Shown here piece by piece: positions 1 through 64,000 of a stretch of DNA of 64,000 nucleotides. This stretch comes from an uncultured Thermoplasmata archaeon. GTDB lineage: Archaea > Thermoplasmatota > Thermoplasmata > RBG-16-68-12. Each line of letters begins with the position of its first letter. Positions within the stretch are counted from its first letter, which is position 1. The notes under the pieces were generated by a model. That model did not search any database, was not told the origin of the DNA, and was given only the letters and a program-made list of their open reading frames with translations. The position numbers and the translations under genes were made by a program. The stretch is taken from the NCBI GenBank assembly GCA_963768855.1, contig CAVYJM010000011.1:288001-352000 (forward strand). The letters run 5' to 3'.

Positions 1-84
1 GCAGGTGCACGGGAGGAGCCGAGCGGAGCCGAGTCCCGATGGGCGGCAATCACCCGATGATGGGACAGAACCGGAATGTACCGC

Positions 85-360
85 TCAGGCGATGTAGGAA
101 TCCGTCGTCCCCTCATAGCTGTCGTACTGGACGAGGACGCCGATGTGGGCCAGGAGCTCGCGGGCCCACTCCCGTGAATACGAGTTCGGAGGCAGGTCGG
201 ACGTCGTCCCGAGCCACTCGAAGATCTCCTTGAACGCGTCCTTCTGCTCGTCCCGCGTCAGCCTCTCTCCGAGGCCGCCCACGGAGGACTCGATCCGGTT
301 CATCGCGAGCACGAACTCCTTCACTTGGGCCAAGAACTTGGCCTTCTCCTCGCGTGTCAT
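85..360 (-). CDS. hypothetical protein (91 aa, helical)
   Basis: ATG at 360 preceded by GGGAGG SD-like sequence; protein-like composition (MTREEKAKFLAQVKEF...); divergent from the Rieske gene. Confidence 0.6.
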   Translation of the reverse strand: MTREEKAKFLAQVKEFVLAMNRIESSVGGLGERLTRDEQKDAFKEIFEWLGTTSDLPPNSYSREWARELLAHIGVLVQYDSYEGTTDSYIA

Positions 361-449
361 GGGGCCGACCTCCCGTCGACGATGCGGCCGTGGCGGGATA
401 AACGTTTGCGAACGAAGGTTCAAGGGGGACCGGGCGGTGGCGGAAACCC

Positions 450-755
450 ATGCCGGAGTCGGTGCGCGTGGCGAGCGCCTCCGAGATCCCTCCTGGGTCG
501 GCCAAGGTCGTCGTCGTCCTGGGTCACCCCGTCGCCGTGTTCAACGTCGACGGCTCGTTCCACGCGGTCTCCAACGTGTGCCTGCATCGCGGCGGACCGA
601 TCGGCGAAGGCACCCTCGACGGCCCGATCGTGACCTGCCCGCTCCACGGATGGGAGTACGACGTCCGCACGGGGAAGAACGTCTCGAACCCGATGGCCCG
701 CTTGCGTACGTACGCGGTCCGGATCGAGGGCGACGACATCCTCGTGAGCCCGTGA
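450..755 (+). CDS. Rieske [2Fe-2S] ferredoxin
   Basis: Rieske ligands CLH (CxH) and CPLH (CxxH), GWEYDVRTG; 101 aa. Confidence 0.9.
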   Translation: MPESVRVASASEIPPGSAKVVVVLGHPVAVFNVDGSFHAVSNVCLHRGGPIGEGTLDGPIVTCPLHGWEYDVRTGKNVSNPMARLRTYAVRIEGDDILVSP

Positions 756-795
756 GGCTCAGCTTTAACCGTGTTCCGGCGGTTCGGCGCCTTCC

Positions 796-3913
<3,118 letters not shown>

Positions 3914-4034
3914 GCCGCACCGCCGCTTGGGGGAACGACCCCGTTGTCTCGGGGATTCCGACGGTGGGTTTAAGCCGGCCTAAATATTGGTCTCGGAACT
4001 GATAGCAGTCAAGGACGCAACTCTGGTGAGACCC

Positions 4035-4628
4035 ATGCCCACGACCCCCGGTGAGGAACCGGAGCTAGCCCCACGGGACGCCCCCGAAAGCGACCCTCGC
4101 GGACCACGCTGGAACGGAGCGTTCGCCGTGGTCCGGACCGTGCTCGACCCCTCTTCGTTGCAGATCCTCCGGGCGACCCATGACCGCGAGTGGAGCGCCC
4201 TCGGGCTGAGTCAACATCTCGGCATCCCGATCGTCGCCTGCTATCGTCGACTCAAGGAGCTCGAGGAGCTCGGGATCATCGCGCCCTCCGGATCGATCGC
4301 GCGTACGGCGGGCCACCCGATCCGGCTCTTCCGGTCCTGCCTGCGCTCCGCCCGGATCAGTTTCGAGGACGGCCGCCTGACCGCGACGATCGAACTCGCG
4401 CGTCCCGGTTCCCAGGCTCCGACTGAGGCCCGGTTCGAGGAAGCGCTCGACCGGAACCCAGTCCGCCGGAAGCGGTCACGCTCGGCGCGCGACCTCGGAG
4501 ACCGCGGCTCCTCGCTCGAACTTGTGCCCCATGGCGAAGAGGGCGCCCTCGATTCCGGTGAAGCAGGCCGCCAGGTCCGGGAACGAGCAGATCCCCATGT
4601 GGCCGATGCGGAAGATCTTGCCCTTTAG
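4035..4628 (+). CDS. winged helix-turn-helix (ArsR-like) regulator
   Basis: LQILRAT...SALGLSQHLGIPIVACYRRLKELEELGII wHTH pattern; C-terminal tail overlaps the convergent aminotransferase by 153 nt. Confidence 0.7.
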   Translation: MPTTPGEEPELAPRDAPESDPRGPRWNGAFAVVRTVLDPSSLQILRATHDREWSALGLSQHLGIPIVACYRRLKELEELGIIAPSGSIARTAGHPIRLFRSCLRSARISFEDGRLTATIELARPGSQAPTEARFEEALDRNPVRRKRSRSARDLGDRGSSLELVPHGEEGALDSGEAGRQVRERADPHVADAEDLAL

Positions 4629-5609
4629 CTGGCTCTGACCCCCCGCGAGGATCACTCGATACTGCTCCCGCAGGATCTTCCGGAACTTCGCGTCGTCCAC
4701 GCCCGGAGGGTATCTCGTGGCCGTGACCGTATTCGAGGCGAAGCGGGCATCCGGGAAGAGATCCACGTCGATGGCCGCGTACGCCACGCGGGCCGCCTCG
4801 GCGAGCTTCCGCGTGCGCGCGATCCGGTTCTCCAGACCTTCCTCCTTGAGGAGGCGGAGCGCCTCGCGGAACGCGAGGAACAGCGGGACGGCGGGTGTGT
4901 ACGGCGTGTCCTGCTTCGCCAGCCCCTCCACGTGGGCCTTCAGGTTCGTGTAGAAGGACGTTTCCGAGTGCAGCGACTCGGTCGCGCGCTTCGAGAGGGC
5001 GACAGCCGCGAGCCCCGCGGGCGCGGCCAGGCACTTCTGCGAGCCCATGACGAGCGCGTCGATCCCCCACTCGTCGAAGTGGTTCTCGAGTCCGCCGACG
5101 GCGGTGATCCCATCCACGAGCAGGAGCTTGTCGTGCTTCTTCACGACCTTGGCGATTTCCGCGATCGGGTTCGTGAGGCCGGTGGAGGTCTCATTCCAGC
5201 AGACGGTCACGGCCTTGTAGGAGCCATCGGCCTCGAGGGCCTCCGCAACGCGCTGCGGGTCGACCGCCTTTCCCCATTCGAACGTGAGCGGGGTGGGCGT
5301 GGCGAAGACGGAGCAGAGGTCGTTGAACCGCTCGCTGAACTTCCCGTTGACCAGGTTCAGCACTTTGTCCTGCTTGCGCAGGAGCCCGGAGACCGCAGAC
5401 TCGAGTCCCGCGGTGCCCGAGCCCGACAGGATCGCGACGTCGCCCTTCGTGCCGAAGAGGTACTGGACGAGGTCACGGAGTTCGGTCAGGATCTCCTTGA
5501 ATTCGGGTCCCCGGTGGTTCAGCGCGGGAGCGGACATCGCCCGCAGCACCCGCGGATGCATCTTCACCGGACCCGGAAGCATAAACACGGTGTCCTCGGC
5601 ATCGGACAT
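4476..5609 (-). CDS. class V PLP aminotransferase (serine-pyruvate/alanine-glyoxylate type)
   Basis: MLPGP, SGSGTAGLE, NETSTG, VDGIT, GSQKCL (PLP lysine), FRIGHMG; 377 aa. Confidence 0.9.
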   Translation of the reverse strand: MSDAEDTVFMLPGPVKMHPRVLRAMSAPALNHRGPEFKEILTELRDLVQYLFGTKGDVAILSGSGTAGLESAVSGLLRKQDKVLNLVNGKFSERFNDLCSVFATPTPLTFEWGKAVDPQRVAEALEADGSYKAVTVCWNETSTGLTNPIAEIAKVVKKHDKLLLVDGITAVGGLENHFDEWGIDALVMGSQKCLAAPAGLAAVALSKRATESLHSETSFYTNLKAHVEGLAKQDTPYTPAVPLFLAFREALRLLKEEGLENRIARTRKLAEAARVAYAAIDVDLFPDARFASNTVTATRYPPGVDDAKFRKILREQYRVILAGGQSQLKGKIFRIGHMGICSFPDLAACFTGIEGALFAMGHKFERGAAVSEVARRA

Positions 5610-5861
5610 GATGGCGAGCCAAGTGGCGACGCGACTTAAACGATTCGTCGATTCTGTTCGGGCTCGTTCGAGGCCTGCCTCAAGTGGCAAAAGGGCGCGC
5701 GTGGCGCGCGCTCCGCCGCCCGCGGGCCGTCCCGCTTCCACGCGAAACGGAGTTCCTTCGCATGATAAAATTCTAGCAACCATTATATATCAACAGCCCA
5801 TTGCGCCGGACAAGCGTCGGTCAAACGAGGTCGACTTGACCCACGCAAGCGGACGATCGCC

Positions 5862-6098
5862 ATGAAGGATGACACCGAGAAGATCACGCTTCGCCTGCCT
5901 AAGCGGTATCTGAAAGCGCTCGACTTCCTCGTCGAGCTCGATGACTTCCCGACCCGCTCGGAGGCAGTGCGCGCCGCGATCCGAGACCTCGTCTACGCGC
6001 GGGTCGAGCTCGTCACGGACAAGCTCAAGAGGATGCAGGAAGCCGAGAAATCGCTCGCGGACATCGAGTCGTTCAAGAAAGAGTTCCTACAGAAGTGA
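5862..6098 (+). CDS. ribbon-helix-helix (CopG/CdrS-like) transcription factor
   Basis: EKITLRLP...FPTRSEAVRAAIRDL RHH signature; upstream AT-rich TATA-like ATTATATAT near 5783. Confidence 0.85.
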   Translation: MKDDTEKITLRLPKRYLKALDFLVELDDFPTRSEAVRAAIRDLVYARVELVTDKLKRMQEAEKSLADIESFKKEFLQK

Positions 6099-6177
6099 GC
6101 AGGGTCAGAAGGGATGGATGCCGCCGGAGGGTGACTTCGCCGCCACGTCTCGACGTCACGATTACCTCCCCCCCAAC

Positions 6178-6209
6178 TGGGTGGCCATCGCGCCACCCAC
6201 TTTTCTTTT
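6178..6209 (+). terminator. hairpin + T-tract terminator after the RHH gene
   Basis: 8-bp stem TGGGTGGC/GCCACCCA (6178-6199) followed by TTTTCTTTT. Confidence 0.5.
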
Positions 6210-6317
6210 GAAGCTCGGACCTGCATGGTCTTCCGCTTCCTGAGAATCGCTCTCGAAAACCGGACTTGATAGCGGGCTCGCCACGGCTATACCCCCCGCG
6301 CCCCCGTGGGCGCCGCG

Positions 6318-6569
6318 ATGGCGACGATCACGGCCACGGAGAGCGTGGCGGAGCTCGCGCTGCCTCCCGTCTCGCTCATCTCCGAGGTCCGGCTGTTCCT
6401 CTGGCTCGCGTCCGGGATGTTCAGCGTCTCGGCCCTCGCCCTTGCCTTCCTTGACTACTGGGTCGTCGCGTCCTCGAGTGCGGCGGAGACCCACTTCGTC
6501 GCGGCGGTCGTCTCGGCGGCGCTCTTCGGCGTGGCGACCCTCTTGAAGCTCGGGCCCGGCGAGGCCTGA
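6318..6569 (+). CDS. small 2-TM membrane protein
   Basis: two hydrophobic helices; 83 aa from ATG 6318. Confidence 0.55.
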   Translation: MATITATESVAELALPPVSLISEVRLFLWLASGMFSVSALALAFLDYWVVASSSAAETHFVAAVVSAALFGVATLLKLGPGEA

Positions 6570-6630
6570 ACCGCTCCGCGTCGCGAACCCCGCCGAACGT
6601 TTATCTACGCAGGTCCCCATCGCCGCGCAT

Positions 6631-7146
6631 GTGGAGCGGGAGGTCTGGGTCCGAGCCGGGATGTTCGCGGCCATCATCGTCCTCGTGGCCCTCATCCTCG
6701 TCACGCCGAGCCTCATGGGCCATCCGTCTCCCCTCGCCCCGCCCCTCCTGATCGTCGGGGTCACGCCGGACCAGGCGAATCTCACGATTTACGTCGCGGC
6801 GTCCATCCAGGCCAACCTGTATGAAGACATTACGCTCAATGTGACGCGGCTCAACGCCGCGAACCAGAGCGTCGCCTGGACCAATGTCTCGGAGGCCTTC
6901 TCGTACGGCATCGAAATGAAGGTCCCGCTCAACCTCACCTACTGGCGGATCCATGTGTGGCTTCAGGACCAGCAGGGCAACTACTTCGAGTACAACGTGA
7001 GCCTGAGGACCTACTTGGACCGGAGCAACAGCTTCCAGCTGACCATGGCCTTCACCTCACCTGACGACAACTCGACGACGGTCGCGACCGCCGTTCCACC
7101 GGATGACTTCCGCGTCCCGATTCCACGTCGAGGGACCCTGTCATGA
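6631..7146 (+). CDS. membrane-anchored secreted protein
   Basis: N-terminal TM/signal, beta-rich ectodomain with several N-x-S/T sequons; ATGA overlap with the next gene. Confidence 0.7.
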   Translation: MEREVWVRAGMFAAIIVLVALILVTPSLMGHPSPLAPPLLIVGVTPDQANLTIYVAASIQANLYEDITLNVTRLNAANQSVAWTNVSEAFSYGIEMKVPLNLTYWRIHVWLQDQQGNYFEYNVSLRTYLDRSNSFQLTMAFTSPDDNSTTVATAVPPDDFRVPIPRRGTLS

Positions 7147-7481
7147 AGCTCTCCCGCTGGACGCTCCTGTGGCTTCTGATCATCGGCGTCCTCGTGGCCA
7201 TCTGGCTCAGCGTCTTCACCGGCTACCTGACGCCTGGCGACATCGTCGGTTCCTTCCTCGGTCTGGTCTTCGCCATGGTCGTCATCTCGGTCCTGGCAAT
7301 CATCGGGGCCGTGTTCCTGGGGATGGTCATCAGCCACCGGATCATGTCGGGCCAAGGCTTCACCCCGTTCGAGGAGGAGATGTTGAAGATGCGCCAGGAG
7401 GTCCGCGAGCTCCACGACCGGATCGACGCGATCGCCGCGAAGCTGGGAGCGGGGCCGGACCCCAAGGACCGCACGCGCTAG
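7143..7481 (+). CDS. 2-TM membrane protein with C-terminal coiled coil
   Basis: two long hydrophobic segments then EEEMLKMRQEVRELHDRIDAIAAKL; translationally coupled to the upstream gene. Confidence 0.7.
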   Translation: MKLSRWTLLWLLIIGVLVAIWLSVFTGYLTPGDIVGSFLGLVFAMVVISVLAIIGAVFLGMVISHRIMSGQGFTPFEEEMLKMRQEVRELHDRIDAIAAKLGAGPDPKDRTR

Positions 7482-8479
7482 GCGAGCCGCTCGGGGCACA
7501 CGGAGCGCCTCGAGCAATGCACGCACTTCCCGGGACGGCTATGGTTCCGGTGCGCCTCACCCTGAGCCACGCAGCGCCGCATCTCCCCCACCTTGGTCAG
7601 GACGAGCCGCTTCAGGTCCTCGTTGTACTCGATGTCGTGGCTCGCGTCCTCGTACCGGATGACCCCGTGGGGCGGTGCCTTCCCGTACTCCTCCTCGATG
7701 AGGAGGCAGTACGCCGCAATCTGCAGGATGTGGGAGAACAGGGGTCCTCGCGGGGTGCGTCCGGTCTTCACCTCGACGGGGATGTGCTGGTCCCCCTCGA
7801 GGAGGACGGCGTCCGGACGGCCCGAGAGACCGTACCGTTTTGCGACGAACAGCTTCGGCTTCTCCCGCTCGGAGTCGATGTAGACGAGGTCGCCCTCCGT
7901 CATCGCATACTTCTCGCGGGTCTCGGTCGCCTTCGCGGCGGAGCGCATCGAGCGGTAGAGGAAGACGCTGGCCCCGATGAGCCAGGCGAGCGCGAGGGCC
8001 ATGAACGCCTCGGCGAGGAGGGAGTTCACGAAGCCGGGGATGGAGACTGCGGCGACCGCGAACACCGCGGCGCCCATCGCGAACACGAGGATGACCCGTT
8101 CGGAGAGGAACCGTTCCTGCTCCGAGGAGCGGTGCTCCGCCCGGTACAAGAAGTAGACGGCGGACAAGAGCCAAATCAGAGACACGGCCGAGAGGAGGCG
8201 CGCGATCTCGATCGCGAAGTCGACCAGGAACGTCACGCCGACGATCGCGATGATCGTGGCGGCGATCGCGAAGTACATGACGCCGGCCTCGGACTCGAGC
8301 GCCGTGGTCTCATGGACCCCGATCCCTTTCAGATCCTCCGAGACGGCCGAGTGCCGCCTCTCCCCCTCCACGATCTCCGGCCCCTCCTCCGGGGCCATCC
8401 CGCGGCTCAGCCACCAGCTCAGGGGACAGTACCCGAACTTCTCCAGATCGGCGGCGGAGATGAGCTCGGAGGCGGCCAC
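7478..8479 (-). CDS. solo Cas4-like PD-(D/E)xK nuclease with Fe-S cysteines and a 4-TM insertion
   Basis: N-terminal ISAADLEKFGYCP, GLSGRPD, VEVKTG, QIAAY, C-terminal CxxCx5C; four hydrophobic helices between Cys1 and the nuclease core; no CRISPR array or cas1/cas2 nearby. Confidence 0.85.
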   Translation of the reverse strand: MAASELISAADLEKFGYCPLSWWLSRGMAPEEGPEIVEGERRHSAVSEDLKGIGVHETTALESEAGVMYFAIAATIIAIVGVTFLVDFAIEIARLLSAVSLIWLLSAVYFLYRAEHRSSEQERFLSERVILVFAMGAAVFAVAAVSIPGFVNSLLAEAFMALALAWLIGASVFLYRSMRSAAKATETREKYAMTEGDLVYIDSEREKPKLFVAKRYGLSGRPDAVLLEGDQHIPVEVKTGRTPRGPLFSHILQIAAYCLLIEEEYGKAPPHGVIRYEDASHDIEYNEDLKRLVLTKVGEMRRCVAQGEAHRNHSRPGKCVHCSRRSVCPERLA

Positions 8480-10395
8480 GTCGAATCATCCCAGCCCGGG
8501 GCTTTAGACCTTTGTCCGTCCGTCTCATTTTCCGCAGCGAGAGGGCTGACGCCACCGCGACGAACGCGTAGATCGCCGCGACGACCGCGGGGTCGTCGAT
8601 CGTACGGTCCTCCCCAAGGCCGGGCCGGCGGCCCTCCCAGTCCATGAGGAACGCGTCCTCGAACCGGGCGGCGACCTCGGGGTCCTCGAGCAGGAGCCCG
8701 ATTTCGCGGTTCTCCGTGGCGGAGCCGTGCGCCCAGTTCAGGCTCGACACGAGCGCTGCGCGACCGTCGACAACGATCCCCTTGTTGTGGACCCGTTCGA
8801 TCGAGCCGCCCGGGGTCAGGACCCGTGCCTCCAGGTCCACACCCTCCCGCATCGCCCGGTCGTTCAGGCGCGACGCGAGCTCCGCGTTCCCGGTGACCTC
8901 CGCCTCGGACGACCAGTTGCTGCCATCGAGGAGGATGCGGACCCTCACGCCGCGGTTCGCTGCGGCGAAGACCGTCTCGAGCAGGACGTTCGGTCGGTCG
9001 CCCCAGGGATCGTCCGCGTAGAAGGCTTCGACCCAGACATGGTCCCGGGCGGATGCGATGGCCTGCAGCCAGCCGTCGGTCGAGAGGGCGTCGTCCGGTC
9101 CCACGACCAGGCGGAGGGTGCGTGCGCCCGAGAGGACCGCGGGCCGCCAAGGGAGGATCGGCCCCGAGGCGGGAGTCTTTCCCGCGCTCCACCCCCGTCG
9201 CAGGGACGGAGTCGGCCCGGCTCGGGTCGAAGTCCTCCTCGAAGACCTCCCAGAGCTGCCCCGCGAGCGCGCGGTCCTCGACGATGACGGACCAGCCGCG
9301 GTTGCCCGGTTCGCCGGAGGCCGGGAACCCGGAATCCCCGAAGTTCTCCGAGCTCACGACGATCGCCTCGCCGTCCACGATGGCATACTTCGCGTGCAGG
9401 TACCGGTAGCGCTTGACCGCGTCCGCCACGGAGCTGAGGCACCGCACCTGGGCTCCGGCCGCCAGGAGATCCGACACGACGTGTCGCTCGTCCTCGTCGA
9501 TGCCTCCGACGGGTGCGCCTTCGAGGAGCACTCGGACCCGCACCCCGCTACGGGCGCGGTCCACGAGGACCGCGTCAATCGCCTCGCTCGTGAGCGTGTA
9601 CACGGCGACCTCGAGCGTCCGGTCCGCCGAGGCGAGGAACGAGAGCAGCGGGCCGCGCCCATCCTCGGGCGACAGGACGACCGCGGGGACCGCCGCGATC
9701 TCCAGGGCTGGCGGGTCGAAGGCCGACTGTCCGAGCCGGTACGCCCGGACGCCGTCCCAGTCCCCCGCCGCGTCATGATCGAGCTCCCCGTCCTCTGAGG
9801 CGGTCCGCGCGGCTACCTCGCCCTTCCCGGGCGCCGCCGCAGGCGGACCGCTCCACCCCGAGCCCGCGTACGCGGAGGCGCCGTAGACATAGGCGTCCAC
9901 GGTGGCCCCGGCCGCGTCGGCGAGGAGGACCTCGTCGCCCCCGTCCGCGAGGCGAAGGACCTCGCCCCCCATGCGCGGGGCGTCGCCCTGGTCGTACGTG
10001 AAGTCGGCGGGCCGCCGGACATCTTCCGCGTAGCTCGTCGCGTTCCGCGTCGCGACGATCCGGGTCGAGGGCGCGAGGACGGTTCCCGGGGGGAAGGTGG
10101 CGGCCGCCTCCCGGTCGGTGAGGGACCAGCCGGAGAGGTCGACCGCGGCGGGGCCAAAGTTCGCCAGCTCGACGAACTCGTCGTCGCGGGCGGCGTTCGG
10201 GTAGATGTGGGTCAGGAGCACTCCGGGCCCCAGCTCAGAGGGAAAAAGGGGGGCCGCGGGCGGTGGGGGAGGAGAGCCGGCATCCGCGCCGCGACCCGGG
10301 AGGGGGAGGCCGGACGCGAGGAGGATCGCGACGAAGAGGAGGGCCGCCGCGGACCGCGCGTCCGTCACGATGGCGGGACGCGTGGCGCGCGGCAT
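8310..10395 (-). pseudogene. secreted lamin-tail-domain + double-HKD phospholipase D-family protein, split by an apparent 1-nt frameshift
   Basis: frame A has signal peptide, LTD (EFVELANFGPAAVDLSGWSLTD) and HAKYAIVD; frame B has HNKGIVVD...SSLNW...NREIG and a C-terminal TM; the frame switch lies at about 9125-9210. May be a sequencing error rather than a true pseudogene. Confidence 0.8.
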
Positions 10396-10533
10396 AAGGC
10401 GTGGGCGTACACGCACGCTACGTTCCTCCCTGGGAATCGGGGCGTTCCTCCCTGAAAAAAAATCAGGTGGGATAACCGTGACCACTTGGTCTTTTATCCC
10501 GGCGAGGAACGGAATGACCCGAGGCGCGTGGGA

Positions 10534-13500
10534 GTGAACTCGCGAGCATCAGCCGTCGCACTCGTGATCCTGGGGCTCCTGCTCCTGGCCCCGCTCCTCG
10601 CCCCGTGGGCCGCGCAATCCCCGGCCCTCCATCCTCGAGCCGGGGTGGCGTCCGGGATTGGACCGTCCGCACTCCCTTCGCCGGGCCCGCAGCCCCTCGC
10701 GGCGACCGTGTCCCTCGCGTTGACCACGTCCACGCGGGCCGCAGATCCGAAGGACCCAGCCCGGTTCACGGTCTACTTCAATAACACGGGCGACCAGGCC
10801 GCCCCGAGCGTCTGGATCAATTTCACGGCGCCCGGCGGCCTCCTCTTCCAGGGAGACACCGCCGCGGGGAACGCCTCGGGCTATCCCCGCTACCGCTTCG
10901 ACAACCTCGGGCTGGGCCTCCACGAGTTCCAGATCAGCTTCATCATCGCGATCGGGACAGCGCCGGGAAGCCTCCTGACCCTGTCCGCGACGATGGTGTA
11001 CTCCGACGGGACGGGCGCCCAGCGGTTCGTCGGACCCGCCACCGCATCGGTCCTCGTTGGGGTCGTGACGAAGCAGCTGTACCTCGGCTGGTCCGCATCC
11101 ACCCCGGGCGTGCTGAGCCCGGTGCCTCCCACGGGAGGGCTCCTCTCGCAGGGGACCTTCACCCTGACGAAGGGCGGACCCGCGGTGAACTTCGACCTCG
11201 TCCCGGCCCTCGCCCGGCCGTTCCGCGCGCTCAACGTGACCGCGGTCCTCTACGTCCAGCCGGTCTCCACGCCCACGAACCTGGACATGAACCTCACCCT
11301 GATCGACGTGAACGGGGCCGCCACGAACGCCGTGAAGAGCGTCGAGCAGGTCAACGCTGTCACGGGCTCGGGCTACTGGACTCTCTTCTACACGTTCCCC
11401 TCCATGAACTACCTCTTCTCCGCGGGCCACCAGATCCGCCTCCAGGTGCTGAACACCGCGGCCAGCGGGCAGAGCGCGCTCCTCGCGACGAACGCGACGG
11501 CGGAGCCCTCCCGGATCAGCGTGCAGACGACGACCTACGTGACGGTCGACTCCCTCGCCCCACCTGTGAGCCCGCCGACGTACCTCTCCCCGAAGTCCTC
11601 CCTCGTGGTCACCGCGAACGTCTCCGACCCCTTCGGCAGCCGCGAGATCGTCGACGCGCGCCTGAACCTGACCGGACCGTCCGGCGCGATCGTCACGTGG
11701 CTCTCCCTCCTCCCCGCCGCGGCCGTGGACCCCTCGAGCCCGTCCGCCTGGAAGCTGTTCCGGTACACTCGGGCCCCGTCCCTCGCGAACGGCACGTACT
11801 CGATCGAGCTCACAGCGATCGAGCGGAACGGCGTGGTCGACGTCGCGGCCGGTTCCGCGACCGTGCGCGCCCCCGCCTTCGCCTTCCAGAAGGTCTCCAG
11901 CGTCACGCAGGCGAAGTCCGGAGTCAAGTTCACGTACTCGCTCTGGTACAACAACACGGGCACGGGGCCCGCGGGCACCGTCTGGGTGAACGACACGCTG
12001 CCCAGCCAGGTGAACTTCCTGTCGACTGTGCCGACCTTCACCTCGTCGAGCGGGAGCACGTACCGCTGGGTCCTTCCGTCCGTGGCGATCGGGGCCCACG
12101 TGATCCAGATGAATGTCCAGGTCAAGGGTGGCGTCTCGGGGGTGGGCTACATCCGCAACTGGGCCAGCCTCAACTTCTCGGACGAACACGGCTTCCTGTG
12201 GCCCGCGCAGATCAGCCACGCGGACGTCGTGCTCAACGGCCCCTTCCTCACGCTCGGCGTGACGAGCGCGCCGGCGGGCTTCGTGCACTCGAACCAGCCG
12301 GTCGTGTATACGATCAACCTGACGAACTCGGGGGACGCGGCGAACACGATCTGGCTCAACGTCACCCTCCCCTCCGGGCTCGCCTACGTTGGGGACACTT
12401 CCGCTTCGCTCGGTGGCACGCGGACCGTGGTCGGGAACACCATCCGCTTCATCTTCTCGAACATGCCGTCCGGGAGCGGCACTCCCGTGACGTGGGCCTT
12501 CACGATGACCGCTAGGGCGGCCGCGGGTCTCCCCTGGGGCACGATGCTGACGAGCCACCTGGCGCTGAACGACACGAGCGCGACGAACTTGCTCATGCCG
12601 GAGCAGAGCTTGGACTTCCCGCTGACCGTCGCGTCGCCGTCGATCTCCGCCGGTACGGTGTCCTTCGGCGTGCCGGCGGCGGCCCCGCTCATCCCTCTCT
12701 CCGTCTACGTGAACTTCACGAACTCGGGCAACGAGCCCGCGAGTCCGGTCTGGATCAACCTGACCCTGGACCCGTTCCTCCGCTTCTCCAGCTCCCCCTT
12801 GCCCTCCTCGGCCACGAACCGGACCGTCCATCTCACGATGTCGAACGCGGCCACGGGTGCAGACAGCGCGTTGCTGTACGTGGTCGCCCTCGTCAACGTC
12901 ACGGACCGGCAGGTGCTCTCTGTGGGCGGCGGGCTGGCCGGCTCGGACGGGTTCGGCAACCCCGTCGCTCCCGTCTCCCTGACGAGCGGATCCGTGGCCG
13001 TGGCTCTGCCGCGACTCAATTTCACCCTCTCGCCCGGAGCGACGACCGCGGAGGCGGGGAGCGTCATCCGGTTCACGATCACGGGAGGCAACACGGGAAG
13101 CGGCGCCGCCTCGGCGGTCTGGCTGAACCTCACCCTCCCGTCGACCCTCGACTACCTATCCGACTCCCTCGGCGCGGGGCCCGTGGTCCTGGGCTCGAGC
13201 TACTCGTGGCACTGGACTACCTACGCGCCCGGCGTGCACACGTACTTCCTAAACCTCACCGCGGGGGGCTCGGCGCTGGACCGCACGAGCGCCGATCTCA
13301 CGTTCTCCGTTCAGGCGTTCGACCTCAGCAGGCGGCCGCAACCCGTCGCCACGTTCGGGGGCCGGGTGGGCTTCCTGTCGCCGATGTGGCTCCTGTCCAT
13401 CACGCCGAATCGCAACACCACCCTTCCGGGCGGGACGTGCAACTACACGGTGCGCGTCGAGAACGTCGGCTCGACCGCCGCCCACTTCCTCTGGTTGACC

Positions 13501-14268
13501 CTCAATCTCGACGCAAACCTCGTCTTGATCACGCACACCGCGCCCGTCCCGGCCGCGGGCACCACGACGTTGAACTGGACGTTCCAGGACGTGCAACCGG
13601 GACAGGTCATCGCGTTCAACGTGCTCGTCAAGGTGGCGGAAGGGACGTCCGCGAACACGCCGATCGCCGAGTTCATCGGCGCGCGCTACACGAACAGCGT
13701 GGGCACGGTCCTCGGCTACATGCGCTCCTCCTCGGTCCAGATCCAGGTCGGGGCGGACCTCCTGCCCCTTCTCTTCATCTTGGTCGGCGGATCCCTAGGC
13801 GGCGCGGCGGTCGTGGTCGTCGTGTACCGCCGCTACCGCGTGCGCATCGAGGACGTCTTCCTGATTTCCCGCAACGGGATTCTGCTCTCCCACCTTACGC
13901 CCACCCCTCCCGCGGGCAAGGACGAGGACGTGCTCAGCGGCATGCTGACCGCCGTCCAGGACTTCGTCCAGGACGCGTTCACGTACGGGGAGCACCGCGA
14001 GCTCCACCAGCTCGAGTTCGGCGACTACCATGTGCTGATCGAGCGCGGGAAGTCCGTCTACCTCGCAGTCGTCTACCAGGGGCGCGACTCGGGCCTCATC
14101 CGCAAGCGGGTCCGGGCCGTCCTGGACCGGATCGAATCCTCCTACGGGGATGTCTTCACCCGGTGGGAGGGCGACATGCAGCAGGTCGAGGGGACCCGGG
14201 AGATGCTCCGGAAGGGCTTCGTCGAGGTCGACCACCCGTGGTCCCTCTTGAAGCCTAAGGCGCCGTGA
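10534..14268 (+). CDS. large surface protein: signal peptide, six DUF11-like repeats, TM anchor, cytoplasmic longin/roadblock-like domain
   Basis: repeated (F/Y)T-x-x-x-x-NTG-x-x-x-A-x-x-VW-x-N-x-TLP units; TM LLFILVGGSLGGAAVVVVVY; tail IEDVFLISRNGILL...DEDVLSGMLTAVQDFVQDAF; GTG start. Confidence 0.85.
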   Translation: MNSRASAVALVILGLLLLAPLLAPWAAQSPALHPRAGVASGIGPSALPSPGPQPLAATVSLALTTSTRAADPKDPARFTVYFNNTGDQAAPSVWINFTAPGGLLFQGDTAAGNASGYPRYRFDNLGLGLHEFQISFIIAIGTAPGSLLTLSATMVYSDGTGAQRFVGPATASVLVGVVTKQLYLGWSASTPGVLSPVPPTGGLLSQGTFTLTKGGPAVNFDLVPALARPFRALNVTAVLYVQPVSTPTNLDMNLTLIDVNGAATNAVKSVEQVNAVTGSGYWTLFYTFPSMNYLFSAGHQIRLQVLNTAASGQSALLATNATAEPSRISVQTTTYVTVDSLAPPVSPPTYLSPKSSLVVTANVSDPFGSREIVDARLNLTGPSGAIVTWLSLLPAAAVDPSSPSAWKLFRYTRAPSLANGTYSIELTAIERNGVVDVAAGSATVRAPAFAFQKVSSVTQAKSGVKFTYSLWYNNTGTGPAGTVWVNDTLPSQVNFLSTVPTFTSSSGSTYRWVLPSVAIGAHVIQMNVQVKGGVSGVGYIRNWASLNFSDEHGFLWPAQISHADVVLNGPFLTLGVTSAPAGFVHSNQPVVYTINLTNSGDAANTIWLNVTLPSGLAYVGDTSASLGGTRTVVGNTIRFIFSNMPSGSGTPVTWAFTMTARAAAGLPWGTMLTSHLALNDTSATNLLMPEQSLDFPLTVASPSISAGTVSFGVPAAAPLIPLSVYVNFTNSGNEPASPVWINLTLDPFLRFSSSPLPSSATNRTVHLTMSNAATGADSALLYVVALVNVTDRQVLSVGGGLAGSDGFGNPVAPVSLTSGSVAVALPRLNFTLSPGATTAEAGSVIRFTITGGNTGSGAASAVWLNLTLPSTLDYLSDSLGAGPVVLGSSYSWHWTTYAPGVHTYFLNLTAGGSALDRTSADLTFSVQAFDLSRRPQPVATFGGRVGFLSPMWLLSITPNRNTTLPGGTCNYTVRVENVGSTAAHFLWLTLNLDANLVLITHTAPVPAAGTTTLNWTFQDVQPGQVIAFNVLVKVAEGTSANTPIAEFIGARYTNSVGTVLGYMRSSSVQIQVGADLLPLLFILVGGSLGGAAVVVVVYRRYRVRIEDVFLISRNGILLSHLTPTPPAGKDEDVLSGMLTAVQDFVQDAFTYGEHRELHQLEFGDYHVLIERGKSVYLAVVYQGRDSGLIRKRVRAVLDRIESSYGDVFTRWEGDMQQVEGTREMLRKGFVEVDHPWSLLKPKAP

Positions 14269-14349
14269 TGCGGTCGTGCCCTTCCGTGCGCGCAGGGTCG
14301 TATTGTATGTGGGCATGGCTTATCGGCTGCGGGGTCGCTCCGTCCTGCC

Positions 14350-15105
14350 GTGTCGATCCTTCGTCCGGAGGAGATCCCGGCGATCGTGTGCAAGGATCTC
14401 TCCAAGCGGTTCGGGGAGATCGAGGCACTCCAGGGCCTGACGCTCCTCGTGCCCCGGGGCACGATCTTCGGGCTGCTCGGCCCCAATGGTGCGGGCAAGA
14501 CGACCACGATCCGCCTCTGGCTCGGCCTCACGGAGCCGAGTGGCGGGACGGCCTTCGTGCTCGGCCGCCGGATTCCGCCCCGGGAGGTCCTCCCGCAGAT
14601 CGGCTACATGCCGCAGGATGTCGCCGTCTACGGCGACCTGACCGTGGACGAGAACCTGGCCCTCTTCGGCCGGCTCGTCGGGATGACCGCGGAATCGATC
14701 GAGGATCGCACGGAGGAGGTCCTCGAGCTCGTGGACATCGCGATGCGGCGCCACCACCTCGTGTCCACGCTTTCCGGCGGCATGCGTCGGCGCACCTCCC
14801 TCGCCGTGGCGCTGCTCCATGATCCCGACCTTCTCCTCCTCGACGAGCCCACGGTCGGGGTGGACCCCGAGCTGCGCGCCGCCTTCTGGACGTACTTCCG
14901 CGACCTCACCCGGCGCGGCAAGACGGTCGTGATCACGACCCACTACATGGAAGAGGCCGCGCGCTGCGACCGCGTGGCCCTCCTGCATCAAGGGCGCCTC
15001 CTCGCGGAGGGCCCGCCATCCGCCATCAAGCAGCGGACCCGCACGGGGAATCTGGACGAGGCCTTCCTCGCCCTGGTCCGCGGAGAGCGGGAGCCGCGGG
15101 GATGA
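14350..15105 (+). CDS. ABC-2 type exporter ATP-binding subunit
   Basis: Walker A GPNGAGKT, LSGGM signature, LLLDEP, H-loop TTHY. Confidence 0.95.
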   Translation: MSILRPEEIPAIVCKDLSKRFGEIEALQGLTLLVPRGTIFGLLGPNGAGKTTTIRLWLGLTEPSGGTAFVLGRRIPPREVLPQIGYMPQDVAVYGDLTVDENLALFGRLVGMTAESIEDRTEEVLELVDIAMRRHHLVSTLSGGMRRRTSLAVALLHDPDLLLLDEPTVGVDPELRAAFWTYFRDLTRRGKTVVITTHYMEEAARCDRVALLHQGRLLAEGPPSAIKQRTRTGNLDEAFLALVRGEREPRG

Positions 15106-16190
15106 ACGCGCGCCGTGTCCTTGCGGTCGCCCAGAAGTCCCTTTCCCAGTTCCGCCACGACAAGCGCACCCTGGTTTTCGTCGTGGGGATGCCGCTCCTC
15201 ATGGTCCTTGCTTTCGGCTACACGTTCGGGGGCCAGGTGCACGATGTCCGGACCCTCGTCGTGAACCAGGACGCGGGCCCGATGGGAGCCCGCCTCGTCC
15301 AGAACCTCACCGGGGACACCCTCTCCCTCGCCTCGTACGCGGACGTCGCGTCGGCGCGGGCGGAAGTCGAGGCGGGCCGAGCGTGGGCCGTCCTCTGGTT
15401 CCCAGCGAACTTCACCCAGGACCTCCTCGGCCGTCGTGCGGTCCTCCGCCTCCTCCTTGACGGCTCCTCGCCGCCGATTGCGGGCGCGGTCCTGTCGAGT
15501 GTCCGCGCGGCCGCGCAGACGGCCTTCGCGGGCACCCGCGGGGCGGCGGTCCTCACGATCGACTCGGCCTACGTCTACGGATCCCCGGACACGCGGTTCA
15601 TCGACTCGTTCGCCCCCGGCGTGATCGCCCTGGCCGTCCTCATGGTCACGACGATCTTCTCCGTCATCGTCATCGTGCGCGAGAAGACGGGAGGGATGCT
15701 CGAGCGCCTGTTCTCGACGCCGCTCGCTTCCCTCGAGCTCGTGCTCGGGCACGCCGCCGCCCTCTCCCTGATCGCGGTGGCCCAGAGCGCCGTCATCCTG
15801 GTTGCGACCATCCTCCTCTTCCAGATTCAGATCGTGGGGAACGTGGCCTTGGTGTTCGCCGTCCTCCTCCTGTTCGCGGTGGGCAACCAGGGGCTCGGGA
15901 TGGTCGCGTCTGCCGCGGCTCGAAACGAGCTGCAGGCCGTCCAGTTCATCCCGCTGGTCCTCTTCCCCTCGCTCCTCCTCGGGGGCGTGTTCTATCCCCT
16001 GGAAGCGATACCCGGAGGTCTGCGGCCCCTGGCCTACCTGATTCCGGTGACCTACGCGAATGATGCGATGCGGAGCGTGATGCTGCGGGGCTGGGGGATT
16101 GGCGACGTCGCGATTGACATCGTCGTGCTCGCGGCCTACGCGATCGTCGCGTTGCTTGCCGCGGCGGTCTTCATCCGCCGCCAGGCCTGA
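15102..16190 (+). CDS. ABC-2 type exporter permease
   Basis: N-terminal TM, extracellular loop, five C-terminal TMs, REKTGGMLERL motif; coupled to the ATPase. Confidence 0.9.
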   Translation: MNARRVLAVAQKSLSQFRHDKRTLVFVVGMPLLMVLAFGYTFGGQVHDVRTLVVNQDAGPMGARLVQNLTGDTLSLASYADVASARAEVEAGRAWAVLWFPANFTQDLLGRRAVLRLLLDGSSPPIAGAVLSSVRAAAQTAFAGTRGAAVLTIDSAYVYGSPDTRFIDSFAPGVIALAVLMVTTIFSVIVIVREKTGGMLERLFSTPLASLELVLGHAAALSLIAVAQSAVILVATILLFQIQIVGNVALVFAVLLLFAVGNQGLGMVASAAARNELQAVQFIPLVLFPSLLLGGVFYPLEAIPGGLRPLAYLIPVTYANDAMRSVMLRGWGIGDVAIDIVVLAAYAIVALLAAAVFIRRQA

Positions 16191-16194
16191 AGTC

Positions 16195-16866
16195 CTACCG
16201 CAGTCCCTTCACGAGGTCCCGCAATGCCTTCTCTGGGTCCCTCGCCTTGACGACGCCGGATGCCAGCAGCACCCCCACCGTCCCGAGTTCGAGGGCCTTG
16301 CGCACGTCTTTGCGGTCCTTTACTCCGGCGCCGCAAAGCACGCTGACTGAGGAGGACACGGCATGAATCCGCTGGACGGCCCCCGCGACGATTTCCGGGC
16401 TTGCGGTCGTAACGCTGATCTTGCCGCCGATGAGCTCGGGCGGCTCGATGGCGATGTAGTCCGGTCCGAGTCTCGCGAGTGACTCCGCTTCCTTGAGGTC
16501 GTCCGCGCAGGCGATGACCTCCAGTCCAAGCGTCTCGCAGCGGGGGATGAGGACCGCGACGTTCTTGTGCGGGATCTTGCGTTCGCTGTGGTTGAGGAGC
16601 GTCCCTGCGGCTCCCGCCTCGAGGAGCGCCTCGGGCGGCAGCCAGCCGGTGTGGGCGCCCGCCTCTGCTGTGTCTGCGTGCTGTCCGAAGACGGGGATGT
16701 GGACGAGGCGGGCGATGTGGGCGAGATCGGACAAGGGAGGTGCAATCACGATCGACGCGCCCGTGTCCTCCGCGACTTTCGCGCAGGTCTTCGCGAGTTC
16801 CCAGCCGCGCTTTCCGAGGACCTCCGGATAGACCTTGAAGTTCACCACGATGGCGGGGAGACGCAC
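16195..16866 (-). CDS. tpiA: triosephosphate isomerase (archaeal type)
   Basis: VVNFKVY, GTLLNHSER, IAIEPPELIG, LCGAGV, GVLLASG; 223 aa from GTG 16866. Confidence 0.95.
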   Translation of the reverse strand: MRLPAIVVNFKVYPEVLGKRGWELAKTCAKVAEDTGASIVIAPPLSDLAHIARLVHIPVFGQHADTAEAGAHTGWLPPEALLEAGAAGTLLNHSERKIPHKNVAVLIPRCETLGLEVIACADDLKEAESLARLGPDYIAIEPPELIGGKISVTTASPEIVAGAVQRIHAVSSSVSVLCGAGVKDRKDVRKALELGTVGVLLASGVVKARDPEKALRDLVKGLR

Positions 16867-16997
16867 GGACCGCGGGAACGGCACGGTACCGGAAATAGGC
16901 TTGGTCCTCTCGCGGTCCGCAACCCATCGCGGCCCAGCTCCCCCTCGGAGCAAACCTCAATATGGTGTCGCACATGTTCCATGCCCGGAGTGGTTGA

Positions 16998-17981
16998 ATG
17001 CGGATCTCGATCGGCAAGCTCCGTGGCCTGCAGCAGATCTCGGACGATGCCGGCCGGTTCACGATGATTGCGATGGACCAGCGGGGTAGTCTGCAAAAGA
17101 TGCTCCATCCGGAGAACCCGAAGGCCGCAAGCTATCCGGAAATGGAGGCGGTCAAGCTCGGGGTGACCCAAGCCCTCGCCCCCTTGGCCAGCGGCTATCT
17201 CCTCGACCCCGAGTTCGGCGTGGGCCCTGCGATTAATCGGTTCGTCCTGCCGGGTCGGACGGGCCTCCTCGTGGCCCTCGAGGCCTCCGGCTACGAGAAG
17301 CAGGGACAGTGGCGTCTCACGAAGCTCCTGGACGGGTGGGGCGTCGAGAAGGTGAAGCGGCTCGGGGCGAGCGCGGCAAAGCTCCTCGTTTTCTTCAATC
17401 CCGATGCACCGCGCGAGGTCGTCGACCACCAGGTCAAGGTCGTCCGGTCCGTCGCGGATGAGTGCAAACGGCTAGACCTGGCGTTTGTCTGCGAACCGAT
17501 GTCTTACCCCGTCGACGAGGGTGACGAGGAGTTCGCTCACCACAAGGCGGACACGATTACCCGCACCGCGGAGACTCTCTCGCCGCTAGGACTCGACGTG
17601 CTCAAGGCAGAGTTCCCCGGGGATGTGAAGTTCACCAAGGATCCGGAGGAACTTCGGAAGAACTGCGAGCGACTCAGCCGCGCGACGAAGGTGCCCTGGG
17701 TCGTGCTGAGTGCGGGCGCGGACTTCGACGTCTTCCGTGGCCTCGTCGAAGTGGCATGCCGGGGCGGAGCCTCCGGGTTCCTCGCGGGACGCGCAATCTG
17801 GAAGGACGCGTTCAAGGAGAAGACCATCGAGCGGCAGATGGAGTATGTGCGGACCCAGGGAGCGAAGAACTTCAAGGCCCTCGCAGACCTGGCGCACCGC
17901 TACGGGCGGCCATGGTGGGATTTCTATGGCGGGAAGGCGAAGTTGGAAGACCACTTCGAGGGATGGTACGTCGCCTACTGA
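16998..17981 (+). CDS. LacD-family class I aldolase (tagatose-1,6-bisphosphate aldolase-like)
   Basis: AMDQRGSL, LLDPEFG, KLLVFFNPD, DVLKAEFP (Schiff-base Lys), LSAG, AGRAIW. Confidence 0.9.
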   Translation: MRISIGKLRGLQQISDDAGRFTMIAMDQRGSLQKMLHPENPKAASYPEMEAVKLGVTQALAPLASGYLLDPEFGVGPAINRFVLPGRTGLLVALEASGYEKQGQWRLTKLLDGWGVEKVKRLGASAAKLLVFFNPDAPREVVDHQVKVVRSVADECKRLDLAFVCEPMSYPVDEGDEEFAHHKADTITRTAETLSPLGLDVLKAEFPGDVKFTKDPEELRKNCERLSRATKVPWVVLSAGADFDVFRGLVEVACRGGASGFLAGRAIWKDAFKEKTIERQMEYVRTQGAKNFKALADLAHRYGRPWWDFYGGKAKLEDHFEGWYVAY

Positions 17982-18006
17982 GACGGGACTCCGGCCGGAC
18001 GTCACG

Positions 18007-18888
18007 TTGGCCGAGCACGCGCGTACGACGGACCCTGAGTTCGCCCAGCTCCTCTCCCGGATTGCGGGACTCACGGGCCGCATTCGGCGGGAACTGCCGA
18101 TTCGCCGGGATCCCGTCGCGACCCGGAACGTCTACGGGGAGCAGCAGCTCGATCTCGATGTGTGGATGAACGATCTGTTCGTGGATATGCTGCGCGATTC
18201 CCACCTGGTCTCCCAGGTCGCGTCGGAGGAGATGGGGGACGTGAAGAAGCTGGGTCGCGGACGGTTCTCGGTGGTCTTGGACCCCCTTGATGGCTCCTCG
18301 AACGTGAAGAGCAACAACATCTTCGGAACCATCTTCGGGGTCTTCGACGGGAAGGATCTTCCGGCCCGCGGCTCCGACCTCTTCGCGGCTGGCTATCTGA
18401 TCTACGGCCCTGCGACGACTCTGGTCTACGCAACACGGGAGGGCGTCCACGAGTTCGTCCACGGCGGTGGGAGCCGGCCCGACGAGTTCTTCCTCATCGA
18501 AGAGGGCTTGCGGCTACCGCCGCGCGGGAAGCTGTACGGCATCGGAGGACATCGGGACAAATGGATCCCTCCGGTGAAGGCCTTCGTGGGCGACCTCGAG
18601 AAGGAGTTGTTGAACCTCCGCTACGGGGGCTCGTTCGTCGGCGACTTCAACCAGATCCTCCACTATGGCGGGTTCTTCGCCTATCCTGCGCAGGTCGACA
18701 AGCCGGAAGGGAAGTACCGTCTTCACTTCGAATCCAATCCGATTTCCTTCATCGTGGAGGCCGCCGGGGGTGCGGGGACGACCGGTAGGGAACGGATCCT
18801 CGACGTCTCCGCAACCGCGATCGAGCAGACCGTGCCGACGTACGTGGGGAACCGGGACCTCGTGGAGCGGTTTCGTTCGCGAGCCTAG
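18007..18888 (+). CDS. fbp: fructose-1,6-bisphosphatase class 1
   Basis: ASEE, DPLDGSSN, GYLIYGPAT, LRYGGSFVGD, GKYRLHFESNP; TTG start assumed. Confidence 0.92.
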   Translation: MAEHARTTDPEFAQLLSRIAGLTGRIRRELPIRRDPVATRNVYGEQQLDLDVWMNDLFVDMLRDSHLVSQVASEEMGDVKKLGRGRFSVVLDPLDGSSNVKSNNIFGTIFGVFDGKDLPARGSDLFAAGYLIYGPATTLVYATREGVHEFVHGGGSRPDEFFLIEEGLRLPPRGKLYGIGGHRDKWIPPVKAFVGDLEKELLNLRYGGSFVGDFNQILHYGGFFAYPAQVDKPEGKYRLHFESNPISFIVEAAGGAGTTGRERILDVSATAIEQTVPTYVGNRDLVERFRSRA

Positions 18889-18901
18889 TCCCGCCGGGCG
18901 C

Positions 18902-19507
18902 TCATCGTCGGCGGAAGACCGCGATTAACGCCCTCGGCCCTTGCGCAAACGGACCGTGGAAGAGCGCGTCTTCGATCGACAGGACCTCGAAAGAAGCTTG
19001 GAATACGCTGCGGAGCTCCGCGGGCGAAAAGTGGTACGGCCCCTCCTGCCTCGGCTCCTTGTCCGAGAAGGCTTTCAGGAAGAGAAAGCCTCGCGGCCGG
19101 AGGATGCGGTGGATCGTGCCCACGTATGTCGGTCGTGACCCCGGAGGGAGGGTGTGGAACATGCCGCGGTCGAGGATCGCGTCCACGAGCTCATCGGGGA
19201 GCTTTGATGCGAGGATATCGTCGACGCGGAAGTCGACCCGCACCTTTTCGCGGTCCGCGGCATGCTTCGCCTTTCCGATCGCCGAACCGGCGATGTCCGT
19301 TCCCGCGACCTCGTATCCGCGTTTGGCGAGCGCAATCGCCTGTGTGGCCGGACCCGTTCCCAGATCGAGGATCCGTGCGGGCGGTTTGAGGTACGTCTCG
19401 AGCGCGCGAGCGAAATCCCGATCAAGATCCGGGGTGTACCAGGGGAGCTGGGACACCTCGGAGGTGCGATACAGCTGTTCCCACCAGTTCGGCGCGCCCA
19501 CCGACAT
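18902..19507 (-). CDS. class I SAM-dependent methyltransferase
   Basis: ILDLGTGPAT motif I, GTDIAGSAI, DRGMFHTL. Confidence 0.9.
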   Translation of the reverse strand: MSVGAPNWWEQLYRTSEVSQLPWYTPDLDRDFARALETYLKPPARILDLGTGPATQAIALAKRGYEVAGTDIAGSAIGKAKHAADREKVRVDFRVDDILASKLPDELVDAILDRGMFHTLPPGSRPTYVGTIHRILRPRGFLFLKAFSDKEPRQEGPYHFSPAELRSVFQASFEVLSIEDALFHGPFAQGPRALIAVFRRR

Positions 19508-19539
19508 TCCACGCGGCCCCAGGCCTTGTCGTTTTGCCT

Positions 19540-20379
19540 TCAGCCCTTTTCCGCAGAGATCATCGCGAAGCACGCGCGCGACTCCTCGAAGGGCTTGCCG
19601 CGGTACATCCGCGTGGAGTGGTCCGGGCGCGTGAAGCCAAGCTCTTCAGTGATCCGAAGGGACGCGTCGTGGTATCCGCCGACGCACATGCGGAAGGTCT
19701 TGCCCCTTGTGCTAGCCAGCGCGGATTGGAGAAGGTCCGCCGCGGCACCCGGGTCGTCTGGATCCGCCACCCACGGCCCGATGGGGTCCCGCCACTCGCC
19801 GCGTCGAACGATGATGTAGCCGCGGATCTTCCCGCGTCTCCGGATCAGGAATGCCCGGTCCGGATAGTCGGCGAGGATCGCCTCGAGGGCGCGGCTCCGG
19901 TCGAGTCCGGTCATCTCCATGTCGAAAGCGAACAAGGCCGGGTAGTCCATGGCTTTCAGCCTCATCGCCTTCGGCGTGCCTTCGACGCCGTCCGCCAGGA
20001 GGCGCCAGGACGGGTACTCCTCGATGAAGCCGAACCGCGCGTAGAACGGCTCGACGCCTCCGACGCTGTCGAGCTTCGTGCAGACGATGCCCCGGCGGTC
20101 CACGAAGTCGAGGCAGGCGCGCATCAAGGCCTCCCCGACTCCTCGATGGCGGAGGTCCTTGAGCACGATCATCGAGTGGATCCACGCAAACCCTCCGAAA
20201 GTCAAGGCCGCGGCCGTCCCCGCGGGAATCCCGTCGGCCACCGCTTTGAACGCGCCCTCAGGCTCGAGGCGCAGCAGGCGCACCCAGTCCGGAGGCGTGC
20301 GGTGCCACCCTTCCGCGTCCGTCAGGAGCATCCCGAAGGGAACGTCCGCCAGGGTCAACGCGCCGACCTCGAGCGCCAT
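19540..20379 (-). CDS. GNAT family N-acetyltransferase (tandem GNAT)
   Basis: IHSMIVLKDLRHRGVGEALM acetyl-CoA motif, FYARFGF; second degenerate GNAT half. Confidence 0.85.
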   Translation of the reverse strand: MALEVGALTLADVPFGMLLTDAEGWHRTPPDWVRLLRLEPEGAFKAVADGIPAGTAAALTFGGFAWIHSMIVLKDLRHRGVGEALMRACLDFVDRRGIVCTKLDSVGGVEPFYARFGFIEEYPSWRLLADGVEGTPKAMRLKAMDYPALFAFDMEMTGLDRSRALEAILADYPDRAFLIRRRGKIRGYIIVRRGEWRDPIGPWVADPDDPGAAADLLQSALASTRGKTFRMCVGGYHDASLRITEELGFTRPDHSTRMYRGKPFEESRACFAMISAEKG

Positions 20380-20425
20380 GCCTCGCGGTCATCCCGCAAG
20401 GCGGACTTGACTCTTTCGCGGGAAC

Positions 20426-22096
20426 TCAGAAGAGGCCCTTGATGATCCCCTTCTCGTCGATGTCCATGTGGACCGCGGCGGGCTCAGCACCCAGGCCGGG
20501 CATCCGCATCATGTCGCCGGCGAGGGCCACTAGGTACCCCGCGCCCGAGCTGGCGCGCACGCCGCGAATCTTGAGGTTCCAGCCGTTCGGCGCCCCCAGG
20601 ACCCTTTCGTCATCCGTGAGGGACATCTGGGTCTTCGCCAGGCACACAGGAAGGTCCGCGAGCCCGGCGTTCTCCATGAACTTCATGTCGTCCCTCGCGG
20701 AGTTCACGAAGTCCACGCCCCCGGCCCCGTAGATCCGCGTCGCGATCTTGGCGACCTTCTCCTCGAACGGATCGTCCACCTTGTAGACGAACTTCAGGGA
20801 GTGGGCCGAGTGGTTCGCCGCCTCGATCACAAGCTTCCCGAGCTCGAGGCCCCCCTGGCCGCCGTCCATGTAGCCCGTGTGGGGGGCGGACCGGACGCCC
20901 TGGTCCTGGCAGTGTTCGACGAGCGCGTCGATCTCCCGCTGCGTGTCCGTAACAAAGCGGTTCACCGCGACCACGGCCGGAACGCCCAGCGCTTTCAGGA
21001 TGCGGACGTGGGCGTCGAGGTTCGGGAGGCCGGCCTCGAGGGCCTTCAGGTTCTCCTCCTTGATCGCCTTCTCCTTGATCCCGCCATGGTGCTTCATCGC
21101 TCGAACCGTTGTCACGAGGACGGCCGCGTCGGGTGCATACCCGCTCTGTCGGCAGACGAGGTCCACGAACTTCTCCGCCCCAAGATCCGAGGCGAAGCCC
21201 GCTTCCGTGAACACGATGTCCGCGGAGCCGAGGGCCAGCCGGTCCGAGAGGATCGAGTTGTGCCCGTGAGCGATGTTGCCGAACGGACCGCCATGGACGA
21301 AGGCCGGCGTGCCCTCGAGGGTCTGCACGAGGTTCGGCATCAGGGCGTCCTTCAGGAGGATCGCGCAGGCGCCGTCGGACTTGATGTCCTTCGCCCAGAC
21401 CGGCCCACCCGTGCGGTTGAACGCGACCAGGATTCGCCGCAGCCGGTCCTTGAGATCCTTGACGCCCTCCGTCATGCAGAGGATCGCCATGACCTCGCTC
21501 GCCGCGGTAATCACGAACCCGTCCTCACGGGGGACGCCGTTCTTGGGCCCGCCCAGTCCGTCCACGATGGACCGCAGCTGACGGTCGTTCATGTCCATGC
21601 AGCGGGCGAAGTTCACGTGGCCCGGGTCCACGTCGAGTTCGTTCCCGTGGAAGACGTGGGCGTCCATCATCGCCGCGATCAGGTTGTTCGCTGCGGTGAC
21701 CGCGTGGATGTCCCCCGTGAAGTGCAGGTTGATGTCCTCCATGGGGAGGACCTGGGCATGGCCGCCGCCGGCGGCACCGCCCTTGACGCCGAAGACGGGT
21801 CCGAGGGAGGGCTCCCTGAGGGTGATCGTGGCCTTGGTGCCAAGGCGGTTCGCGGCTTGGCCCAGGGTGACGGTGGTCAGGGTCTTCCCCTCGCCGTGCT
21901 TCGTCGGGGTCGTCGCGGTGACAAGGACCAGTTTCGCCCGCGGATGCTTCTTGGCCCTCTCGACGGCGCCGAGACGGACCTTCGCGATGTGCGGTCCGTG
22001 GAGGACGAGGTCCTCCGGACCAATCCCGAGGTCCGCGGCCACGTCCCCAATCGGGCGCAGTTTCGCCGACTGTGCAATCTGTATGTCCGTGGGCAT
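20426..22096 (-). CDS. fhs: formate--tetrahydrofolate ligase
   Basis: TPTKHGEGKT, LREPSLGPVFGVKGGAAGGG, HGGPFGNIAHG, TEAGFASDLGAEKF, MRMPGL; 556 aa. Confidence 0.97.
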   Translation of the reverse strand: MPTDIQIAQSAKLRPIGDVAADLGIGPEDLVLHGPHIAKVRLGAVERAKKHPRAKLVLVTATTPTKHGEGKTLTTVTLGQAANRLGTKATITLREPSLGPVFGVKGGAAGGGHAQVLPMEDINLHFTGDIHAVTAANNLIAAMMDAHVFHGNELDVDPGHVNFARCMDMNDRQLRSIVDGLGGPKNGVPREDGFVITAASEVMAILCMTEGVKDLKDRLRRILVAFNRTGGPVWAKDIKSDGACAILLKDALMPNLVQTLEGTPAFVHGGPFGNIAHGHNSILSDRLALGSADIVFTEAGFASDLGAEKFVDLVCRQSGYAPDAAVLVTTVRAMKHHGGIKEKAIKEENLKALEAGLPNLDAHVRILKALGVPAVVAVNRFVTDTQREIDALVEHCQDQGVRSAPHTGYMDGGQGGLELGKLVIEAANHSAHSLKFVYKVDDPFEEKVAKIATRIYGAGGVDFVNSARDDMKFMENAGLADLPVCLAKTQMSLTDDERVLGAPNGWNLKIRGVRASSGAGYLVALAGDMMRMPGLGAEPAAVHMDIDEKGIIKGLF

Positions 22097-22240
22097 CCGC
22101 GGTCCTCCTTTCCTCGACGGTAGGGGGGGTCGCCATAAATCAGTTCTGCATTTACCGGGTAATTTCGCCATGGTGTGCCGGTACAGGAGGTATGACCGCC
22201 CGCGGGCGCGAGTCGGGAAGGCGGGGCCGTTCTTCCGACA

Positions 22241-22972
22241 TTACTTCATCAACAGCGCCGCGCGGATTTCCTTCAGTCCCCGCACCCGTCCGAATTCGAG
22301 GAGCCCCTCGTGTTCGTCGACGCCGATGACGCGCGCGTCGTCGATGCCCGTCCGGTTGAGGATGGGCGAGAGGTACGGATAGGATGACACGTCCACTCCG
22401 AGGGCGAGCGGGCTGAACGCGGGCAGGACGATCAGCCGCTCCGTCACGAGGAAGGCTGGCACGCTGACGACCGCGCCGAGCTCGTCCTTGAGCTTGACCG
22501 CCGGATGCTCGTGCCCCATCACGATCGGATGGAGCGTGGAGACCTCTTCGTGGCCGTGGACGATCGTGTAGCCCCCAATGTCCGCCCGGTCGTGGAGGGT
22601 GAGGTTGAGATCCCCGAGGATCGTGGCGAGGTAGTTGTCGTGGTTGCCGCGGACCAGGACGGGCGTCACGCGCTCCCGGAGGAACCGCAGGACCTGCTTC
22701 ACCTCGATCCACTCGTCCGTCAGGTTCCGGGAGAACTCGTGCTTGAAGTCGCCCGCTACAACGACTTTCTCGGCCTTCACGCGGTCGAGCATCTTCCCGA
22801 GGCGTTCCAGGATGACGCGACGCTGGAAGCGCGGGATGGAGACGCCCTGCTCCGCGAGCGCCCCTTCGAAACCGAGATGCAGGTCCGAGATGACGAGGGT
22901 TCGTTCGTCACGGAGGAACAGGGCGAAGTCGCGGGTGACGTCCACGCCCTTCGCGACCTCGAGACGGTCCAC
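22241..22972 (-). CDS. calcineurin-like metallophosphoesterase (archaeal SbcD/Mre11-related family)
   Basis: SDLHLG, AGDFKH, RGNHD, HGH, MGHEHP, PAFSP. Confidence 0.88.
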   Translation of the reverse strand: MDRLEVAKGVDVTRDFALFLRDERTLVISDLHLGFEGALAEQGVSIPRFQRRVILERLGKMLDRVKAEKVVVAGDFKHEFSRNLTDEWIEVKQVLRFLRERVTPVLVRGNHDNYLATILGDLNLTLHDRADIGGYTIVHGHEEVSTLHPIVMGHEHPAVKLKDELGAVVSVPAFLVTERLIVLPAFSPLALGVDVSSYPYLSPILNRTGIDDARVIGVDEHEGLLEFGRVRGLKEIRAALLMK

Positions 22973-23015
22973 GTCGCACCGAACACGAAGCGCGGAGATA
23001 AGGGTTGAGTCGCGA

Positions 23016-23510
23016 TCAGATGCTCGGGCAGGTGGTCCCTCGGAACAGGCTCTCGGTGGGGTTGACGGCCCGGGGTGGCGCGATTGCGATCGTGTCAAGG
23101 ATGATGATGTGCGTCGTGTTCTCGCTCTCTGGGAGGAACGTCAAGTTGTAGTGACCCGGCCGGGGCGGGTCGTCGAAGGTGCCGGTGCAATAGAAACGCC
23201 AAGCGCCGGGAGGCGGGATGATAGGCGGCTCGCCCCAGATGGTCACGAACGGCGCGATGCCGTAGTCCGATCCCCAGGAGCCGATGAGCCGGGAGTTGTT
23301 CTCCACCAGCTGGAAGTCCACCTCAAACGGGGGCAGGCCAGGTCCCAACTGGATTCGGGTTCCGTCCGGTACGGGCAGGCCGCAGGTGTAGCCCGGGGCC
23401 GTCGTCCCGTAAACGAACAAGAGGACGAGCATTACGGCCGCAAGACTCACGGCGGGGATCGACACGCCGCGGCTCCCTCTCACGGAAGCGGAACGGTGGT
23501 CCCAGAGCAA
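23016..23510 (-). CDS. hypothetical membrane-anchored protein
   Basis: one N-terminal hydrophobic segment and a beta-rich domain; start uncertain (GTG 23465 is an alternative). Confidence 0.5.
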   Translation of the reverse strand: MLWDHRSASVRGSRGVSIPAVSLAAVMLVLLFVYGTTAPGYTCGLPVPDGTRIQLGPGLPPFEVDFQLVENNSRLIGSWGSDYGIAPFVTIWGEPPIIPPPGAWRFYCTGTFDDPPRPGHYNLTFLPESENTTHIIILDTIAIAPPRAVNPTESLFRGTTCPSI

Positions 23511-23635
23511 GAATCATTCGGTGTCGTATCCCTCCGCGTCGCTGAAGGGTATGGTGAAATAAAATGTGAGCTCCGCGCCGGCCGCAGCCAGGGGAGCTCG
23601 AACTAAGAAGGTTCGTCGCTCGTGTGCCGTTGCGT

Positions 23636-23809
23636 TTAGAATCGGCGCGGCCGGCGCTTCGCGAAACAGTCTCGGCAGTAGACGGGTCGAGCAGGGTCCG
23701 GTTTGAACGGGACCTGCGTGGCCTGCCCACAGTCTGCGCATACGGCGTCGTACATCTGGCGCGGACCGCGGTCGAAGCCGCCTCGTCTGCCGCCTCTCTC
23801 TTCGTCCAT
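23636..23809 (-). CDS. CxxC-x17-CxxC zinc-binding small protein (57 aa)
   Basis: manual translation MDEERGGRRGGFDRGPRQMYDAVCADCGQATQVPFKPDPARPVYCRDCFAKRRPRRF; exactly 17 residues between CxxC pairs; below the ORF-track cutoff. Confidence 0.9.
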   Translation of the reverse strand: MDEERGGRRGGFDRGPRQMYDAVCADCGQATQVPFKPDPARPVYCRDCFAKRRPRRF

Positions 23810-23932
23810 TTACTTACTACCTATCCGGGATTGGACCCGGATGGCGGTGTGACACCCCTACTGATTGATAAAGGTGCGTATCCGGTTTGAACTACCCGTT
23901 TCCTGGTCGCCCGTTTGGAACCGGCGCCTGGT

Positions 23933-24874
23933 TCAGCGCAGAGCACGGAGGACGACCTCGGCACGCGGGAACTGATCCTCCGTGAGACGCCCGAGGAGCT
24001 TTCTCCATCGCGGGTTCATCCTCCACGCGGCACGGGCGTCCGCGAGCGCGCCTTCCTCGTTCCCGAGGCGCATTCGCATCGCCGCCCGCCAGAAGAGCAG
24101 CTCATCGTTCCCCGGCGCCATCCGGACGGCCTCGGCGTACCGCCGCTCCGCCTCCCTCGCCCGGCCGTCGAGCACCTCCCGCTCCGCCGCGCCCCTGAGC
24201 TCGTACGCACGCTGCAGCTCCACGAGCCGCCGGAGCTCCCGGATGGGCTGCGCGTGGTCCTCGACGCGGAGGTCCGTCTTCCGCTCCGTCCACGGCTTCC
24301 CGCGCTCGCCCGGACCGACGACGAGGAGGGCGGCGGATTCCATGCCGCGCGCGTCCCCGCCGGCCCGCTGTCCCGCCTCGATGGCGGCCAGGAGGCGCTC
24401 GGCGAGGCGGCCCCGCGTCGACGTGAACGCGCGCCCCATCGCCGGCCAGACCCGGGCTGAGGCGAGCAAGTTCCCCTGGGCCGAATAGTCCCTCCCGATC
24501 ACGTGTCCGGCGTACTCGATGCATCCTGCGCCCGTCCACGCTGCGGCCCGCCCGCGCGCATCGATCACCCCGACCTGCCGCACCTCCCGTTTCGGGTCCC
24601 GGGCCGTGAGCTGACGCAGGACCTTCGAGGGCGGGAGGCGGCGCGCGAGGAGGCGCAGCGAGCGCGGCCCGTACGCCGGCTCGACGAAGGACTGGGTCGC
24701 GACCGCTCCGACGCCATAGGCGGCCCAGGGGACCGCGGACCCCACAGAGAAGTAGTGGGACTGGACCGCGATGCCCAGCTCCTTCGCCCGTGGGTCGCGC
24801 GCGACGATCGAGAAGGTGGAGGCCAGGCGGTCGGGTCCCCCACGGGTTCGGCGGGAGGTCGTAGGATCTCGCAT
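23933..24874 (-). CDS. DUF1028 (Ntn-hydrolase-like) protein with C-terminal TPR-like helices
   Basis: STFSIVARDP, GVGAVATQS, QGNLL, GGDARGMESAAL, DLRVEDHAQPIRELRRL. Confidence 0.88.
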   Translation of the reverse strand: MRDPTTSRRTRGGPDRLASTFSIVARDPRAKELGIAVQSHYFSVGSAVPWAAYGVGAVATQSFVEPAYGPRSLRLLARRLPPSKVLRQLTARDPKREVRQVGVIDARGRAAAWTGAGCIEYAGHVIGRDYSAQGNLLASARVWPAMGRAFTSTRGRLAERLLAAIEAGQRAGGDARGMESAALLVVGPGERGKPWTERKTDLRVEDHAQPIRELRRLVELQRAYELRGAAEREVLDGRAREAERRYAEAVRMAPGNDELLFWRAAMRMRLGNEEGALADARAAWRMNPRWRKLLGRLTEDQFPRAEVVLRALR

Positions 24875-24949
24875 GGGGGGCCTCAACCGGCGTCCGCGTC
24901 ATCAGGCTGATGGGCTCGGCGGAGGGTTCCCTGAAATACGCGTCCTACC

Positions 24950-25639
24950 ATGGCGACGCCGATGCGGCTCGCGCTGCTTGCCGACATCCACGCGAACCTC
25001 CCCGCGCTCCAGGCCGTGCTGAGGGACGTGGACACCGTCGGGGCGGATCAGATCTGGGTGGCGGGGGACCTCGTTGGGTACAACCCCTGGCCCAACCAGG
25101 TCCTCCAGGTCCTGCGGGAGCGGAAGGTCCGCGCGATCCGCGGCAACCACGACCGCGCCTCCCTGAGCGGGGACACCTCCTGGCTCAACGAGCTCGCGGC
25201 CGCGGCGGTCCGCTGGACCCGCATCGTGCTCACGCCGGCGAGCGTTGGCTACCTGACATCCCTCGAGGACCGCATGCGGGTCTCCCTGCCGCACGGGATC
25301 GTCGCGATGTACCACGGCAGCCCGCGGAACGACGACGAGTACGTGATGCCCTGGGCCGCGGACGAGGCGCTCATGAGGGTCGCCCAGGCCCACTTCGTCG
25401 TCCTCGGGCACACGCACGTCCCCATGGCCTTCTCCTCCCGCTACGGGATCCTCGTGAATCCGGGGAGCGTCGGCCAGCCGAGGGACCATGATCCTCGTGC
25501 GGCGTGGGCGCTCCTGGAGACGGCGACCGGAGGGGTGCTGGAGCGCCGCGTCCCCTACGACGTCGGAGCGGCGGTCGCGGAGATCCACAAGGCAGGCCTT
25601 CCCGCCGAGCTCGGCGACCGCCTGCAGTGGGGCGTCTAG
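24950..25639 (+). CDS. metallophosphoesterase (YfcE/MJ0912-like)
   Basis: ADIHAN, GDLVGY, RGNHD, HGSP, GHTH, NPGSVGQPRD. Confidence 0.92.
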   Translation: MATPMRLALLADIHANLPALQAVLRDVDTVGADQIWVAGDLVGYNPWPNQVLQVLRERKVRAIRGNHDRASLSGDTSWLNELAAAAVRWTRIVLTPASVGYLTSLEDRMRVSLPHGIVAMYHGSPRNDDEYVMPWAADEALMRVAQAHFVVLGHTHVPMAFSSRYGILVNPGSVGQPRDHDPRAAWALLETATGGVLERRVPYDVGAAVAEIHKAGLPAELGDRLQWGV

Positions 25640-25676
25640 CCGGAGAGATGATATCGCTCCCGCGGTTCCGGGGGGC

Positions 25677-26537
25677 GTGGTCCCCCTCTGGCTCCTCCTG
25701 GCGTCCGTGGACATGATGTCCTGGGGCGTCGGCCAGGTGCTCGTGAAGCGGGCGACGGACCGGCTCGGGGCCGTGACGATGGTCCTGTTCGTGACCCTCG
25801 TGGACGGGGTCCTGTACCTGGCCGTGTTCCTGGCGGCGGCCCAGCCGCTCGCGGCCACCCTCGAGACCTATGTGTGCGCGACCCTGACCTCGGTCGTCGG
25901 CATCACGGGGTACATCCTGTACTTCGAGGCCCTCCTGCGAGGCAACGTCTCCGTGGTGGCGACGATCACCGCGGGCTCCCCGATCATCACGATCCTGGGG
26001 GCGATCGCGTTCCTCCACGAGACCCCGACCGTCGCGGAGGCCGTCGGCATGGCCCTGCTCGTCGCGGTGATCCTGATCCTCTCCTACGAGCCTCTCGGCG
26101 GGGAGTGGAAGATCCCCCTGGCGGTCACTCTGTCCGTCGCGATCCTCCTCCTCTGGGGCGTCTGGGGCATCCTGACCAAGGTCGCGGTCGACGCGCCCGG
26201 CTTCGGCCCGTGGCAGCTCCTCCTCTTCTATAGCCTCTCGAACTTCTGCGCAGGGATCCCGTACTACCTGTGGCGGCGGAAGCGGTTCCCGCCGCCGAAC
26301 CCCTCCTGGCGCGCCTACGCGATCGGTGCGGGCGGCTTCCTCCTGATGATGATCGGCATCGTCGCCGCCACGGTCGCCCTGTCCATCGGCGACGCGTCCC
26401 TCGTGACCGCGGTTGGCGGCTGCGCCCCCGTCGTGACGTCGCTCGTGGCCTACGCGGTCCTCAAGGAGAAGGCGACCCCCCTCCGCGTCCTCGCGCTCCT
26501 CCTGTTCATCCCCGGGATCGTCCTCGTCGCGTTCTAG
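25677..26537 (+). CDS. DMT/EamA family transporter
   Basis: ten TM helices in two EamA repeats (LVKRAT...; LTKVAV...; AYAVLKEK); GTG start. Confidence 0.9.
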   Translation: MVPLWLLLASVDMMSWGVGQVLVKRATDRLGAVTMVLFVTLVDGVLYLAVFLAAAQPLAATLETYVCATLTSVVGITGYILYFEALLRGNVSVVATITAGSPIITILGAIAFLHETPTVAEAVGMALLVAVILILSYEPLGGEWKIPLAVTLSVAILLLWGVWGILTKVAVDAPGFGPWQLLLFYSLSNFCAGIPYYLWRRKRFPPPNPSWRAYAIGAGGFLLMMIGIVAATVALSIGDASLVTAVGGCAPVVTSLVAYAVLKEKATPLRVLALLLFIPGIVLVAF

Positions 26538-26719
26538 CGCATCGGGTACCCGGTCCGTGGACGTCCTTCCGAGATTCCCATTGGAATAAAACAGACAACT
26601 GCACGCCTCCGTGCTGTGCACACGATTCATTTGTCTAATTCAGAAGGCAAGAGGGCTCGGAACGTACTTATAGCGACGAGCGGATATGATGAATGTAGGA
26701 AATCACAGGGCGGATCTCC

Positions 26720-26899
26720 ATGACGACGAACCGAGCACGGGACTGGGCCCGGCGCCACTACGACTACCCTGGCGGAGTCCCGACGTGCCCCAGCTGCGCG
26801 CGGCCGCTCGACGAGTGCGCGTGCGTCTGCCCCTTCTGCGGCGAGCGGAACGGCTGCCGATGCTGCATCGGCTACGGGATCGCGACGGGCGGCGACTGA
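26720..26899 (+). CDS. small cysteine-rich protein (59 aa, 9 Cys)
   Basis: manual translation MTTNRARDWARRHYDYPGGVPTCPSCARPLDECACVCPFCGERNGCRCCIGYGIATGGD; upstream TATA-like TACTTATA; below the ORF-track cutoff. Confidence 0.75.
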   Translation: MTTNRARDWARRHYDYPGGVPTCPSCARPLDECACVCPFCGERNGCRCCIGYGIATGGD

Positions 26900-27004
26900 G
26901 CGCTCCCCCGCGACCGCCATCGATGCACACTTTCGCGGCCGGAGGCTTCGAGGGTTGTCCAAGAACCTTTATCCCCGCGCGGGCCCACGGGAAGGCTGAT
27001 ACCC

Positions 27005-27523
27005 ATGAAGCATGCGGGCCTTTGGGCCATCGCGATCGCGGCCATCCTGGTCGTCGGTGGCATCGCCGCGTACTTCCTGCTGTACCAGGGAGAAGTGGCG
27101 GTCTACGTCAAGGATGCACCCGGCACATGGGCACACGTCTACGTGACCTTCTCGGGCGTGGCGATCCACGAATCCGGGCAGGGCAACGCGTCGTGGACCA
27201 ACGTCAGCTCGACCAGGCAGACGGTGGATCTCGCCGTGCTCACGAACGTGTCCCAGCTGCTGGGCTCCGTGCGGCTGAACCCCGGCCACTATGAGCAGAT
27301 CCGGCTCAGCGTGGTCAACGTGACGGGCGTGCTGTCGGGGACCAACCAGACCGTGACCATCAGCGTGCCGCCCGACAATGCCACGCTCAAGATCGTCGGG
27401 CAGTTCACGGTGTCGTCGGGTCAGACGACGAGCATCACGGTGGACATCTTCCTCGACCGATCGATCCGGGACGTCAACGGGACGTGGATGTTCACGCCGG
27501 TCGTCGGCTCGACCGTCCACTGA
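27005..27523 (+). CDS. DUF4382 domain membrane-anchored protein
   Basis: N-terminal TM, VYVKDAP...VYVTFSGVAIH, TVDLAVL, PGHYEQIRLSV. Confidence 0.8.
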   Translation: MKHAGLWAIAIAAILVVGGIAAYFLLYQGEVAVYVKDAPGTWAHVYVTFSGVAIHESGQGNASWTNVSSTRQTVDLAVLTNVSQLLGSVRLNPGHYEQIRLSVVNVTGVLSGTNQTVTISVPPDNATLKIVGQFTVSSGQTTSITVDIFLDRSIRDVNGTWMFTPVVGSTVH

Positions 27524-27565
27524 GCGCGACCGGAACCCTCCTTTCCCTTTTCTGGACCTGGGGCC

Positions 27566-27913
27566 TCAGCGCCCCAGGGCCATTTCCTTGAGAGCGATCG
27601 CCTGGTTGCGCAACGCGTCCTTGGAGCCGTAGACCAGGGTCACGTCCTCCCCTTTCGCGCGCTCCGCGATGGACCGGAGGTCTTCCCATTTCCCGCTCTT
27701 GCGGAGCTCTTCCTCGTAGCGCCGCCTGAACTCGTCCCACTTGCCCGGGTCGTGGCCGTACCACTTCCGCAGGGCGTTGCTCGGGGCGAGGTCCTTCCGC
27801 CATTCGTCCACGTGGGCCCTCTCCTTCGTGAAGCCCCGCGGCCAGAGGCGGTCGACGAGGATGCGGTAGCCGTCCTCCGGGGAGGAGGCCTCGTAGATTC
27901 GTTTGACTTTCAA
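27566..27913 (-). CDS. DUF488 (YeaO-like) protein
   Basis: KRIYE...DGYRILVDRLWPRG...DLAPS...LRKWYGHD, VTLVYGSKD...NQAIALKE; TTG start assumed. Confidence 0.9.
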   Translation of the reverse strand: MKVKRIYEASSPEDGYRILVDRLWPRGFTKERAHVDEWRKDLAPSNALRKWYGHDPGKWDEFRRRYEEELRKSGKWEDLRSIAERAKGEDVTLVYGSKDALRNQAIALKEMALGR

Positions 27914-28013
27914 CAGGGACTCGCCAACCCCCGCACAACCGTCCTTCCTCGAGAAGGTTGCGCGTTCGGGGTCCTGATCCAGACCTCGCGAGCACGCCGT
28001 TGGAATCGAGGAG

Positions 28014-28085
28014 TGGACCGGCTGGGATTTGAACCCAGGACTTCCTGCTTGCAAAGCAGGCGATCTTCCACTGATCTACCGGCCC
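28014..28085 (-). tRNA. tRNA-Ala (anticodon UGC)
   Basis: GGGCCGG acceptor with G3:U70, anticodon arm CCTGC-TTTGCAA-GCAGG, T arm GGTTCAAATCC; CCA not encoded; no intron. Confidence 0.97.
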
Positions 28086-28294
28086 GACGCGCGCGCAGAG
28101 CGTGGCGGCGCACATGAAACTTCGCCTCGCCGAGTGCGCGGACCCCCATTTCCGCTGGACGCGCGGGGGGACGCGGTTCCGCCCCAGCGGTCATTATTAT
28201 TCATCCTCCCATATGCTGATTCCCTCCATATGTACCACCGACCGGAACCATAATGTAAGGGCGTCCGCTCAGGGTCCGACAAGGGGTTCCAAGT

Positions 28295-29992
28295 ATGCGC
28301 GCGCGAAAGGTAGTGCTAACCGTCAGCGGGTTGCTGGCGCTCTTGGTCGCGGTCTACGTCCCGGCCTCCGCCCTGCTCATCCCGGCCGTCTCTCCGGTCA
28401 CCTCCGTGGGAGGGGACGCGACCCCCGCCTCGAGCCTCGCGTCGCTGCCGGCCTACTCGCCGGCGGACATCTGGGTGAACTACACCTCGAACGGCACGGA
28501 TGGCCAGAGCGGGGTCTTCTGGACCGAACTGTGGTACGAGAGCGTCCACACGCCCCAGTGGACCCAGTATGCCCCGCCCTGGAATCCGAGCGGCGAATGG
28601 ACCGGGGTTCCTGCCACGGGGGGCCGCCAGGCGCAGACCGGTTCCATCCTTTTCGACACGCACTTCGCCGGCGGCGAGGACGCCTACAACTTCACGACGG
28701 TCTCCGTGGACCGCGGCTACCTTCGCGAGGCCGGGCCTCCAAGCTGCGCCCCGGCGGCCGCTTGCGCACGCAAGGCGCACACGACGGTCGACACGCACGC
28801 CCCGGTCCTCTTCGTCGCCCACCCAACCCCGAGCAGCTGGACGAACTCCCAGTCGCTCCAGTGGAGCGCGGTGGATGAGGTCTCCGGGGTGGGGAGCGTC
28901 ATCGTCTCCGTCGACCAGCGGTCCCCGCAGAGCTTCGCGGACGCAAGTGGCTCCGTGAACATGTCCCTCGGGACGCAGGGCGCGCACACCGTCACGGTCA
29001 CCGCGGCGGATCGCGCAGGGAACGCGATCACGGTCCCGATCCCCTTCCAGTACGACACCCATGCGCCGAGCCTGCAAATCACATCGCCTGCGGCAGATCG
29101 CTGGCTCAACACACCCGAGGTCAATGTCGAGTGGACCCTGTCGGACCCCGCGGGGATCACGAACCTCGAGCTGCGGGTCGATTCAGGCCCCGCGGCCGTC
29201 TTGCCGGCCGGGACGACCGCGTACGGGTTGCCGAGCCTCGCGGAAAGGGGTCATGTGGTCAGCCTCCTCGCGGTGGACGCCGCGGGCAACATCGCGACCG
29301 AGACGGTCGTCTTCGGGATCGACGCGACCCCGCCCTCCCTTCAGATCGTGAGCCCGGTCACGGACACGTTCTCCAACGCCCACCAGCTCCAGGCCCTGTG
29401 GATGGGCTCGGACATCGGCTCGGGGATCGACCATTACGAGGTGTCCCTCGACGGAGGATCGCCGGTATCCCTCTCCAACACGGCGGGCTATGTGTTCCCG
29501 AGCATCTCGGAAGGGGAACACGGGGTGGCCGTCACCGCGTTTGACCGTGCGGGCAACCGCGCGGAGGCCAACTCAAGCGTCCAGGTGGACTACACGCCTC
29601 CCGGGGTCGTGATCTCGGCCCCGCCCGCCGGGGCCACGGTGTACGGCGCGCCGTTCGTGAACTGGACGGCCACGGACCTCGGATCCGGCATTGCGCGGGT
29701 CCTCGTCGTGACGGACGGCGCGAGCCAGACCGCGTCGACCACCCAGGCCACCGCCGCGCTCCCGGCGTCGCTCCGCCTCGGTCCGCATGCGGTCACGGTC
29801 CAGGTGTGGGACCAGGCTGGCAACATGAACGAGGCCACGATCGCCTTCACGTACGGCGGGCTCGTGCCTCCCGCACCGAGCGGCTCCGGCCTGCCCGCAT
29901 TCGACTTCCTCTTCGTCATGGTCGTCATCGTCGCGGTGGCGATCGGTTCCGCCTATTACGCGCTGCGCCGGCGCAGGCGGCTCAAGACCTAG
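28295..29992 (+). CDS. surface protein with four Ig-like repeats and C-terminal TM anchor
   Basis: signal peptide; repeats starting DTHAP/DTHAP/DATPP/DYTPP and ending (D)-x-AGN; TM then RRRRRLK. Confidence 0.85.
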   Translation: MRARKVVLTVSGLLALLVAVYVPASALLIPAVSPVTSVGGDATPASSLASLPAYSPADIWVNYTSNGTDGQSGVFWTELWYESVHTPQWTQYAPPWNPSGEWTGVPATGGRQAQTGSILFDTHFAGGEDAYNFTTVSVDRGYLREAGPPSCAPAAACARKAHTTVDTHAPVLFVAHPTPSSWTNSQSLQWSAVDEVSGVGSVIVSVDQRSPQSFADASGSVNMSLGTQGAHTVTVTAADRAGNAITVPIPFQYDTHAPSLQITSPAADRWLNTPEVNVEWTLSDPAGITNLELRVDSGPAAVLPAGTTAYGLPSLAERGHVVSLLAVDAAGNIATETVVFGIDATPPSLQIVSPVTDTFSNAHQLQALWMGSDIGSGIDHYEVSLDGGSPVSLSNTAGYVFPSISEGEHGVAVTAFDRAGNRAEANSSVQVDYTPPGVVISAPPAGATVYGAPFVNWTATDLGSGIARVLVVTDGASQTASTTQATAALPASLRLGPHAVTVQVWDQAGNMNEATIAFTYGGLVPPAPSGSGLPAFDFLFVMVVIVAVAIGSAYYALRRRRRLKT

Positions 29993-30079
29993 TTCCGGAC
30001 CCACCCGCCTCCGGGGCGGGTCTTCCCCTGGTTCCCCTTGCGCCAGAATCCTTTTCCGCGGTCGCGCGATGCCGCGGCG

Positions 30080-30604
30080 ATGCGGGAAGGCGTCGCGAAG
30101 CTGCTGCGCTGGTTCGTCGGACTCAGCCTGATCCTCGGGACGTTCGCGCTCCTCGCCGGGGCCATCGGTCTCCAAGCCTCGTCCCCATCGAACCCGTGGC
30201 TGGACCTGCTCATCGCGATCGCCGTCCTGGCGATGGTCGTCCTCGCCGCCTTGGAGCAGTCGACCGCGTGGCCGCCTTCCTGGCCGTGGTACGTTCCCGC
30301 GGCACTCCCGGTCGTGCTGCTGATGATGGGAGTCGTGTGGGCCCACCTCCAGGACCCGCAGGGACACCTCTTCCTGAGCGGTTTCGCCCCGTTCGTGGCC
30401 TTCCTTACCGGGCTCGGGTTCCTGAAGCGGCGCCCCTGGTCCTGGCCCGTCGCGTTCGCGTCGGTGACCGGTTTCGGGCCCACGATCCTCCTGTTCGCAC
30501 CCCTCGCCCTCGAGACCGTGTACGCGGCCCTCGTCCTGTTCGTGATCGATGCCGTATTCCTGCTTGCGCTGGTTCAGTCAAGCTTTGAACCGTCGTCCGC
30601 GTAG
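30080..30604 (+). CDS. multi-pass membrane protein
   Basis: about six hydrophobic helices; ATG 30080. Confidence 0.7.
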   Translation: MREGVAKLLRWFVGLSLILGTFALLAGAIGLQASSPSNPWLDLLIAIAVLAMVVLAALEQSTAWPPSWPWYVPAALPVVLLMMGVVWAHLQDPQGHLFLSGFAPFVAFLTGLGFLKRRPWSWPVAFASVTGFGPTILLFAPLALETVYAALVLFVIDAVFLLALVQSSFEPSSA

Positions 30605-30633
30605 CTCCGTCCGGACCGAGCGCCCGGCGGTCG

Positions 30634-30945
30634 TCACGACCGCAGGACGATCTCGATGTTGACGCCGTCGGGGACCTGGATGCGCATGAGCTGCCGCAGG
30701 GCGCGCTCGTCCGCGTCGAGGTCGATGAGCCGCTTGTGGATCCGCATCTCCCAGCGGTCCCATGTCTCGGACCCCTCGCCGTCCGGGCTCTTGCGCACCG
30801 GGACGACGAGGCGCTTCGTCGGGAGCGGGATCGGCCCGGCCATCGCGACGCCCGTGCGCTCGCTGATGAGCTTGATCTGCTGGCACACGTTGTCGACCTT
30901 CTTCGGGTCGGTGCCGCTGAGGGATATCCGGGCCTTCTGTGCCAT
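30634..30945 (-). CDS. rpsJ: 30S ribosomal protein uS10
   Basis: [43 protein letters not shown]. Confidence 0.97.
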
Positions 30946-30985
30946 GTCTTGAATCACCAAAAGGAAGGGGAAAGGAGGAAGGAGG

Positions 30986-32257
30986 TCACCGCTTCTCGAC
31001 GTCGATGACCTGTCCGGCCGCGACGGTCTGGCCCATGTCGCGGATGGCGAACCGACCGAGTTGGGGGAACGCCTTCGCGGGTTCGATGACCATGGGCTTC
31101 GTCGGGCGGATCTTCACGCGCGCCGCGTCCCCGGTCTTCAGGAACTCCGGCTTCTCGGGCTTCGCCGCGCCCGTCTTCGGATCCAGGGCCGCGATGATCT
31201 CCTCGAACGTGCACGCGACCTGGGCCGTGTGGGCGTGGAAGACCGGTGTGTAGCCAACCGTGATGACGGACGGGTGGTTCAGCACGACGATCTGCGCGGT
31301 GAACGTCTTGGCGACCGTGGGCGGGTTGTCCACGGGCCCGGCGACGTCGCCCCGGCGCAGGTCCTTCTTGTCGACGCCGCGCACGTTGAACCCGACGTTG
31401 TCGCCCGGCTCGGCCTGCGGGATCTGCTCGTGGTGCATCTCGATCGACTTGACCTCGCCGACCTTGTCCGCGGGCATGAAGTGGACCTTCATCCCGGCCT
31501 TCAAGATGCCCGTCTCGACCCGGCCGACCGGGACCGTGCCCGCGCCCGTGATGCTGTAGACATCCTGCACGGGGAGGCGGAGCGGCTTGTCCAGCGGCTT
31601 CGGCGGCACCGTGAGGTCGTTGAGGGCCGCGACGAGGAACGGTCCCTTGTACCAGGCCATCTTCGTCGAGGCCTTGGCAATGTTCTCTCCCTTGTACGAG
31701 CTGATCGGGATGAAGGGAATCCTGTCCACCTTGTACCCGATGCTCTTCAGGAGCGTGGACACCTCGGCCTTGATCTCATTGTAGCGGGCCTCGGAATACT
31801 CCGGCTTCGTCGCGTCCATCTTGTTGACCGCGACGACGAGCTGCTCGACGCCGAGCGTCCGCGCGAGGAAGATGTGCTCCCGCGTCTGGGTCTGCGGGCC
31901 TTCCGCGGCTCCGACAACCAGCACGGCCGCGTCGGCCTGGGACGTCCCCGTGATCATGTTCTTCACGAAGTCCCGGTGGCCTGGGGCGTCGATGATGGTG
32001 AAGTAGTACTTGTCCGTGTCAAAGCGCTTGTGCGCGACGTCGATCGTGAGGCCGCGCTCGCGCTCCTCCTTCACTTGGTCCATGACAAAGGCGAACTCAA
32101 AGGTGGCCTTGCCCATCTGTTCGGCGAGCTTCTTCAAATTCTCGAGCTCGTGCGGGTCGATGTTTCCCGTGTCGTACAGGATTCGACCGACGGTCGTCGA
32201 CTTCCCGTGGTCGACGTGACCGATGAACACGAGGTTCAAGTGTGGCTTGGCGGGCAT
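30986..32257 (-). CDS. tuf: translation elongation factor EF-1alpha
   Basis: [52 protein letters not shown]. Confidence 0.98.
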
Positions 32258-32366
32258 GTCTTCTACCCCGTAGGTCGCACCTTATCATCCAGTCGTATTT
32301 ATGCTTTCCTTACGGCGCGAGCGCGTTTCCTCGGAGAGAATCGAGCCGCGTCGGGGCGCCGCTCCT

Positions 32367-32918
32367 TCAGGCGCCGCGGAGATGGAGTCCCGCGGACTCG
32401 AGGATGTCCTCGTGCGAGCGCGCGATGTCCGCCCTCGGAGTGGCCGCGAGGTCGACGAACCGCAGCTCCGTCCATGCCGCGGCCTTCGGGGGCGCCCCGC
32501 CGGGCCAGTCGCCCCGGAAGAGGAACTCGAGGTCCCAATGCCGGACGACATCCGGGAAGCGCCGGGGCGTGTAGACCTCGGAGACGACTTTCGGTTCCGA
32601 GAACGAGAGGTCCGACCGCTCGAGCTGCTCCTCCGCGATGCGTCGCGCCGCGGCCTCGGGGGACTCGTTCAGGATCAGGTGGGACGAGGGAAGCATCCAG
32701 CCCTTGCTGTGCACCGCCGTCCGGGAGGCGTCGAGGGCGCCGATGTGGTCCCAGGGCGCCGCGGGGTTCAGGCGCCCCATCAGCACGCGGTCGGCATGTC
32801 CCGCTTCGTGGAGGATCAAGAACGCGGACAGGCATAGCCCGCCTTCGGGCACCTCCGGCATCCCGAACGGCACATCCCCGAGCTTGTTGAACCGGCAAAA
32901 GCGGCGGTCTGTTGTCAT
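32367..32918 (-). CDS. NUDIX-fold hydrolase (degenerate Nudix box)
   Basis: GWMLPSSHLILNESPEAAARRIAEEQL resembles a Nudix box; HWDLEFLF; start MTTDRRF. Confidence 0.7.
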   Translation of the reverse strand: MTTDRRFCRFNKLGDVPFGMPEVPEGGLCLSAFLILHEAGHADRVLMGRLNPAAPWDHIGALDASRTAVHSKGWMLPSSHLILNESPEAAARRIAEEQLERSDLSFSEPKVVSEVYTPRRFPDVVRHWDLEFLFRGDWPGGAPPKAAAWTELRFVDLAATPRADIARSHEDILESAGLHLRGA

Positions 32919-33041
32919 GCGTCGAACCGTCTCCCCCACACCCGTCCGGCTTATGAACCCGATGCCTGCAGTCGGTGCCCACCGCGAGACGCTTCGGCGG
33001 CTCCCGTCCGCGATAAGTACAACTCGTACATCGGTTTGAAG

Positions 33042-33055
33042 TATATCGCGATATA
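33042..33055. promoter_or_regulatory. perfect 14-bp palindrome, likely PadR operator
   Basis: TATATCGCGATATA, 10 nt upstream of the PadR ATG. Confidence 0.65.
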
Positions 33056-33065
33056 ACGTCATCAT

Positions 33066-33566
33066 ATGCAGTCCGGTCCTCTCGTTCGGCCCACGCTCCC
33101 ATTCCTGGCCAAGGGCGGCTTCCGCATCCTTCTCCTGAGGACCCTCGAGGAGAAGCCGATGTACGGGTACGAGGTCATGAAGGAGCTGGAGAACCGCTTC
33201 CAGGGGTTCTACCGTCCAAGCGCCGGTGCGGTCTATCCGGCCCTTCGTTCCCTCCAGCGAGAGGGTCTGGTCGCGGTGAGCGGGTCGGAGCGGCGCAAGA
33301 CATACCGCGTCACGGCGAAGGGAAAAGCCTCCATTCGAAGCCACCGGGCGGAGATGGAGACGCACTTCCGGTCCCTCCAGGCAGCGGTCGGTCCGGAGCG
33401 CGCGGCCCTCCTGCGAGAGCTCCGCGACACGGGGAAGCTCCTCGCCATGAACCTCCGCTCCTTGACGCCGCGGCAGGCCGTCGAACTGCGTTCCGCCGTC
33501 GCGGAGATGCGCAAGCGAATCGCGACGATCCTGGGAGAATCAAAAGGGGAGGATTTCCATGAGTGA
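33066..33566 (+). CDS. PadR family transcriptional regulator
   Basis: ILLLRTLEEKPMYGYEVMKEL...PSAGAVYPALRSLQREGLV...RKTYRVTAKG. Confidence 0.93.
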   Translation: MQSGPLVRPTLPFLAKGGFRILLLRTLEEKPMYGYEVMKELENRFQGFYRPSAGAVYPALRSLQREGLVAVSGSERRKTYRVTAKGKASIRSHRAEMETHFRSLQAAVGPERAALLRELRDTGKLLAMNLRSLTPRQAVELRSAVAEMRKRIATILGESKGEDFHE

Positions 33567-34587
33567 GAGTATCATCCAGGTGTCGGGACTGACGAAGCGG
33601 TTCAACGGGTTCACGGCCGTTGACCACGTGGACTTCGATGTGAAGAAGGGAGAAATCTTCGGCTTCCTCGGTCCGAACGGTGCGGGGAAGTCGACGACGA
33701 TCCGGATGCTGTGCACCCTGAGTCGCCCGACGGAGGGTTCGGCGACCGTGGCGGGGTTCGATGTCGTCAAGGACGACAGCAAGGTCCGTCAACACATCGG
33801 CCTGGTCTCCGAGAAACTGATCATGTACAACGACCTGACCGCTCGGGAGAACCTCTTCCTGTTCGGGCAGCTCTATGACATCCCGAGGGAAACGCTCGAC
33901 CGGCGAGTCGAGAAGCTCCTCACGTTCGTCCGCATGGAGAAGTGGGCCGACGCCCGAATCGGAACCTTCTCCACGGGGATGAAGCAGCGGATCAACGTCA
34001 TCCGCGCGTTGGTGAACCAGCCCGAGATCCTTTTCCTCGATGAGCCCACCCTGGGACTCGACCCGCAGTCGACCGCGGAGATCCGCGAGCTCGTGCGACG
34101 GATCAACCTCGAACAGGGGACGACGATCATCCTGACGACCCACATGATGGTCGAGGCGGACCTCCTCTGCGACCGGATCGGGATCATCGACCATGGGAAG
34201 ATCGTCGCGCTCGACACCCCGACGAACCTCAAGGGGAAGGTCTCCGGCACGGATGCGAACACCCTCGAGTTCGAGGTACCCAACCTGACCCCGGCGATCC
34301 TGGCGTCCCTCCAGTCCCTGGAATGCGTCGACTCGATCATCCAGGAGGACGACACGCACATCAAGATCCGCGCGCACGGCGACGGGAGCTTCGACGCGAT
34401 CATCGACGGCCTCCGGCAGACCGGGGCGCGGGTGAAGGGAGTGAAGAACCTCGAACCCTCCCTCGAGGACGTGTTCCTCCGGATCACCGGGCGGGAAGTC
34501 CGGGAGCAGGTGGCGGACCGCGTGCCCATGGCGGCGCGCGGCGGACCCCGGCACGGGATGCGCAATACGAACCGGCGGGCGAGGTGA
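33559..34587 (+). CDS. ABC exporter ATP-binding subunit (DrrA-like)
   Basis: GPNGAGKST, FSTGMKQR, FLDEPTLGLD, TTHMM, C-terminal PSLEDVFL. Confidence 0.95.
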   Translation: MSESIIQVSGLTKRFNGFTAVDHVDFDVKKGEIFGFLGPNGAGKSTTIRMLCTLSRPTEGSATVAGFDVVKDDSKVRQHIGLVSEKLIMYNDLTARENLFLFGQLYDIPRETLDRRVEKLLTFVRMEKWADARIGTFSTGMKQRINVIRALVNQPEILFLDEPTLGLDPQSTAEIRELVRRINLEQGTTIILTTHMMVEADLLCDRIGIIDHGKIVALDTPTNLKGKVSGTDANTLEFEVPNLTPAILASLQSLECVDSIIQEDDTHIKIRAHGDGSFDAIIDGLRQTGARVKGVKNLEPSLEDVFLRITGREVREQVADRVPMAARGGPRHGMRNTNRRAR

Positions 34588-34591
34588 GACG

Positions 34592-35812
34592 ATGACCGTC
34601 AAGCAGGTGTTGCGGCACAGCTCGTGGATCTGTTGGAAGGACCTCCTCGAATTCGGGCGCAGCAAGCTGCGGCTTGTGATGCTCGTCGTCATGCCCCTCT
34701 TCATGATGGTCATGGTGGGATTCATCTTCCCCTCGGGGGGTACGATCAGCAACCAGCCGGTCGCCCTCTCGAACCTGGATGCGGGCATGACCGTGCAGGT
34801 TCCACCCGCCAATACGACGACCCAGATGAACCTCGGGACGCAGTTCGTCGGTCAACTGGAGGTCATCAACAACAAGACCGGGATGATGGACCTGAAGAAC
34901 TCGAGCGGGTTCGCCGACATCAAGGACCGCATCCAGAGCGGCGAGATCAGCGGCGGCATCCTGATCCCCGCCGACTTCACGCAGCGCCTGATGACGGCCG
35001 AGCAGGGGAATATCACGATCGTGACGGACCAGTCCAATCCTCAGATGTCCGCCATGATGCAGACCGTGCTGTCCCAGACCATTGGCGCGATGGGGACGCA
35101 ATGGGCGTCGTACAACCTGAACCAGACCTGGCACGTGCCGATCAACCTGACCTTCGCAGCGGTCGTGCCATTCAACGTGCAGTTCACGGGGATCGTCCCC
35201 GGGAATCCGAACTACTTCGAGTTCATCGCGCCCGGGATCATGTCCATGACGGTGATGATGTCCCTCATGACCGGGCTGCCCCATGCCATTTCCTACGAGA
35301 AGGATATGGGCACCCTGGATGGGATGCTCGTCGCTCCGACATCCCGGCTCTCGATCATCCTCGGGAAGGTGATGGCCCAGACCGTCCGAGGACTCGTCCA
35401 AGCCGCGATCATCTTCGTCCTCGCCGTCGCCCTGTTCGGCGTGGTGATCTACGGGAGCGTGTTCCTCCTGGTGGGACTCGTGTTCCTGACGGTCTTCAGC
35501 TTCGTCGGCCTCGGCATCCTGATCACGTCCTTCACGGACCGGGAGGAGACTGCGACGATGGTGATGATGACCCTCATGTTTCCCATGATGTTCCTGAGCG
35601 GGGTCTTCTTCCCGATCCAGCAGATGCCCTGGTTCATGCAGGACATCGCCCAGATCCTGCCGCTGACGTACGCGACGACGGCCATGAGGAAGGTCATGCT
35701 CCTTGGCGCGCCGATGTCGGCGGTCTTCTCCGAGATCGTAATCCTGCTGGGCTTCGGAGTCATCATGCTCGCGATCGCGGTCCCGACGTTCAAGCGCGCG
35801 ATGACGCGGTAG
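34592..35812 (+). CDS. ABC-2 exporter permease (DrrB-like)
   Basis: EKDMGTLDGMLVAP, FLSGVFFPIQQMPW, PLTYA; six TMs with a large extracellular loop. Confidence 0.92.
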   Translation: MTVKQVLRHSSWICWKDLLEFGRSKLRLVMLVVMPLFMMVMVGFIFPSGGTISNQPVALSNLDAGMTVQVPPANTTTQMNLGTQFVGQLEVINNKTGMMDLKNSSGFADIKDRIQSGEISGGILIPADFTQRLMTAEQGNITIVTDQSNPQMSAMMQTVLSQTIGAMGTQWASYNLNQTWHVPINLTFAAVVPFNVQFTGIVPGNPNYFEFIAPGIMSMTVMMSLMTGLPHAISYEKDMGTLDGMLVAPTSRLSIILGKVMAQTVRGLVQAAIIFVLAVALFGVVIYGSVFLLVGLVFLTVFSFVGLGILITSFTDREETATMVMMTLMFPMMFLSGVFFPIQQMPWFMQDIAQILPLTYATTAMRKVMLLGAPMSAVFSEIVILLGFGVIMLAIAVPTFKRAMTR

Positions 35813-35869
35813 AGCGGTTCGCTCGCGGAGGCTCGAGGGTCGCGAGGACCACGGGGTCTTCCCCCTCGC

Positions 35870-38068
35870 TCACGCGGAGTAGTAGGCTTCGTCGTAGGGC
35901 TCCGGCGGGAGTCCCTTCCGTGTGCGGATCGAGCGCACGACCTCGCCGAGGAGGTCCTTCGGCACGGGTTCGAAGCCGGCGTTCTCGGTCGACCAGAGGG
36001 CGCGTCCCTGGGTCGCGCTCCGGATCGCGGATGCGAACCCGAACATCTCCGCCACGGGTGCTTTCGACTGGATGACCGTGACCTCGCCCTCCTGGTTGAT
36101 ATCCTCGATCACGCCCCGGCGGCTTTGGACCTCGCCGAGCGCCGCCCCCATGTAGTCCTGCGGGACGTTGATGAAGACTTTCGTGATCGGCTCCAGGAGG
36201 GTGCGCCCTCCCTGGACCATGGAGCCGTAGATTGCGTTGCGGGCCGCAGGGATGACCTGAGCGGGGCCGCGGTGCACGGAATCCTCGTGGAGCTTCGCGT
36301 CGACGAGGCTGATCTTGAGGCCCATGCCCTTCTCCTGGGCGAGGGGTCCGCGGTTCATGACCTCGATGAACCCCTCCTTGATCAGTTCCATCGTCTCGTT
36401 CAGATACTGGATCCCCTTCGTCGAGTCGATGAGCATGTTCTGGTCCTGGATCCAGACCACGTTCTTCGCGTCGTCGCGGTCCATCCCGAGCTCCTCGAGC
36501 TTCTTTGCGAGGACCTTGGAGTCTTTGATCCGCTGGCCCGAGGCGATCTCGCCCGCGCGAATCGCGGCGACGACCTTGGGCTCGAGAGGCTCCGCCTCCA
36601 TGTAGAATCGGTTGTGCTTGTTCGGGGACTTGCCCTCGAAGGGGCCGCCGTGGCCCGTGACGCACTCCCGGTACACGACGATCGGAGGGCTGGTCGTCAC
36701 AGGGATTTTGTAATCGTTCTGGACGCGGTAGATCGTGATTTCCAGGTGGAGTTCGCCCATGCCGCTGATTAGGTGCTCCCCCGTCTCCTGGTTGATTTCG
36801 ACCTGAATGCTCGGGTCCGCCTTCGCGAGGAGGCGCAAGGCTTCGACGAGCTTCGGCAAATCCGACGTGGACTTCGCCTCGACAGCTATCGTGACAACCG
36901 GCTCGGAGTAATGGACGATTTTCTCGAACGGCTGCATCTCCTTGTCGTCGCTGACCGTGGAGCCCGCGACGGCATCCCGCAGCCCGACGACGGCGACCAC
37001 GTTGCCCGCGTCGATCTCCTCGACGGGGATGCGGTCCGGCCCGACGATCATCGCGACGGTCTGCGCGCGCTGGGGCTTCGGCATCCCGATGACCCAGAGC
37101 TCCTGGCCCCGGACGATCTTCCCGGAGTACAGGCGGCCCGCGGCGACCTCACCCGCCTGCGGGTCGACGATGATCTTCGTGACCATGAACGCGACGGGCC
37201 CGCTCTCCCCGACGTTCATCATGGACTTGCCGACCGGGGATTCCAGGTCGCCCTTCCAGATGACGGGGATGCGCACCTTCTGGGCCTCGAGCGGGTTCGG
37301 GAGGTGCTTGATGACCATCTCGAGGACGACGTGGTGGAGGGACGCTTTCTTCGCGAGCTCCTTCATCGTGCCCTCCTGGCAGTGCTTGTAGACGTCCTTG
37401 AATCCGACTCCGGTCTTCTTCGTGAACGGGACCGAGACGGCCCACTTGTGGAAGGCGGAGCCGAAGGCCACGTTGCCCGCCTCGACGTTCAGAAGCCACT
37501 TCTCCTTCAGGTCGTCGGGCAGCTGCTTCCGGATGCGCTGGTTGACCTCCGTGATGATCTTCACGAAGCGCTGTTGCATCTGCTCTTGGCCGATCTTGAG
37601 CTCGTTCACGAGACGGTCGACCTTGTTGATGAACAGGACGGGCCGCACGCGCTCCTTGAGCGCCTGGCGGATGACCGTCTCCGTCTGGGGCATGATGCCC
37701 TCGACCGCGTCGACCAGGATGATGACGCCGTCGATCGCGCGCATGGCGCGGGTGACGTCGCCGCCGAAGTCCACGTGGCCCGGCGTGTCGATCAGGTTGA
37801 TCAGGTACTGCTGGCCATCCTGCTCGTGGACCATGGAGGCGATGGCCGCGTTGATCGTGATGCCTCGCGCCTGCTCCTGCTCGTCGTAGTCCATGAAGAG
37901 CTGGGAGCCCGCGAGCTCCTCGGAGATCATCCCGGCGCCCGCGATGAGGCTGTCCGAAAGGGTGGTCTTGCCGTGATCGATGTGGGCCGCGGTCCCGATG
38001 TTGCGGATCTGCTCCTTCTTGTGGAGGAGGGCCGAGGCCTTCTTGATGTTGTCTTCCTTGCGTCCCAT
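35870..38068 (-). CDS. fusA: translation elongation factor EF-2
   Basis: [26 protein letters not shown]; diphthamide loop LHEDSVHRG; 732 aa. Confidence 0.98.
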
Positions 38069-38158
38069 GCGCGTGTCACCTGACGGGGAGCGTCAACGAG
38101 ATGCCATCGCAGATGGCGGCCCCTAATTAAACCTTCGGTCAAGCCATGGGAGGACGGC

Positions 38159-38938
38159 TCAACGCGCCGATCCCGCGATCCGCTCGAGCTCTTCCTTCTT
38201 CGCGATCGCGGAGCTCTGCATGTCGCCTTTCGAGGCCAGGAAGATCTCGTCCGCGAGGCACTCCTCGACGGGCTTCTTGTTCTTGAACGTCGCCTGGACC
38301 GCGCCGGTCGTGATGTTCCGAAGGGCCATGTCGAGCCGCCGCATCGGCGAGATGTCGACCGCGCGCGGTACGGAGATGCCGCCGAACCGGAGACGGGTAA
38401 TCTCCTCGCGCGGGGCGGCGTGTTCGAGCGCCTCGACGAGGACCTGCACGGGGTTCTTGTTCGACTTCTTCGCGATGATCTCGAACGACGTGCGCACGAC
38501 GCGGTAGGCCTTGGACTTCTTGCCCGTGTAGACCTCCGTCCGCATCATGCCGTTGATCAGGCGCTCGACGATGTTCGCCTTCTGCTTCCCGAAGGGCTTG
38601 TTCGCCCAGCGCGCGCCCGTGTGAGGGATGACGATCGGGTTGAGGTTGATGTACTTCGCGAGGCCGAGGTCGTGGACCGTGATGTCCGCGAGGTCGTACT
38701 TCTCGAAGAGCTTCATCTCGTAGGGAGGCCGCTTCTTCGGCTTCTTGGCCTCCTTCTTGGGCTTCTCTTCGATGGGGGCCTCGCCCTCCGCGGGGACGGG
38801 TTCCGCCGGCACGGGTTCCGCGGGCGCCGGGAGCTCCGCAGGAGGCTCCGCAGGCGGGGCCGGCAGCGCGGGCTCCGGGGGCGGCGGGGCCGGACTCTCG
38901 GGCGCGGGCGGCTCCGGGTTTTTCTCGGGGTCCTCCAC
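38159..38938 (-). CDS. rpsG: 30S ribosomal protein uS7 with a 74-aa Pro/Glu/Ala-rich N-terminal extension
   Basis: IVERLINGMM, NPVQVLV...APREE, AVDISPMRRLDMALR, KKEELERIAGSAR; GTG start behind a GAGGTGA SD. Confidence 0.95.
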   Translation of the reverse strand: MEDPEKNPEPPAPESPAPPPPEPALPAPPAEPPAELPAPAEPVPAEPVPAEGEAPIEEKPKKEAKKPKKRPPYEMKLFEKYDLADITVHDLGLAKYINLNPIVIPHTGARWANKPFGKQKANIVERLINGMMRTEVYTGKKSKAYRVVRTSFEIIAKKSNKNPVQVLVEALEHAAPREEITRLRFGGISVPRAVDISPMRRLDMALRNITTGAVQATFKNKKPVEECLADEIFLASKGDMQSSAIAKKEELERIAGSAR

Positions 38939-38942
38939 CGAC

Positions 38943-39371
38943 TCACCTCACCGGCTTCTCTTTGCGGCCCCGGACGAGCTCGTCGAGGGAGACGCCGTTG
39001 ACCTGGATGACCTTGTAGCGCACGCCCGGGATGTCGCCGTAGGAACGGCCCATGCGGCCGCCGATCCCCTCGACGAGGACCTCGTCGTGCTCATCGATGA
39101 AGTTGATCGCGCCGTCCCCGACGGCGAACGCGGTGATCTGCCGCCCGTTCTTCACGAGCTGCACCTTCACGCACTTGCGCAACGCGGAGTTCGGCTGCTT
39201 CGCCTCGATTGCGACCTTCTCGAGGACGATGCCCTTGCCCTGGGGCGAACCCTCGAGCGGGTCCGACTTCTCCTTCAGGTGCTGCACGCGGCGCTTGTAG
39301 TACCGGTCGGACCAGCGGCGGGTCTGCCGCTCGTCCTTGAGCTTCCGTGCCGCGAACAGTCCCCGTGCCAA
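38943..39371 (-). CDS. rpsL: 30S ribosomal protein uS12
   Basis: [22 protein letters not shown]; TTG start. Confidence 0.97.
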
Positions 39372-39440
39372 GCTGGTTCCTCGTAGGGCGGAGTGCGTCC
39401 TAATTTGCAGGAGCTATATAAGGATGGCGAGACGCAACGG

Positions 39441-39980
39441 TCAGCCCGTCCCGGACGCCGCGCTCGCGGGAGTCGGAGGCACTTCGACGGCGACATTGCA
39501 GTACGGGCAGAGGAACCGTTCCTCCGGGAACGCCCAGCGGTTCACGACGCCGCCGCAGTGCGGACAGCGCTCGACGAAGACCTGCGCCTTCTCGGTCCCC
39601 GCGAGGACGAACTCGTCTGTGGAGCGGTCGATGACGCCGGCCACGTAGCCGAGCTCGATCGCGCGGGAGAGGAGGCGCTCCGCCTCCATCGGGCTCTTGC
39701 CGACCTTGACCGCCAGCTCGTCGATGCGAATGCGGCGGTAGGTTTTCAGCAGCGTCGCGAACTCCTTGAGCTGCTTCTCGCGATGATACTCGAGAATGCC
39801 GAGGCCGAGGACGATCGCGGCGGGCGCGGCGCCCCCGGGGACGCAGATGTAGGCCAGGACCGGCGTGACGAACAGGGTGGCGCCGATGGCCACGAGGCTG
39901 AACACGAGGACGAAGCCGCCGATCGCGAGCATCGTCTCCGCGTCCATCCCGAGCGGGCCGCCACCCTGGGGGTCGGACAT
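39441..39980 (-). CDS. 2-TM protein with PCI-like winged helix and C-terminal Zn ribbon
   Basis: TM pair; YRRIRIDELAVKVGKSPMEAERLLSRAIELGYVAGVIDR; CPHC...CPYC. Confidence 0.75.
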   Translation of the reverse strand: MSDPQGGGPLGMDAETMLAIGGFVLVFSLVAIGATLFVTPVLAYICVPGGAAPAAIVLGLGILEYHREKQLKEFATLLKTYRRIRIDELAVKVGKSPMEAERLLSRAIELGYVAGVIDRSTDEFVLAGTEKAQVFVERCPHCGGVVNRWAFPEERFLCPYCNVAVEVPPTPASAASGTG

Positions 39981-40052
39981 CCGGAGATGGTGTCCGTGGA
40001 CGCCTACTTCAATCCCGCGCCGACGGAATCACGGCGGCGAACGCGGGGGGCA

Positions 40053-40805
40053 TCACGCGGACGGGGCGCCGGTCGAGGCGAGCCCCTTGAGGATCGCGTC
40101 TGCGCTCAGGAGCGCGGGCGAGATGATGTGGTCCGCCTTGACCTCCCGCATCTTCTCCAGGTTCTCCTGGGAGGACACGGTCGCGAAGACGGGGACGCGG
40201 CTGGCGATCTTCTTCGAGGTGAGGCAGATGAACGCGTTCTCCGAGTCGATCTCGGACGCGGCGATCACCGCGCGGCTCTCGGCGACGCCGGCCTTCCGCA
40301 GGACCTCCATGGTCTCGTAGTCCCCCTGGATCGCCGCCGCGCCGCGCTCCGTCAGCTCATCCACGGTCGCCTTGTCCTTGACGAGCACGAGGACCTGGTC
40401 CTTCGGGAGGTTGTTCAGGAGCACGCGCGCGGTGTCCGAATATCCGCAGAGCACGATGTGGTTCTTCATGCGACTCGCCTTCCGGACCCGGTGGCCCTCC
40501 CAGTATGCGGTCAGGGCGGCCGGGCCGAGGATCTGGGTCATGAACGAGAGGATGACGCCCACCGCAAGGAGGGCGACGACGATGCCGACGATCTCGCCGG
40601 CGAACGTGTTCGGGTTCGCGGCGCCGATGAGGGTCATCACCATGACGACGAAGTACAGGCTGTTCGCCAGGGACTGGTTGTCCACGAGGGCGAAGACGAT
40701 CGTCCCGACGACCACGATGGCCAGGATTGCGACCAGGTGGGAGAGCGTCTTCGAGCGGAGCTCGCTCGGGACGTAGGAGAGGGGGCTGAGCCGCCGCCGG
40801 TTCAT
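40053..40805 (-). CDS. MthK-like 2-TM channel protein with RCK/TrkA-N domain and non-canonical filter
   Basis: TM1, pore helix SLYFVVMVM, filter TLIGAAN, TM2, HIVLCGYS, IQGD, DSEN, ADHIISP. Confidence 0.85.
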   Translation of the reverse strand: MNRRRLSPLSYVPSELRSKTLSHLVAILAIVVVGTIVFALVDNQSLANSLYFVVMVMTLIGAANPNTFAGEIVGIVVALLAVGVILSFMTQILGPAALTAYWEGHRVRKASRMKNHIVLCGYSDTARVLLNNLPKDQVLVLVKDKATVDELTERGAAAIQGDYETMEVLRKAGVAESRAVIAASEIDSENAFICLTSKKIASRVPVFATVSSQENLEKMREVKADHIISPALLSADAILKGLASTGAPSA

Positions 40806-40860
40806 CGGCGCCCCCGAAGGGCCGGCGCGTACATAGCCTTGACCGGACCGGACGCCCGGT

Positions 40861-42174
40861 TCACTTGGGAGGGCCTGGGGGATCCGCGGCCGCCGTCGGC
40901 GCGGGAGCCGCCACCCCGTTCCGAGCGGGTTCTCGCAGGAACAGGACGGCGGTCGCGGAGATGGCGATGAGGCTCAGGGCGATGATTGCGAAGGCGATCG
41001 GACCGTAGGCCACCGTCAGCGCGCCGCCCATGATCGGGCCGACGATCAGCCCACTCCCGAAGATCAAGGAGTAGATGCCGAAGCTCGTGCCCGAGACGCT
41101 GCGGTTGATCACGTCTCCGAGGTATGCGAGGGCCGCCGGCGGGAACGTCCCTGCGCCGAACGACAGGACCGCAATCCCGGGCCAGACCCGGTACAGGTAG
41201 TTGGGATCCATCCCGCCGCCCGGCTCGGTCGCGAGGGAGAAGAGGATCGCGAGGCCGCCGAAGCAGCCGAGGCCGATGAGCATGAAGGGCCTCCGGAGGC
41301 GGGCGACGTCCGACCACCGACCGAAGGCCACGAGGGCGATCGCCAGGGGGATCCCAAAGGACAGGACGATGACCAGGATGGTCATCAGCGGGATCTTCCC
41401 TTGGCTCTGGCCCCCGAGGATCTGGTCCGTGAAGGTGAGGACGTACCCGTACAGCGCGACCACGGGGATGTAGACGGGCAGGAGCCGGATGATGTCCTTG
41501 TTCCGGAAGACTTCCTTGAGGAGCCCGATCGTCCCCAGCGGGGGCGCGGGGGTGAACTTGGCGTCCTGCACGAAGAACTGGACCAGGATGACGGAGAGGA
41601 CGACGCCCGCTCCGCCGACGAGGAGGATCGTTTCGGGGCTGAGGTGGAGCAGCGACAGCGCCAGGAACGCGGCGCCGAAGCCCCCGGCGAGCCCGCCGAA
41701 TGTGACGAGGTCGAACACGGCCATGAGTTGCGCGCGGTTCTTCAGCGAGCTGTGATCGTTGACCATGGCGAGGGTCGAGGCGACCTTGGCGCCCGCACCC
41801 AGGCCGAACATCGTGAAGAAGACCGCCGCGAGATACGGCTTGGCCGGGTCCGGGGCGTACGCGCCGATGGTCACGATGAACAGGAGGACCGCGGCCGCCG
41901 TGATCACGTGCGCGAAGATGAGGACGCCCTTCCGCCCGCGGGTGTCGCAGCGTGCGCCGAAGTATCCGACCGTCGCGATTTCCGCGACCGGATACACCGC
42001 GAACAGGAGGCCGTGCCAGAACGCGTTCGCCTGGCCGGGCAGGATGACCTGCTGCATGACCGCGACGCCCGCGAAGGCCGCGGCGCGCATGATGAACGTC
42101 GCGAAGTACAGGGCGGACAGGTTCCGGACATCGGAGCGGTCGAGCCCGAGGAACCGCTTCCAGAATCGGGTCAT
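40861..42174 (-). CDS. MFS transporter
   Basis: about 12 TMs; motif A variants GARCDTRGRK and GRWSDVARLRR. Confidence 0.9.
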   Translation of the reverse strand: MTRFWKRFLGLDRSDVRNLSALYFATFIMRAAAFAGVAVMQQVILPGQANAFWHGLLFAVYPVAEIATVGYFGARCDTRGRKGVLIFAHVITAAAVLLFIVTIGAYAPDPAKPYLAAVFFTMFGLGAGAKVASTLAMVNDHSSLKNRAQLMAVFDLVTFGGLAGGFGAAFLALSLLHLSPETILLVGGAGVVLSVILVQFFVQDAKFTPAPPLGTIGLLKEVFRNKDIIRLLPVYIPVVALYGYVLTFTDQILGGQSQGKIPLMTILVIVLSFGIPLAIALVAFGRWSDVARLRRPFMLIGLGCFGGLAILFSLATEPGGGMDPNYLYRVWPGIAVLSFGAGTFPPAALAYLGDVINRSVSGTSFGIYSLIFGSGLIVGPIMGGALTVAYGPIAFAIIALSLIAISATAVLFLREPARNGVAAPAPTAAADPPGPPK

Positions 42175-42500
42175 CCAGTCCGATACGCCGATGGAGTCAC
42201 CCTCGCGCGCGGCCGCTCAGGGTCGCTGAAGCGGCGCACTTCATCGGGGGGATATAGGCTTATCCGGCTGAAAATCGACGGAGCGTCCCGCGGCCGGCGC
42301 CGTGCGCGGACCGTCCCGCATCGAATGTGGGAGCCGCTGCGACAGGATCGCCAGGGGCGGCAAGCGCGGACCACGGCTCCCTGCCGAAGGCAAGTGCATG
42401 GCCGTGGGCATCCTCAACCCGATAGTCGCACCGCTGACTTTCACTTCGTTATCCTTAAGTATGGAGGGGATGAGTCAGACGCGGTTCAGGAGGTCTTCCC

Positions 42501-43544
42501 CTGTTCTGCAACAAGTGTGGCCGACAACTCCCCGACGGGTCCGTGTTCTGCAACTTCTGTGGCTCCCAGCAGGGCGTCATCCCGCAGGCCGCGGGCGCGC
42601 CCGTGGCGCCAGGCATGCCCCAGCAGGCTCCAGGCGCCCAGCCGTACAACCCGGCGGCTCCCGTGCAGCAGGTCGCGGCTCCGGCCATGCCGCAGAATCT
42701 CAAATGCAACTCGTGTGGCGCTCCCCTGAAGCCCTCCTCGGGCCTCGCCCTCGTGGTGTGCGCGTATTGCGGCGCGGCCACGACGATGGGGGCCGGCGGC
42801 GCGGCCCAGGTCATCCAGAAGCACTTCATGCTCGCGAGCACGATCGGCCAGGAGCAGGCCCTGAACGCGGGCGGCCAGTGGCTCAACAAGGGCATCCTGC
42901 GCCGCAAGGTCGCGGAGAAGTCCGACCTCGGGAACACGATCCTCAAGTTCGTGCCCTACTGGGTCGTCCCGACGACGATCGTCGCGGACTACCAGGGGAC
43001 GAAGGGCTCCGGCGTGGCCCAGATGCGGTCCGAGACGACCGGGGGCAAGGTCCTTGGCGGCGCGCTCTTCGCGCTCCAGGCGGCCGCGGCGGCGAACCAG
43101 AACCGCAACCGCAACCAGGTCCAGCCCCAGATCGTCCGCGTGCGGGACCGGATTCAGATTTCGAAGAACATCCCCGTCGTGGCGGTCCGCGGCTACAACA
43201 AGTACCAGCCCGAGGGCGGCTACGAGTTCAACGAAGCCGCGAAGGTGAACTTCGACAAGAGGGCGAGCGGCGGATCCGAGGTCATGGACGGCGATGTCAC
43301 GGAGGCCGAGGCGAAGCAGCTCGCAGGCGGGCAGGCGCAGAAGATCGCGGAGCGGGAGGCGAAGAAGCGCGTCGACACCCTGGAATCGATCCAGGTCTAC
43401 CCGACGATGACGGATGGCGAGCTGCTCCACGTGCCCGTGTTCTTCGTTGAGTATCAGTTCAAGGGAAAGCCCATGTTCATCGCGATCGACGGGAACGCAG
43501 GACACGTCATGAACGGGGAGCGACCCGCAGTCGCGCTGTGGTGA
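42501..43544 (+). CDS. YdjG-like zinc-ribbon protein (apparent CTG start)
   Basis: (M)FCNKCG...FCNFCG, CNSCGA...[24 protein letters not shown]...IDGNAGHV; GGAGGT SD 6 nt upstream of CTG 42501; in-frame TGA at 42471. Confidence 0.8.
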
Positions 43545-43631
43545 CCCGTTTGGGACATCCGTTGGAGTTCCACCGGTACCCCTAAATACATAGCTTTCAA
43601 GAACGATAGAGCACAAGGCTAGGCGAAGATC

Positions 43632-44156
43632 ATGCCGGACATACGAGAGAAGGTCGAGGACGATCGTGGCCTCATCAAGAAGATTCAGCTGAAGATCCCC
43701 GGATACGCAGGTTACCGCCGCCGGGAGGACATCCGCAACGCGGACATCCTCCTGCGGAACCAGGTCGCGGACCAGGTGAAGAAGGTCCGCGCGGACCTCG
43801 AAGGGGTCCGCGACGGGCTGGCGGCCGACGGGAAGTACCAGGGGCTTCAGCCCATCGGGAACCTGATCTTCCAGCTCCAGGCGACCGAGGCGAAGGTGCG
43901 CCACTCGGAGGGCGGCTACTCCGGGATCAGCGCGAACATCCGAGTCGAGGAACCCGAGCTGGACAAGCTCTATGAGTACGACTACTCCATGCTCGAGAAC
44001 CTGGACAAGTGCGCCGCGGTGATCCCGATGATCCTGGCCGCGGCGGACCCGGCAAGCTTCAACACCTCGCTCAAGGCGTTCAAGGATGCCCTCGCGGCCT
44101 TCGACCTGTCCTTTGACCAGCGGATGATCATGATAACCGGCACGAACGTGAGGTGA
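43632..44156 (+). CDS. conserved alpha-helical hypothetical protein
   Basis: KIPGYAGYRRREDIRNADILLR, GGYSG, LDKLYEYDYSML; overlaps the SPFH gene start. Confidence 0.8.
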   Translation: MPDIREKVEDDRGLIKKIQLKIPGYAGYRRREDIRNADILLRNQVADQVKKVRADLEGVRDGLAADGKYQGLQPIGNLIFQLQATEAKVRHSEGGYSGISANIRVEEPELDKLYEYDYSMLENLDKCAAVIPMILAAADPASFNTSLKAFKDALAAFDLSFDQRMIMITGTNVR

Positions 44157-45352
44157 ACACGATGATTCCAAGTGTCTTCTTCTTCGGCGGCGCGAAGCGA
44201 ACGGACCAGACGGCAGGCCGCGGCGAAGGCCTGACCTCGAGCATGACGATTGCGTGGGACGACCAGTTCAAGCGGGCCAACATCATGTGGAAGGTCCCGC
44301 GCAACATCCGGATGAACGACAACATCGTGGTGCGGGAGGACGAGATCGCGGTGTTCTACCGCGACGGGAAGGCCCTCGCGTACCTCGACAAGCCGGACCG
44401 CTATGCCCTGACGTCGCAGAATGTCGCGATCCTGGGCTGGCTCCAGAAGGTCTTCACCGGCGTCGTGCAGCAGGCGGAGGTCTTCTACCTCCAGAAGCGC
44501 ATCTTCGACGGCAAGTTCGGCACGCAGGAGCCGTTCCTGTTCCAGGACCCGGACTTCGACATGATCCAGCTGCGCGCGTTCGGGGACTTCCGGTACCGCA
44601 TCGGCGACCCGGAGATCTTCATCAACCAGTTCGTCGGGACCTTCGGCGCCGCCACCTCGGCGGACATCGAGGACCGGATCAAGGACGAGCTCGTGAAGCA
44701 GCTCAACGTCACCTTGGGCAAGATGAAGCAGCAGGGCCTCAAGGTCGTGGACTTCGCGGCGAGCCTGAACGACATCGAGCAGGGCACGCTCGCGAACTCG
44801 AAGCCCCACTTCGTGAACCTGGGCGTGGAGATCATCCAGGTCAGCGGCATGAACATCCCGCTGCCCGAGACCGTCAAGGCGGCCATCGACAAGATGGGCG
44901 CGGCCCGCACCTTGGGCCGCACGAGCGCCGCGGCGTACCAGCAGTTCGCCGTGGCGGACGCCCTCACGACCGCGGCCGCGAATCCGAGCGGCACCGCGGG
45001 GGTGGGGGTCGGCCTGGGCGCCGGCATCGGTATGGGCTACGGCATGGGCTCCCAGCTCCCCGGGATGATCGCGCAGCCTCCGCAGGCTCAGCAACAGCAG
45101 CAGATGAAGGCGTGTCCGAAGTGCGGTACGATGAACCCCGTGACGATGAAGTTCTGCGGGTCGTGCGGCGCGGACACGACGGTCGCCGCGGGCAGCAAGC
45201 CGTGCATCAAGTGCGGCAAGCCCGTCCCGCCCGGCCTGAAGTTCTGCGGCGAGTGCGGCGCGTCCCAGGTCCTCAAGTGCCCGGACGGTCACGACGTCCC
45301 CGGCGGCATGAAATTCTGCCCCGAGTGCGGCAAGCCGGTCGCGCAACCCTGA
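44153..45352 (+). CDS. SPFH (YdjI-like) domain protein with C-terminal zinc ribbons
   Basis: IVVREDEIAVFYRDGK, AEVFYL, KFGTQEP, LRAFGDFRYRI, Gly-rich GVGVGLGAGIGMG, CPKCG/FCGSCG, CIKCG/FCGECG, FCPECG; ATG 44162 is an alternative start. Confidence 0.9.
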   Translation: MNTMIPSVFFFGGAKRTDQTAGRGEGLTSSMTIAWDDQFKRANIMWKVPRNIRMNDNIVVREDEIAVFYRDGKALAYLDKPDRYALTSQNVAILGWLQKVFTGVVQQAEVFYLQKRIFDGKFGTQEPFLFQDPDFDMIQLRAFGDFRYRIGDPEIFINQFVGTFGAATSADIEDRIKDELVKQLNVTLGKMKQQGLKVVDFAASLNDIEQGTLANSKPHFVNLGVEIIQVSGMNIPLPETVKAAIDKMGAARTLGRTSAAAYQQFAVADALTTAAANPSGTAGVGVGLGAGIGMGYGMGSQLPGMIAQPPQAQQQQQMKACPKCGTMNPVTMKFCGSCGADTTVAAGSKPCIKCGKPVPPGLKFCGECGASQVLKCPDGHDVPGGMKFCPECGKPVAQP

Positions 45353-45368
45353 GCCGGAACCTTGCGAA

Positions 45369-45410
45369 TCCGGGTGGGGCCCCGCCCCATCCGGACCTTC
45401 CACTTTTCGA
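45369..45410 (+). terminator. hairpin terminator after the SPFH gene
   Basis: 12-bp stem TCCGGGTGGGGC/GCCCCATCCGGA (one G:U) followed by a pyrimidine tract. Confidence 0.55.
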
Positions 45411-45523
45411 GTTTCTCGTGGAGGCCACACCCTCCCGATCCGACCGCGACGCGCCCGGGAGTTCCTACATAACATCTAAGTCCCGATGCGCGAATCGCGG
45501 GCCCAACACGGAAGTGGCAACCC

Positions 45524-45976
45524 ATGCAACCCGCAGCCCCTCCCCCGGCACCCGCTCCTGCGATCGCCGCCCCGAAGCTCTCGTCCCTCGCGCTCTACGC
45601 GATCGCCGCGATCGCGGTCATCGCCATCGCCGCGATTTTCGGCTTCATCCTGTTCGCCTCGGGCCTCAGCTTCACCTCCCAGCTCTGGTGGATGGGCCTG
45701 TGCGGCCTGATCTTCGCCCTCCTCTTCTACATGGTTTACGCGTCCACCCACAACCGGACGATCACCTTCCCGCTCGCGGGCGCGTTCTTCGTCATTGGAG
45801 TCGGCAGCTTCTACGGCTCCATATTCGTGGACGCAAACCAGGGAAACCTGGGGAAGCTCGCGCTCAGCGTAATCCTGTCCATCTTCGTCGTGATCGTCCT
45901 GGCCACAATCTTCTACATGTCCCGACAGGGCGAGCGCGACGCGATCCGGAAGAGCCAGCGCAAGGTCACGCCGTAG
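45524..45976 (+). CDS. 4-TM membrane protein
   Basis: four hydrophobic helices, basic C-tail. Confidence 0.75.
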   Translation: MQPAAPPPAPAPAIAAPKLSSLALYAIAAIAVIAIAAIFGFILFASGLSFTSQLWWMGLCGLIFALLFYMVYASTHNRTITFPLAGAFFVIGVGSFYGSIFVDANQGNLGKLALSVILSIFVVIVLATIFYMSRQGERDAIRKSQRKVTP

Positions 45977-46367
45977 CCGGTTCGAGGTAGGCCTTCAGGG
46001 GCGCCCAGTAGAAGTCGAGCCAGCCCTGACGGAGCTCCTCGGCCAGGCGGTTCGGGACGTTGCTGTGGACGAACATGAGCCGCGTCCCCTTTCCCTTCTT
46101 CGAAAAGTGGAACATGATCTTCGAGTCGGGGTCGGACTCCTTGAAGTCCGTCGTCCGCCACGATTGCACGATGACCTTGTCCTTCTCGATCCGCAGGTTC
46201 TTGCCCTCGATATACCCGTCGAAGGCAGTGAACTTCCCGCCGACCTTCCGGGAGAGGGACGCCTTGTCTTTCGTGAACGCGCTGTGCTTCTTTGAGTCCA
46301 AGATCGCCTCGAACACATCGTGCGGCGGCGCGTCAAGGAGGACGGTCTGGCGGATCGTCGTCGACAT
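45966..46367 (-). CDS. SRPBCC/AHSA1-like (START-fold) protein
   Basis: APPHDVFEAILDS, GGKFTAFDGYIEG, IVQSWRT, GTRLMFVHSNVP, QGWLDFYW. Confidence 0.9.
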   Translation of the reverse strand: MSTTIRQTVLLDAPPHDVFEAILDSKKHSAFTKDKASLSRKVGGKFTAFDGYIEGKNLRIEKDKVIVQSWRTTDFKESDPDSKIMFHFSKKGKGTRLMFVHSNVPNRLAEELRQGWLDFYWAPLKAYLEPATA

Positions 46368-46445
46368 CGCATCCAGGAGGGTTCGAAGGTAACCTAAGCC
46401 TTGCGCCCGCGAGAAGCTCCCGATGCGCGTCTGGGTTCTCTCCTC

Positions 46446-46952
46446 TCACCGAAGAATCCGGCGCCGGAGCACAAGGAAGACCGTGGCGAACACGCCCACC
46501 GCGAGGAAGACCGCGAGGGCCACGATGGTGGGTGTGACCCAGTCAGTCGGGGTCCCGCCGCATGTGAGGCCGAACCCGTTCGTGAGATGGAGGGTTTGCC
46601 ATCCTCCGATTGAGTCCGCGGAGGCGCCAAACCCGAGAGGAAGATCCCCTCCGCACCCGTTCCACACCTCGAGCGTGTCGGCAGCGGAAAGGAAACCGTC
46701 GCGGTCGTTGTCCTGGTACGTGACCGGTTCGGTCGCGGTTGCAGTCCGGCCGACATGCTGGGATGCCTGCACCCACGTGTCGTTCACGGGCCAGGGTTGC
46801 CACCAAACCTGGCTCAACAGGAGGCCCCCGCGCTGCGTCAACGTGACGACGCAGAGGGGCGAGGATTCCGAGACGGTGTAGGAGAGGGGTGGGCACGGTG
46901 AGCTGGCGGAAGCTATCCCCGCGACCGCAAGGAGGATTGTGGCCATCAGCAT
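46446..46952 (-). CDS. secreted protein with C-terminal TM anchor and a DxDxDG motif
   Basis: signal peptide, DNDRDGFLSAAD, C-terminal TM + RRR. Confidence 0.65.
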   Translation of the reverse strand: MLMATILLAVAGIASASSPCPPLSYTVSESSPLCVVTLTQRGGLLLSQVWWQPWPVNDTWVQASQHVGRTATATEPVTYQDNDRDGFLSAADTLEVWNGCGGDLPLGFGASADSIGGWQTLHLTNGFGLTCGGTPTDWVTPTIVALAVFLAVGVFATVFLVLRRRILR

Positions 46953-47122
46953 GCCTGCGAGAGCAGTCCAACGCGCGCGGCAGATGCAGGGGTCCGCCAA
47001 GCCTGTCCCTCCGCTTCCGTAGCTGCACAGAAGACGTTAATGCTTGTCTCCACGAACTCGATTCACGGTACCGGACCGCCCAGCCCGCGTGCGCGAGACT
47101 GGGTGAGGTCGATCTGGCGGCC

Positions 47123-48199
47123 TCAGACGAACTTGTAGATGTTCGCGGGAGGCTGGCCGCCGCTCTGGCGGATCTCCTCCTCCATCTGCTCGAGCATGAG
47201 GATCCGGTCGATCGTCGGCGGGTGCGTGGCGAAGAGCTCGTTCGCGCGGCGCCAGTGGCTCTTCTTCTCCGTCTCGAGGGCCTTCTGGAGCTCGTACTCG
47301 TCGATCTGGCCGTCGCGGTTCAGGTCGTACTGCTGCATCCGCTGCCGCAGGTCCTCGTAGTCCTCGCGCGCCTTGACCGGGTCCCCGATGAAGAATGCCC
47401 TCAGGCCGGAGGGTTCCGCGTCCGGCCGGGCCAGGCTCAGGCCGTACGTGATCTTCGTGAGCGCCGAGGCCAGGAGGTGCGGGTCCTTCGTCGCCGCCCC
47501 GCTGTACGCGTCCGCGTAGGACTCGCGGGTACGGGAGAGGTACAGGACGAGCAGCTGGGTGATCAGATAGACACAGTAGGAGAGGATGGCGACCGCAATC
47601 GCGACGGCGATGGCCTGTCCCGCCCCTTTCCCGCGGGCCCGCCCGCTGGCGCGGAGCACCTCGAACCCGCCCCGCGCGATCACGTACGCCAGGAGGGGGA
47701 CCGCGGAGGCCCAGGTCATGATCGTCACGTCCCGGTGCCGCAGGTGGCCGACCTCGTGCGCCAGGACGGCGCGCACCTCGTCCTGGTTCAGCTGCTCCAG
47801 GAGGGGCCGGTTCACGACCATCTCCGCCGAGCCGACCGTGCGGCCGAAGACGAACGCGTTCGGGTCCGACACGTCGCTGACCCAGAGGTGGCGGACCATC
47901 GGCACGCCGGCCTGCTGGCAGAGCTCCTGGACCGTGCGGTAGAGCCAGGGGTTCGTCTGAGGCGTGACCTCCTGGCGGGCCTTGGCGGCCCACCGCACGA
48001 TGGACGGCGAGATGGCCCACTGGAGGATCAGGAAGATCACGGTGAGGAGGACGACCGCGATGAATCCAAGGAGCGGGTCGATCCCGGACACGAAGAAGTC
48101 GACGATGCCGAGGACGGCCAGGAGCAGGAGGGTCAGGATCGCGAAGACGAGGAAGATCGTCAGGTCGCTGCCGCGTCGGAGGGCGCCGAGGGAACCCAT
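47123..48199 (-). CDS. htpX: HtpX (M48) zinc metalloprotease with EF-hand loop
   Basis: PNAFVFG, LAHEVGH, SRTRESYAD, FATHPPTIDRI; DLNRDGQIDEYE insert. Confidence 0.92.
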   Translation of the reverse strand: MGSLGALRRGSDLTIFLVFAILTLLLLAVLGIVDFFVSGIDPLLGFIAVVLLTVIFLILQWAISPSIVRWAAKARQEVTPQTNPWLYRTVQELCQQAGVPMVRHLWVSDVSDPNAFVFGRTVGSAEMVVNRPLLEQLNQDEVRAVLAHEVGHLRHRDVTIMTWASAVPLLAYVIARGGFEVLRASGRARGKGAGQAIAVAIAVAILSYCVYLITQLLVLYLSRTRESYADAYSGAATKDPHLLASALTKITYGLSLARPDAEPSGLRAFFIGDPVKAREDYEDLRQRMQQYDLNRDGQIDEYELQKALETEKKSHWRRANELFATHPPTIDRILMLEQMEEEIRQSGGQPPANIYKFV

Positions 48200-48241
48200 C
48201 GAAACGGCTATAGGTGCGTTCTTCATGAGTCTTACGCTGGC

Positions 48242-49036
48242 ATGCCCGAGCTCGTCGAGTCGATTAACTGCCCGCACTGCGGCGGACCCCTGAACCTGAC
48301 GACGGGCGAGGTCATCGTGACCTGCCCCTACTGCGGCTCCGCCGTCCGGATCCGGAGCGACAAGCCGTTCCTCCTGGTGCACTCGATGCTCCCCGCCCGG
48401 TTCGACCGGGACGGCGCGGCGGCCCAGATCGGGAGCTGGATGGAGGGCGGCATCATGAAGCCGGACGACCTGCGGCGCGCGTCGCGGATCACGTCCCTGG
48501 ACGGCCTCTACCTCCCGTTCTATGTGTTCGAGGCGGACGCGGACACCGCGTACCAGGGCGTCCTCACCCGGACCGGGACGAATGAGCGCCGGACCGGAGA
48601 CCTCGTCCGGAACTACTTCTGGAAGATCCTGGGCCGCCGCAGCGGGGAGTACCAGGTCGCGGACTACCACATCCCGCTCTCCCTGAAGGTGCCCTTTGAC
48701 TCGACGCAGATGCTGAAGGACGCGCGCCTCCTGAACGCGGAGATCGACGAGGACGAGGCGGGGCGGCTCGTCCAGGAGCAGGTCGACGCCCACCAGCGCG
48801 AGCTCCTCAAGGACCTCGTGGACGTCTTGGAGAACGCGACCACGAAGGTGACGCTGAAGGACGCCGAGTTCCTCCACGCGCCCCTGTGGTTCGCGACGTA
48901 CGAGTACCGCGGGAAGACCTACAAGATCGTGGTCGACGCGGCGTCGGGCGACGTCGTCCGCGGCGACATCCCGGTACCCAGCGGCGGCCTCGGGGAGTTC
49001 CTCAAGGACTCGACGAAGAGCCTGTTCGGCCGCTGA
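48242..49036 (+). CDS. second YdjG-like zinc-ribbon protein
   Basis: CPHCGG...CPYCG, YLPFYVFE, FLHAPLWFATYEYRGKTYKIVVDAASGDVV; same motif order as 42501-43544. Confidence 0.85.
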   Translation: MPELVESINCPHCGGPLNLTTGEVIVTCPYCGSAVRIRSDKPFLLVHSMLPARFDRDGAAAQIGSWMEGGIMKPDDLRRASRITSLDGLYLPFYVFEADADTAYQGVLTRTGTNERRTGDLVRNYFWKILGRRSGEYQVADYHIPLSLKVPFDSTQMLKDARLLNAEIDEDEAGRLVQEQVDAHQRELLKDLVDVLENATTKVTLKDAEFLHAPLWFATYEYRGKTYKIVVDAASGDVVRGDIPVPSGGLGEFLKDSTKSLFGR

Positions 49037-49042
49037 GTCCCC

Positions 49043-49153
49043 TCAGTCCTCGGTCGGCTCCTGGTCCTCATAGTCGGCCAGGTAGGCCCCGCAGTTCGGG
49101 CACATCTCCGCGTCCGGATCGACCTCCCAGCCGCACTCGGGGCAGTGCTCCAT
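49043..49153 (-). CDS. 36-aa zinc-ribbon microprotein
   Basis: manual translation MEHCPECGWEVDPDAEMCPNCGAYLADYEDQEPTED; TTTTTAG TATA-like element about 35 nt upstream. Confidence 0.75.
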   Translation of the reverse strand: MEHCPECGWEVDPDAEMCPNCGAYLADYEDQEPTED

Positions 49154-49204
49154 CCCCCGCCTCGGACCCCATACGCCGCTCCCGGGGCTAAAAACTAGCG
49201 GGTT

Positions 49205-50887
49205 TCAGAACTCGTCCAGGGTGGTGGGCCCCTTCTTGCGTGGGACGCGGGTTGCGGCGGTCTCCGCCCGCTGCGCGGCCTCTTCCGCGAGCGCCTCCCG
49301 CCGGGCCTCGAGGAGCCTCTCCGGGGCGGCGGTCACGAAGGTCTCGCCGCTCGGCTCGCCGACGAAGATCTTCTGCTTCAGGTCGCGCCGGAGGCGGTCC
49401 AGTTCCTGGTGCATTTTCCGCTCCTTGCGCTTCGCGCTGTAGAGGAACGCCTCGTCCCGCGTATCCTTCGTCACGAGCATGATGACCTTGCCCTTCGCGC
49501 TGCGCCCCGTGCGGCCGCGCCGCTGGATCGTGCGGATCTCGGAGGGCACGGGTTCGTAGAAGACGACGAGGTCGACCTGCGGGATGTCCAGGCCCTCCTC
49601 GCCGATCGACGTGGCGACGATCACGTTGATGTCCCCCTTGCGGAACTTGTCGAGGATATCCACTTGCTCCTTCTGCTTGAGGCCGATGTCCTCCCCCTTC
49701 GAGGACTGCCCGACGAACCGCACGGGCCGGATGCCGGGGATCTTCGCGAGCTCGCGGGTGACCGTCTCCGAGGTCTCGCGGTAATGCGTGAAGACGATGA
49801 TCTTGGAGTCGGGCTTCGCCATGAACTGGTCCCGCACGATCCACGCAGTCTTCTTGAGCTTCGGATGCTCCGCGCTCGTCTCGAGGGCGATCTTGATCGC
49901 CTCCTGGACCTTCGCGTGCTTGATGAACTGGGTGTCCGCGCGGTTCTTCGCCCCGGTCTCGAGGCGGTCGAAGTAGGATCGCAGGGAGCCCATCCCCTGC
50001 GTCTCCGCGAGGGTGATCGCGTGGTTCGCCTTCATCGCGATCGCCTGGGCGGTCATCGCGCCGAATAGGCGGCCGTCCTTCTCCCCGCCATCCAGGCGCT
50101 TGCGGATCTCATCCCCCGCCGCCAGGATGTCCTTCGTCGTGGGCTTCGCCTTTCCCTGGAGGAAGCCGATCTTCTTGAGCCGCTCGGCCTGCTCCTCGTA
50201 GACGGTCTCGAGCAGGGTGCGGATCTCCTTCGCCTCGTTGGGTGCGTCGATCGGGATGCGCTGGATCTCCAGCCCCTGGACGTACGGCACGACGTCCGCG
50301 TCGAACTCCGTGCGGATCTCGACCGCGGTGATCCCGAGGTTGTCGCAGACCTCGAGGATCTTCTCCGCGCTCGACCCCGGGGAGGCGGTCATCCCGAGGA
50401 CGAGGTGGTCCTTCACCTCCTTGTAGACCGCGGCGACGTCCACGTAGGCGTAGTCTCCGGCTGCGCGGTGCGCTTCGTCGAAGACGATCAGGCTGACGTC
50501 CTCGAGGTCGTAGCGGCCCGCGCGGAGGTCGTTCTTGATCACCTGCGGCGTCGAGACGATGATCTTCGTCTCCCGCCACTGGAGCTCGCGGTCCTCCGGG
50601 GCGGCGACCTCCCCTGTGAAGACGGCGATGCGCTCGACGACCAGGATGTCCCGCAGGGAGGCGGCATGCTGCTCGACGAGGGGCTTCGTCGGCGCGAGGA
50701 AGAGGATTCTGCCCCCCTTGCGCCGAAGGATCTCCGCGATGACCATCGCCGCCACGACCGTCTTCCCCATCCCGGTGGGGAGGACGACGAGGGTGGAACG
50801 GGAGAGACAGGCCTTGGCGATGTTCACCTGGTAGGCGCGCTCCTCCACGGCCCCGCGGCGGAGAAGCTCGTGGGTCACGAAGGGCAC
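49205..50887 (-). CDS. hef: Hef/FANCM-like SF2 helicase lacking the ERCC4 nuclease domain
   Basis: RAYQ, LPTGMGKT, FDEAHRA, MTASPG, TSIGEEGLDIP, QRRGRTGR; ends PTTLDEF. Confidence 0.9.
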   Translation of the reverse strand: MPFVTHELLRRGAVEERAYQVNIAKACLSRSTLVVLPTGMGKTVVAAMVIAEILRRKGGRILFLAPTKPLVEQHAASLRDILVVERIAVFTGEVAAPEDRELQWRETKIIVSTPQVIKNDLRAGRYDLEDVSLIVFDEAHRAAGDYAYVDVAAVYKEVKDHLVLGMTASPGSSAEKILEVCDNLGITAVEIRTEFDADVVPYVQGLEIQRIPIDAPNEAKEIRTLLETVYEEQAERLKKIGFLQGKAKPTTKDILAAGDEIRKRLDGGEKDGRLFGAMTAQAIAMKANHAITLAETQGMGSLRSYFDRLETGAKNRADTQFIKHAKVQEAIKIALETSAEHPKLKKTAWIVRDQFMAKPDSKIIVFTHYRETSETVTRELAKIPGIRPVRFVGQSSKGEDIGLKQKEQVDILDKFRKGDINVIVATSIGEEGLDIPQVDLVVFYEPVPSEIRTIQRRGRTGRSAKGKVIMLVTKDTRDEAFLYSAKRKERKMHQELDRLRRDLKQKIFVGEPSGETFVTAAPERLLEARREALAEEAAQRAETAATRVPRKKGPTTLDEF

Positions 50888-50945
50888 GCTCCGCACACGC
50901 CGGGGAGCGGGGATAACCCTTTGCATCCGTCCCGCGAAACTGGCC

Positions 50946-52223
50946 TCAGTCCAGGCTCGCCTTGTCGAACATCCGCGCATCCTCGCCGAGGGGCTTCGTC
51001 GCGTCGATCCCGACCTTCGAGGTGAACCCGTCCTTCGCGCTCGGATCGATTGAGGAGCCGCGCACCCCATGGAGGACGACGAGCCCGCGGTCCGCTTGGA
51101 ACCGCGTGGCCACGGCCCACTCCACGTCCCGGTCGTCGTACACGTCGATGTCCTCGTCGACGACCGTGACCTGCTTCATCGAGGTGTGCGCGCCGAACGC
51201 TGCCATGATCGCATTCTTCGCGTCGCCCTGATGCTGCTTCCGGATCGACACGATCCCGTGGAGCCAGGCGCACCCGCCTTCCGTGAGCCGCACGGCCTTC
51301 ACGTGGGGCACGGCGCGGGAGACGGCCTGGTAGATCGCGGGTTCGCGAGGCATCCCCATGAACAGGAAGTGCTCGTCGAGTCCGCCGACGATGATGTGGA
51401 AGATGGGCTGGTCGACGTGGTAGATGCGGTCCACGACGAGGACGGGTTCCTTGCGGACGATGTCATAGGTCCGCACCGCATCGACGAAGGGCCCTTCGTC
51501 CGCGGTCTCCTTCGTGAGCCGCCCCTCCAGCACGTACTCCGCGTCCGCCGGGACCGTGAGGCCGCTCTGGATCTGGACCATGTCCACGGGTTTCTTCAGG
51601 GATGCCTGCGTCAGGGCGGAGGCGATTCGGCTCTCATCGACGCCGTATTCGACGGACGTTCCGCCGCCGATGAGGAGCGCGGGGTCCAGGCCGACGCAGA
51701 CCGCGACCTTGAGCTCCTCCCCCGCTTTGATCGCCTCGTTGTACATGTGCCGCAGGTGGCGGGGCACGATCCGGCAGGCGCCCCGTCGCTCGTCCAGGAT
51801 CTGGATCCGGTGGAAGGAGAGGTTCCGCGCGCCCTGCCATTCCGCGACCCAGACGCCCGCAGTGATGTACCGGCCCGCGTCCTTCGGGTAGAGCTTGGGT
51901 ACGGGAGAGTCGAGGAGGTCGACGTCCGTGGACGCGTTCTTCTGGAAGGGTGCTCGGTCCACGAGCCGCGTGTCCTTCGGGTGGGACTGCGCCTCGAGGA
52001 GCTGGGCGAGCAGGTCTCCCTTCGTGACGCCCAGGGCGGCCGCCACGCGATCGCGGGTCGACCAGATGTTCCCGGCGGCCTCGAAGCCGTCGAGGTCCGT
52101 GAAGGCGACGGGGACGTTCGGGTGGGCGAGCAGGTGGCGCGTGACCTCGATCTCGCGGCTCACCTTCTCCTTGATCGTGATCGTCTCGTCGGCGAAGCGC
52201 TCGAGCCAGGGGCGCACGGCCAT
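50946..52223 (-). CDS. UbiD-family (prFMN) decarboxylase
   Basis: DAGRYIT, PADAEYVLEG, EGPFVD, EGGCAWLHG, VVDEDID, WAVATRFQ, KVGIDAT. Confidence 0.92.
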   Translation of the reverse strand: MAVRPWLERFADETITIKEKVSREIEVTRHLLAHPNVPVAFTDLDGFEAAGNIWSTRDRVAAALGVTKGDLLAQLLEAQSHPKDTRLVDRAPFQKNASTDVDLLDSPVPKLYPKDAGRYITAGVWVAEWQGARNLSFHRIQILDERRGACRIVPRHLRHMYNEAIKAGEELKVAVCVGLDPALLIGGGTSVEYGVDESRIASALTQASLKKPVDMVQIQSGLTVPADAEYVLEGRLTKETADEGPFVDAVRTYDIVRKEPVLVVDRIYHVDQPIFHIIVGGLDEHFLFMGMPREPAIYQAVSRAVPHVKAVRLTEGGCAWLHGIVSIRKQHQGDAKNAIMAAFGAHTSMKQVTVVDEDIDVYDDRDVEWAVATRFQADRGLVVLHGVRGSSIDPSAKDGFTSKVGIDATKPLGEDARMFDKASLD

Positions 52224-52354
52224 GGGAATCCCGGGCCGCGGTATGCCGGGGACGCGTTAGAAAGCTTTGCGAGCTCCCAGGGCGGAACGACGTGGACGGG
52301 CGGGTCGGACGCGTCTGGGTACCAGGTGGGCCGGCGGCTTGTCTGCGGAGGTCC

Positions 52355-53302
52355 TCAGGGCGGCCAGAGCGGCGGCGGGCTGCGGTCAGGCGGCTCCGCG
52401 GACGGAGGCTCCCGCGGGCCCCGGGGCGGGCGTCGCATGAGGAAGTAGCCCGCCCCCGCCATCGCCGCGACGGCCGCGCCGCCCAGGCCGACGGCGAGGG
52501 GCCCCACGTCGAAAGCCGATCCCCCGTTTCCGGGACCGGGTTGGGACGATTCCCCCGGTCCGAGGACCGTCATCGTGACGTTCAGTTCGCGGTTCGGAGA
52601 TCCGGGCTCGACGGGCGTCACGTTGTTCACGGCGATGCGCAAGGTGTGGTTCCCTGCCTGAACGGCCCTGAACGCGGGAAAGGAGACCGTCGCCCCGGCC
52701 GAGGCCGGGAGGGGTCCGACCAGCGCCTGATTCCCGAGGAACGAGACGCTGCCATCGGGCCGCACATCATAGGCGAGGATCGAGGCCGTGGCCGCGGATG
52801 CGGTCCCCCGGTTCAGGAGGTCGACCGTCAGGTGGACCGAATCGTTGACGTGCGGCTCCGCGGGGGAGACCCCTGCACGGATGGGGAGGACCTCCGGAGC
52901 GGGGATCGGGGGTGGCGGCGCGGAGCCGACGTGGATCCCGATAGACGCGGTCGCGGTCAGGTTGCGCGCGTCGGCGACGAGGACGGAGGCCGTTACGTTG
53001 GCCGCTTTCGTGAACGCATGAGCCGCAAGGGGCGAACTCTGCCATCCCGTCCCCGCCCCGTCTCCGAAGTCAAATCGGTACGCGACAATCCGCCCTTTGC
53101 CCTGATCGTGTCCCAGGCTCGCGGAGGCGTTGAAGTGCACGACCTGGCCGATGGCCGGGTAGGTGTCGTCGACGCGAAGGGCGGCGATGGGCCCCTCCGG
53201 GATCGCGCTCGCTACCGCGAGAAGACTGAACGCGACCGCCCACACGGCCAGAGCGATCCCCGCACGTCGGCGGAGGGCTACGTACGTCCTCCGGGAACCC
53301 AC
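52355..53302 (-). CDS. PKD + CARDB surface protein with TM anchor
   Basis: FNASAS...YRFDFGDG (PKD), LTVDLLNRGT...GNHTLRIAV (CARDB-like), TM and Pro-rich tail. Confidence 0.82.
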   Translation of the reverse strand: MGSRRTYVALRRRAGIALAVWAVAFSLLAVASAIPEGPIAALRVDDTYPAIGQVVHFNASASLGHDQGKGRIVAYRFDFGDGAGTGWQSSPLAAHAFTKAANVTASVLVADARNLTATASIGIHVGSAPPPPIPAPEVLPIRAGVSPAEPHVNDSVHLTVDLLNRGTASAATASILAYDVRPDGSVSFLGNQALVGPLPASAGATVSFPAFRAVQAGNHTLRIAVNNVTPVEPGSPNRELNVTMTVLGPGESSQPGPGNGGSAFDVGPLAVGLGGAAVAAMAGAGYFLMRRPPRGPREPPSAEPPDRSPPPLWPP

Positions 53303-53383
53303 GTTCCGGGAGGCCCGGTGGCTCGCTTAAAGTTTCCCAGGTTCCGCCAGAAGTCTAAATAGCCGCACCCGGTTCGGACCGCC

Positions 53384-55057
53384 GTGCCCGCGCAGTCCGC
53401 GCGCAAGTACGCGCTCCAGAACGCCGTCCTCCATGGCGGCCAGGCCGAGGCGAAGGCCGTCCTGGGCAAGCTCCTCGCGGAGGACCCGGCCCTGCGCCCC
53501 CGGGCGAAAGAGGTGTCCGGCGAGGTCGAGCGCGTCGTGGCCGAGGTCAACGCCCTCTCGGCCGAGGCCCAGAAGGACGCGCTCGCCCAGCTCGCCCCCG
53601 AGCTCCTCGAGAAACCGAAGGGCGAGACGGGCCCGAAGGAGCTCCCGGCCCTCCCGGGCGCGGTCGATGGCGCGGTGGTCGGACGCCTCGCGCCCTATCC
53701 GAGCGGCCCGCTCCACATCGGCAACGCGCGGGCCTTCGTCCTGAACGACGCCTACGTGAAGCGGTACCACGGGAAGCTCATCCTCGCGTTCGACGACACG
53801 ATCGGCTCGGAGGAGAAGCCCGTCCTGCCGGAGGCGTACGACCAGGTCAAGGCCGGCCTCGACTGGGCCGGGGTCACGTATCACGAGATCCTGTACAAGA
53901 GCGACCGCATCCCGATCCATTACGAATGGGCGCAGAAACTCCTGGAACTGGACGCCGCGTACGCCTGCACGTGCGACGCGGACACCCTCCGGAGGAACCG
54001 GGAGGCCGGCCGGGCGTGCGAGCACCGCGGCCAGGACGCGGACGAGACGATTGCGATCTGGAAGGCAATGCTCGACGGGGAGTATGAGGAGGGCCAGGCC
54101 GTCCTGCGGCTCAAGACGGACATGCAGGACCCGAACCCCGCGTTCCGCGACCGCGTCCTCTTCCGCGTGTCCCACCGGGAGCATCCCCGCGTGGGCACGC
54201 GGTACCACGTCTGGCCCATGCTCGAGTTCTCCTGGGCGGTGGACGACCACCTCCTCGGCGTGACCCACGTGATCCGCGGGAAGGACCTCGTCATCGAGGA
54301 CCAGATGGAGACGCGGCTCTGGGACCTCCTCGGGATCGAGCGCCGGCCCGCGTTCGTCCACTTCGGCATCCTCCGGTTCAAGGACCTCGAACTCTCGAAG
54401 TCCCGCTACCGGCGCGAGATCGCAGAGGGCCGGCTCACCGGAATCGACGACCCGCGGACCTGGTCCCTCCAGTCCCTCGCGCGCCGAGGCATCCGGCCCG
54501 CAGCCCTCCGGGAGTTCGTCCTGGACTTCGGCCTGAGCCTATCGGACATCGAGGTCGCCGCGGAGACGCTCTACGCCGCGAACCGGAAGCTCGTGGACGC
54601 GGACGCGAACCGCTACTTCTTCGTGCCCGAGCCGGTAGCCGTGGACCTGCACGGCCTGCCGCCGACCGAGACGGTCCACGCGCCGCTCCATCCGGACTTC
54701 CCGGGTCGCGGGAAGCGGGCGATCCCCGTCGGACCGAAGGTCCACGTGGCGAAGGAGGACTTCGACCGACTCCGCGGGCAGGAGGTCCGCCTCAAGGACT
54801 TCTGCAACGTGGTCCTGGACCACCGCGCGACCTTCGTCTCCATGGAGAACAAGGACATCCCGAAGATCCAGTGGGTCTCCCACGGAGGCGTGCAGACCCA
54901 CGTCGTCATGCCGACTGGTTTCGAGTCGCGCGGCCTCGCGGAGCCCGCGGTGGCCTCCCTCAAGGTCGAGGACGTGATCCAGTTCGAGCGGGTCGGGTTC
55001 GCCCGGATCGACCACGTGAGCCACGCCGAGGTGCGGGCGTACTTCGCCCACCGCTGA
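53384..55057 (+). CDS. gltX: glutamyl-tRNA synthetase (archaeal)
   Basis: PSGPLHIGN, FDDT, RGKD, LSKS, GIDDPR, QFERVGFARID. Confidence 0.96.
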   Translation: MPAQSARKYALQNAVLHGGQAEAKAVLGKLLAEDPALRPRAKEVSGEVERVVAEVNALSAEAQKDALAQLAPELLEKPKGETGPKELPALPGAVDGAVVGRLAPYPSGPLHIGNARAFVLNDAYVKRYHGKLILAFDDTIGSEEKPVLPEAYDQVKAGLDWAGVTYHEILYKSDRIPIHYEWAQKLLELDAAYACTCDADTLRRNREAGRACEHRGQDADETIAIWKAMLDGEYEEGQAVLRLKTDMQDPNPAFRDRVLFRVSHREHPRVGTRYHVWPMLEFSWAVDDHLLGVTHVIRGKDLVIEDQMETRLWDLLGIERRPAFVHFGILRFKDLELSKSRYRREIAEGRLTGIDDPRTWSLQSLARRGIRPAALREFVLDFGLSLSDIEVAAETLYAANRKLVDADANRYFFVPEPVAVDLHGLPPTETVHAPLHPDFPGRGKRAIPVGPKVHVAKEDFDRLRGQEVRLKDFCNVVLDHRATFVSMENKDIPKIQWVSHGGVQTHVVMPTGFESRGLAEPAVASLKVEDVIQFERVGFARIDHVSHAEVRAYFAHR

Positions 55058-55147
55058 ACGCCGCCATGCCCAGTTGGGCGTACGGTCCGTCCCGGGACGC
55101 CGGGGTCTGCGGTCAACCTTTTCTACGTCATGGTTCTTCTGCCTGTC

Positions 55148-56308
55148 ATGGTCCGCTTCGCGAAGCGCGTTACCTCGATCGAGTCCTCCCCGACCGTCCG
55201 ACTCGGCAACCTCGTCACGGAGATGAAGGCCCGCGGCGAGAAGGTTCTCTCCCTGTCCGTGGGCGAGCCGGACTTTCCCACGCCGGCGCACATCGTCGAG
55301 GCGGGCAAGAAGGCCCTCGACGAGGGATTCACGAAGTACACCTCCTCCGTGGGCATCAAGGAGCTGCGGGAGGCGATCGCGGAGAAGTCCGTCCACGAGA
55401 ACGGGATCCCCGCGAAGCCCGAGAACGTGCTCGTCGCGCCGACGAAGCACACGCTGTTCATGGCGTGCCTGGCCCTCCTCGAGCCCGGTGACGAGGCAAT
55501 CATCCCAGACCCGGGCTGGGTCTCGTACGGGCCCATGGTGGTCCTCGCGGGCGCTAAGCCCGTCCCCGTGCGTGCCGCGGACGACGAAGGCTTCGTGCCC
55601 ACGCCCGAGGCCCTCGCGGAGCGCATCACCCCCCGGACGCGGATGCTCATGCTGAACTCCCCCTCAAACCCCGCCGGATCCGTGTACCCGCGGGCGACCA
55701 TGAAAGGGATCGCGGACCTCGCGAAGGATCACGACCTCGTCGTCGTGAGCGACGAGATCTACGAGAAGATCCTCTACGAGGGCGAGCACGTGTCGCCCGC
55801 CTCGCTCGACGGGATGTTCGACCGCACGGTCACGGTGAACGGCTTCTCCAAGACGTACTCCATGACGGGATGGCGGCTCGGTTGGCTCGTGGCCCCCGCG
55901 CCGATTCTCAAGGAGGTCTCGAAAATTCAGGAGCACACGATCACCTGTGCCACCGCGTTCGCGCAGAAAGCGGGGGTCGTGGCGTTGCGAGGCCCGACCG
56001 AGCCGCTCCAGAAGATGGTCGCGGAGTTCCGCGCGCGGCGGGATCTCATCTGCGCGGAGCTCGCGAAGATCGACCGAGTCGCCTGCTTCCGCCCCTCCGG
56101 GGCGTTCTACGTCTTCCCGAAGTTCGAGGTGCCGATCGACGACGTCGCGCTGGGAGAGAAACTGTTGAAAGAGGCCCAGGTCGCGATCACGCCCGGCAGC
56201 TCGTTCGGCGCCGCGGGCGCGGACCACCAGCGTCTCTCCTACGCGGCCTCGCGCGAGACGATCACGCAGGCCGTCGCCCGCATCGCCCAGGTCGTGTCGA
56301 AGCTCTAG
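55148..56308 (+). CDS. class I/II PLP aminotransferase (aspartate aminotransferase-like)
   Basis: GEPDFPTP, NSPSNPAG, SDEIYE, NGFSKTYSMTGWRLG. Confidence 0.95.
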   Translation: MVRFAKRVTSIESSPTVRLGNLVTEMKARGEKVLSLSVGEPDFPTPAHIVEAGKKALDEGFTKYTSSVGIKELREAIAEKSVHENGIPAKPENVLVAPTKHTLFMACLALLEPGDEAIIPDPGWVSYGPMVVLAGAKPVPVRAADDEGFVPTPEALAERITPRTRMLMLNSPSNPAGSVYPRATMKGIADLAKDHDLVVVSDEIYEKILYEGEHVSPASLDGMFDRTVTVNGFSKTYSMTGWRLGWLVAPAPILKEVSKIQEHTITCATAFAQKAGVVALRGPTEPLQKMVAEFRARRDLICAELAKIDRVACFRPSGAFYVFPKFEVPIDDVALGEKLLKEAQVAITPGSSFGAAGADHQRLSYAASRETITQAVARIAQVVSKL

Positions 56309-56314
56309 CGGGCC

Positions 56315-56974
56315 TCACTTCGCGCCGCGCGACCGAAGCCACTCCGCGGTCTCGGGATGCTTGTACTCGAGCGCGATGGATACCGCGGTCTTCCCCTGTT
56401 CCGTCTCCGCGGTCAGGTCGCCCCCGTGCGCGACGAGCATCTCGAGGATCGGGACGGAGCCGCCCATGGCGGCCTCGAGGACCGGCGTCAGGCCTCCCTC
56501 GTACCAGTAGTTCGGATCCGCGCCCGCGTCCAGGAGCCGCCGCACGACCTCGCGGTGGCCCGAGGAGACCGCGCCCGTCAGGGCGGTGAACCTCCCGCGG
56601 TTCTTCGCCACCTGATTCACGTCCGCGCCCTTCGCGAGCAGGTACTCGACGATCGCGTCGTGCCCCATGTACGTCGCCAGGCCGAGCGGCGGGAAGTCGT
56701 CCGCCGAGTAGGCGCCCACGGACGCCGGGTCCGCCTCGACAAGCTGCTTCACCCGCGGCAGGTCGCCCACGGTCGCCGCGGCATGGAGGTCCAGGACCGG
56801 CCTCCGGGCCAGGATGGCCTTCGACACGTCGCCGTGGCCGTAGTACAGCGCCAAGACGACCGCATGGACGCCCGCCGGCGTCCGCGCGTCCTTGAGCGCC
56901 GGGTCCGCGCTCAGCATGGCTTCAACCCGGCCCGCGTCGCCCGCCTGGACTGCATTCAAGAATTCCTCGGACAT
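56315..56974 (-). CDS. ankyrin repeat protein
   Basis: repeats LHAAATVGD, PLGLATYMGH, TALTGAVSSGH, TPVLEAAMGG, TAVSIALEYKH. Confidence 0.88.
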   Translation of the reverse strand: MSEEFLNAVQAGDAGRVEAMLSADPALKDARTPAGVHAVVLALYYGHGDVSKAILARRPVLDLHAAATVGDLPRVKQLVEADPASVGAYSADDFPPLGLATYMGHDAIVEYLLAKGADVNQVAKNRGRFTALTGAVSSGHREVVRRLLDAGADPNYWYEGGLTPVLEAAMGGSVPILEMLVAHGGDLTAETEQGKTAVSIALEYKHPETAEWLRSRGAK

Positions 56975-57023
56975 GGATCCGGCCGTACTCGGCGCGTCCG
57001 CTATAACGGTTTTGGGAAATCCG

Positions 57024-57072
57024 AAAAGTGGAGAAAGGAAAAGGGAAGGGGTAGGCCCCTTGCGGGGCCTAC
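57024..57072 (-). terminator. hairpin + pyrimidine-tract terminator of the 739-aa surface protein gene
   Basis: perfect 9-bp stem GTAGGCCCC/GGGGCCTAC (57051-57072), then CCCTTCCCTTTTCCTTTC on the minus strand. Confidence 0.65.
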
Positions 57073-57076
57073 GTGC

Positions 57077-59296
57077 TCATTGCACGACCTGGGTCTCGCC
57101 GCACGACGGGCACATGACCTCGATCGGCCGCTTGCTCGTCGTGATCTCGATCGACGCGCCGCAGTGCTTGCAGGCGACGGACATCGGTCCGGAGACCTGC
57201 TGGCTCGGCCCGCTCGGGGGCGGGGGCGGCGGCGTGCTCGGCTTGCCCGTCTCGGGGCCCGCGGGCGTCCGTCCCATGCCGGTCCTCCGCCAGAGGAGGA
57301 TGACCACCAGGAGGAGCACCACGAACAGCAGCGTGATCAGAATGTCGAACAGGGGCACGCCACCGATGTCCGCGACGAGCGGGTTGACGGGGCCCACATG
57401 CACGATCAAGAGCTCGGCCGCTCCCGTGTTCAGCTCGAAGACCTGCAGGAGGACGTTCCCGGTCGGGGAGTTCGCGGGGATGACCAGGCTCAGGGTCCCC
57501 GTCGGGCTCGAGGTCGTCACGAACTGGGTCGCGGTGCCGTACAGGGACACGCTGAACTCGTACTGCGACGGGAGGGCCGAGAGTCCGCGACCCGTGACCG
57601 TGTACGAGATCGTCATCGTGTCTCCCGGGACGTAGTTCGACCGGTCCAGGGTGAGGGTCAGGAAGTACCCGGAGGCCTGGTCCGCCGTCACCTGGGCTTG
57701 GAGGCGCATCCCACCCTGGCTCGCGACCACGGTGAACGTGTAGTACTGGGCCGCGGGGGTCGGGATCGTGTAGGTCGCGCTCCCGCCCGAGGTGGGGCCG
57801 GACTGGACCGTGGTGCCCGTCGAGTCGACGATCTGCAGGAGGTAGGTCGGGCTCGTCATCACGTTCGACGACAGGCTGTAGGTCGCCGTGATCGCGTCGC
57901 CGGCGTTGTACTCGAGCTCGTTCAGGTTCAGGCTGAGGTACCCATAGGCGACGTTCGTGTGCGCGTTTCCGAACACGAGCGTCCCGTTGCCGTCGTTGAC
58001 CTCGACCTGGATGATCAGATAGGCCGGCAAGGCAATCTGGTAGTCCGAGGGGATCGTGTACGCGTAGTCCGCCGTGCCGCCGAACTGGGTCGCGAGGATG
58101 AGGCCCGTTCCCGACTCCGAGACGATCCAGGAGTAGGTCAGCGGGAGGCTCTCCGTGGTCACGACGGTCGCCGTGGCATGGATCGTGTCGCCGCTCCGGT
58201 ATTGGAGCTTGTCCAAGGTGACGGACACGGTCAGGACGGAGGCCGGCGCGACGCTGAATCCCGCCACCTCCGTCGCGGACTGCACGCCGTGGGACGTCCC
58301 GGTCGCGGAGAGCTCGTAGTCTGCCGTGGTCGGCGCCGCGGCGAGCACAAAGGAGTACGTCAGGACGCCGGTCCCGTCGGTCGTCAGTCCCGTGGACCCG
58401 TACGCGGGCACGAGGTTCCCCGTGCCCAGGTCCGTCACGTTGATCTGGACCGGGACGTTCGGCTCGAGGTAGCCCCCTGGGACGCCGGTGATCCTCGTCT
58501 GGATGGTCGCCGTCACGAGGTCCCCTGGGTTGTAAGGGGCCCCGGAGAGCCCGGTCACGGTGATCCCGAGGGTGCCGATCCGGAACGTGGCGAACACGTG
58601 GACGGCCCGGAGGGCCGCCGTGTCGTTGAACCAAAACTCGATCGTCCCCGTCTCGGGCACGGCCTGGGCCGTGCCGATCGTGAAGGCGTAGCTGCTCTGA
58701 GACGCCGTGATGTTGGCCTCGGCCGCGGACAGCAGGTTGGCCCCCGTGGAGTCATGGACTTGGATCGCCCCGACGCCCGGCGGCGCGGGGGTGTAGTTCT
58801 GCTCGTACACGATGACCCAGCTGACCGTCACGGTGTCGCCCGGCAGGTAGGCCCGCCGGTCCGTGTAGAGCGCATAGTTGTACTGTCGGATCGTGAAGCC
58901 GACCGGGCCAGCGTTTGTAGCGTCCGTGGTGTCCTGCGCAGTGACCCGGTACGTGGCCGCGTCGGGCCAGACCGTCGGGATCGTCCAGTTGACCTCGCGG
59001 ATGCCCGAGGCCGGCATGATGATGGCGGTGTTCGCGGTCGGGGTCCCGGAGATGTCCTGGATGGTCAGGGTGACGGAGTCTGTCGCCGTGGCGTAGACCG
59101 TGATGCTCATGATCTCGCCGGGGACGAACGTGTGCCCGCCCCAGTATTTGCTGTTCGCTACCGTGAGTCCCGGCGGCGTGAAGGCCGCACGGCCCGTTGG
59201 AAAGGCGACGAGGCCGACGGTGGCCACCATCGCGATTGCAAGCGAGACCGCCAGCAGCCGCACGAGGTTCCGGCTCCGCAGAGTTTGTAGTGCCAT
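57077..59296 (-). CDS. surface protein with macroglobulin(MG2)-like repeats, TM anchor and cytoplasmic Zn ribbon
   Basis: repeats TDRRAYLPGD, LDKLQYRSGD, LNELEYNAGD, LDRSNYVPGD; TM; Pro linker; CKHC...CPSC. Confidence 0.85.
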   Translation of the reverse strand: MALQTLRSRNLVRLLAVSLAIAMVATVGLVAFPTGRAAFTPPGLTVANSKYWGGHTFVPGEIMSITVYATATDSVTLTIQDISGTPTANTAIIMPASGIREVNWTIPTVWPDAATYRVTAQDTTDATNAGPVGFTIRQYNYALYTDRRAYLPGDTVTVSWVIVYEQNYTPAPPGVGAIQVHDSTGANLLSAAEANITASQSSYAFTIGTAQAVPETGTIEFWFNDTAALRAVHVFATFRIGTLGITVTGLSGAPYNPGDLVTATIQTRITGVPGGYLEPNVPVQINVTDLGTGNLVPAYGSTGLTTDGTGVLTYSFVLAAAPTTADYELSATGTSHGVQSATEVAGFSVAPASVLTVSVTLDKLQYRSGDTIHATATVVTTESLPLTYSWIVSESGTGLILATQFGGTADYAYTIPSDYQIALPAYLIIQVEVNDGNGTLVFGNAHTNVAYGYLSLNLNELEYNAGDAITATYSLSSNVMTSPTYLLQIVDSTGTTVQSGPTSGGSATYTIPTPAAQYYTFTVVASQGGMRLQAQVTADQASGYFLTLTLDRSNYVPGDTMTISYTVTGRGLSALPSQYEFSVSLYGTATQFVTTSSPTGTLSLVIPANSPTGNVLLQVFELNTGAAELLIVHVGPVNPLVADIGGVPLFDILITLLFVVLLLVVILLWRRTGMGRTPAGPETGKPSTPPPPPPSGPSQQVSGPMSVACKHCGASIEITTSKRPIEVMCPSCGETQVVQ

Positions 59297-59420
59297 CTGA
59301 ACCCATCCCGTGTTAGCGCCGCGGGGGTGCTCCCCGCGGTCGGGCCGCGATGGTGTCTGACATACTTAATGATTTTGTCCGGTCCGCGTCCGACGGAAGG
59401 GCCTCCATCCGGGCGGCGCG

Positions 59421-61895
59421 CTACCCTCCGCGCGCCTGCGCACCGGCCCCCCCGCGCAGGCGGGAGAACAGGGACTGCGCGCGACTGCGCCAGGGCGCCG
59501 CCTCGTCGCGGCGTCCCTGCGCTTCGTAGACCTGTGCGATCTCCTCGCACCGGCTCGCGAGGCTGTACGGATTGTCGAGGCGCGCGATCAGGTCCACGGA
59601 CGCCAGGAGCTCCTGCTCCGCCCGCGGCCACTCGCCTTTCCGGGCCGCCACCATCCCGAGGTTCGCCCGCGCGGTGGACACCGCGACCGGGTCGCGGACC
59701 GTCGAGGCCAGGTCGAGGGCGCGGGAGGCGCACGTCGACGCGGCGTCCGTCGCGTCCATCCGCAGGAAGTTGTCCGCGGCGTTCGCCAGTGCGTACGAGG
59801 CGAATCGCACTTCGCCGGCGCCCAGGGCGAGTTCCGCGGAGCGCTCGAAGGCCCGCGCGGCGTCCTGGGGCTTGCCCTCCTCGCTCAGGATGATCGCGAG
59901 GTTGTTCTCGATCGCCGCGAGCTCCCGGCTTCCCTTCCGGGCCAGGTGCTGGCCTTCTTCAAGCCGCGCGCGGGCGCCACTCAGGTCGCCGCGAGCGATG
60001 AGGGCCGCGCCGAGGTCCGTGAGGGCGCGCGTCCGCTCGCGGGAGGCGTCCGCCAGGAGCAGCGTGGCCCGCGTCAGGTAGTCGATCGCGACGCCCAGGT
60101 TCCCGAGCCGGCGCTCGACCCCGCCGAGCGCACGGAGCGCCTCGCCCTCCAGCTCCGGCACGCCCATGATACTCGCCTCCCGCACCGCCAGGGAGAGGAG
60201 GCGCTGGGCGTCCGCGTATTCCCCCTCGCGGGTCTTAATGCGGCCGAGGTGGACCCGGGCCCGGAGACATTCCTCCGGACTCCCGCGTCGCACGATCGCC
60301 TCCAGGGTCGTTCGGGCCTCGTCGAACTTCCCGAGGAAGACCTGGGTCTCCGCGAGCAGGCGCGGCGGGCGGAGGGGCGGGGGAAGGCCTAGGACGCACG
60401 CCTCCAGCTCGCCCGCCCGCGCCCCGTCCGCGTAGGCTTCGCCATGCTCCAGGAGGAGGTCCGACGCGGCCTGGAGTTCGCGCGCTTCGAGGAGATGGTT
60501 CGCGGCCTCCAGGAAGTCGCCGCGGTCCTCCCAATACGTCGCCGCGCGCGCGTGCGCCTTCCGACGGTCCGTCTCGACCATGCGGCCGAGGTAGAACTCC
60601 TTCACGAGGTCGTGGAGGAGATATCCCTCCTCCCGGTGCTGGAGGACCGCCCGCTTCAGGAGTTGCCGCAGCTGCGCGACCGTCGTGCCGAGCGCCTCCG
60701 GCGACTTGGCGGGGCGGCGGAGGATCGCGAAGGTCTTGAGCGCTTCCTCGGAAACGTCGTCGAGCCCTTCGAGGACGGTCTCGAGGACGAAGCGCTCGGT
60801 CTCGACCGCGCCCGCGTCGAGCCCGCTCGCCGCGAAGAGTTCGAGGGCCAGGGGATGCCCGCGCGTCGCGCGGAGGACGCGGGCTACCGAGCTCGCGTCC
60901 AGATCCCTCCGGCGGTGGGTGAGGAGCTCCTCCGCGGCTGCGGCGTCGAGCCCGCCCAGCGGGACTTCGAGGATCCCGCCTTCGTTCAAGTCGCCGCGAT
61001 CGTAGAAGGCGGGCTGGGTCCGCGTCGCGACGAGCACCTTGAATGGAGGCGCCTTCTCCACGAGGGACGCAAGGACCCCCTCGGCCGCGGGGCACGCGTG
61101 AAGGTCATCGAGGGCCAGGATGCATCCGGCCAGATCCTCCCGGAGGACGGCGATCGCCTCGAGCGGGTCGTAGGCCGGCCGGGACAGGACCGTCTTGAGC
61201 CGGCGGCGCCCCTCGCGGGCGAGGAAGTCGGCGACCGTGGACAGGATGCCGTGCGCGTCGTCGTATGGGTAGAGGCGCCGCTGCAGGACGGGCATTGACG
61301 CATCCTCCAGGGCCTTCGCGACGAGGACGCTCTTCCCGATCCCCGCGACTCCGATGACGACGGCCAGGGGGTGCGCATCGTCGCGCAGCCAGCTGCGGAG
61401 CGTCGCGAGCTCCCCCGTCCGACCGTAGAAGGGGCGTTGAGTTGGCGGTGCTGCACGCGGGCTTTCGTGGGGCCTCAGGTCCACGACCCCGCCCGCGAGG
61501 ATTCGCTGGACGCCGTCCCACTCCCGGATGCCCGCGGCGCGCAAGGCGTCGAGGGCCTCGTCCCCGCGGACCTCGTGCGTGCCGTCCCCGGTGACGAGGA
61601 GGACGTCGCGCGTGCGCGCGTGTTCGCGCATGCGACGGGCGAGGTCCTGTCCTGCGGGGGTCAGGACGTACACCTTGCGGCGGGTGCGAGCGGTCGCCAC
61701 ATGGGCCATCCGCTCCTCCACCTTCCCCACTGCGCGAAGACGCTTGAGTTCGAGGGCCACATGAGCCCGACTGATGCCCAACGCTGAACCAATCCCGTCC
61801 TGGGTCATCTCCGGAGGGACCTCGTAGGCGTCGATGTGACGCAGGAAGCCGGAGAGGTGGACAACGATTCTCTCCCCGACCGTGGCTCCGGTCAC
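59421..61895 (-). CDS. wHTH-STAND NTPase-TPR protein
   Basis: N-terminal HTH (TQDGIGSALGISRAHVALELKRL), FYGRTGEL, Walker A GVAGIGKS, Walker B ALDDLH, GHPLAL, C-terminal TPR-like repeats. Confidence 0.88.
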   Translation of the reverse strand: MTGATVGERIVVHLSGFLRHIDAYEVPPEMTQDGIGSALGISRAHVALELKRLRAVGKVEERMAHVATARTRRKVYVLTPAGQDLARRMREHARTRDVLLVTGDGTHEVRGDEALDALRAAGIREWDGVQRILAGGVVDLRPHESPRAAPPTQRPFYGRTGELATLRSWLRDDAHPLAVVIGVAGIGKSVLVAKALEDASMPVLQRRLYPYDDAHGILSTVADFLAREGRRRLKTVLSRPAYDPLEAIAVLREDLAGCILALDDLHACPAAEGVLASLVEKAPPFKVLVATRTQPAFYDRGDLNEGGILEVPLGGLDAAAAEELLTHRRRDLDASSVARVLRATRGHPLALELFAASGLDAGAVETERFVLETVLEGLDDVSEEALKTFAILRRPAKSPEALGTTVAQLRQLLKRAVLQHREEGYLLHDLVKEFYLGRMVETDRRKAHARAATYWEDRGDFLEAANHLLEARELQAASDLLLEHGEAYADGARAGELEACVLGLPPPLRPPRLLAETQVFLGKFDEARTTLEAIVRRGSPEECLRARVHLGRIKTREGEYADAQRLLSLAVREASIMGVPELEGEALRALGGVERRLGNLGVAIDYLTRATLLLADASRERTRALTDLGAALIARGDLSGARARLEEGQHLARKGSRELAAIENNLAIILSEEGKPQDAARAFERSAELALGAGEVRFASYALANAADNFLRMDATDAASTCASRALDLASTVRDPVAVSTARANLGMVAARKGEWPRAEQELLASVDLIARLDNPYSLASRCEEIAQVYEAQGRRDEAAPWRSRAQSLFSRLRGGAGAQARGG

Positions 61896-61994
61896 GGTAT
61901 GAAGCACCCCCAGCTGGAGGACGTAGCCGCGCGATTTCTCTTAAGCGTCTTGTATATGCCGCATGGATTCGAGCAGGCCCCGGTCCTCCCTGGG

Positions 61995-62678
61995 TCACGT
62001 CGTGCGGCGAAGCTCGTCCAGGAGGTCGGGGAGCGGGACGAGGTCCGCGATCTCGTGGTCCGGGCGCGGGTCGGACGCGCCCCGCTCGACCCCGGTCCGG
62101 TTGACCCACACGGTCCGCATGCCGAGGCGCGACGCGCCCTCGACGTCCGCCGTCAGGGAGTCACCCACGTGGACAACCTCGGCGGGCTCTGCGCAGAGGA
62201 GGTCCAGGGCCACTTCGAAGATTCGTGGCCGCGGCTTGTACGAGCGCACGCTCTCCGACGTGATGATGTGGTCGAAGGACAATCCGTTCTTCCGGAGCAG
62301 CCCCTTCAGGAACGCGTCGTCCGCGTTGGAGACGACCGCGCGCGGGAGCCCGTCCACGCGCGCGAGTATCCGCGACGTCTCCGGGAACGCTTTCGCGTTC
62401 TGCCACATCCGCTCGAGCATCTCGATGTACGGGCGCGTCTCGCCCTCGATCCCGAAGTCGCCCATCGCCTTCGCCAGGCTGTCCTCCGTCGTGTCCTCGA
62501 GGGTCTGGAACTCCTCCTGCTCCGCACCGAAGAAGTAGCGGTCCCAGGTCTCGAGCAGCTTCTCCGGCGGGAGGCCGGGGCGGTGGTCCACGCACACGGC
62601 CCGGGCGACATGGATCAGGACGTCCCGACCCGTGTCGATGAGCGTCCCGAACGCGTCGAAGGTGACGGCGCGGATCAT
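61995..62678 (-). CDS. HAD-superfamily hydrolase
   Basis: FDAFGTLID, VSNAD, YKPRPRIF, HVGDSLTADVEGA. Confidence 0.92.
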   Translation of the reverse strand: MIRAVTFDAFGTLIDTGRDVLIHVARAVCVDHRPGLPPEKLLETWDRYFFGAEQEEFQTLEDTTEDSLAKAMGDFGIEGETRPYIEMLERMWQNAKAFPETSRILARVDGLPRAVVSNADDAFLKGLLRKNGLSFDHIITSESVRSYKPRPRIFEVALDLLCAEPAEVVHVGDSLTADVEGASRLGMRTVWVNRTGVERGASDPRPDHEIADLVPLPDLLDELRRTT

Positions 62679-62703
62679 CACGTTGCCTGACCGCGCGCGG
62701 GGC

Positions 62704-63360
62704 TCATGACCTTTGTCCTCGTCCGAAGGCGCACATGCGCCGCACGGGGCATGCCTCGCACTGCGGGCGCGGGCGGCAGAACGTCTTCGCATGCCGCACG
62801 AGGAGCGCGTGGTACTCTTGGTACGTGCCGAGGTCCCGAGGGAGATGGTCCTCGAAGAACCGCTGGACCTCCTCGTAGTCCTCTCCCTCGAAAAGCCCGA
62901 TCCTCCTCCCGATCCGGATCGTGTACGCGTCGACGACGAAGATCGGATGGCGGCCCGCGTAGAGCAGGATGGAATCCGCGGTCTCCGGGCCCACGCCGGC
63001 CTGCGCGCGGAGGTCCTCGCGGAGGGCCGCGGTCGCACCCTGGAAGAAACGATCCAGGTTCCCATCGGCCCGCTCCACGAGATGACGGCAGAATGCCTTC
63101 AGGCGGATGGGCTTCGAGCGATACAGGCCGGCGACCCGGATGTGCCGTCGGATCTCGGGGACGGAGGCGGCGGCCAGCGCGTGGGGGTCCAACAGGCCGG
63201 CCTCCCGCAGATTCGCGAGCGCGCGTTCCACGTTCGCCCAGGCGGTCTGCTGCATGAGCAAGGCGCCGACGATGACCTCGAACTCCGTCTTGGCGGGCCA
63301 CCAGCGCTGCGGCCCGTATTCCTCATGGAGGCGCTCGAAGACCTGCCGGACGCGATCCAT
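62704..63360 (-). CDS. endonuclease III-related HhH-GPD DNA glycosylase
   Basis: WWPA, GALLMQQTAWANV, GVGPETADSILLY, VVDAY, CRPRPQCEACPVRRMC Fe-S loop. Confidence 0.92.
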   Translation of the reverse strand: MDRVRQVFERLHEEYGPQRWWPAKTEFEVIVGALLMQQTAWANVERALANLREAGLLDPHALAAASVPEIRRHIRVAGLYRSKPIRLKAFCRHLVERADGNLDRFFQGATAALREDLRAQAGVGPETADSILLYAGRHPIFVVDAYTIRIGRRIGLFEGEDYEEVQRFFEDHLPRDLGTYQEYHALLVRHAKTFCRPRPQCEACPVRRMCAFGRGQRS

Positions 63361-63446
63361 CGCCCCGGCGAAGACGGCCCGCGCCAAGAGGCTTGCCGTT
63401 GATACTCGCCCCGCCGCCTTTAAGCCCCCTGCCCAGATGCCCGCGC

Positions 63447-64000
63447 GTGGATCTGTTCGCCCTGGCGTTGACCGGGAGCGCGGTCTGGTATCCCGCATGG
63501 GACGAGGCCCTGTTCCGCTCCCTGAACCTGGCCGGGACGAACGCGATCCTGGATCTCGTCATGGTCCTGTTCACGGATCTCGCCCTCCCGTACGTCCTCG
63601 CCCTCCTCGCGATCCCGCTCTGGGCGAAGGGCCATCGCGAACAGGCGTTCGACCTCCTCGTCCTCCTCGCCTTGGTCATCGTCGTCACGGAGGTGCTCAA
63701 GTACGCCTTCGACCGGGCGCGCCCCTGCGATGTCCTGCCGAACGTGAATCTCCTGAGCCCGGAAGCGTGCGCGGCGGAGGGAGACCCCGCGTTCCCGAGC
63801 GGCCACGCCTCCCGGATCTTCGCGGTCGCCGCGTTCCTGGCCGTCTACTTCCGGTGGCCCGTCAAGGCGTCCGCGTTCGCGGTCGCCGTCGTCGTCGGGA
63901 TCAGCCGCGTGTACCTCGGCGTGCACTGGCCCTCCGACGTGCTCGCGGGCGCGGTCCTCGGGATCGCCCTCGCCCTCCTCTACGTGCTCGTCGCCCGGAA
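63447..64000 (+). CDS. PAP2-family lipid phosphatase (partial, runs off the window end)
   Basis: manual translation from GTG 63447: KYAFDRARP, FPSGH, SRVYLGVHWPSD; no stop in the window, so absent from the ORF track. Confidence 0.9.
   Translation, partial: MDLFALALTGSAVWYPAWDEALFRSLNLAGTNAILDLVMVLFTDLALPYVLALLAIPLWAKGHREQAFDLLVLLALVIVVTEVLKYAFDRARPCDVLPNVNLLSPEACAAEGDPAFPSGHASRIFAVAAFLAVYFRWPVKASAFAVAVVVGISRVYLGVHWPSDVLAGAVLGIALALLYVLVAR

Follow-up and report, generated by a model that had tools for sequence, protein, structure and literature searches.

Results

The window, the 64,000-nucleotide stretch of DNA from an uncultured Thermoplasmata archaeon analysed here, carries a gene whose product is most probably a membrane protein: an active Cas4-family PD-(D/E)XK nuclease of the solo (non-CRISPR) type, which contains a 4Fe-4S cluster, is integral to the cytoplasmic membrane and faces the cytoplasm. 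We put the probability of this reading at about three in four. The features of the gene and its neighbours are collected in Table 1. The open reading frame pointed out in the initial annotation proved to be real, judged by the frame and its translation; it has a GTG start, a stop codon at 7478-7480 and a product of 333 aa. In databases the protein goes by the name “CRISPR-associated exonuclease Cas4”, and a look-up in the ESM Atlas returned only Thermoplasmatota “Cas4 family” clusters.

Table 1. Features of the Cas4-like locus, with positions in the window.
Feature	Position	Strand	Evidence
Probable membrane-embedded solo Cas4-family nuclease gene, 333 aa	7478..8479	(-)	ORF and translation; TIGR00372, PF01930 and PF12705 above cut-offs; more than 1000 homologues of equal length
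N-terminal module, residues 1-60: Cys18 (predicted first Fe-S ligand, FGYCP) and G39-x3-H43 helix (putative metal-ligand His)	8300..8479	(-)	Conserved columns; alignment to 8d3l_I; model superposition
Predicted TM hairpin repeat 1, residues 62-113 (TM1 ~66-85, TM2 ~95-111, conserved W103, end ...LIWLLSAVYFLYR)	8141..8296	(-)	Hydropathy; AF2 helices; internal repeat; W103 conservation
Predicted TM hairpin repeat 2, residues 125-176 (TM3 ~128-147, TM4 ~157-174, conserved W166-L167, end ...LAWLIGASVFLYR)	7952..8107	(-)	Same as for repeat 1
Catalytic PD-(D/E)XK core and C-terminal Cys triad, residues 196-333	7481..7894	(-)	Pfam/NCBIfam; alignment to 7mi4_A and 8d3l_I; invariant columns; Foldseek and VIA-align
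Gene for surface LTD and double-HKD (PLD-family) protein with C-terminal TM anchor, upstream of Cas4	8310..10485	(-)	Pfam LTD and 2x PLDc_2; intact orthologue in L002
Gene for convergent 112-aa two-TM protein with cytoplasmic helix; stop overlaps the Cas4 stop	7143..7481	(+)	Downstream in 60/80 related loci

Sequence motifs and fold

The protein scored 83.7 bits against the TIGR00372 cas4 profile (cut-off 65), 31.8 against PF01930 (cut-off 22.7) and 45.5 against PF12705 (cut-off 22), and all three matches fall on residues ~180-329. The Pfam search of the protein returned no further domain, and none of the helicase or translocase type. The core holds D223 (in GRPD), E236-V-K238, Q253xxxY257 and C319-x2-C322-x5-C328 (in CVHCSRRSVC), and it also has a family-specific H310-R-N-H313 motif and an ERLA tail. 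Across 39 relatives, down to 25% identity, the four cysteines C18, C319, C322 and C328 are invariant, as are D223, K238 and Q253; E236 and Y257 are nearly so, and both are invariant in a 19-sequence set. Among the same 39 relatives Y17 and G39 are invariant together with C18, and H43 is nearly invariant. The Cas4/AddB-type motif set, which had been described as intact from the sequence, is present and conserved. D223 and E236-x-K238 align to the D/DxK residues of 7mi4_A, and residues 1-60 align to the N-terminus of the type I-C Cas4 8d3l_I (FQFC ... EGQHLH).

The AF2 model of the protein reached a pLDDT of 84.7 and a pTM of 0.76. A structure model had been suggested as a check on closure of the Fe-S cluster; residues 1 to 333 superposed on the complete Cas4 domain of 7mi4_A, residues 5-200, with Z 18.9 (178 residues, 2.6 Å), the N- and C-terminal halves being fitted together, and the comparison with residues 2 to 203 of 8d3l_I gave Z 18.3. 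The matches obtained with Foldseek and VIA-align were Cas4, Exo5, AdnAB and Dna2. By superposition on the two solved Cas4 structures, the model adopts the Cas4 fold and packs its N-terminal helix onto the C-terminal Cys region, which indirectly supports Fe-S closure between Cys18 and the C-terminal Cys triad. Both cytoplasmic halves would together make a single Cas4 domain of normal fold, with Cys18 and C319, C322 and C328 as the staple. The nuclease domain may be held near the inner membrane surface by the long helices 34-82 and 153-190, which are predicted to extend from the core into the bilayer.

A duplicated transmembrane hairpin between the two halves

Between the Cys1/His43 helices and the catalytic sheet lies an insert of ~115 residues that consists of two homologous TM hairpins. 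The four hydrophobic segments have Kyte-Doolittle 19-residue maxima of 1.9-2.7 (17- to 19-residue windows), AF2 renders them as long helices, and TM1 and TM2 are nearly devoid of charged residues in the 39 sequences. All four segments thus read as transmembrane by hydropathy and AF2, and the claim of a four-TM insert between Cys1 and the catalytic core is upheld with one refinement: the insert follows the His43 helix as well as Cys1, so that the Cas4 domain is split between the N-terminal Fe-S/His helices and the beta-sheet core. The proposed internal duplication also stands. Residues 62-113 and 125-176 align without gaps with a score of 76 (z = 8.6), which none of 2000 composition-preserving shuffles equalled; most of the relatives tested agree, with z <3 in three of eight. 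W103 is conserved in at least 85% of the family. Because strong conservation within the insert is restricted to one Trp per hairpin, the insert appears to be mainly an anchor. Kinship of the insert alone to V-ATPase a, YiiP, NCX or HAMP was considered and rejected, as the corresponding scores, Z 8-9, are those of generic helical bundles.

The charges of the connecting segments follow the positive-inside rule. The mean number of Lys and Arg residues is 4.1 in the N-terminal flank, 3.0 in the loop between TM2 and TM3 and 4.4 in the C-terminal flank, as against 0.85 in loop 1-2 and 0.59 in loop 3-4, which indicates an N-in/C-in topology with both halves cytoplasmic. The even number of helices likewise places both protein halves on the cytoplasmic face, and full-length relatives have 2, 4 or 8 TM helices but never an odd number. 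The suggestion that an even count keeps the two halves on one side is therefore borne out by the loop charges, by the 2/4/8-TM series and by a split form of the protein described below.

The insert might instead be a soluble helical bundle or an amphipathic surface element. The TM helices were called from hydropathy and AF2 only, and by fold the insert resembles generic bundles, which would suit such a reading. We consider it very improbable, because the hydropathy is high in all four segments, TM1 and TM2 are almost free of charge, the loops obey the positive-inside rule, the helix number is strictly even, and in the split form the end of each polypeptide bears one hydrophobic helix.

Distribution and a two-gene form in Chloroflexota

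Matches were found in 283 of the 401 sampled Thermoplasmatota genomes and in 122 of 162 genera. Entire families of the phylum lack the gene; in family f2, for instance, 46 of the 48 genomes do. In one relative a TRAM nucleic-acid-binding domain is fused to the C-terminus, and given this fusion RNA is a possible substrate.

In Chloroflexota (Anaerolineae/Thermoflexales MAGs) the protein is encoded by two adjacent genes, and the break falls between the two helices of one hairpin. A gene of 80-90 aa, with Cys1, the His and one TM helix, is followed directly by a gene of 170-185 aa with one TM helix, the core and the Cys triad (e.g. L085, 3081-3323 and 3327-3860); this order of N-piece and C-piece holds in four of the five contexts examined (six loci). 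The split proteins match the window protein with E-values of 1e-25 to 1e-30. They share with it (H/N)R(N/S)H, C-x2-C-x5-C, ERLA, the N-terminal ...Y.FC..WWL...H module and the membrane anchoring, but they are bacterial and consist of two polypeptides with one TM helix each, whereas the window protein is one chain with four. The split into an N-piece and a C-piece implies that the halves must reassemble at the membrane.

Genomic context

A profile search of the organism's own 2.87-Mb genome (93.6% complete) gave no Cas1 match, and a PF01930 search of it was likewise blank, missing even the window gene; the search is thus insensitive for the Cas4 family and the Cas1 result shares this caveat. 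We therefore added a direct repeat scan, which found no CRISPR-like array in the genome. Among the related neighbourhoods with annotated genes there is no cas gene and no helicase gene, and the remaining related loci show the same non-cas gene order. The gene is a Cas4 homologue outside any cas operon, that is, a solo Cas4; it was not found to be encoded or to act with cas1-cas2 and an array, as a CRISPR-associated Cas4 would be. A genuine adaptation Cas4 that trims prespacers for Cas1-Cas2 would agree with the database name and with a score above the TIGR00372 equivalog cut-off. Against the lack of Cas1 and of a CRISPR-like array in a nearly complete genome, and of cas genes in the annotated neighbourhoods, we give that reading almost no weight.

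The LTD-PLD gene upstream is broken over two frames in the window, 8419..10485 and 8310..9104, and at 9178, within this gene, the contigs of three runs are one base short; the intact orthologue in locus L002 has 674 aa. In the window the open frame extends 170 nt into the Cas4 gene. In 52 of 80 related loci (Cas4 identities 47-91%) the Cas4 gene is immediately preceded by an LTD-PLD gene of the same strand. In nearly all of these the two genes are at most 24 nt apart or overlap by up to 170 nt, and in one they are 145 nt apart. Every syntenic PLD orthologue has a C-terminal TM anchor, the 8-TM variant in locus L003 likewise follows an LTD protein, and the below-cut-off PLD matches of the LTD-PLD protein include the nucleases NucT and DrmC. 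A complex prediction of the PLD C-terminal anchor and tail (alignment residues 10-75) with the whole membrane Cas4 returned a score of 0.00, which is no answer and speaks neither for nor against contact. The convergent 112-aa protein had no match in Pfam and NCBIfam, and a 39% identical copy adjoins the 8-TM variant in L003. As a neighbour it is conserved; as a partner of Cas4 it is putative only.

Other clades have different neighbours, namely TPD, GlmS/GlmU, IF-2B and MetRS, and distant relatives adjoin rpl15e, POR, SIR2 and FtsZ. One clade has the gene in a tight operon with that of a TPD (PF14811) protein, at a spacing of 3-62 nt. Gene context does not constrain the role: the checked genomes of both clades contain LTD-PLD and TPD genes, next to Cas4 or elsewhere. 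A fixed PLD and Cas4 two-gene system was rejected as a general rule, the PLD operon being confined to one large clade. The neighbourhood and profile searches that the initial annotation had proposed found the architecture phylum-wide and the gene among housekeeping genes in several clades. With its stable synteny, it is a vertically inherited, near-core housekeeping gene of Thermoplasmatota.

Discussion

In the mechanism that we propose, two homologous TM hairpins, four helices in all, would be inserted between the Cys1/His43 helices and the catalytic sheet, and the enzyme would perform metal-dependent DNA cleavage or resection, as expected from its family, limited to DNA located at the membrane. 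The role that we prefer, at somewhat less than even odds, is that it trims or degrades linear DNA crossing or touching the membrane, whether imported from the environment or invading. DNA processing during uptake, virus entry or conjugation, as put forward in the initial annotation, is a conjecture of the same kind. The solo Cas4 of M. mazei is described as preferring supercoiled dsDNA (PMC12501428), so threading from an end need not hold for the window protein.

Several other roles were weighed against this one. A housekeeping repair nuclease that resects or trims DNA ends, or replication and segregation intermediates, at the membrane would fit the core-gene-like distribution and the housekeeping neighbourhoods, the tight operon with TPD in one clade, and the presence of the repair nucleases Exo5, AdnAB and Dna2 among the closest folds. 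This role leaves the need for a polytopic membrane anchor unexplained, and neither the absence from whole families nor the lack of a helicase partner among the genes found agrees with it; we hold it to be possible but rather unlikely. The upstream gene, the only suggestive neighbour, points to a possible two-sided unit for DNA uptake or salvage in one operon, in which the surface LTD-PLD protein would cut extracellular DNA and the membrane Cas4 would process the incoming strand inside. The same-strand position and close spacing, the anchor on every syntenic PLD orthologue, the LTD protein before the 8-TM variant and the NucT and DrmC matches all point that way. Yet in other clades the two genes are not adjacent, although the LTD-PLD orthologue is kept elsewhere in the genome, and the neighbours of distant relatives are of other kinds; moreover, the PLD type could be a nuclease or a lipid enzyme, the PLD gene is frameshifted in the window and no channel component was identified. 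Such a unit is improbable.

An innate defence at the point of entry, in which injected DNA of viruses or plasmids would lose its free ends to the tethered nuclease, draws on the defence contexts in which Cas4-family nucleases are found and on their action on DNA ends (PMC5704561), and on the position at the inner membrane face, which by fold superposition and loop charges would meet incoming DNA first. The gene, however, lies outside defence islands and mobile elements; it is near-core with stable synteny, whereas defence genes typically have a patchy distribution and move horizontally, and its surroundings contain no methylase or other partner for telling self from non-self. We regard this role as slightly less probable still. 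As a speculation with only a small chance of being right, the protein could be the cytoplasmic half of an unknown archaeal machine for uptake or salvage of environmental DNA: an LTD-PLD ecto-nuclease would cut outside, the TM bundle, which can grow to 8 helices or come together from split halves, would make up a passage or dock to one, and the Fe-S nuclease would thread and process the strand inside, as a functional analogue of bacterial EndA/ComEC.

Cas4 and its relatives are known as soluble proteins, and here the same catalytic and Fe-S machinery would sit permanently in the membrane. The design is shared by most of an archaeal phylum, changes in steps of whole hairpins and has a two-gene form in Chloroflexota, which offers a natural system for Fe-S domain assembly from two membrane-anchored pieces. 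It follows that the annotation “CRISPR-associated Cas4” is misleading in hundreds of genomes, and the biology of solo Cas4 would gain a spatial constraint open to test, namely that the enzyme acts on DNA at the membrane. Should the link to surface nucleases be functional, it would hint at a way in which archaea deal with DNA that is outside the cell or invades it. Our literature searches on membrane or transmembrane, solo and archaeal Cas4 found no description of a TM-inserted Cas4. In a term search, the phylogenomic survey of Cas4 (PMC5704561) contains neither “transmembrane” nor “Thermoplasma”, and its sole “membrane” is a gene-name abbreviation in a figure legend. The Cas4-DEDD fusion in the JCVI-syn3.0 paper is a different protein.

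Comparison with known systems places the window protein nearest to Cas4. The CRISPR Cas4 proteins (8d3l, type I-C; 7mi4, G. sulfurreducens Cas4-Cas1; 4ic1, SSO0001; 4r5q, Pcal_0546) share with it D...E-x-K, QxxxY, the N-terminal-helix His and C...C-x2-C-x5-C, as well as the same fold over both halves at the Z scores given above. They are soluble proteins of ~200 aa, whereas the window protein is a membrane protein with a two-hairpin insert, the H-R-N-H motif before the Cys triad and the ERLA tail, away from any cas1/cas2 or CRISPR context. Exo5, the AddB/AdnAB nuclease domains and Dna2 have the nuclease fold and an Fe-S cluster that staples N- and C-terminal elements (Z 10-14); unlike them, the window protein has no helicase module and no helicase gene nearby, carries the membrane insert and is closest in sequence to Cas4. 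Described solo-Cas4 proteins (Hudaiberdiev et al. 2017, PMC5704561; M. mazei, PMC12501428) resemble it in lying away from cas operons and in keeping the Fe-S ligands. The M. mazei protein is reported to form a higher oligomeric complex of apparent 318 kDa and was purified as a SUMO fusion, that is, handled as soluble (PMC12501428). In contrast to these soluble, single-domain proteins of ~200 aa, the window protein has 333 aa and is polytopic, with four TM helices inserted.

Cas4 motifs and fold of the membrane Cas4 protein

Membrane Cas4, the 333-aa solo Cas4-family protein under study (coordinates in the table), matches three profiles over residues ~180-329: TIGR00372 cas4 (83.7 bits, cut-off 65), PF12705 (45.5, cut-off 22) and PF01930 (31.8, cut-off 22.7). 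In sequence alignments, the G. sulfurreducens Cas4-Cas1 fusion has its D and D-x-K opposite D223 and E236-V-K238 and its Cys triad opposite C319-x2-C322-x5-C328, and the type I-C Cas4 8d3l has FQFC ... EGQHLH opposite FGYC18 ... EGERRH43. Among 39 aligned relatives, reaching down to 25% identity, Y17, C18, G39, D223, K238, Q253, C319, C322 and C328 are invariant, and H43, E236 and Y257 are nearly so. All of the Cas4 motifs named in the initial annotation are thus present and conserved.

An AF2 model was built from the 39-row alignment (mean pLDDT 84.7, pTM 0.76) and superposed on known structures with VIA-align. Its residues 1..333 align to the Cas4 domain of the G. sulfurreducens fusion (7mi4_A, residues 5..200) with a Z of 18.9 over 178 positions at 2.6 Å, and to the type I-C Cas4 (8d3l_I, 2..203) with a Z of 18.3. 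A single intact Cas4 domain thus accommodates residues from both chain ends, about 178 out of the ~208 that lie outside the insert, which indirectly suggests that Cys18 sits at the position of the first cluster ligand. The closure of the Fe-S cluster, for which a structure model had been proposed as the check, is supported by the model to this extent: both halves fall on a single Cas4 domain, and the support is indirect.

The transmembrane insert

The insert contains four hydrophobic segments by hydropathy (about 66-85, 95-111, 128-147 and 157-174), and in the AF2 model helices 34-82, 89-117, 120-145 and 153-190 precede the beta-sheet core. Residues 62-113 match residues 125-176 without gaps (score 76, z 8.6), a score reached in 0 of 2000 composition-preserving shuffles. 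The same repeat signal was seen in most relatives tested, with z < 3 in three of eight. The insert is a two-helix hairpin duplicated in tandem. Across the family, the mean number of Lys and Arg residues is 4.1 in the N flank, 3.0 in loop 2-3 and 4.4 in the C flank, and 0.85 and 0.59 in loops 1-2 and 3-4. This distribution is the positive-inside pattern predicted for an N-in/C-in topology, the placement that an Fe-S enzyme requires. The three proposals of the initial annotation on this region, namely four transmembrane (TM) helices, a 2x2-TM internal duplication and both halves on one side of the membrane, are thus borne out, with both halves predicted to be cytoplasmic.

The mean majority fraction is 0.43 in the insert versus 0.65 in the core (family-wide), and only W103, W166 and L167 exceed 85% conservation within the insert; this pattern speaks for an anchor more than for a channel or sensor. 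Taken together, the sequence and the model show that the Cas4 domain is complete, that its anchor is polytopic and that the two halves are cytoplasmic.

Family, hairpin number and the split form

A word-indexed search returned > 1000 homologues, mostly of 330-335 aa, named 'Cas4' or 'Dna2/Cas4 domain' and derived from Thermoplasmata or 'Methanobacteriota' MAGs. An exhaustive comparison with 1.84 billion cluster representatives yielded 1299 clusters at E <= 1e-3, falling to 86 at E <= 1e-30. By counts of hydrophobic helices, full-length forms among the best 150 representatives have 2 TM (~260-285 aa), 4 TM (~325-335 aa) or 8 TM helices (~500-600 aa); none showed an odd number or 6, and two apparent exceptions resolved to 8 and 2 once the threshold was slightly lowered. 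A quick core-domain tree, with modest branch supports, places an archaeal 2/4/8-TM group apart from a second group and suggests that hairpin number changed several times.

A relative is encoded in 504 species genomes of the GTDB set; among the best 80, one is labelled Aenigmatarchaeota and the others are Thermoplasmatota-type MAGs. When the phylum was sampled evenly, a match was present in 283 of 401 genomes (176 of the 261 of high quality) and in 122 of 162 genera; some families nearly lack it (2 of 48 genomes in family f2). Many genomes of several families in this sample hold two matches each; pooled over genomes, their open frames include some of about 280-310 and some of about 500 aa. These pairs may be 2-TM and 8-TM paralogues within one genome, which would suggest functional diversification.

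About one third of the best 150 representatives are only 170-185 aa long; they lack Cys1 and have a single TM helix at the N-terminus, ahead of the Cas4 core and Cys triad. The named members belong to Chloroflexota (Thermoflexales, Anaerolineae). In four of the five contexts examined (six loci), a gene of 80-90 aa lies directly upstream, at a spacing between a 3-nt gap and a 25-nt overlap; the N-piece of locus L091 does not adjoin a C-piece. The N-piece reads ...ASELG.YSFC..WWL...H... and has one TM helix, at its C-terminus. Since each piece carries one helix, the split point lies between the two helices of one hairpin, and two membrane-anchored chains must come together to form the catalytic domain. 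We take this arrangement as the strongest comparative evidence for a true membrane hairpin and for reunion of the halves.

Coordinates of the genes discussed (window positions unless a locus is named)
Feature	Location	Strand	Remarks
Membrane Cas4 gene	7478..8479	-	Open frame of 333 codons, GTG start
LTD-PLD gene	8310-10485	-	Broken over two frames near 9178
RHH (CopG-type, 78 aa) and small membrane proteins (87, 171, 112 aa)	5862-7481	+	Convergent string, conserved
Predicted surface protein, 1260 aa	10486-14268	+	Divergent from LTD-PLD gene
tRNA-Gly(GCC), 84 nt	33421-33504	-	ARAGORN; below gathering score in Rfam tRNA model
Split N-piece and C-piece genes	L085 3081-3860		Chloroflexota, adjacent
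Split N-piece and C-piece genes	L087 5727-6531		Chloroflexota, adjacent
Split N-piece and C-piece genes	L089 270-1081		Chloroflexota, adjacent
Split N-piece and C-piece genes	L090 2-771		Chloroflexota, adjacent
TPD gene	L063 5146-5961		Other Thermoplasmata clade
TPD gene	G000:C6:334409-335158		Window's genome, another contig

Gene neighbourhood

The same-strand upstream neighbour encodes a surface protein that combines an LTD with two PLD (HKD) domains and has its TM anchor at the C-terminus. In the window and its nearest relatives, a class-V aminotransferase gene, an RHH gene and three genes for small membrane proteins are oriented towards membrane Cas4, in convergent arrangement. The PLD gene is kept in 52 of 80 related loci, at Cas4 identities of 47% to 91%, and the 112-aa gene, whose product has no family match, in 60 of 80; the latter also adjoins an 8-TM variant. 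In nearly all of these loci, the distance between the PLD and Cas4 genes falls between a 24-nt gap and a 170-nt overlap; one locus has a 145-nt gap. In the window, the PLD open frame and the Cas4 coding region share 170 nt (8310-8479), read in different frames. An overlap of 161-170 nt is found in nearly all of ~23 close-clade loci (119 nt in one), and the spacing in other clades lies between a 24-nt gap and a 64-nt overlap. Rich in Arg and Gly, the overlapping tail may be tolerated read-on past the TM anchor. The frame break reflects either an error of assembly or a frameshift specific to this strain; contigs of three runs from three studies have one base fewer at 9178, which would give a single frame, and an intact 674-aa orthologue is found in the related locus L002. 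The divergent 1260-aa protein has many N-x-S/T sites, with a predicted C-terminal TM helix and cytoplasmic tail domain. Elsewhere in the window, the ARAGORN tRNA-Gly may be a false call, or else an archaeal tRNA with an intron.

In a second clade, Cas4 is preceded at 3-62 nt by a TPD (PF14811) gene and followed by GlmS and a GlmU-like gene, and more distant forms adjoin rpl15e, a subtilase, POR, SIR2 or RHH-FtsZ. A TPD orthologue at 55% identity is present on another contig of the window's genome, and LTD-PLD orthologues occur elsewhere in three genomes of the TPD-adjacent clade. Adjacency therefore shifts while the membrane Cas4, TPD and LTD-PLD genes all persist. The neighbourhood search suggested earlier thus returned housekeeping-type neighbours that vary by clade; the LTD-PLD pairing recurs in its own clade and is not seen in others. 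The picture is that of a core gene rather than of a defence island or mobile element.

Proposed role

By analogy with the Cas4 family, membrane Cas4 would bind a 4Fe-4S cluster and cleave DNA in a Mn/Mg-dependent manner. The anchoring helices are expected to extend the His43 helix without a break and to pass into the strand leading to D223, an arrangement that would hold the active site near the bilayer, and the architecture implies action only on DNA at the inner membrane face. As to the substrate, the 8-TM metagenomic relative P0196 (635 aa) carries a TRAM domain (PF01938, E 1.5e-15) C-terminal to the Cas4 core. TRAM domains usually bind RNA, so this fusion supports a nucleic-acid substrate that may be RNA as well as DNA.

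We favor a role in handling DNA that crosses the membrane, imported or invading, because an operon with a surface phosphodiesterase recurs and because the protein is tethered. Repair close to the membrane is almost equally likely. A true role in CRISPR adaptation is very unlikely: in the 2.87-Mb, 93.6%-complete genome we found no match to Cas1 and no CRISPR-like array.

Comparison with known Cas4 proteins

A full-text literature search found no description of such a membrane-inserted Cas4 enzyme, and the word 'transmembrane' is absent from the Cas4 phylogenomics survey (PMC5704561). All sequence and fold criteria that were tested place membrane Cas4 in the Cas4 family. It differs from the CRISPR-associated Cas4 proteins in the functional criterion of CRISPR association, and, whereas the described solo-Cas4 proteins are soluble, it departs from them in its membrane-inserted architecture.
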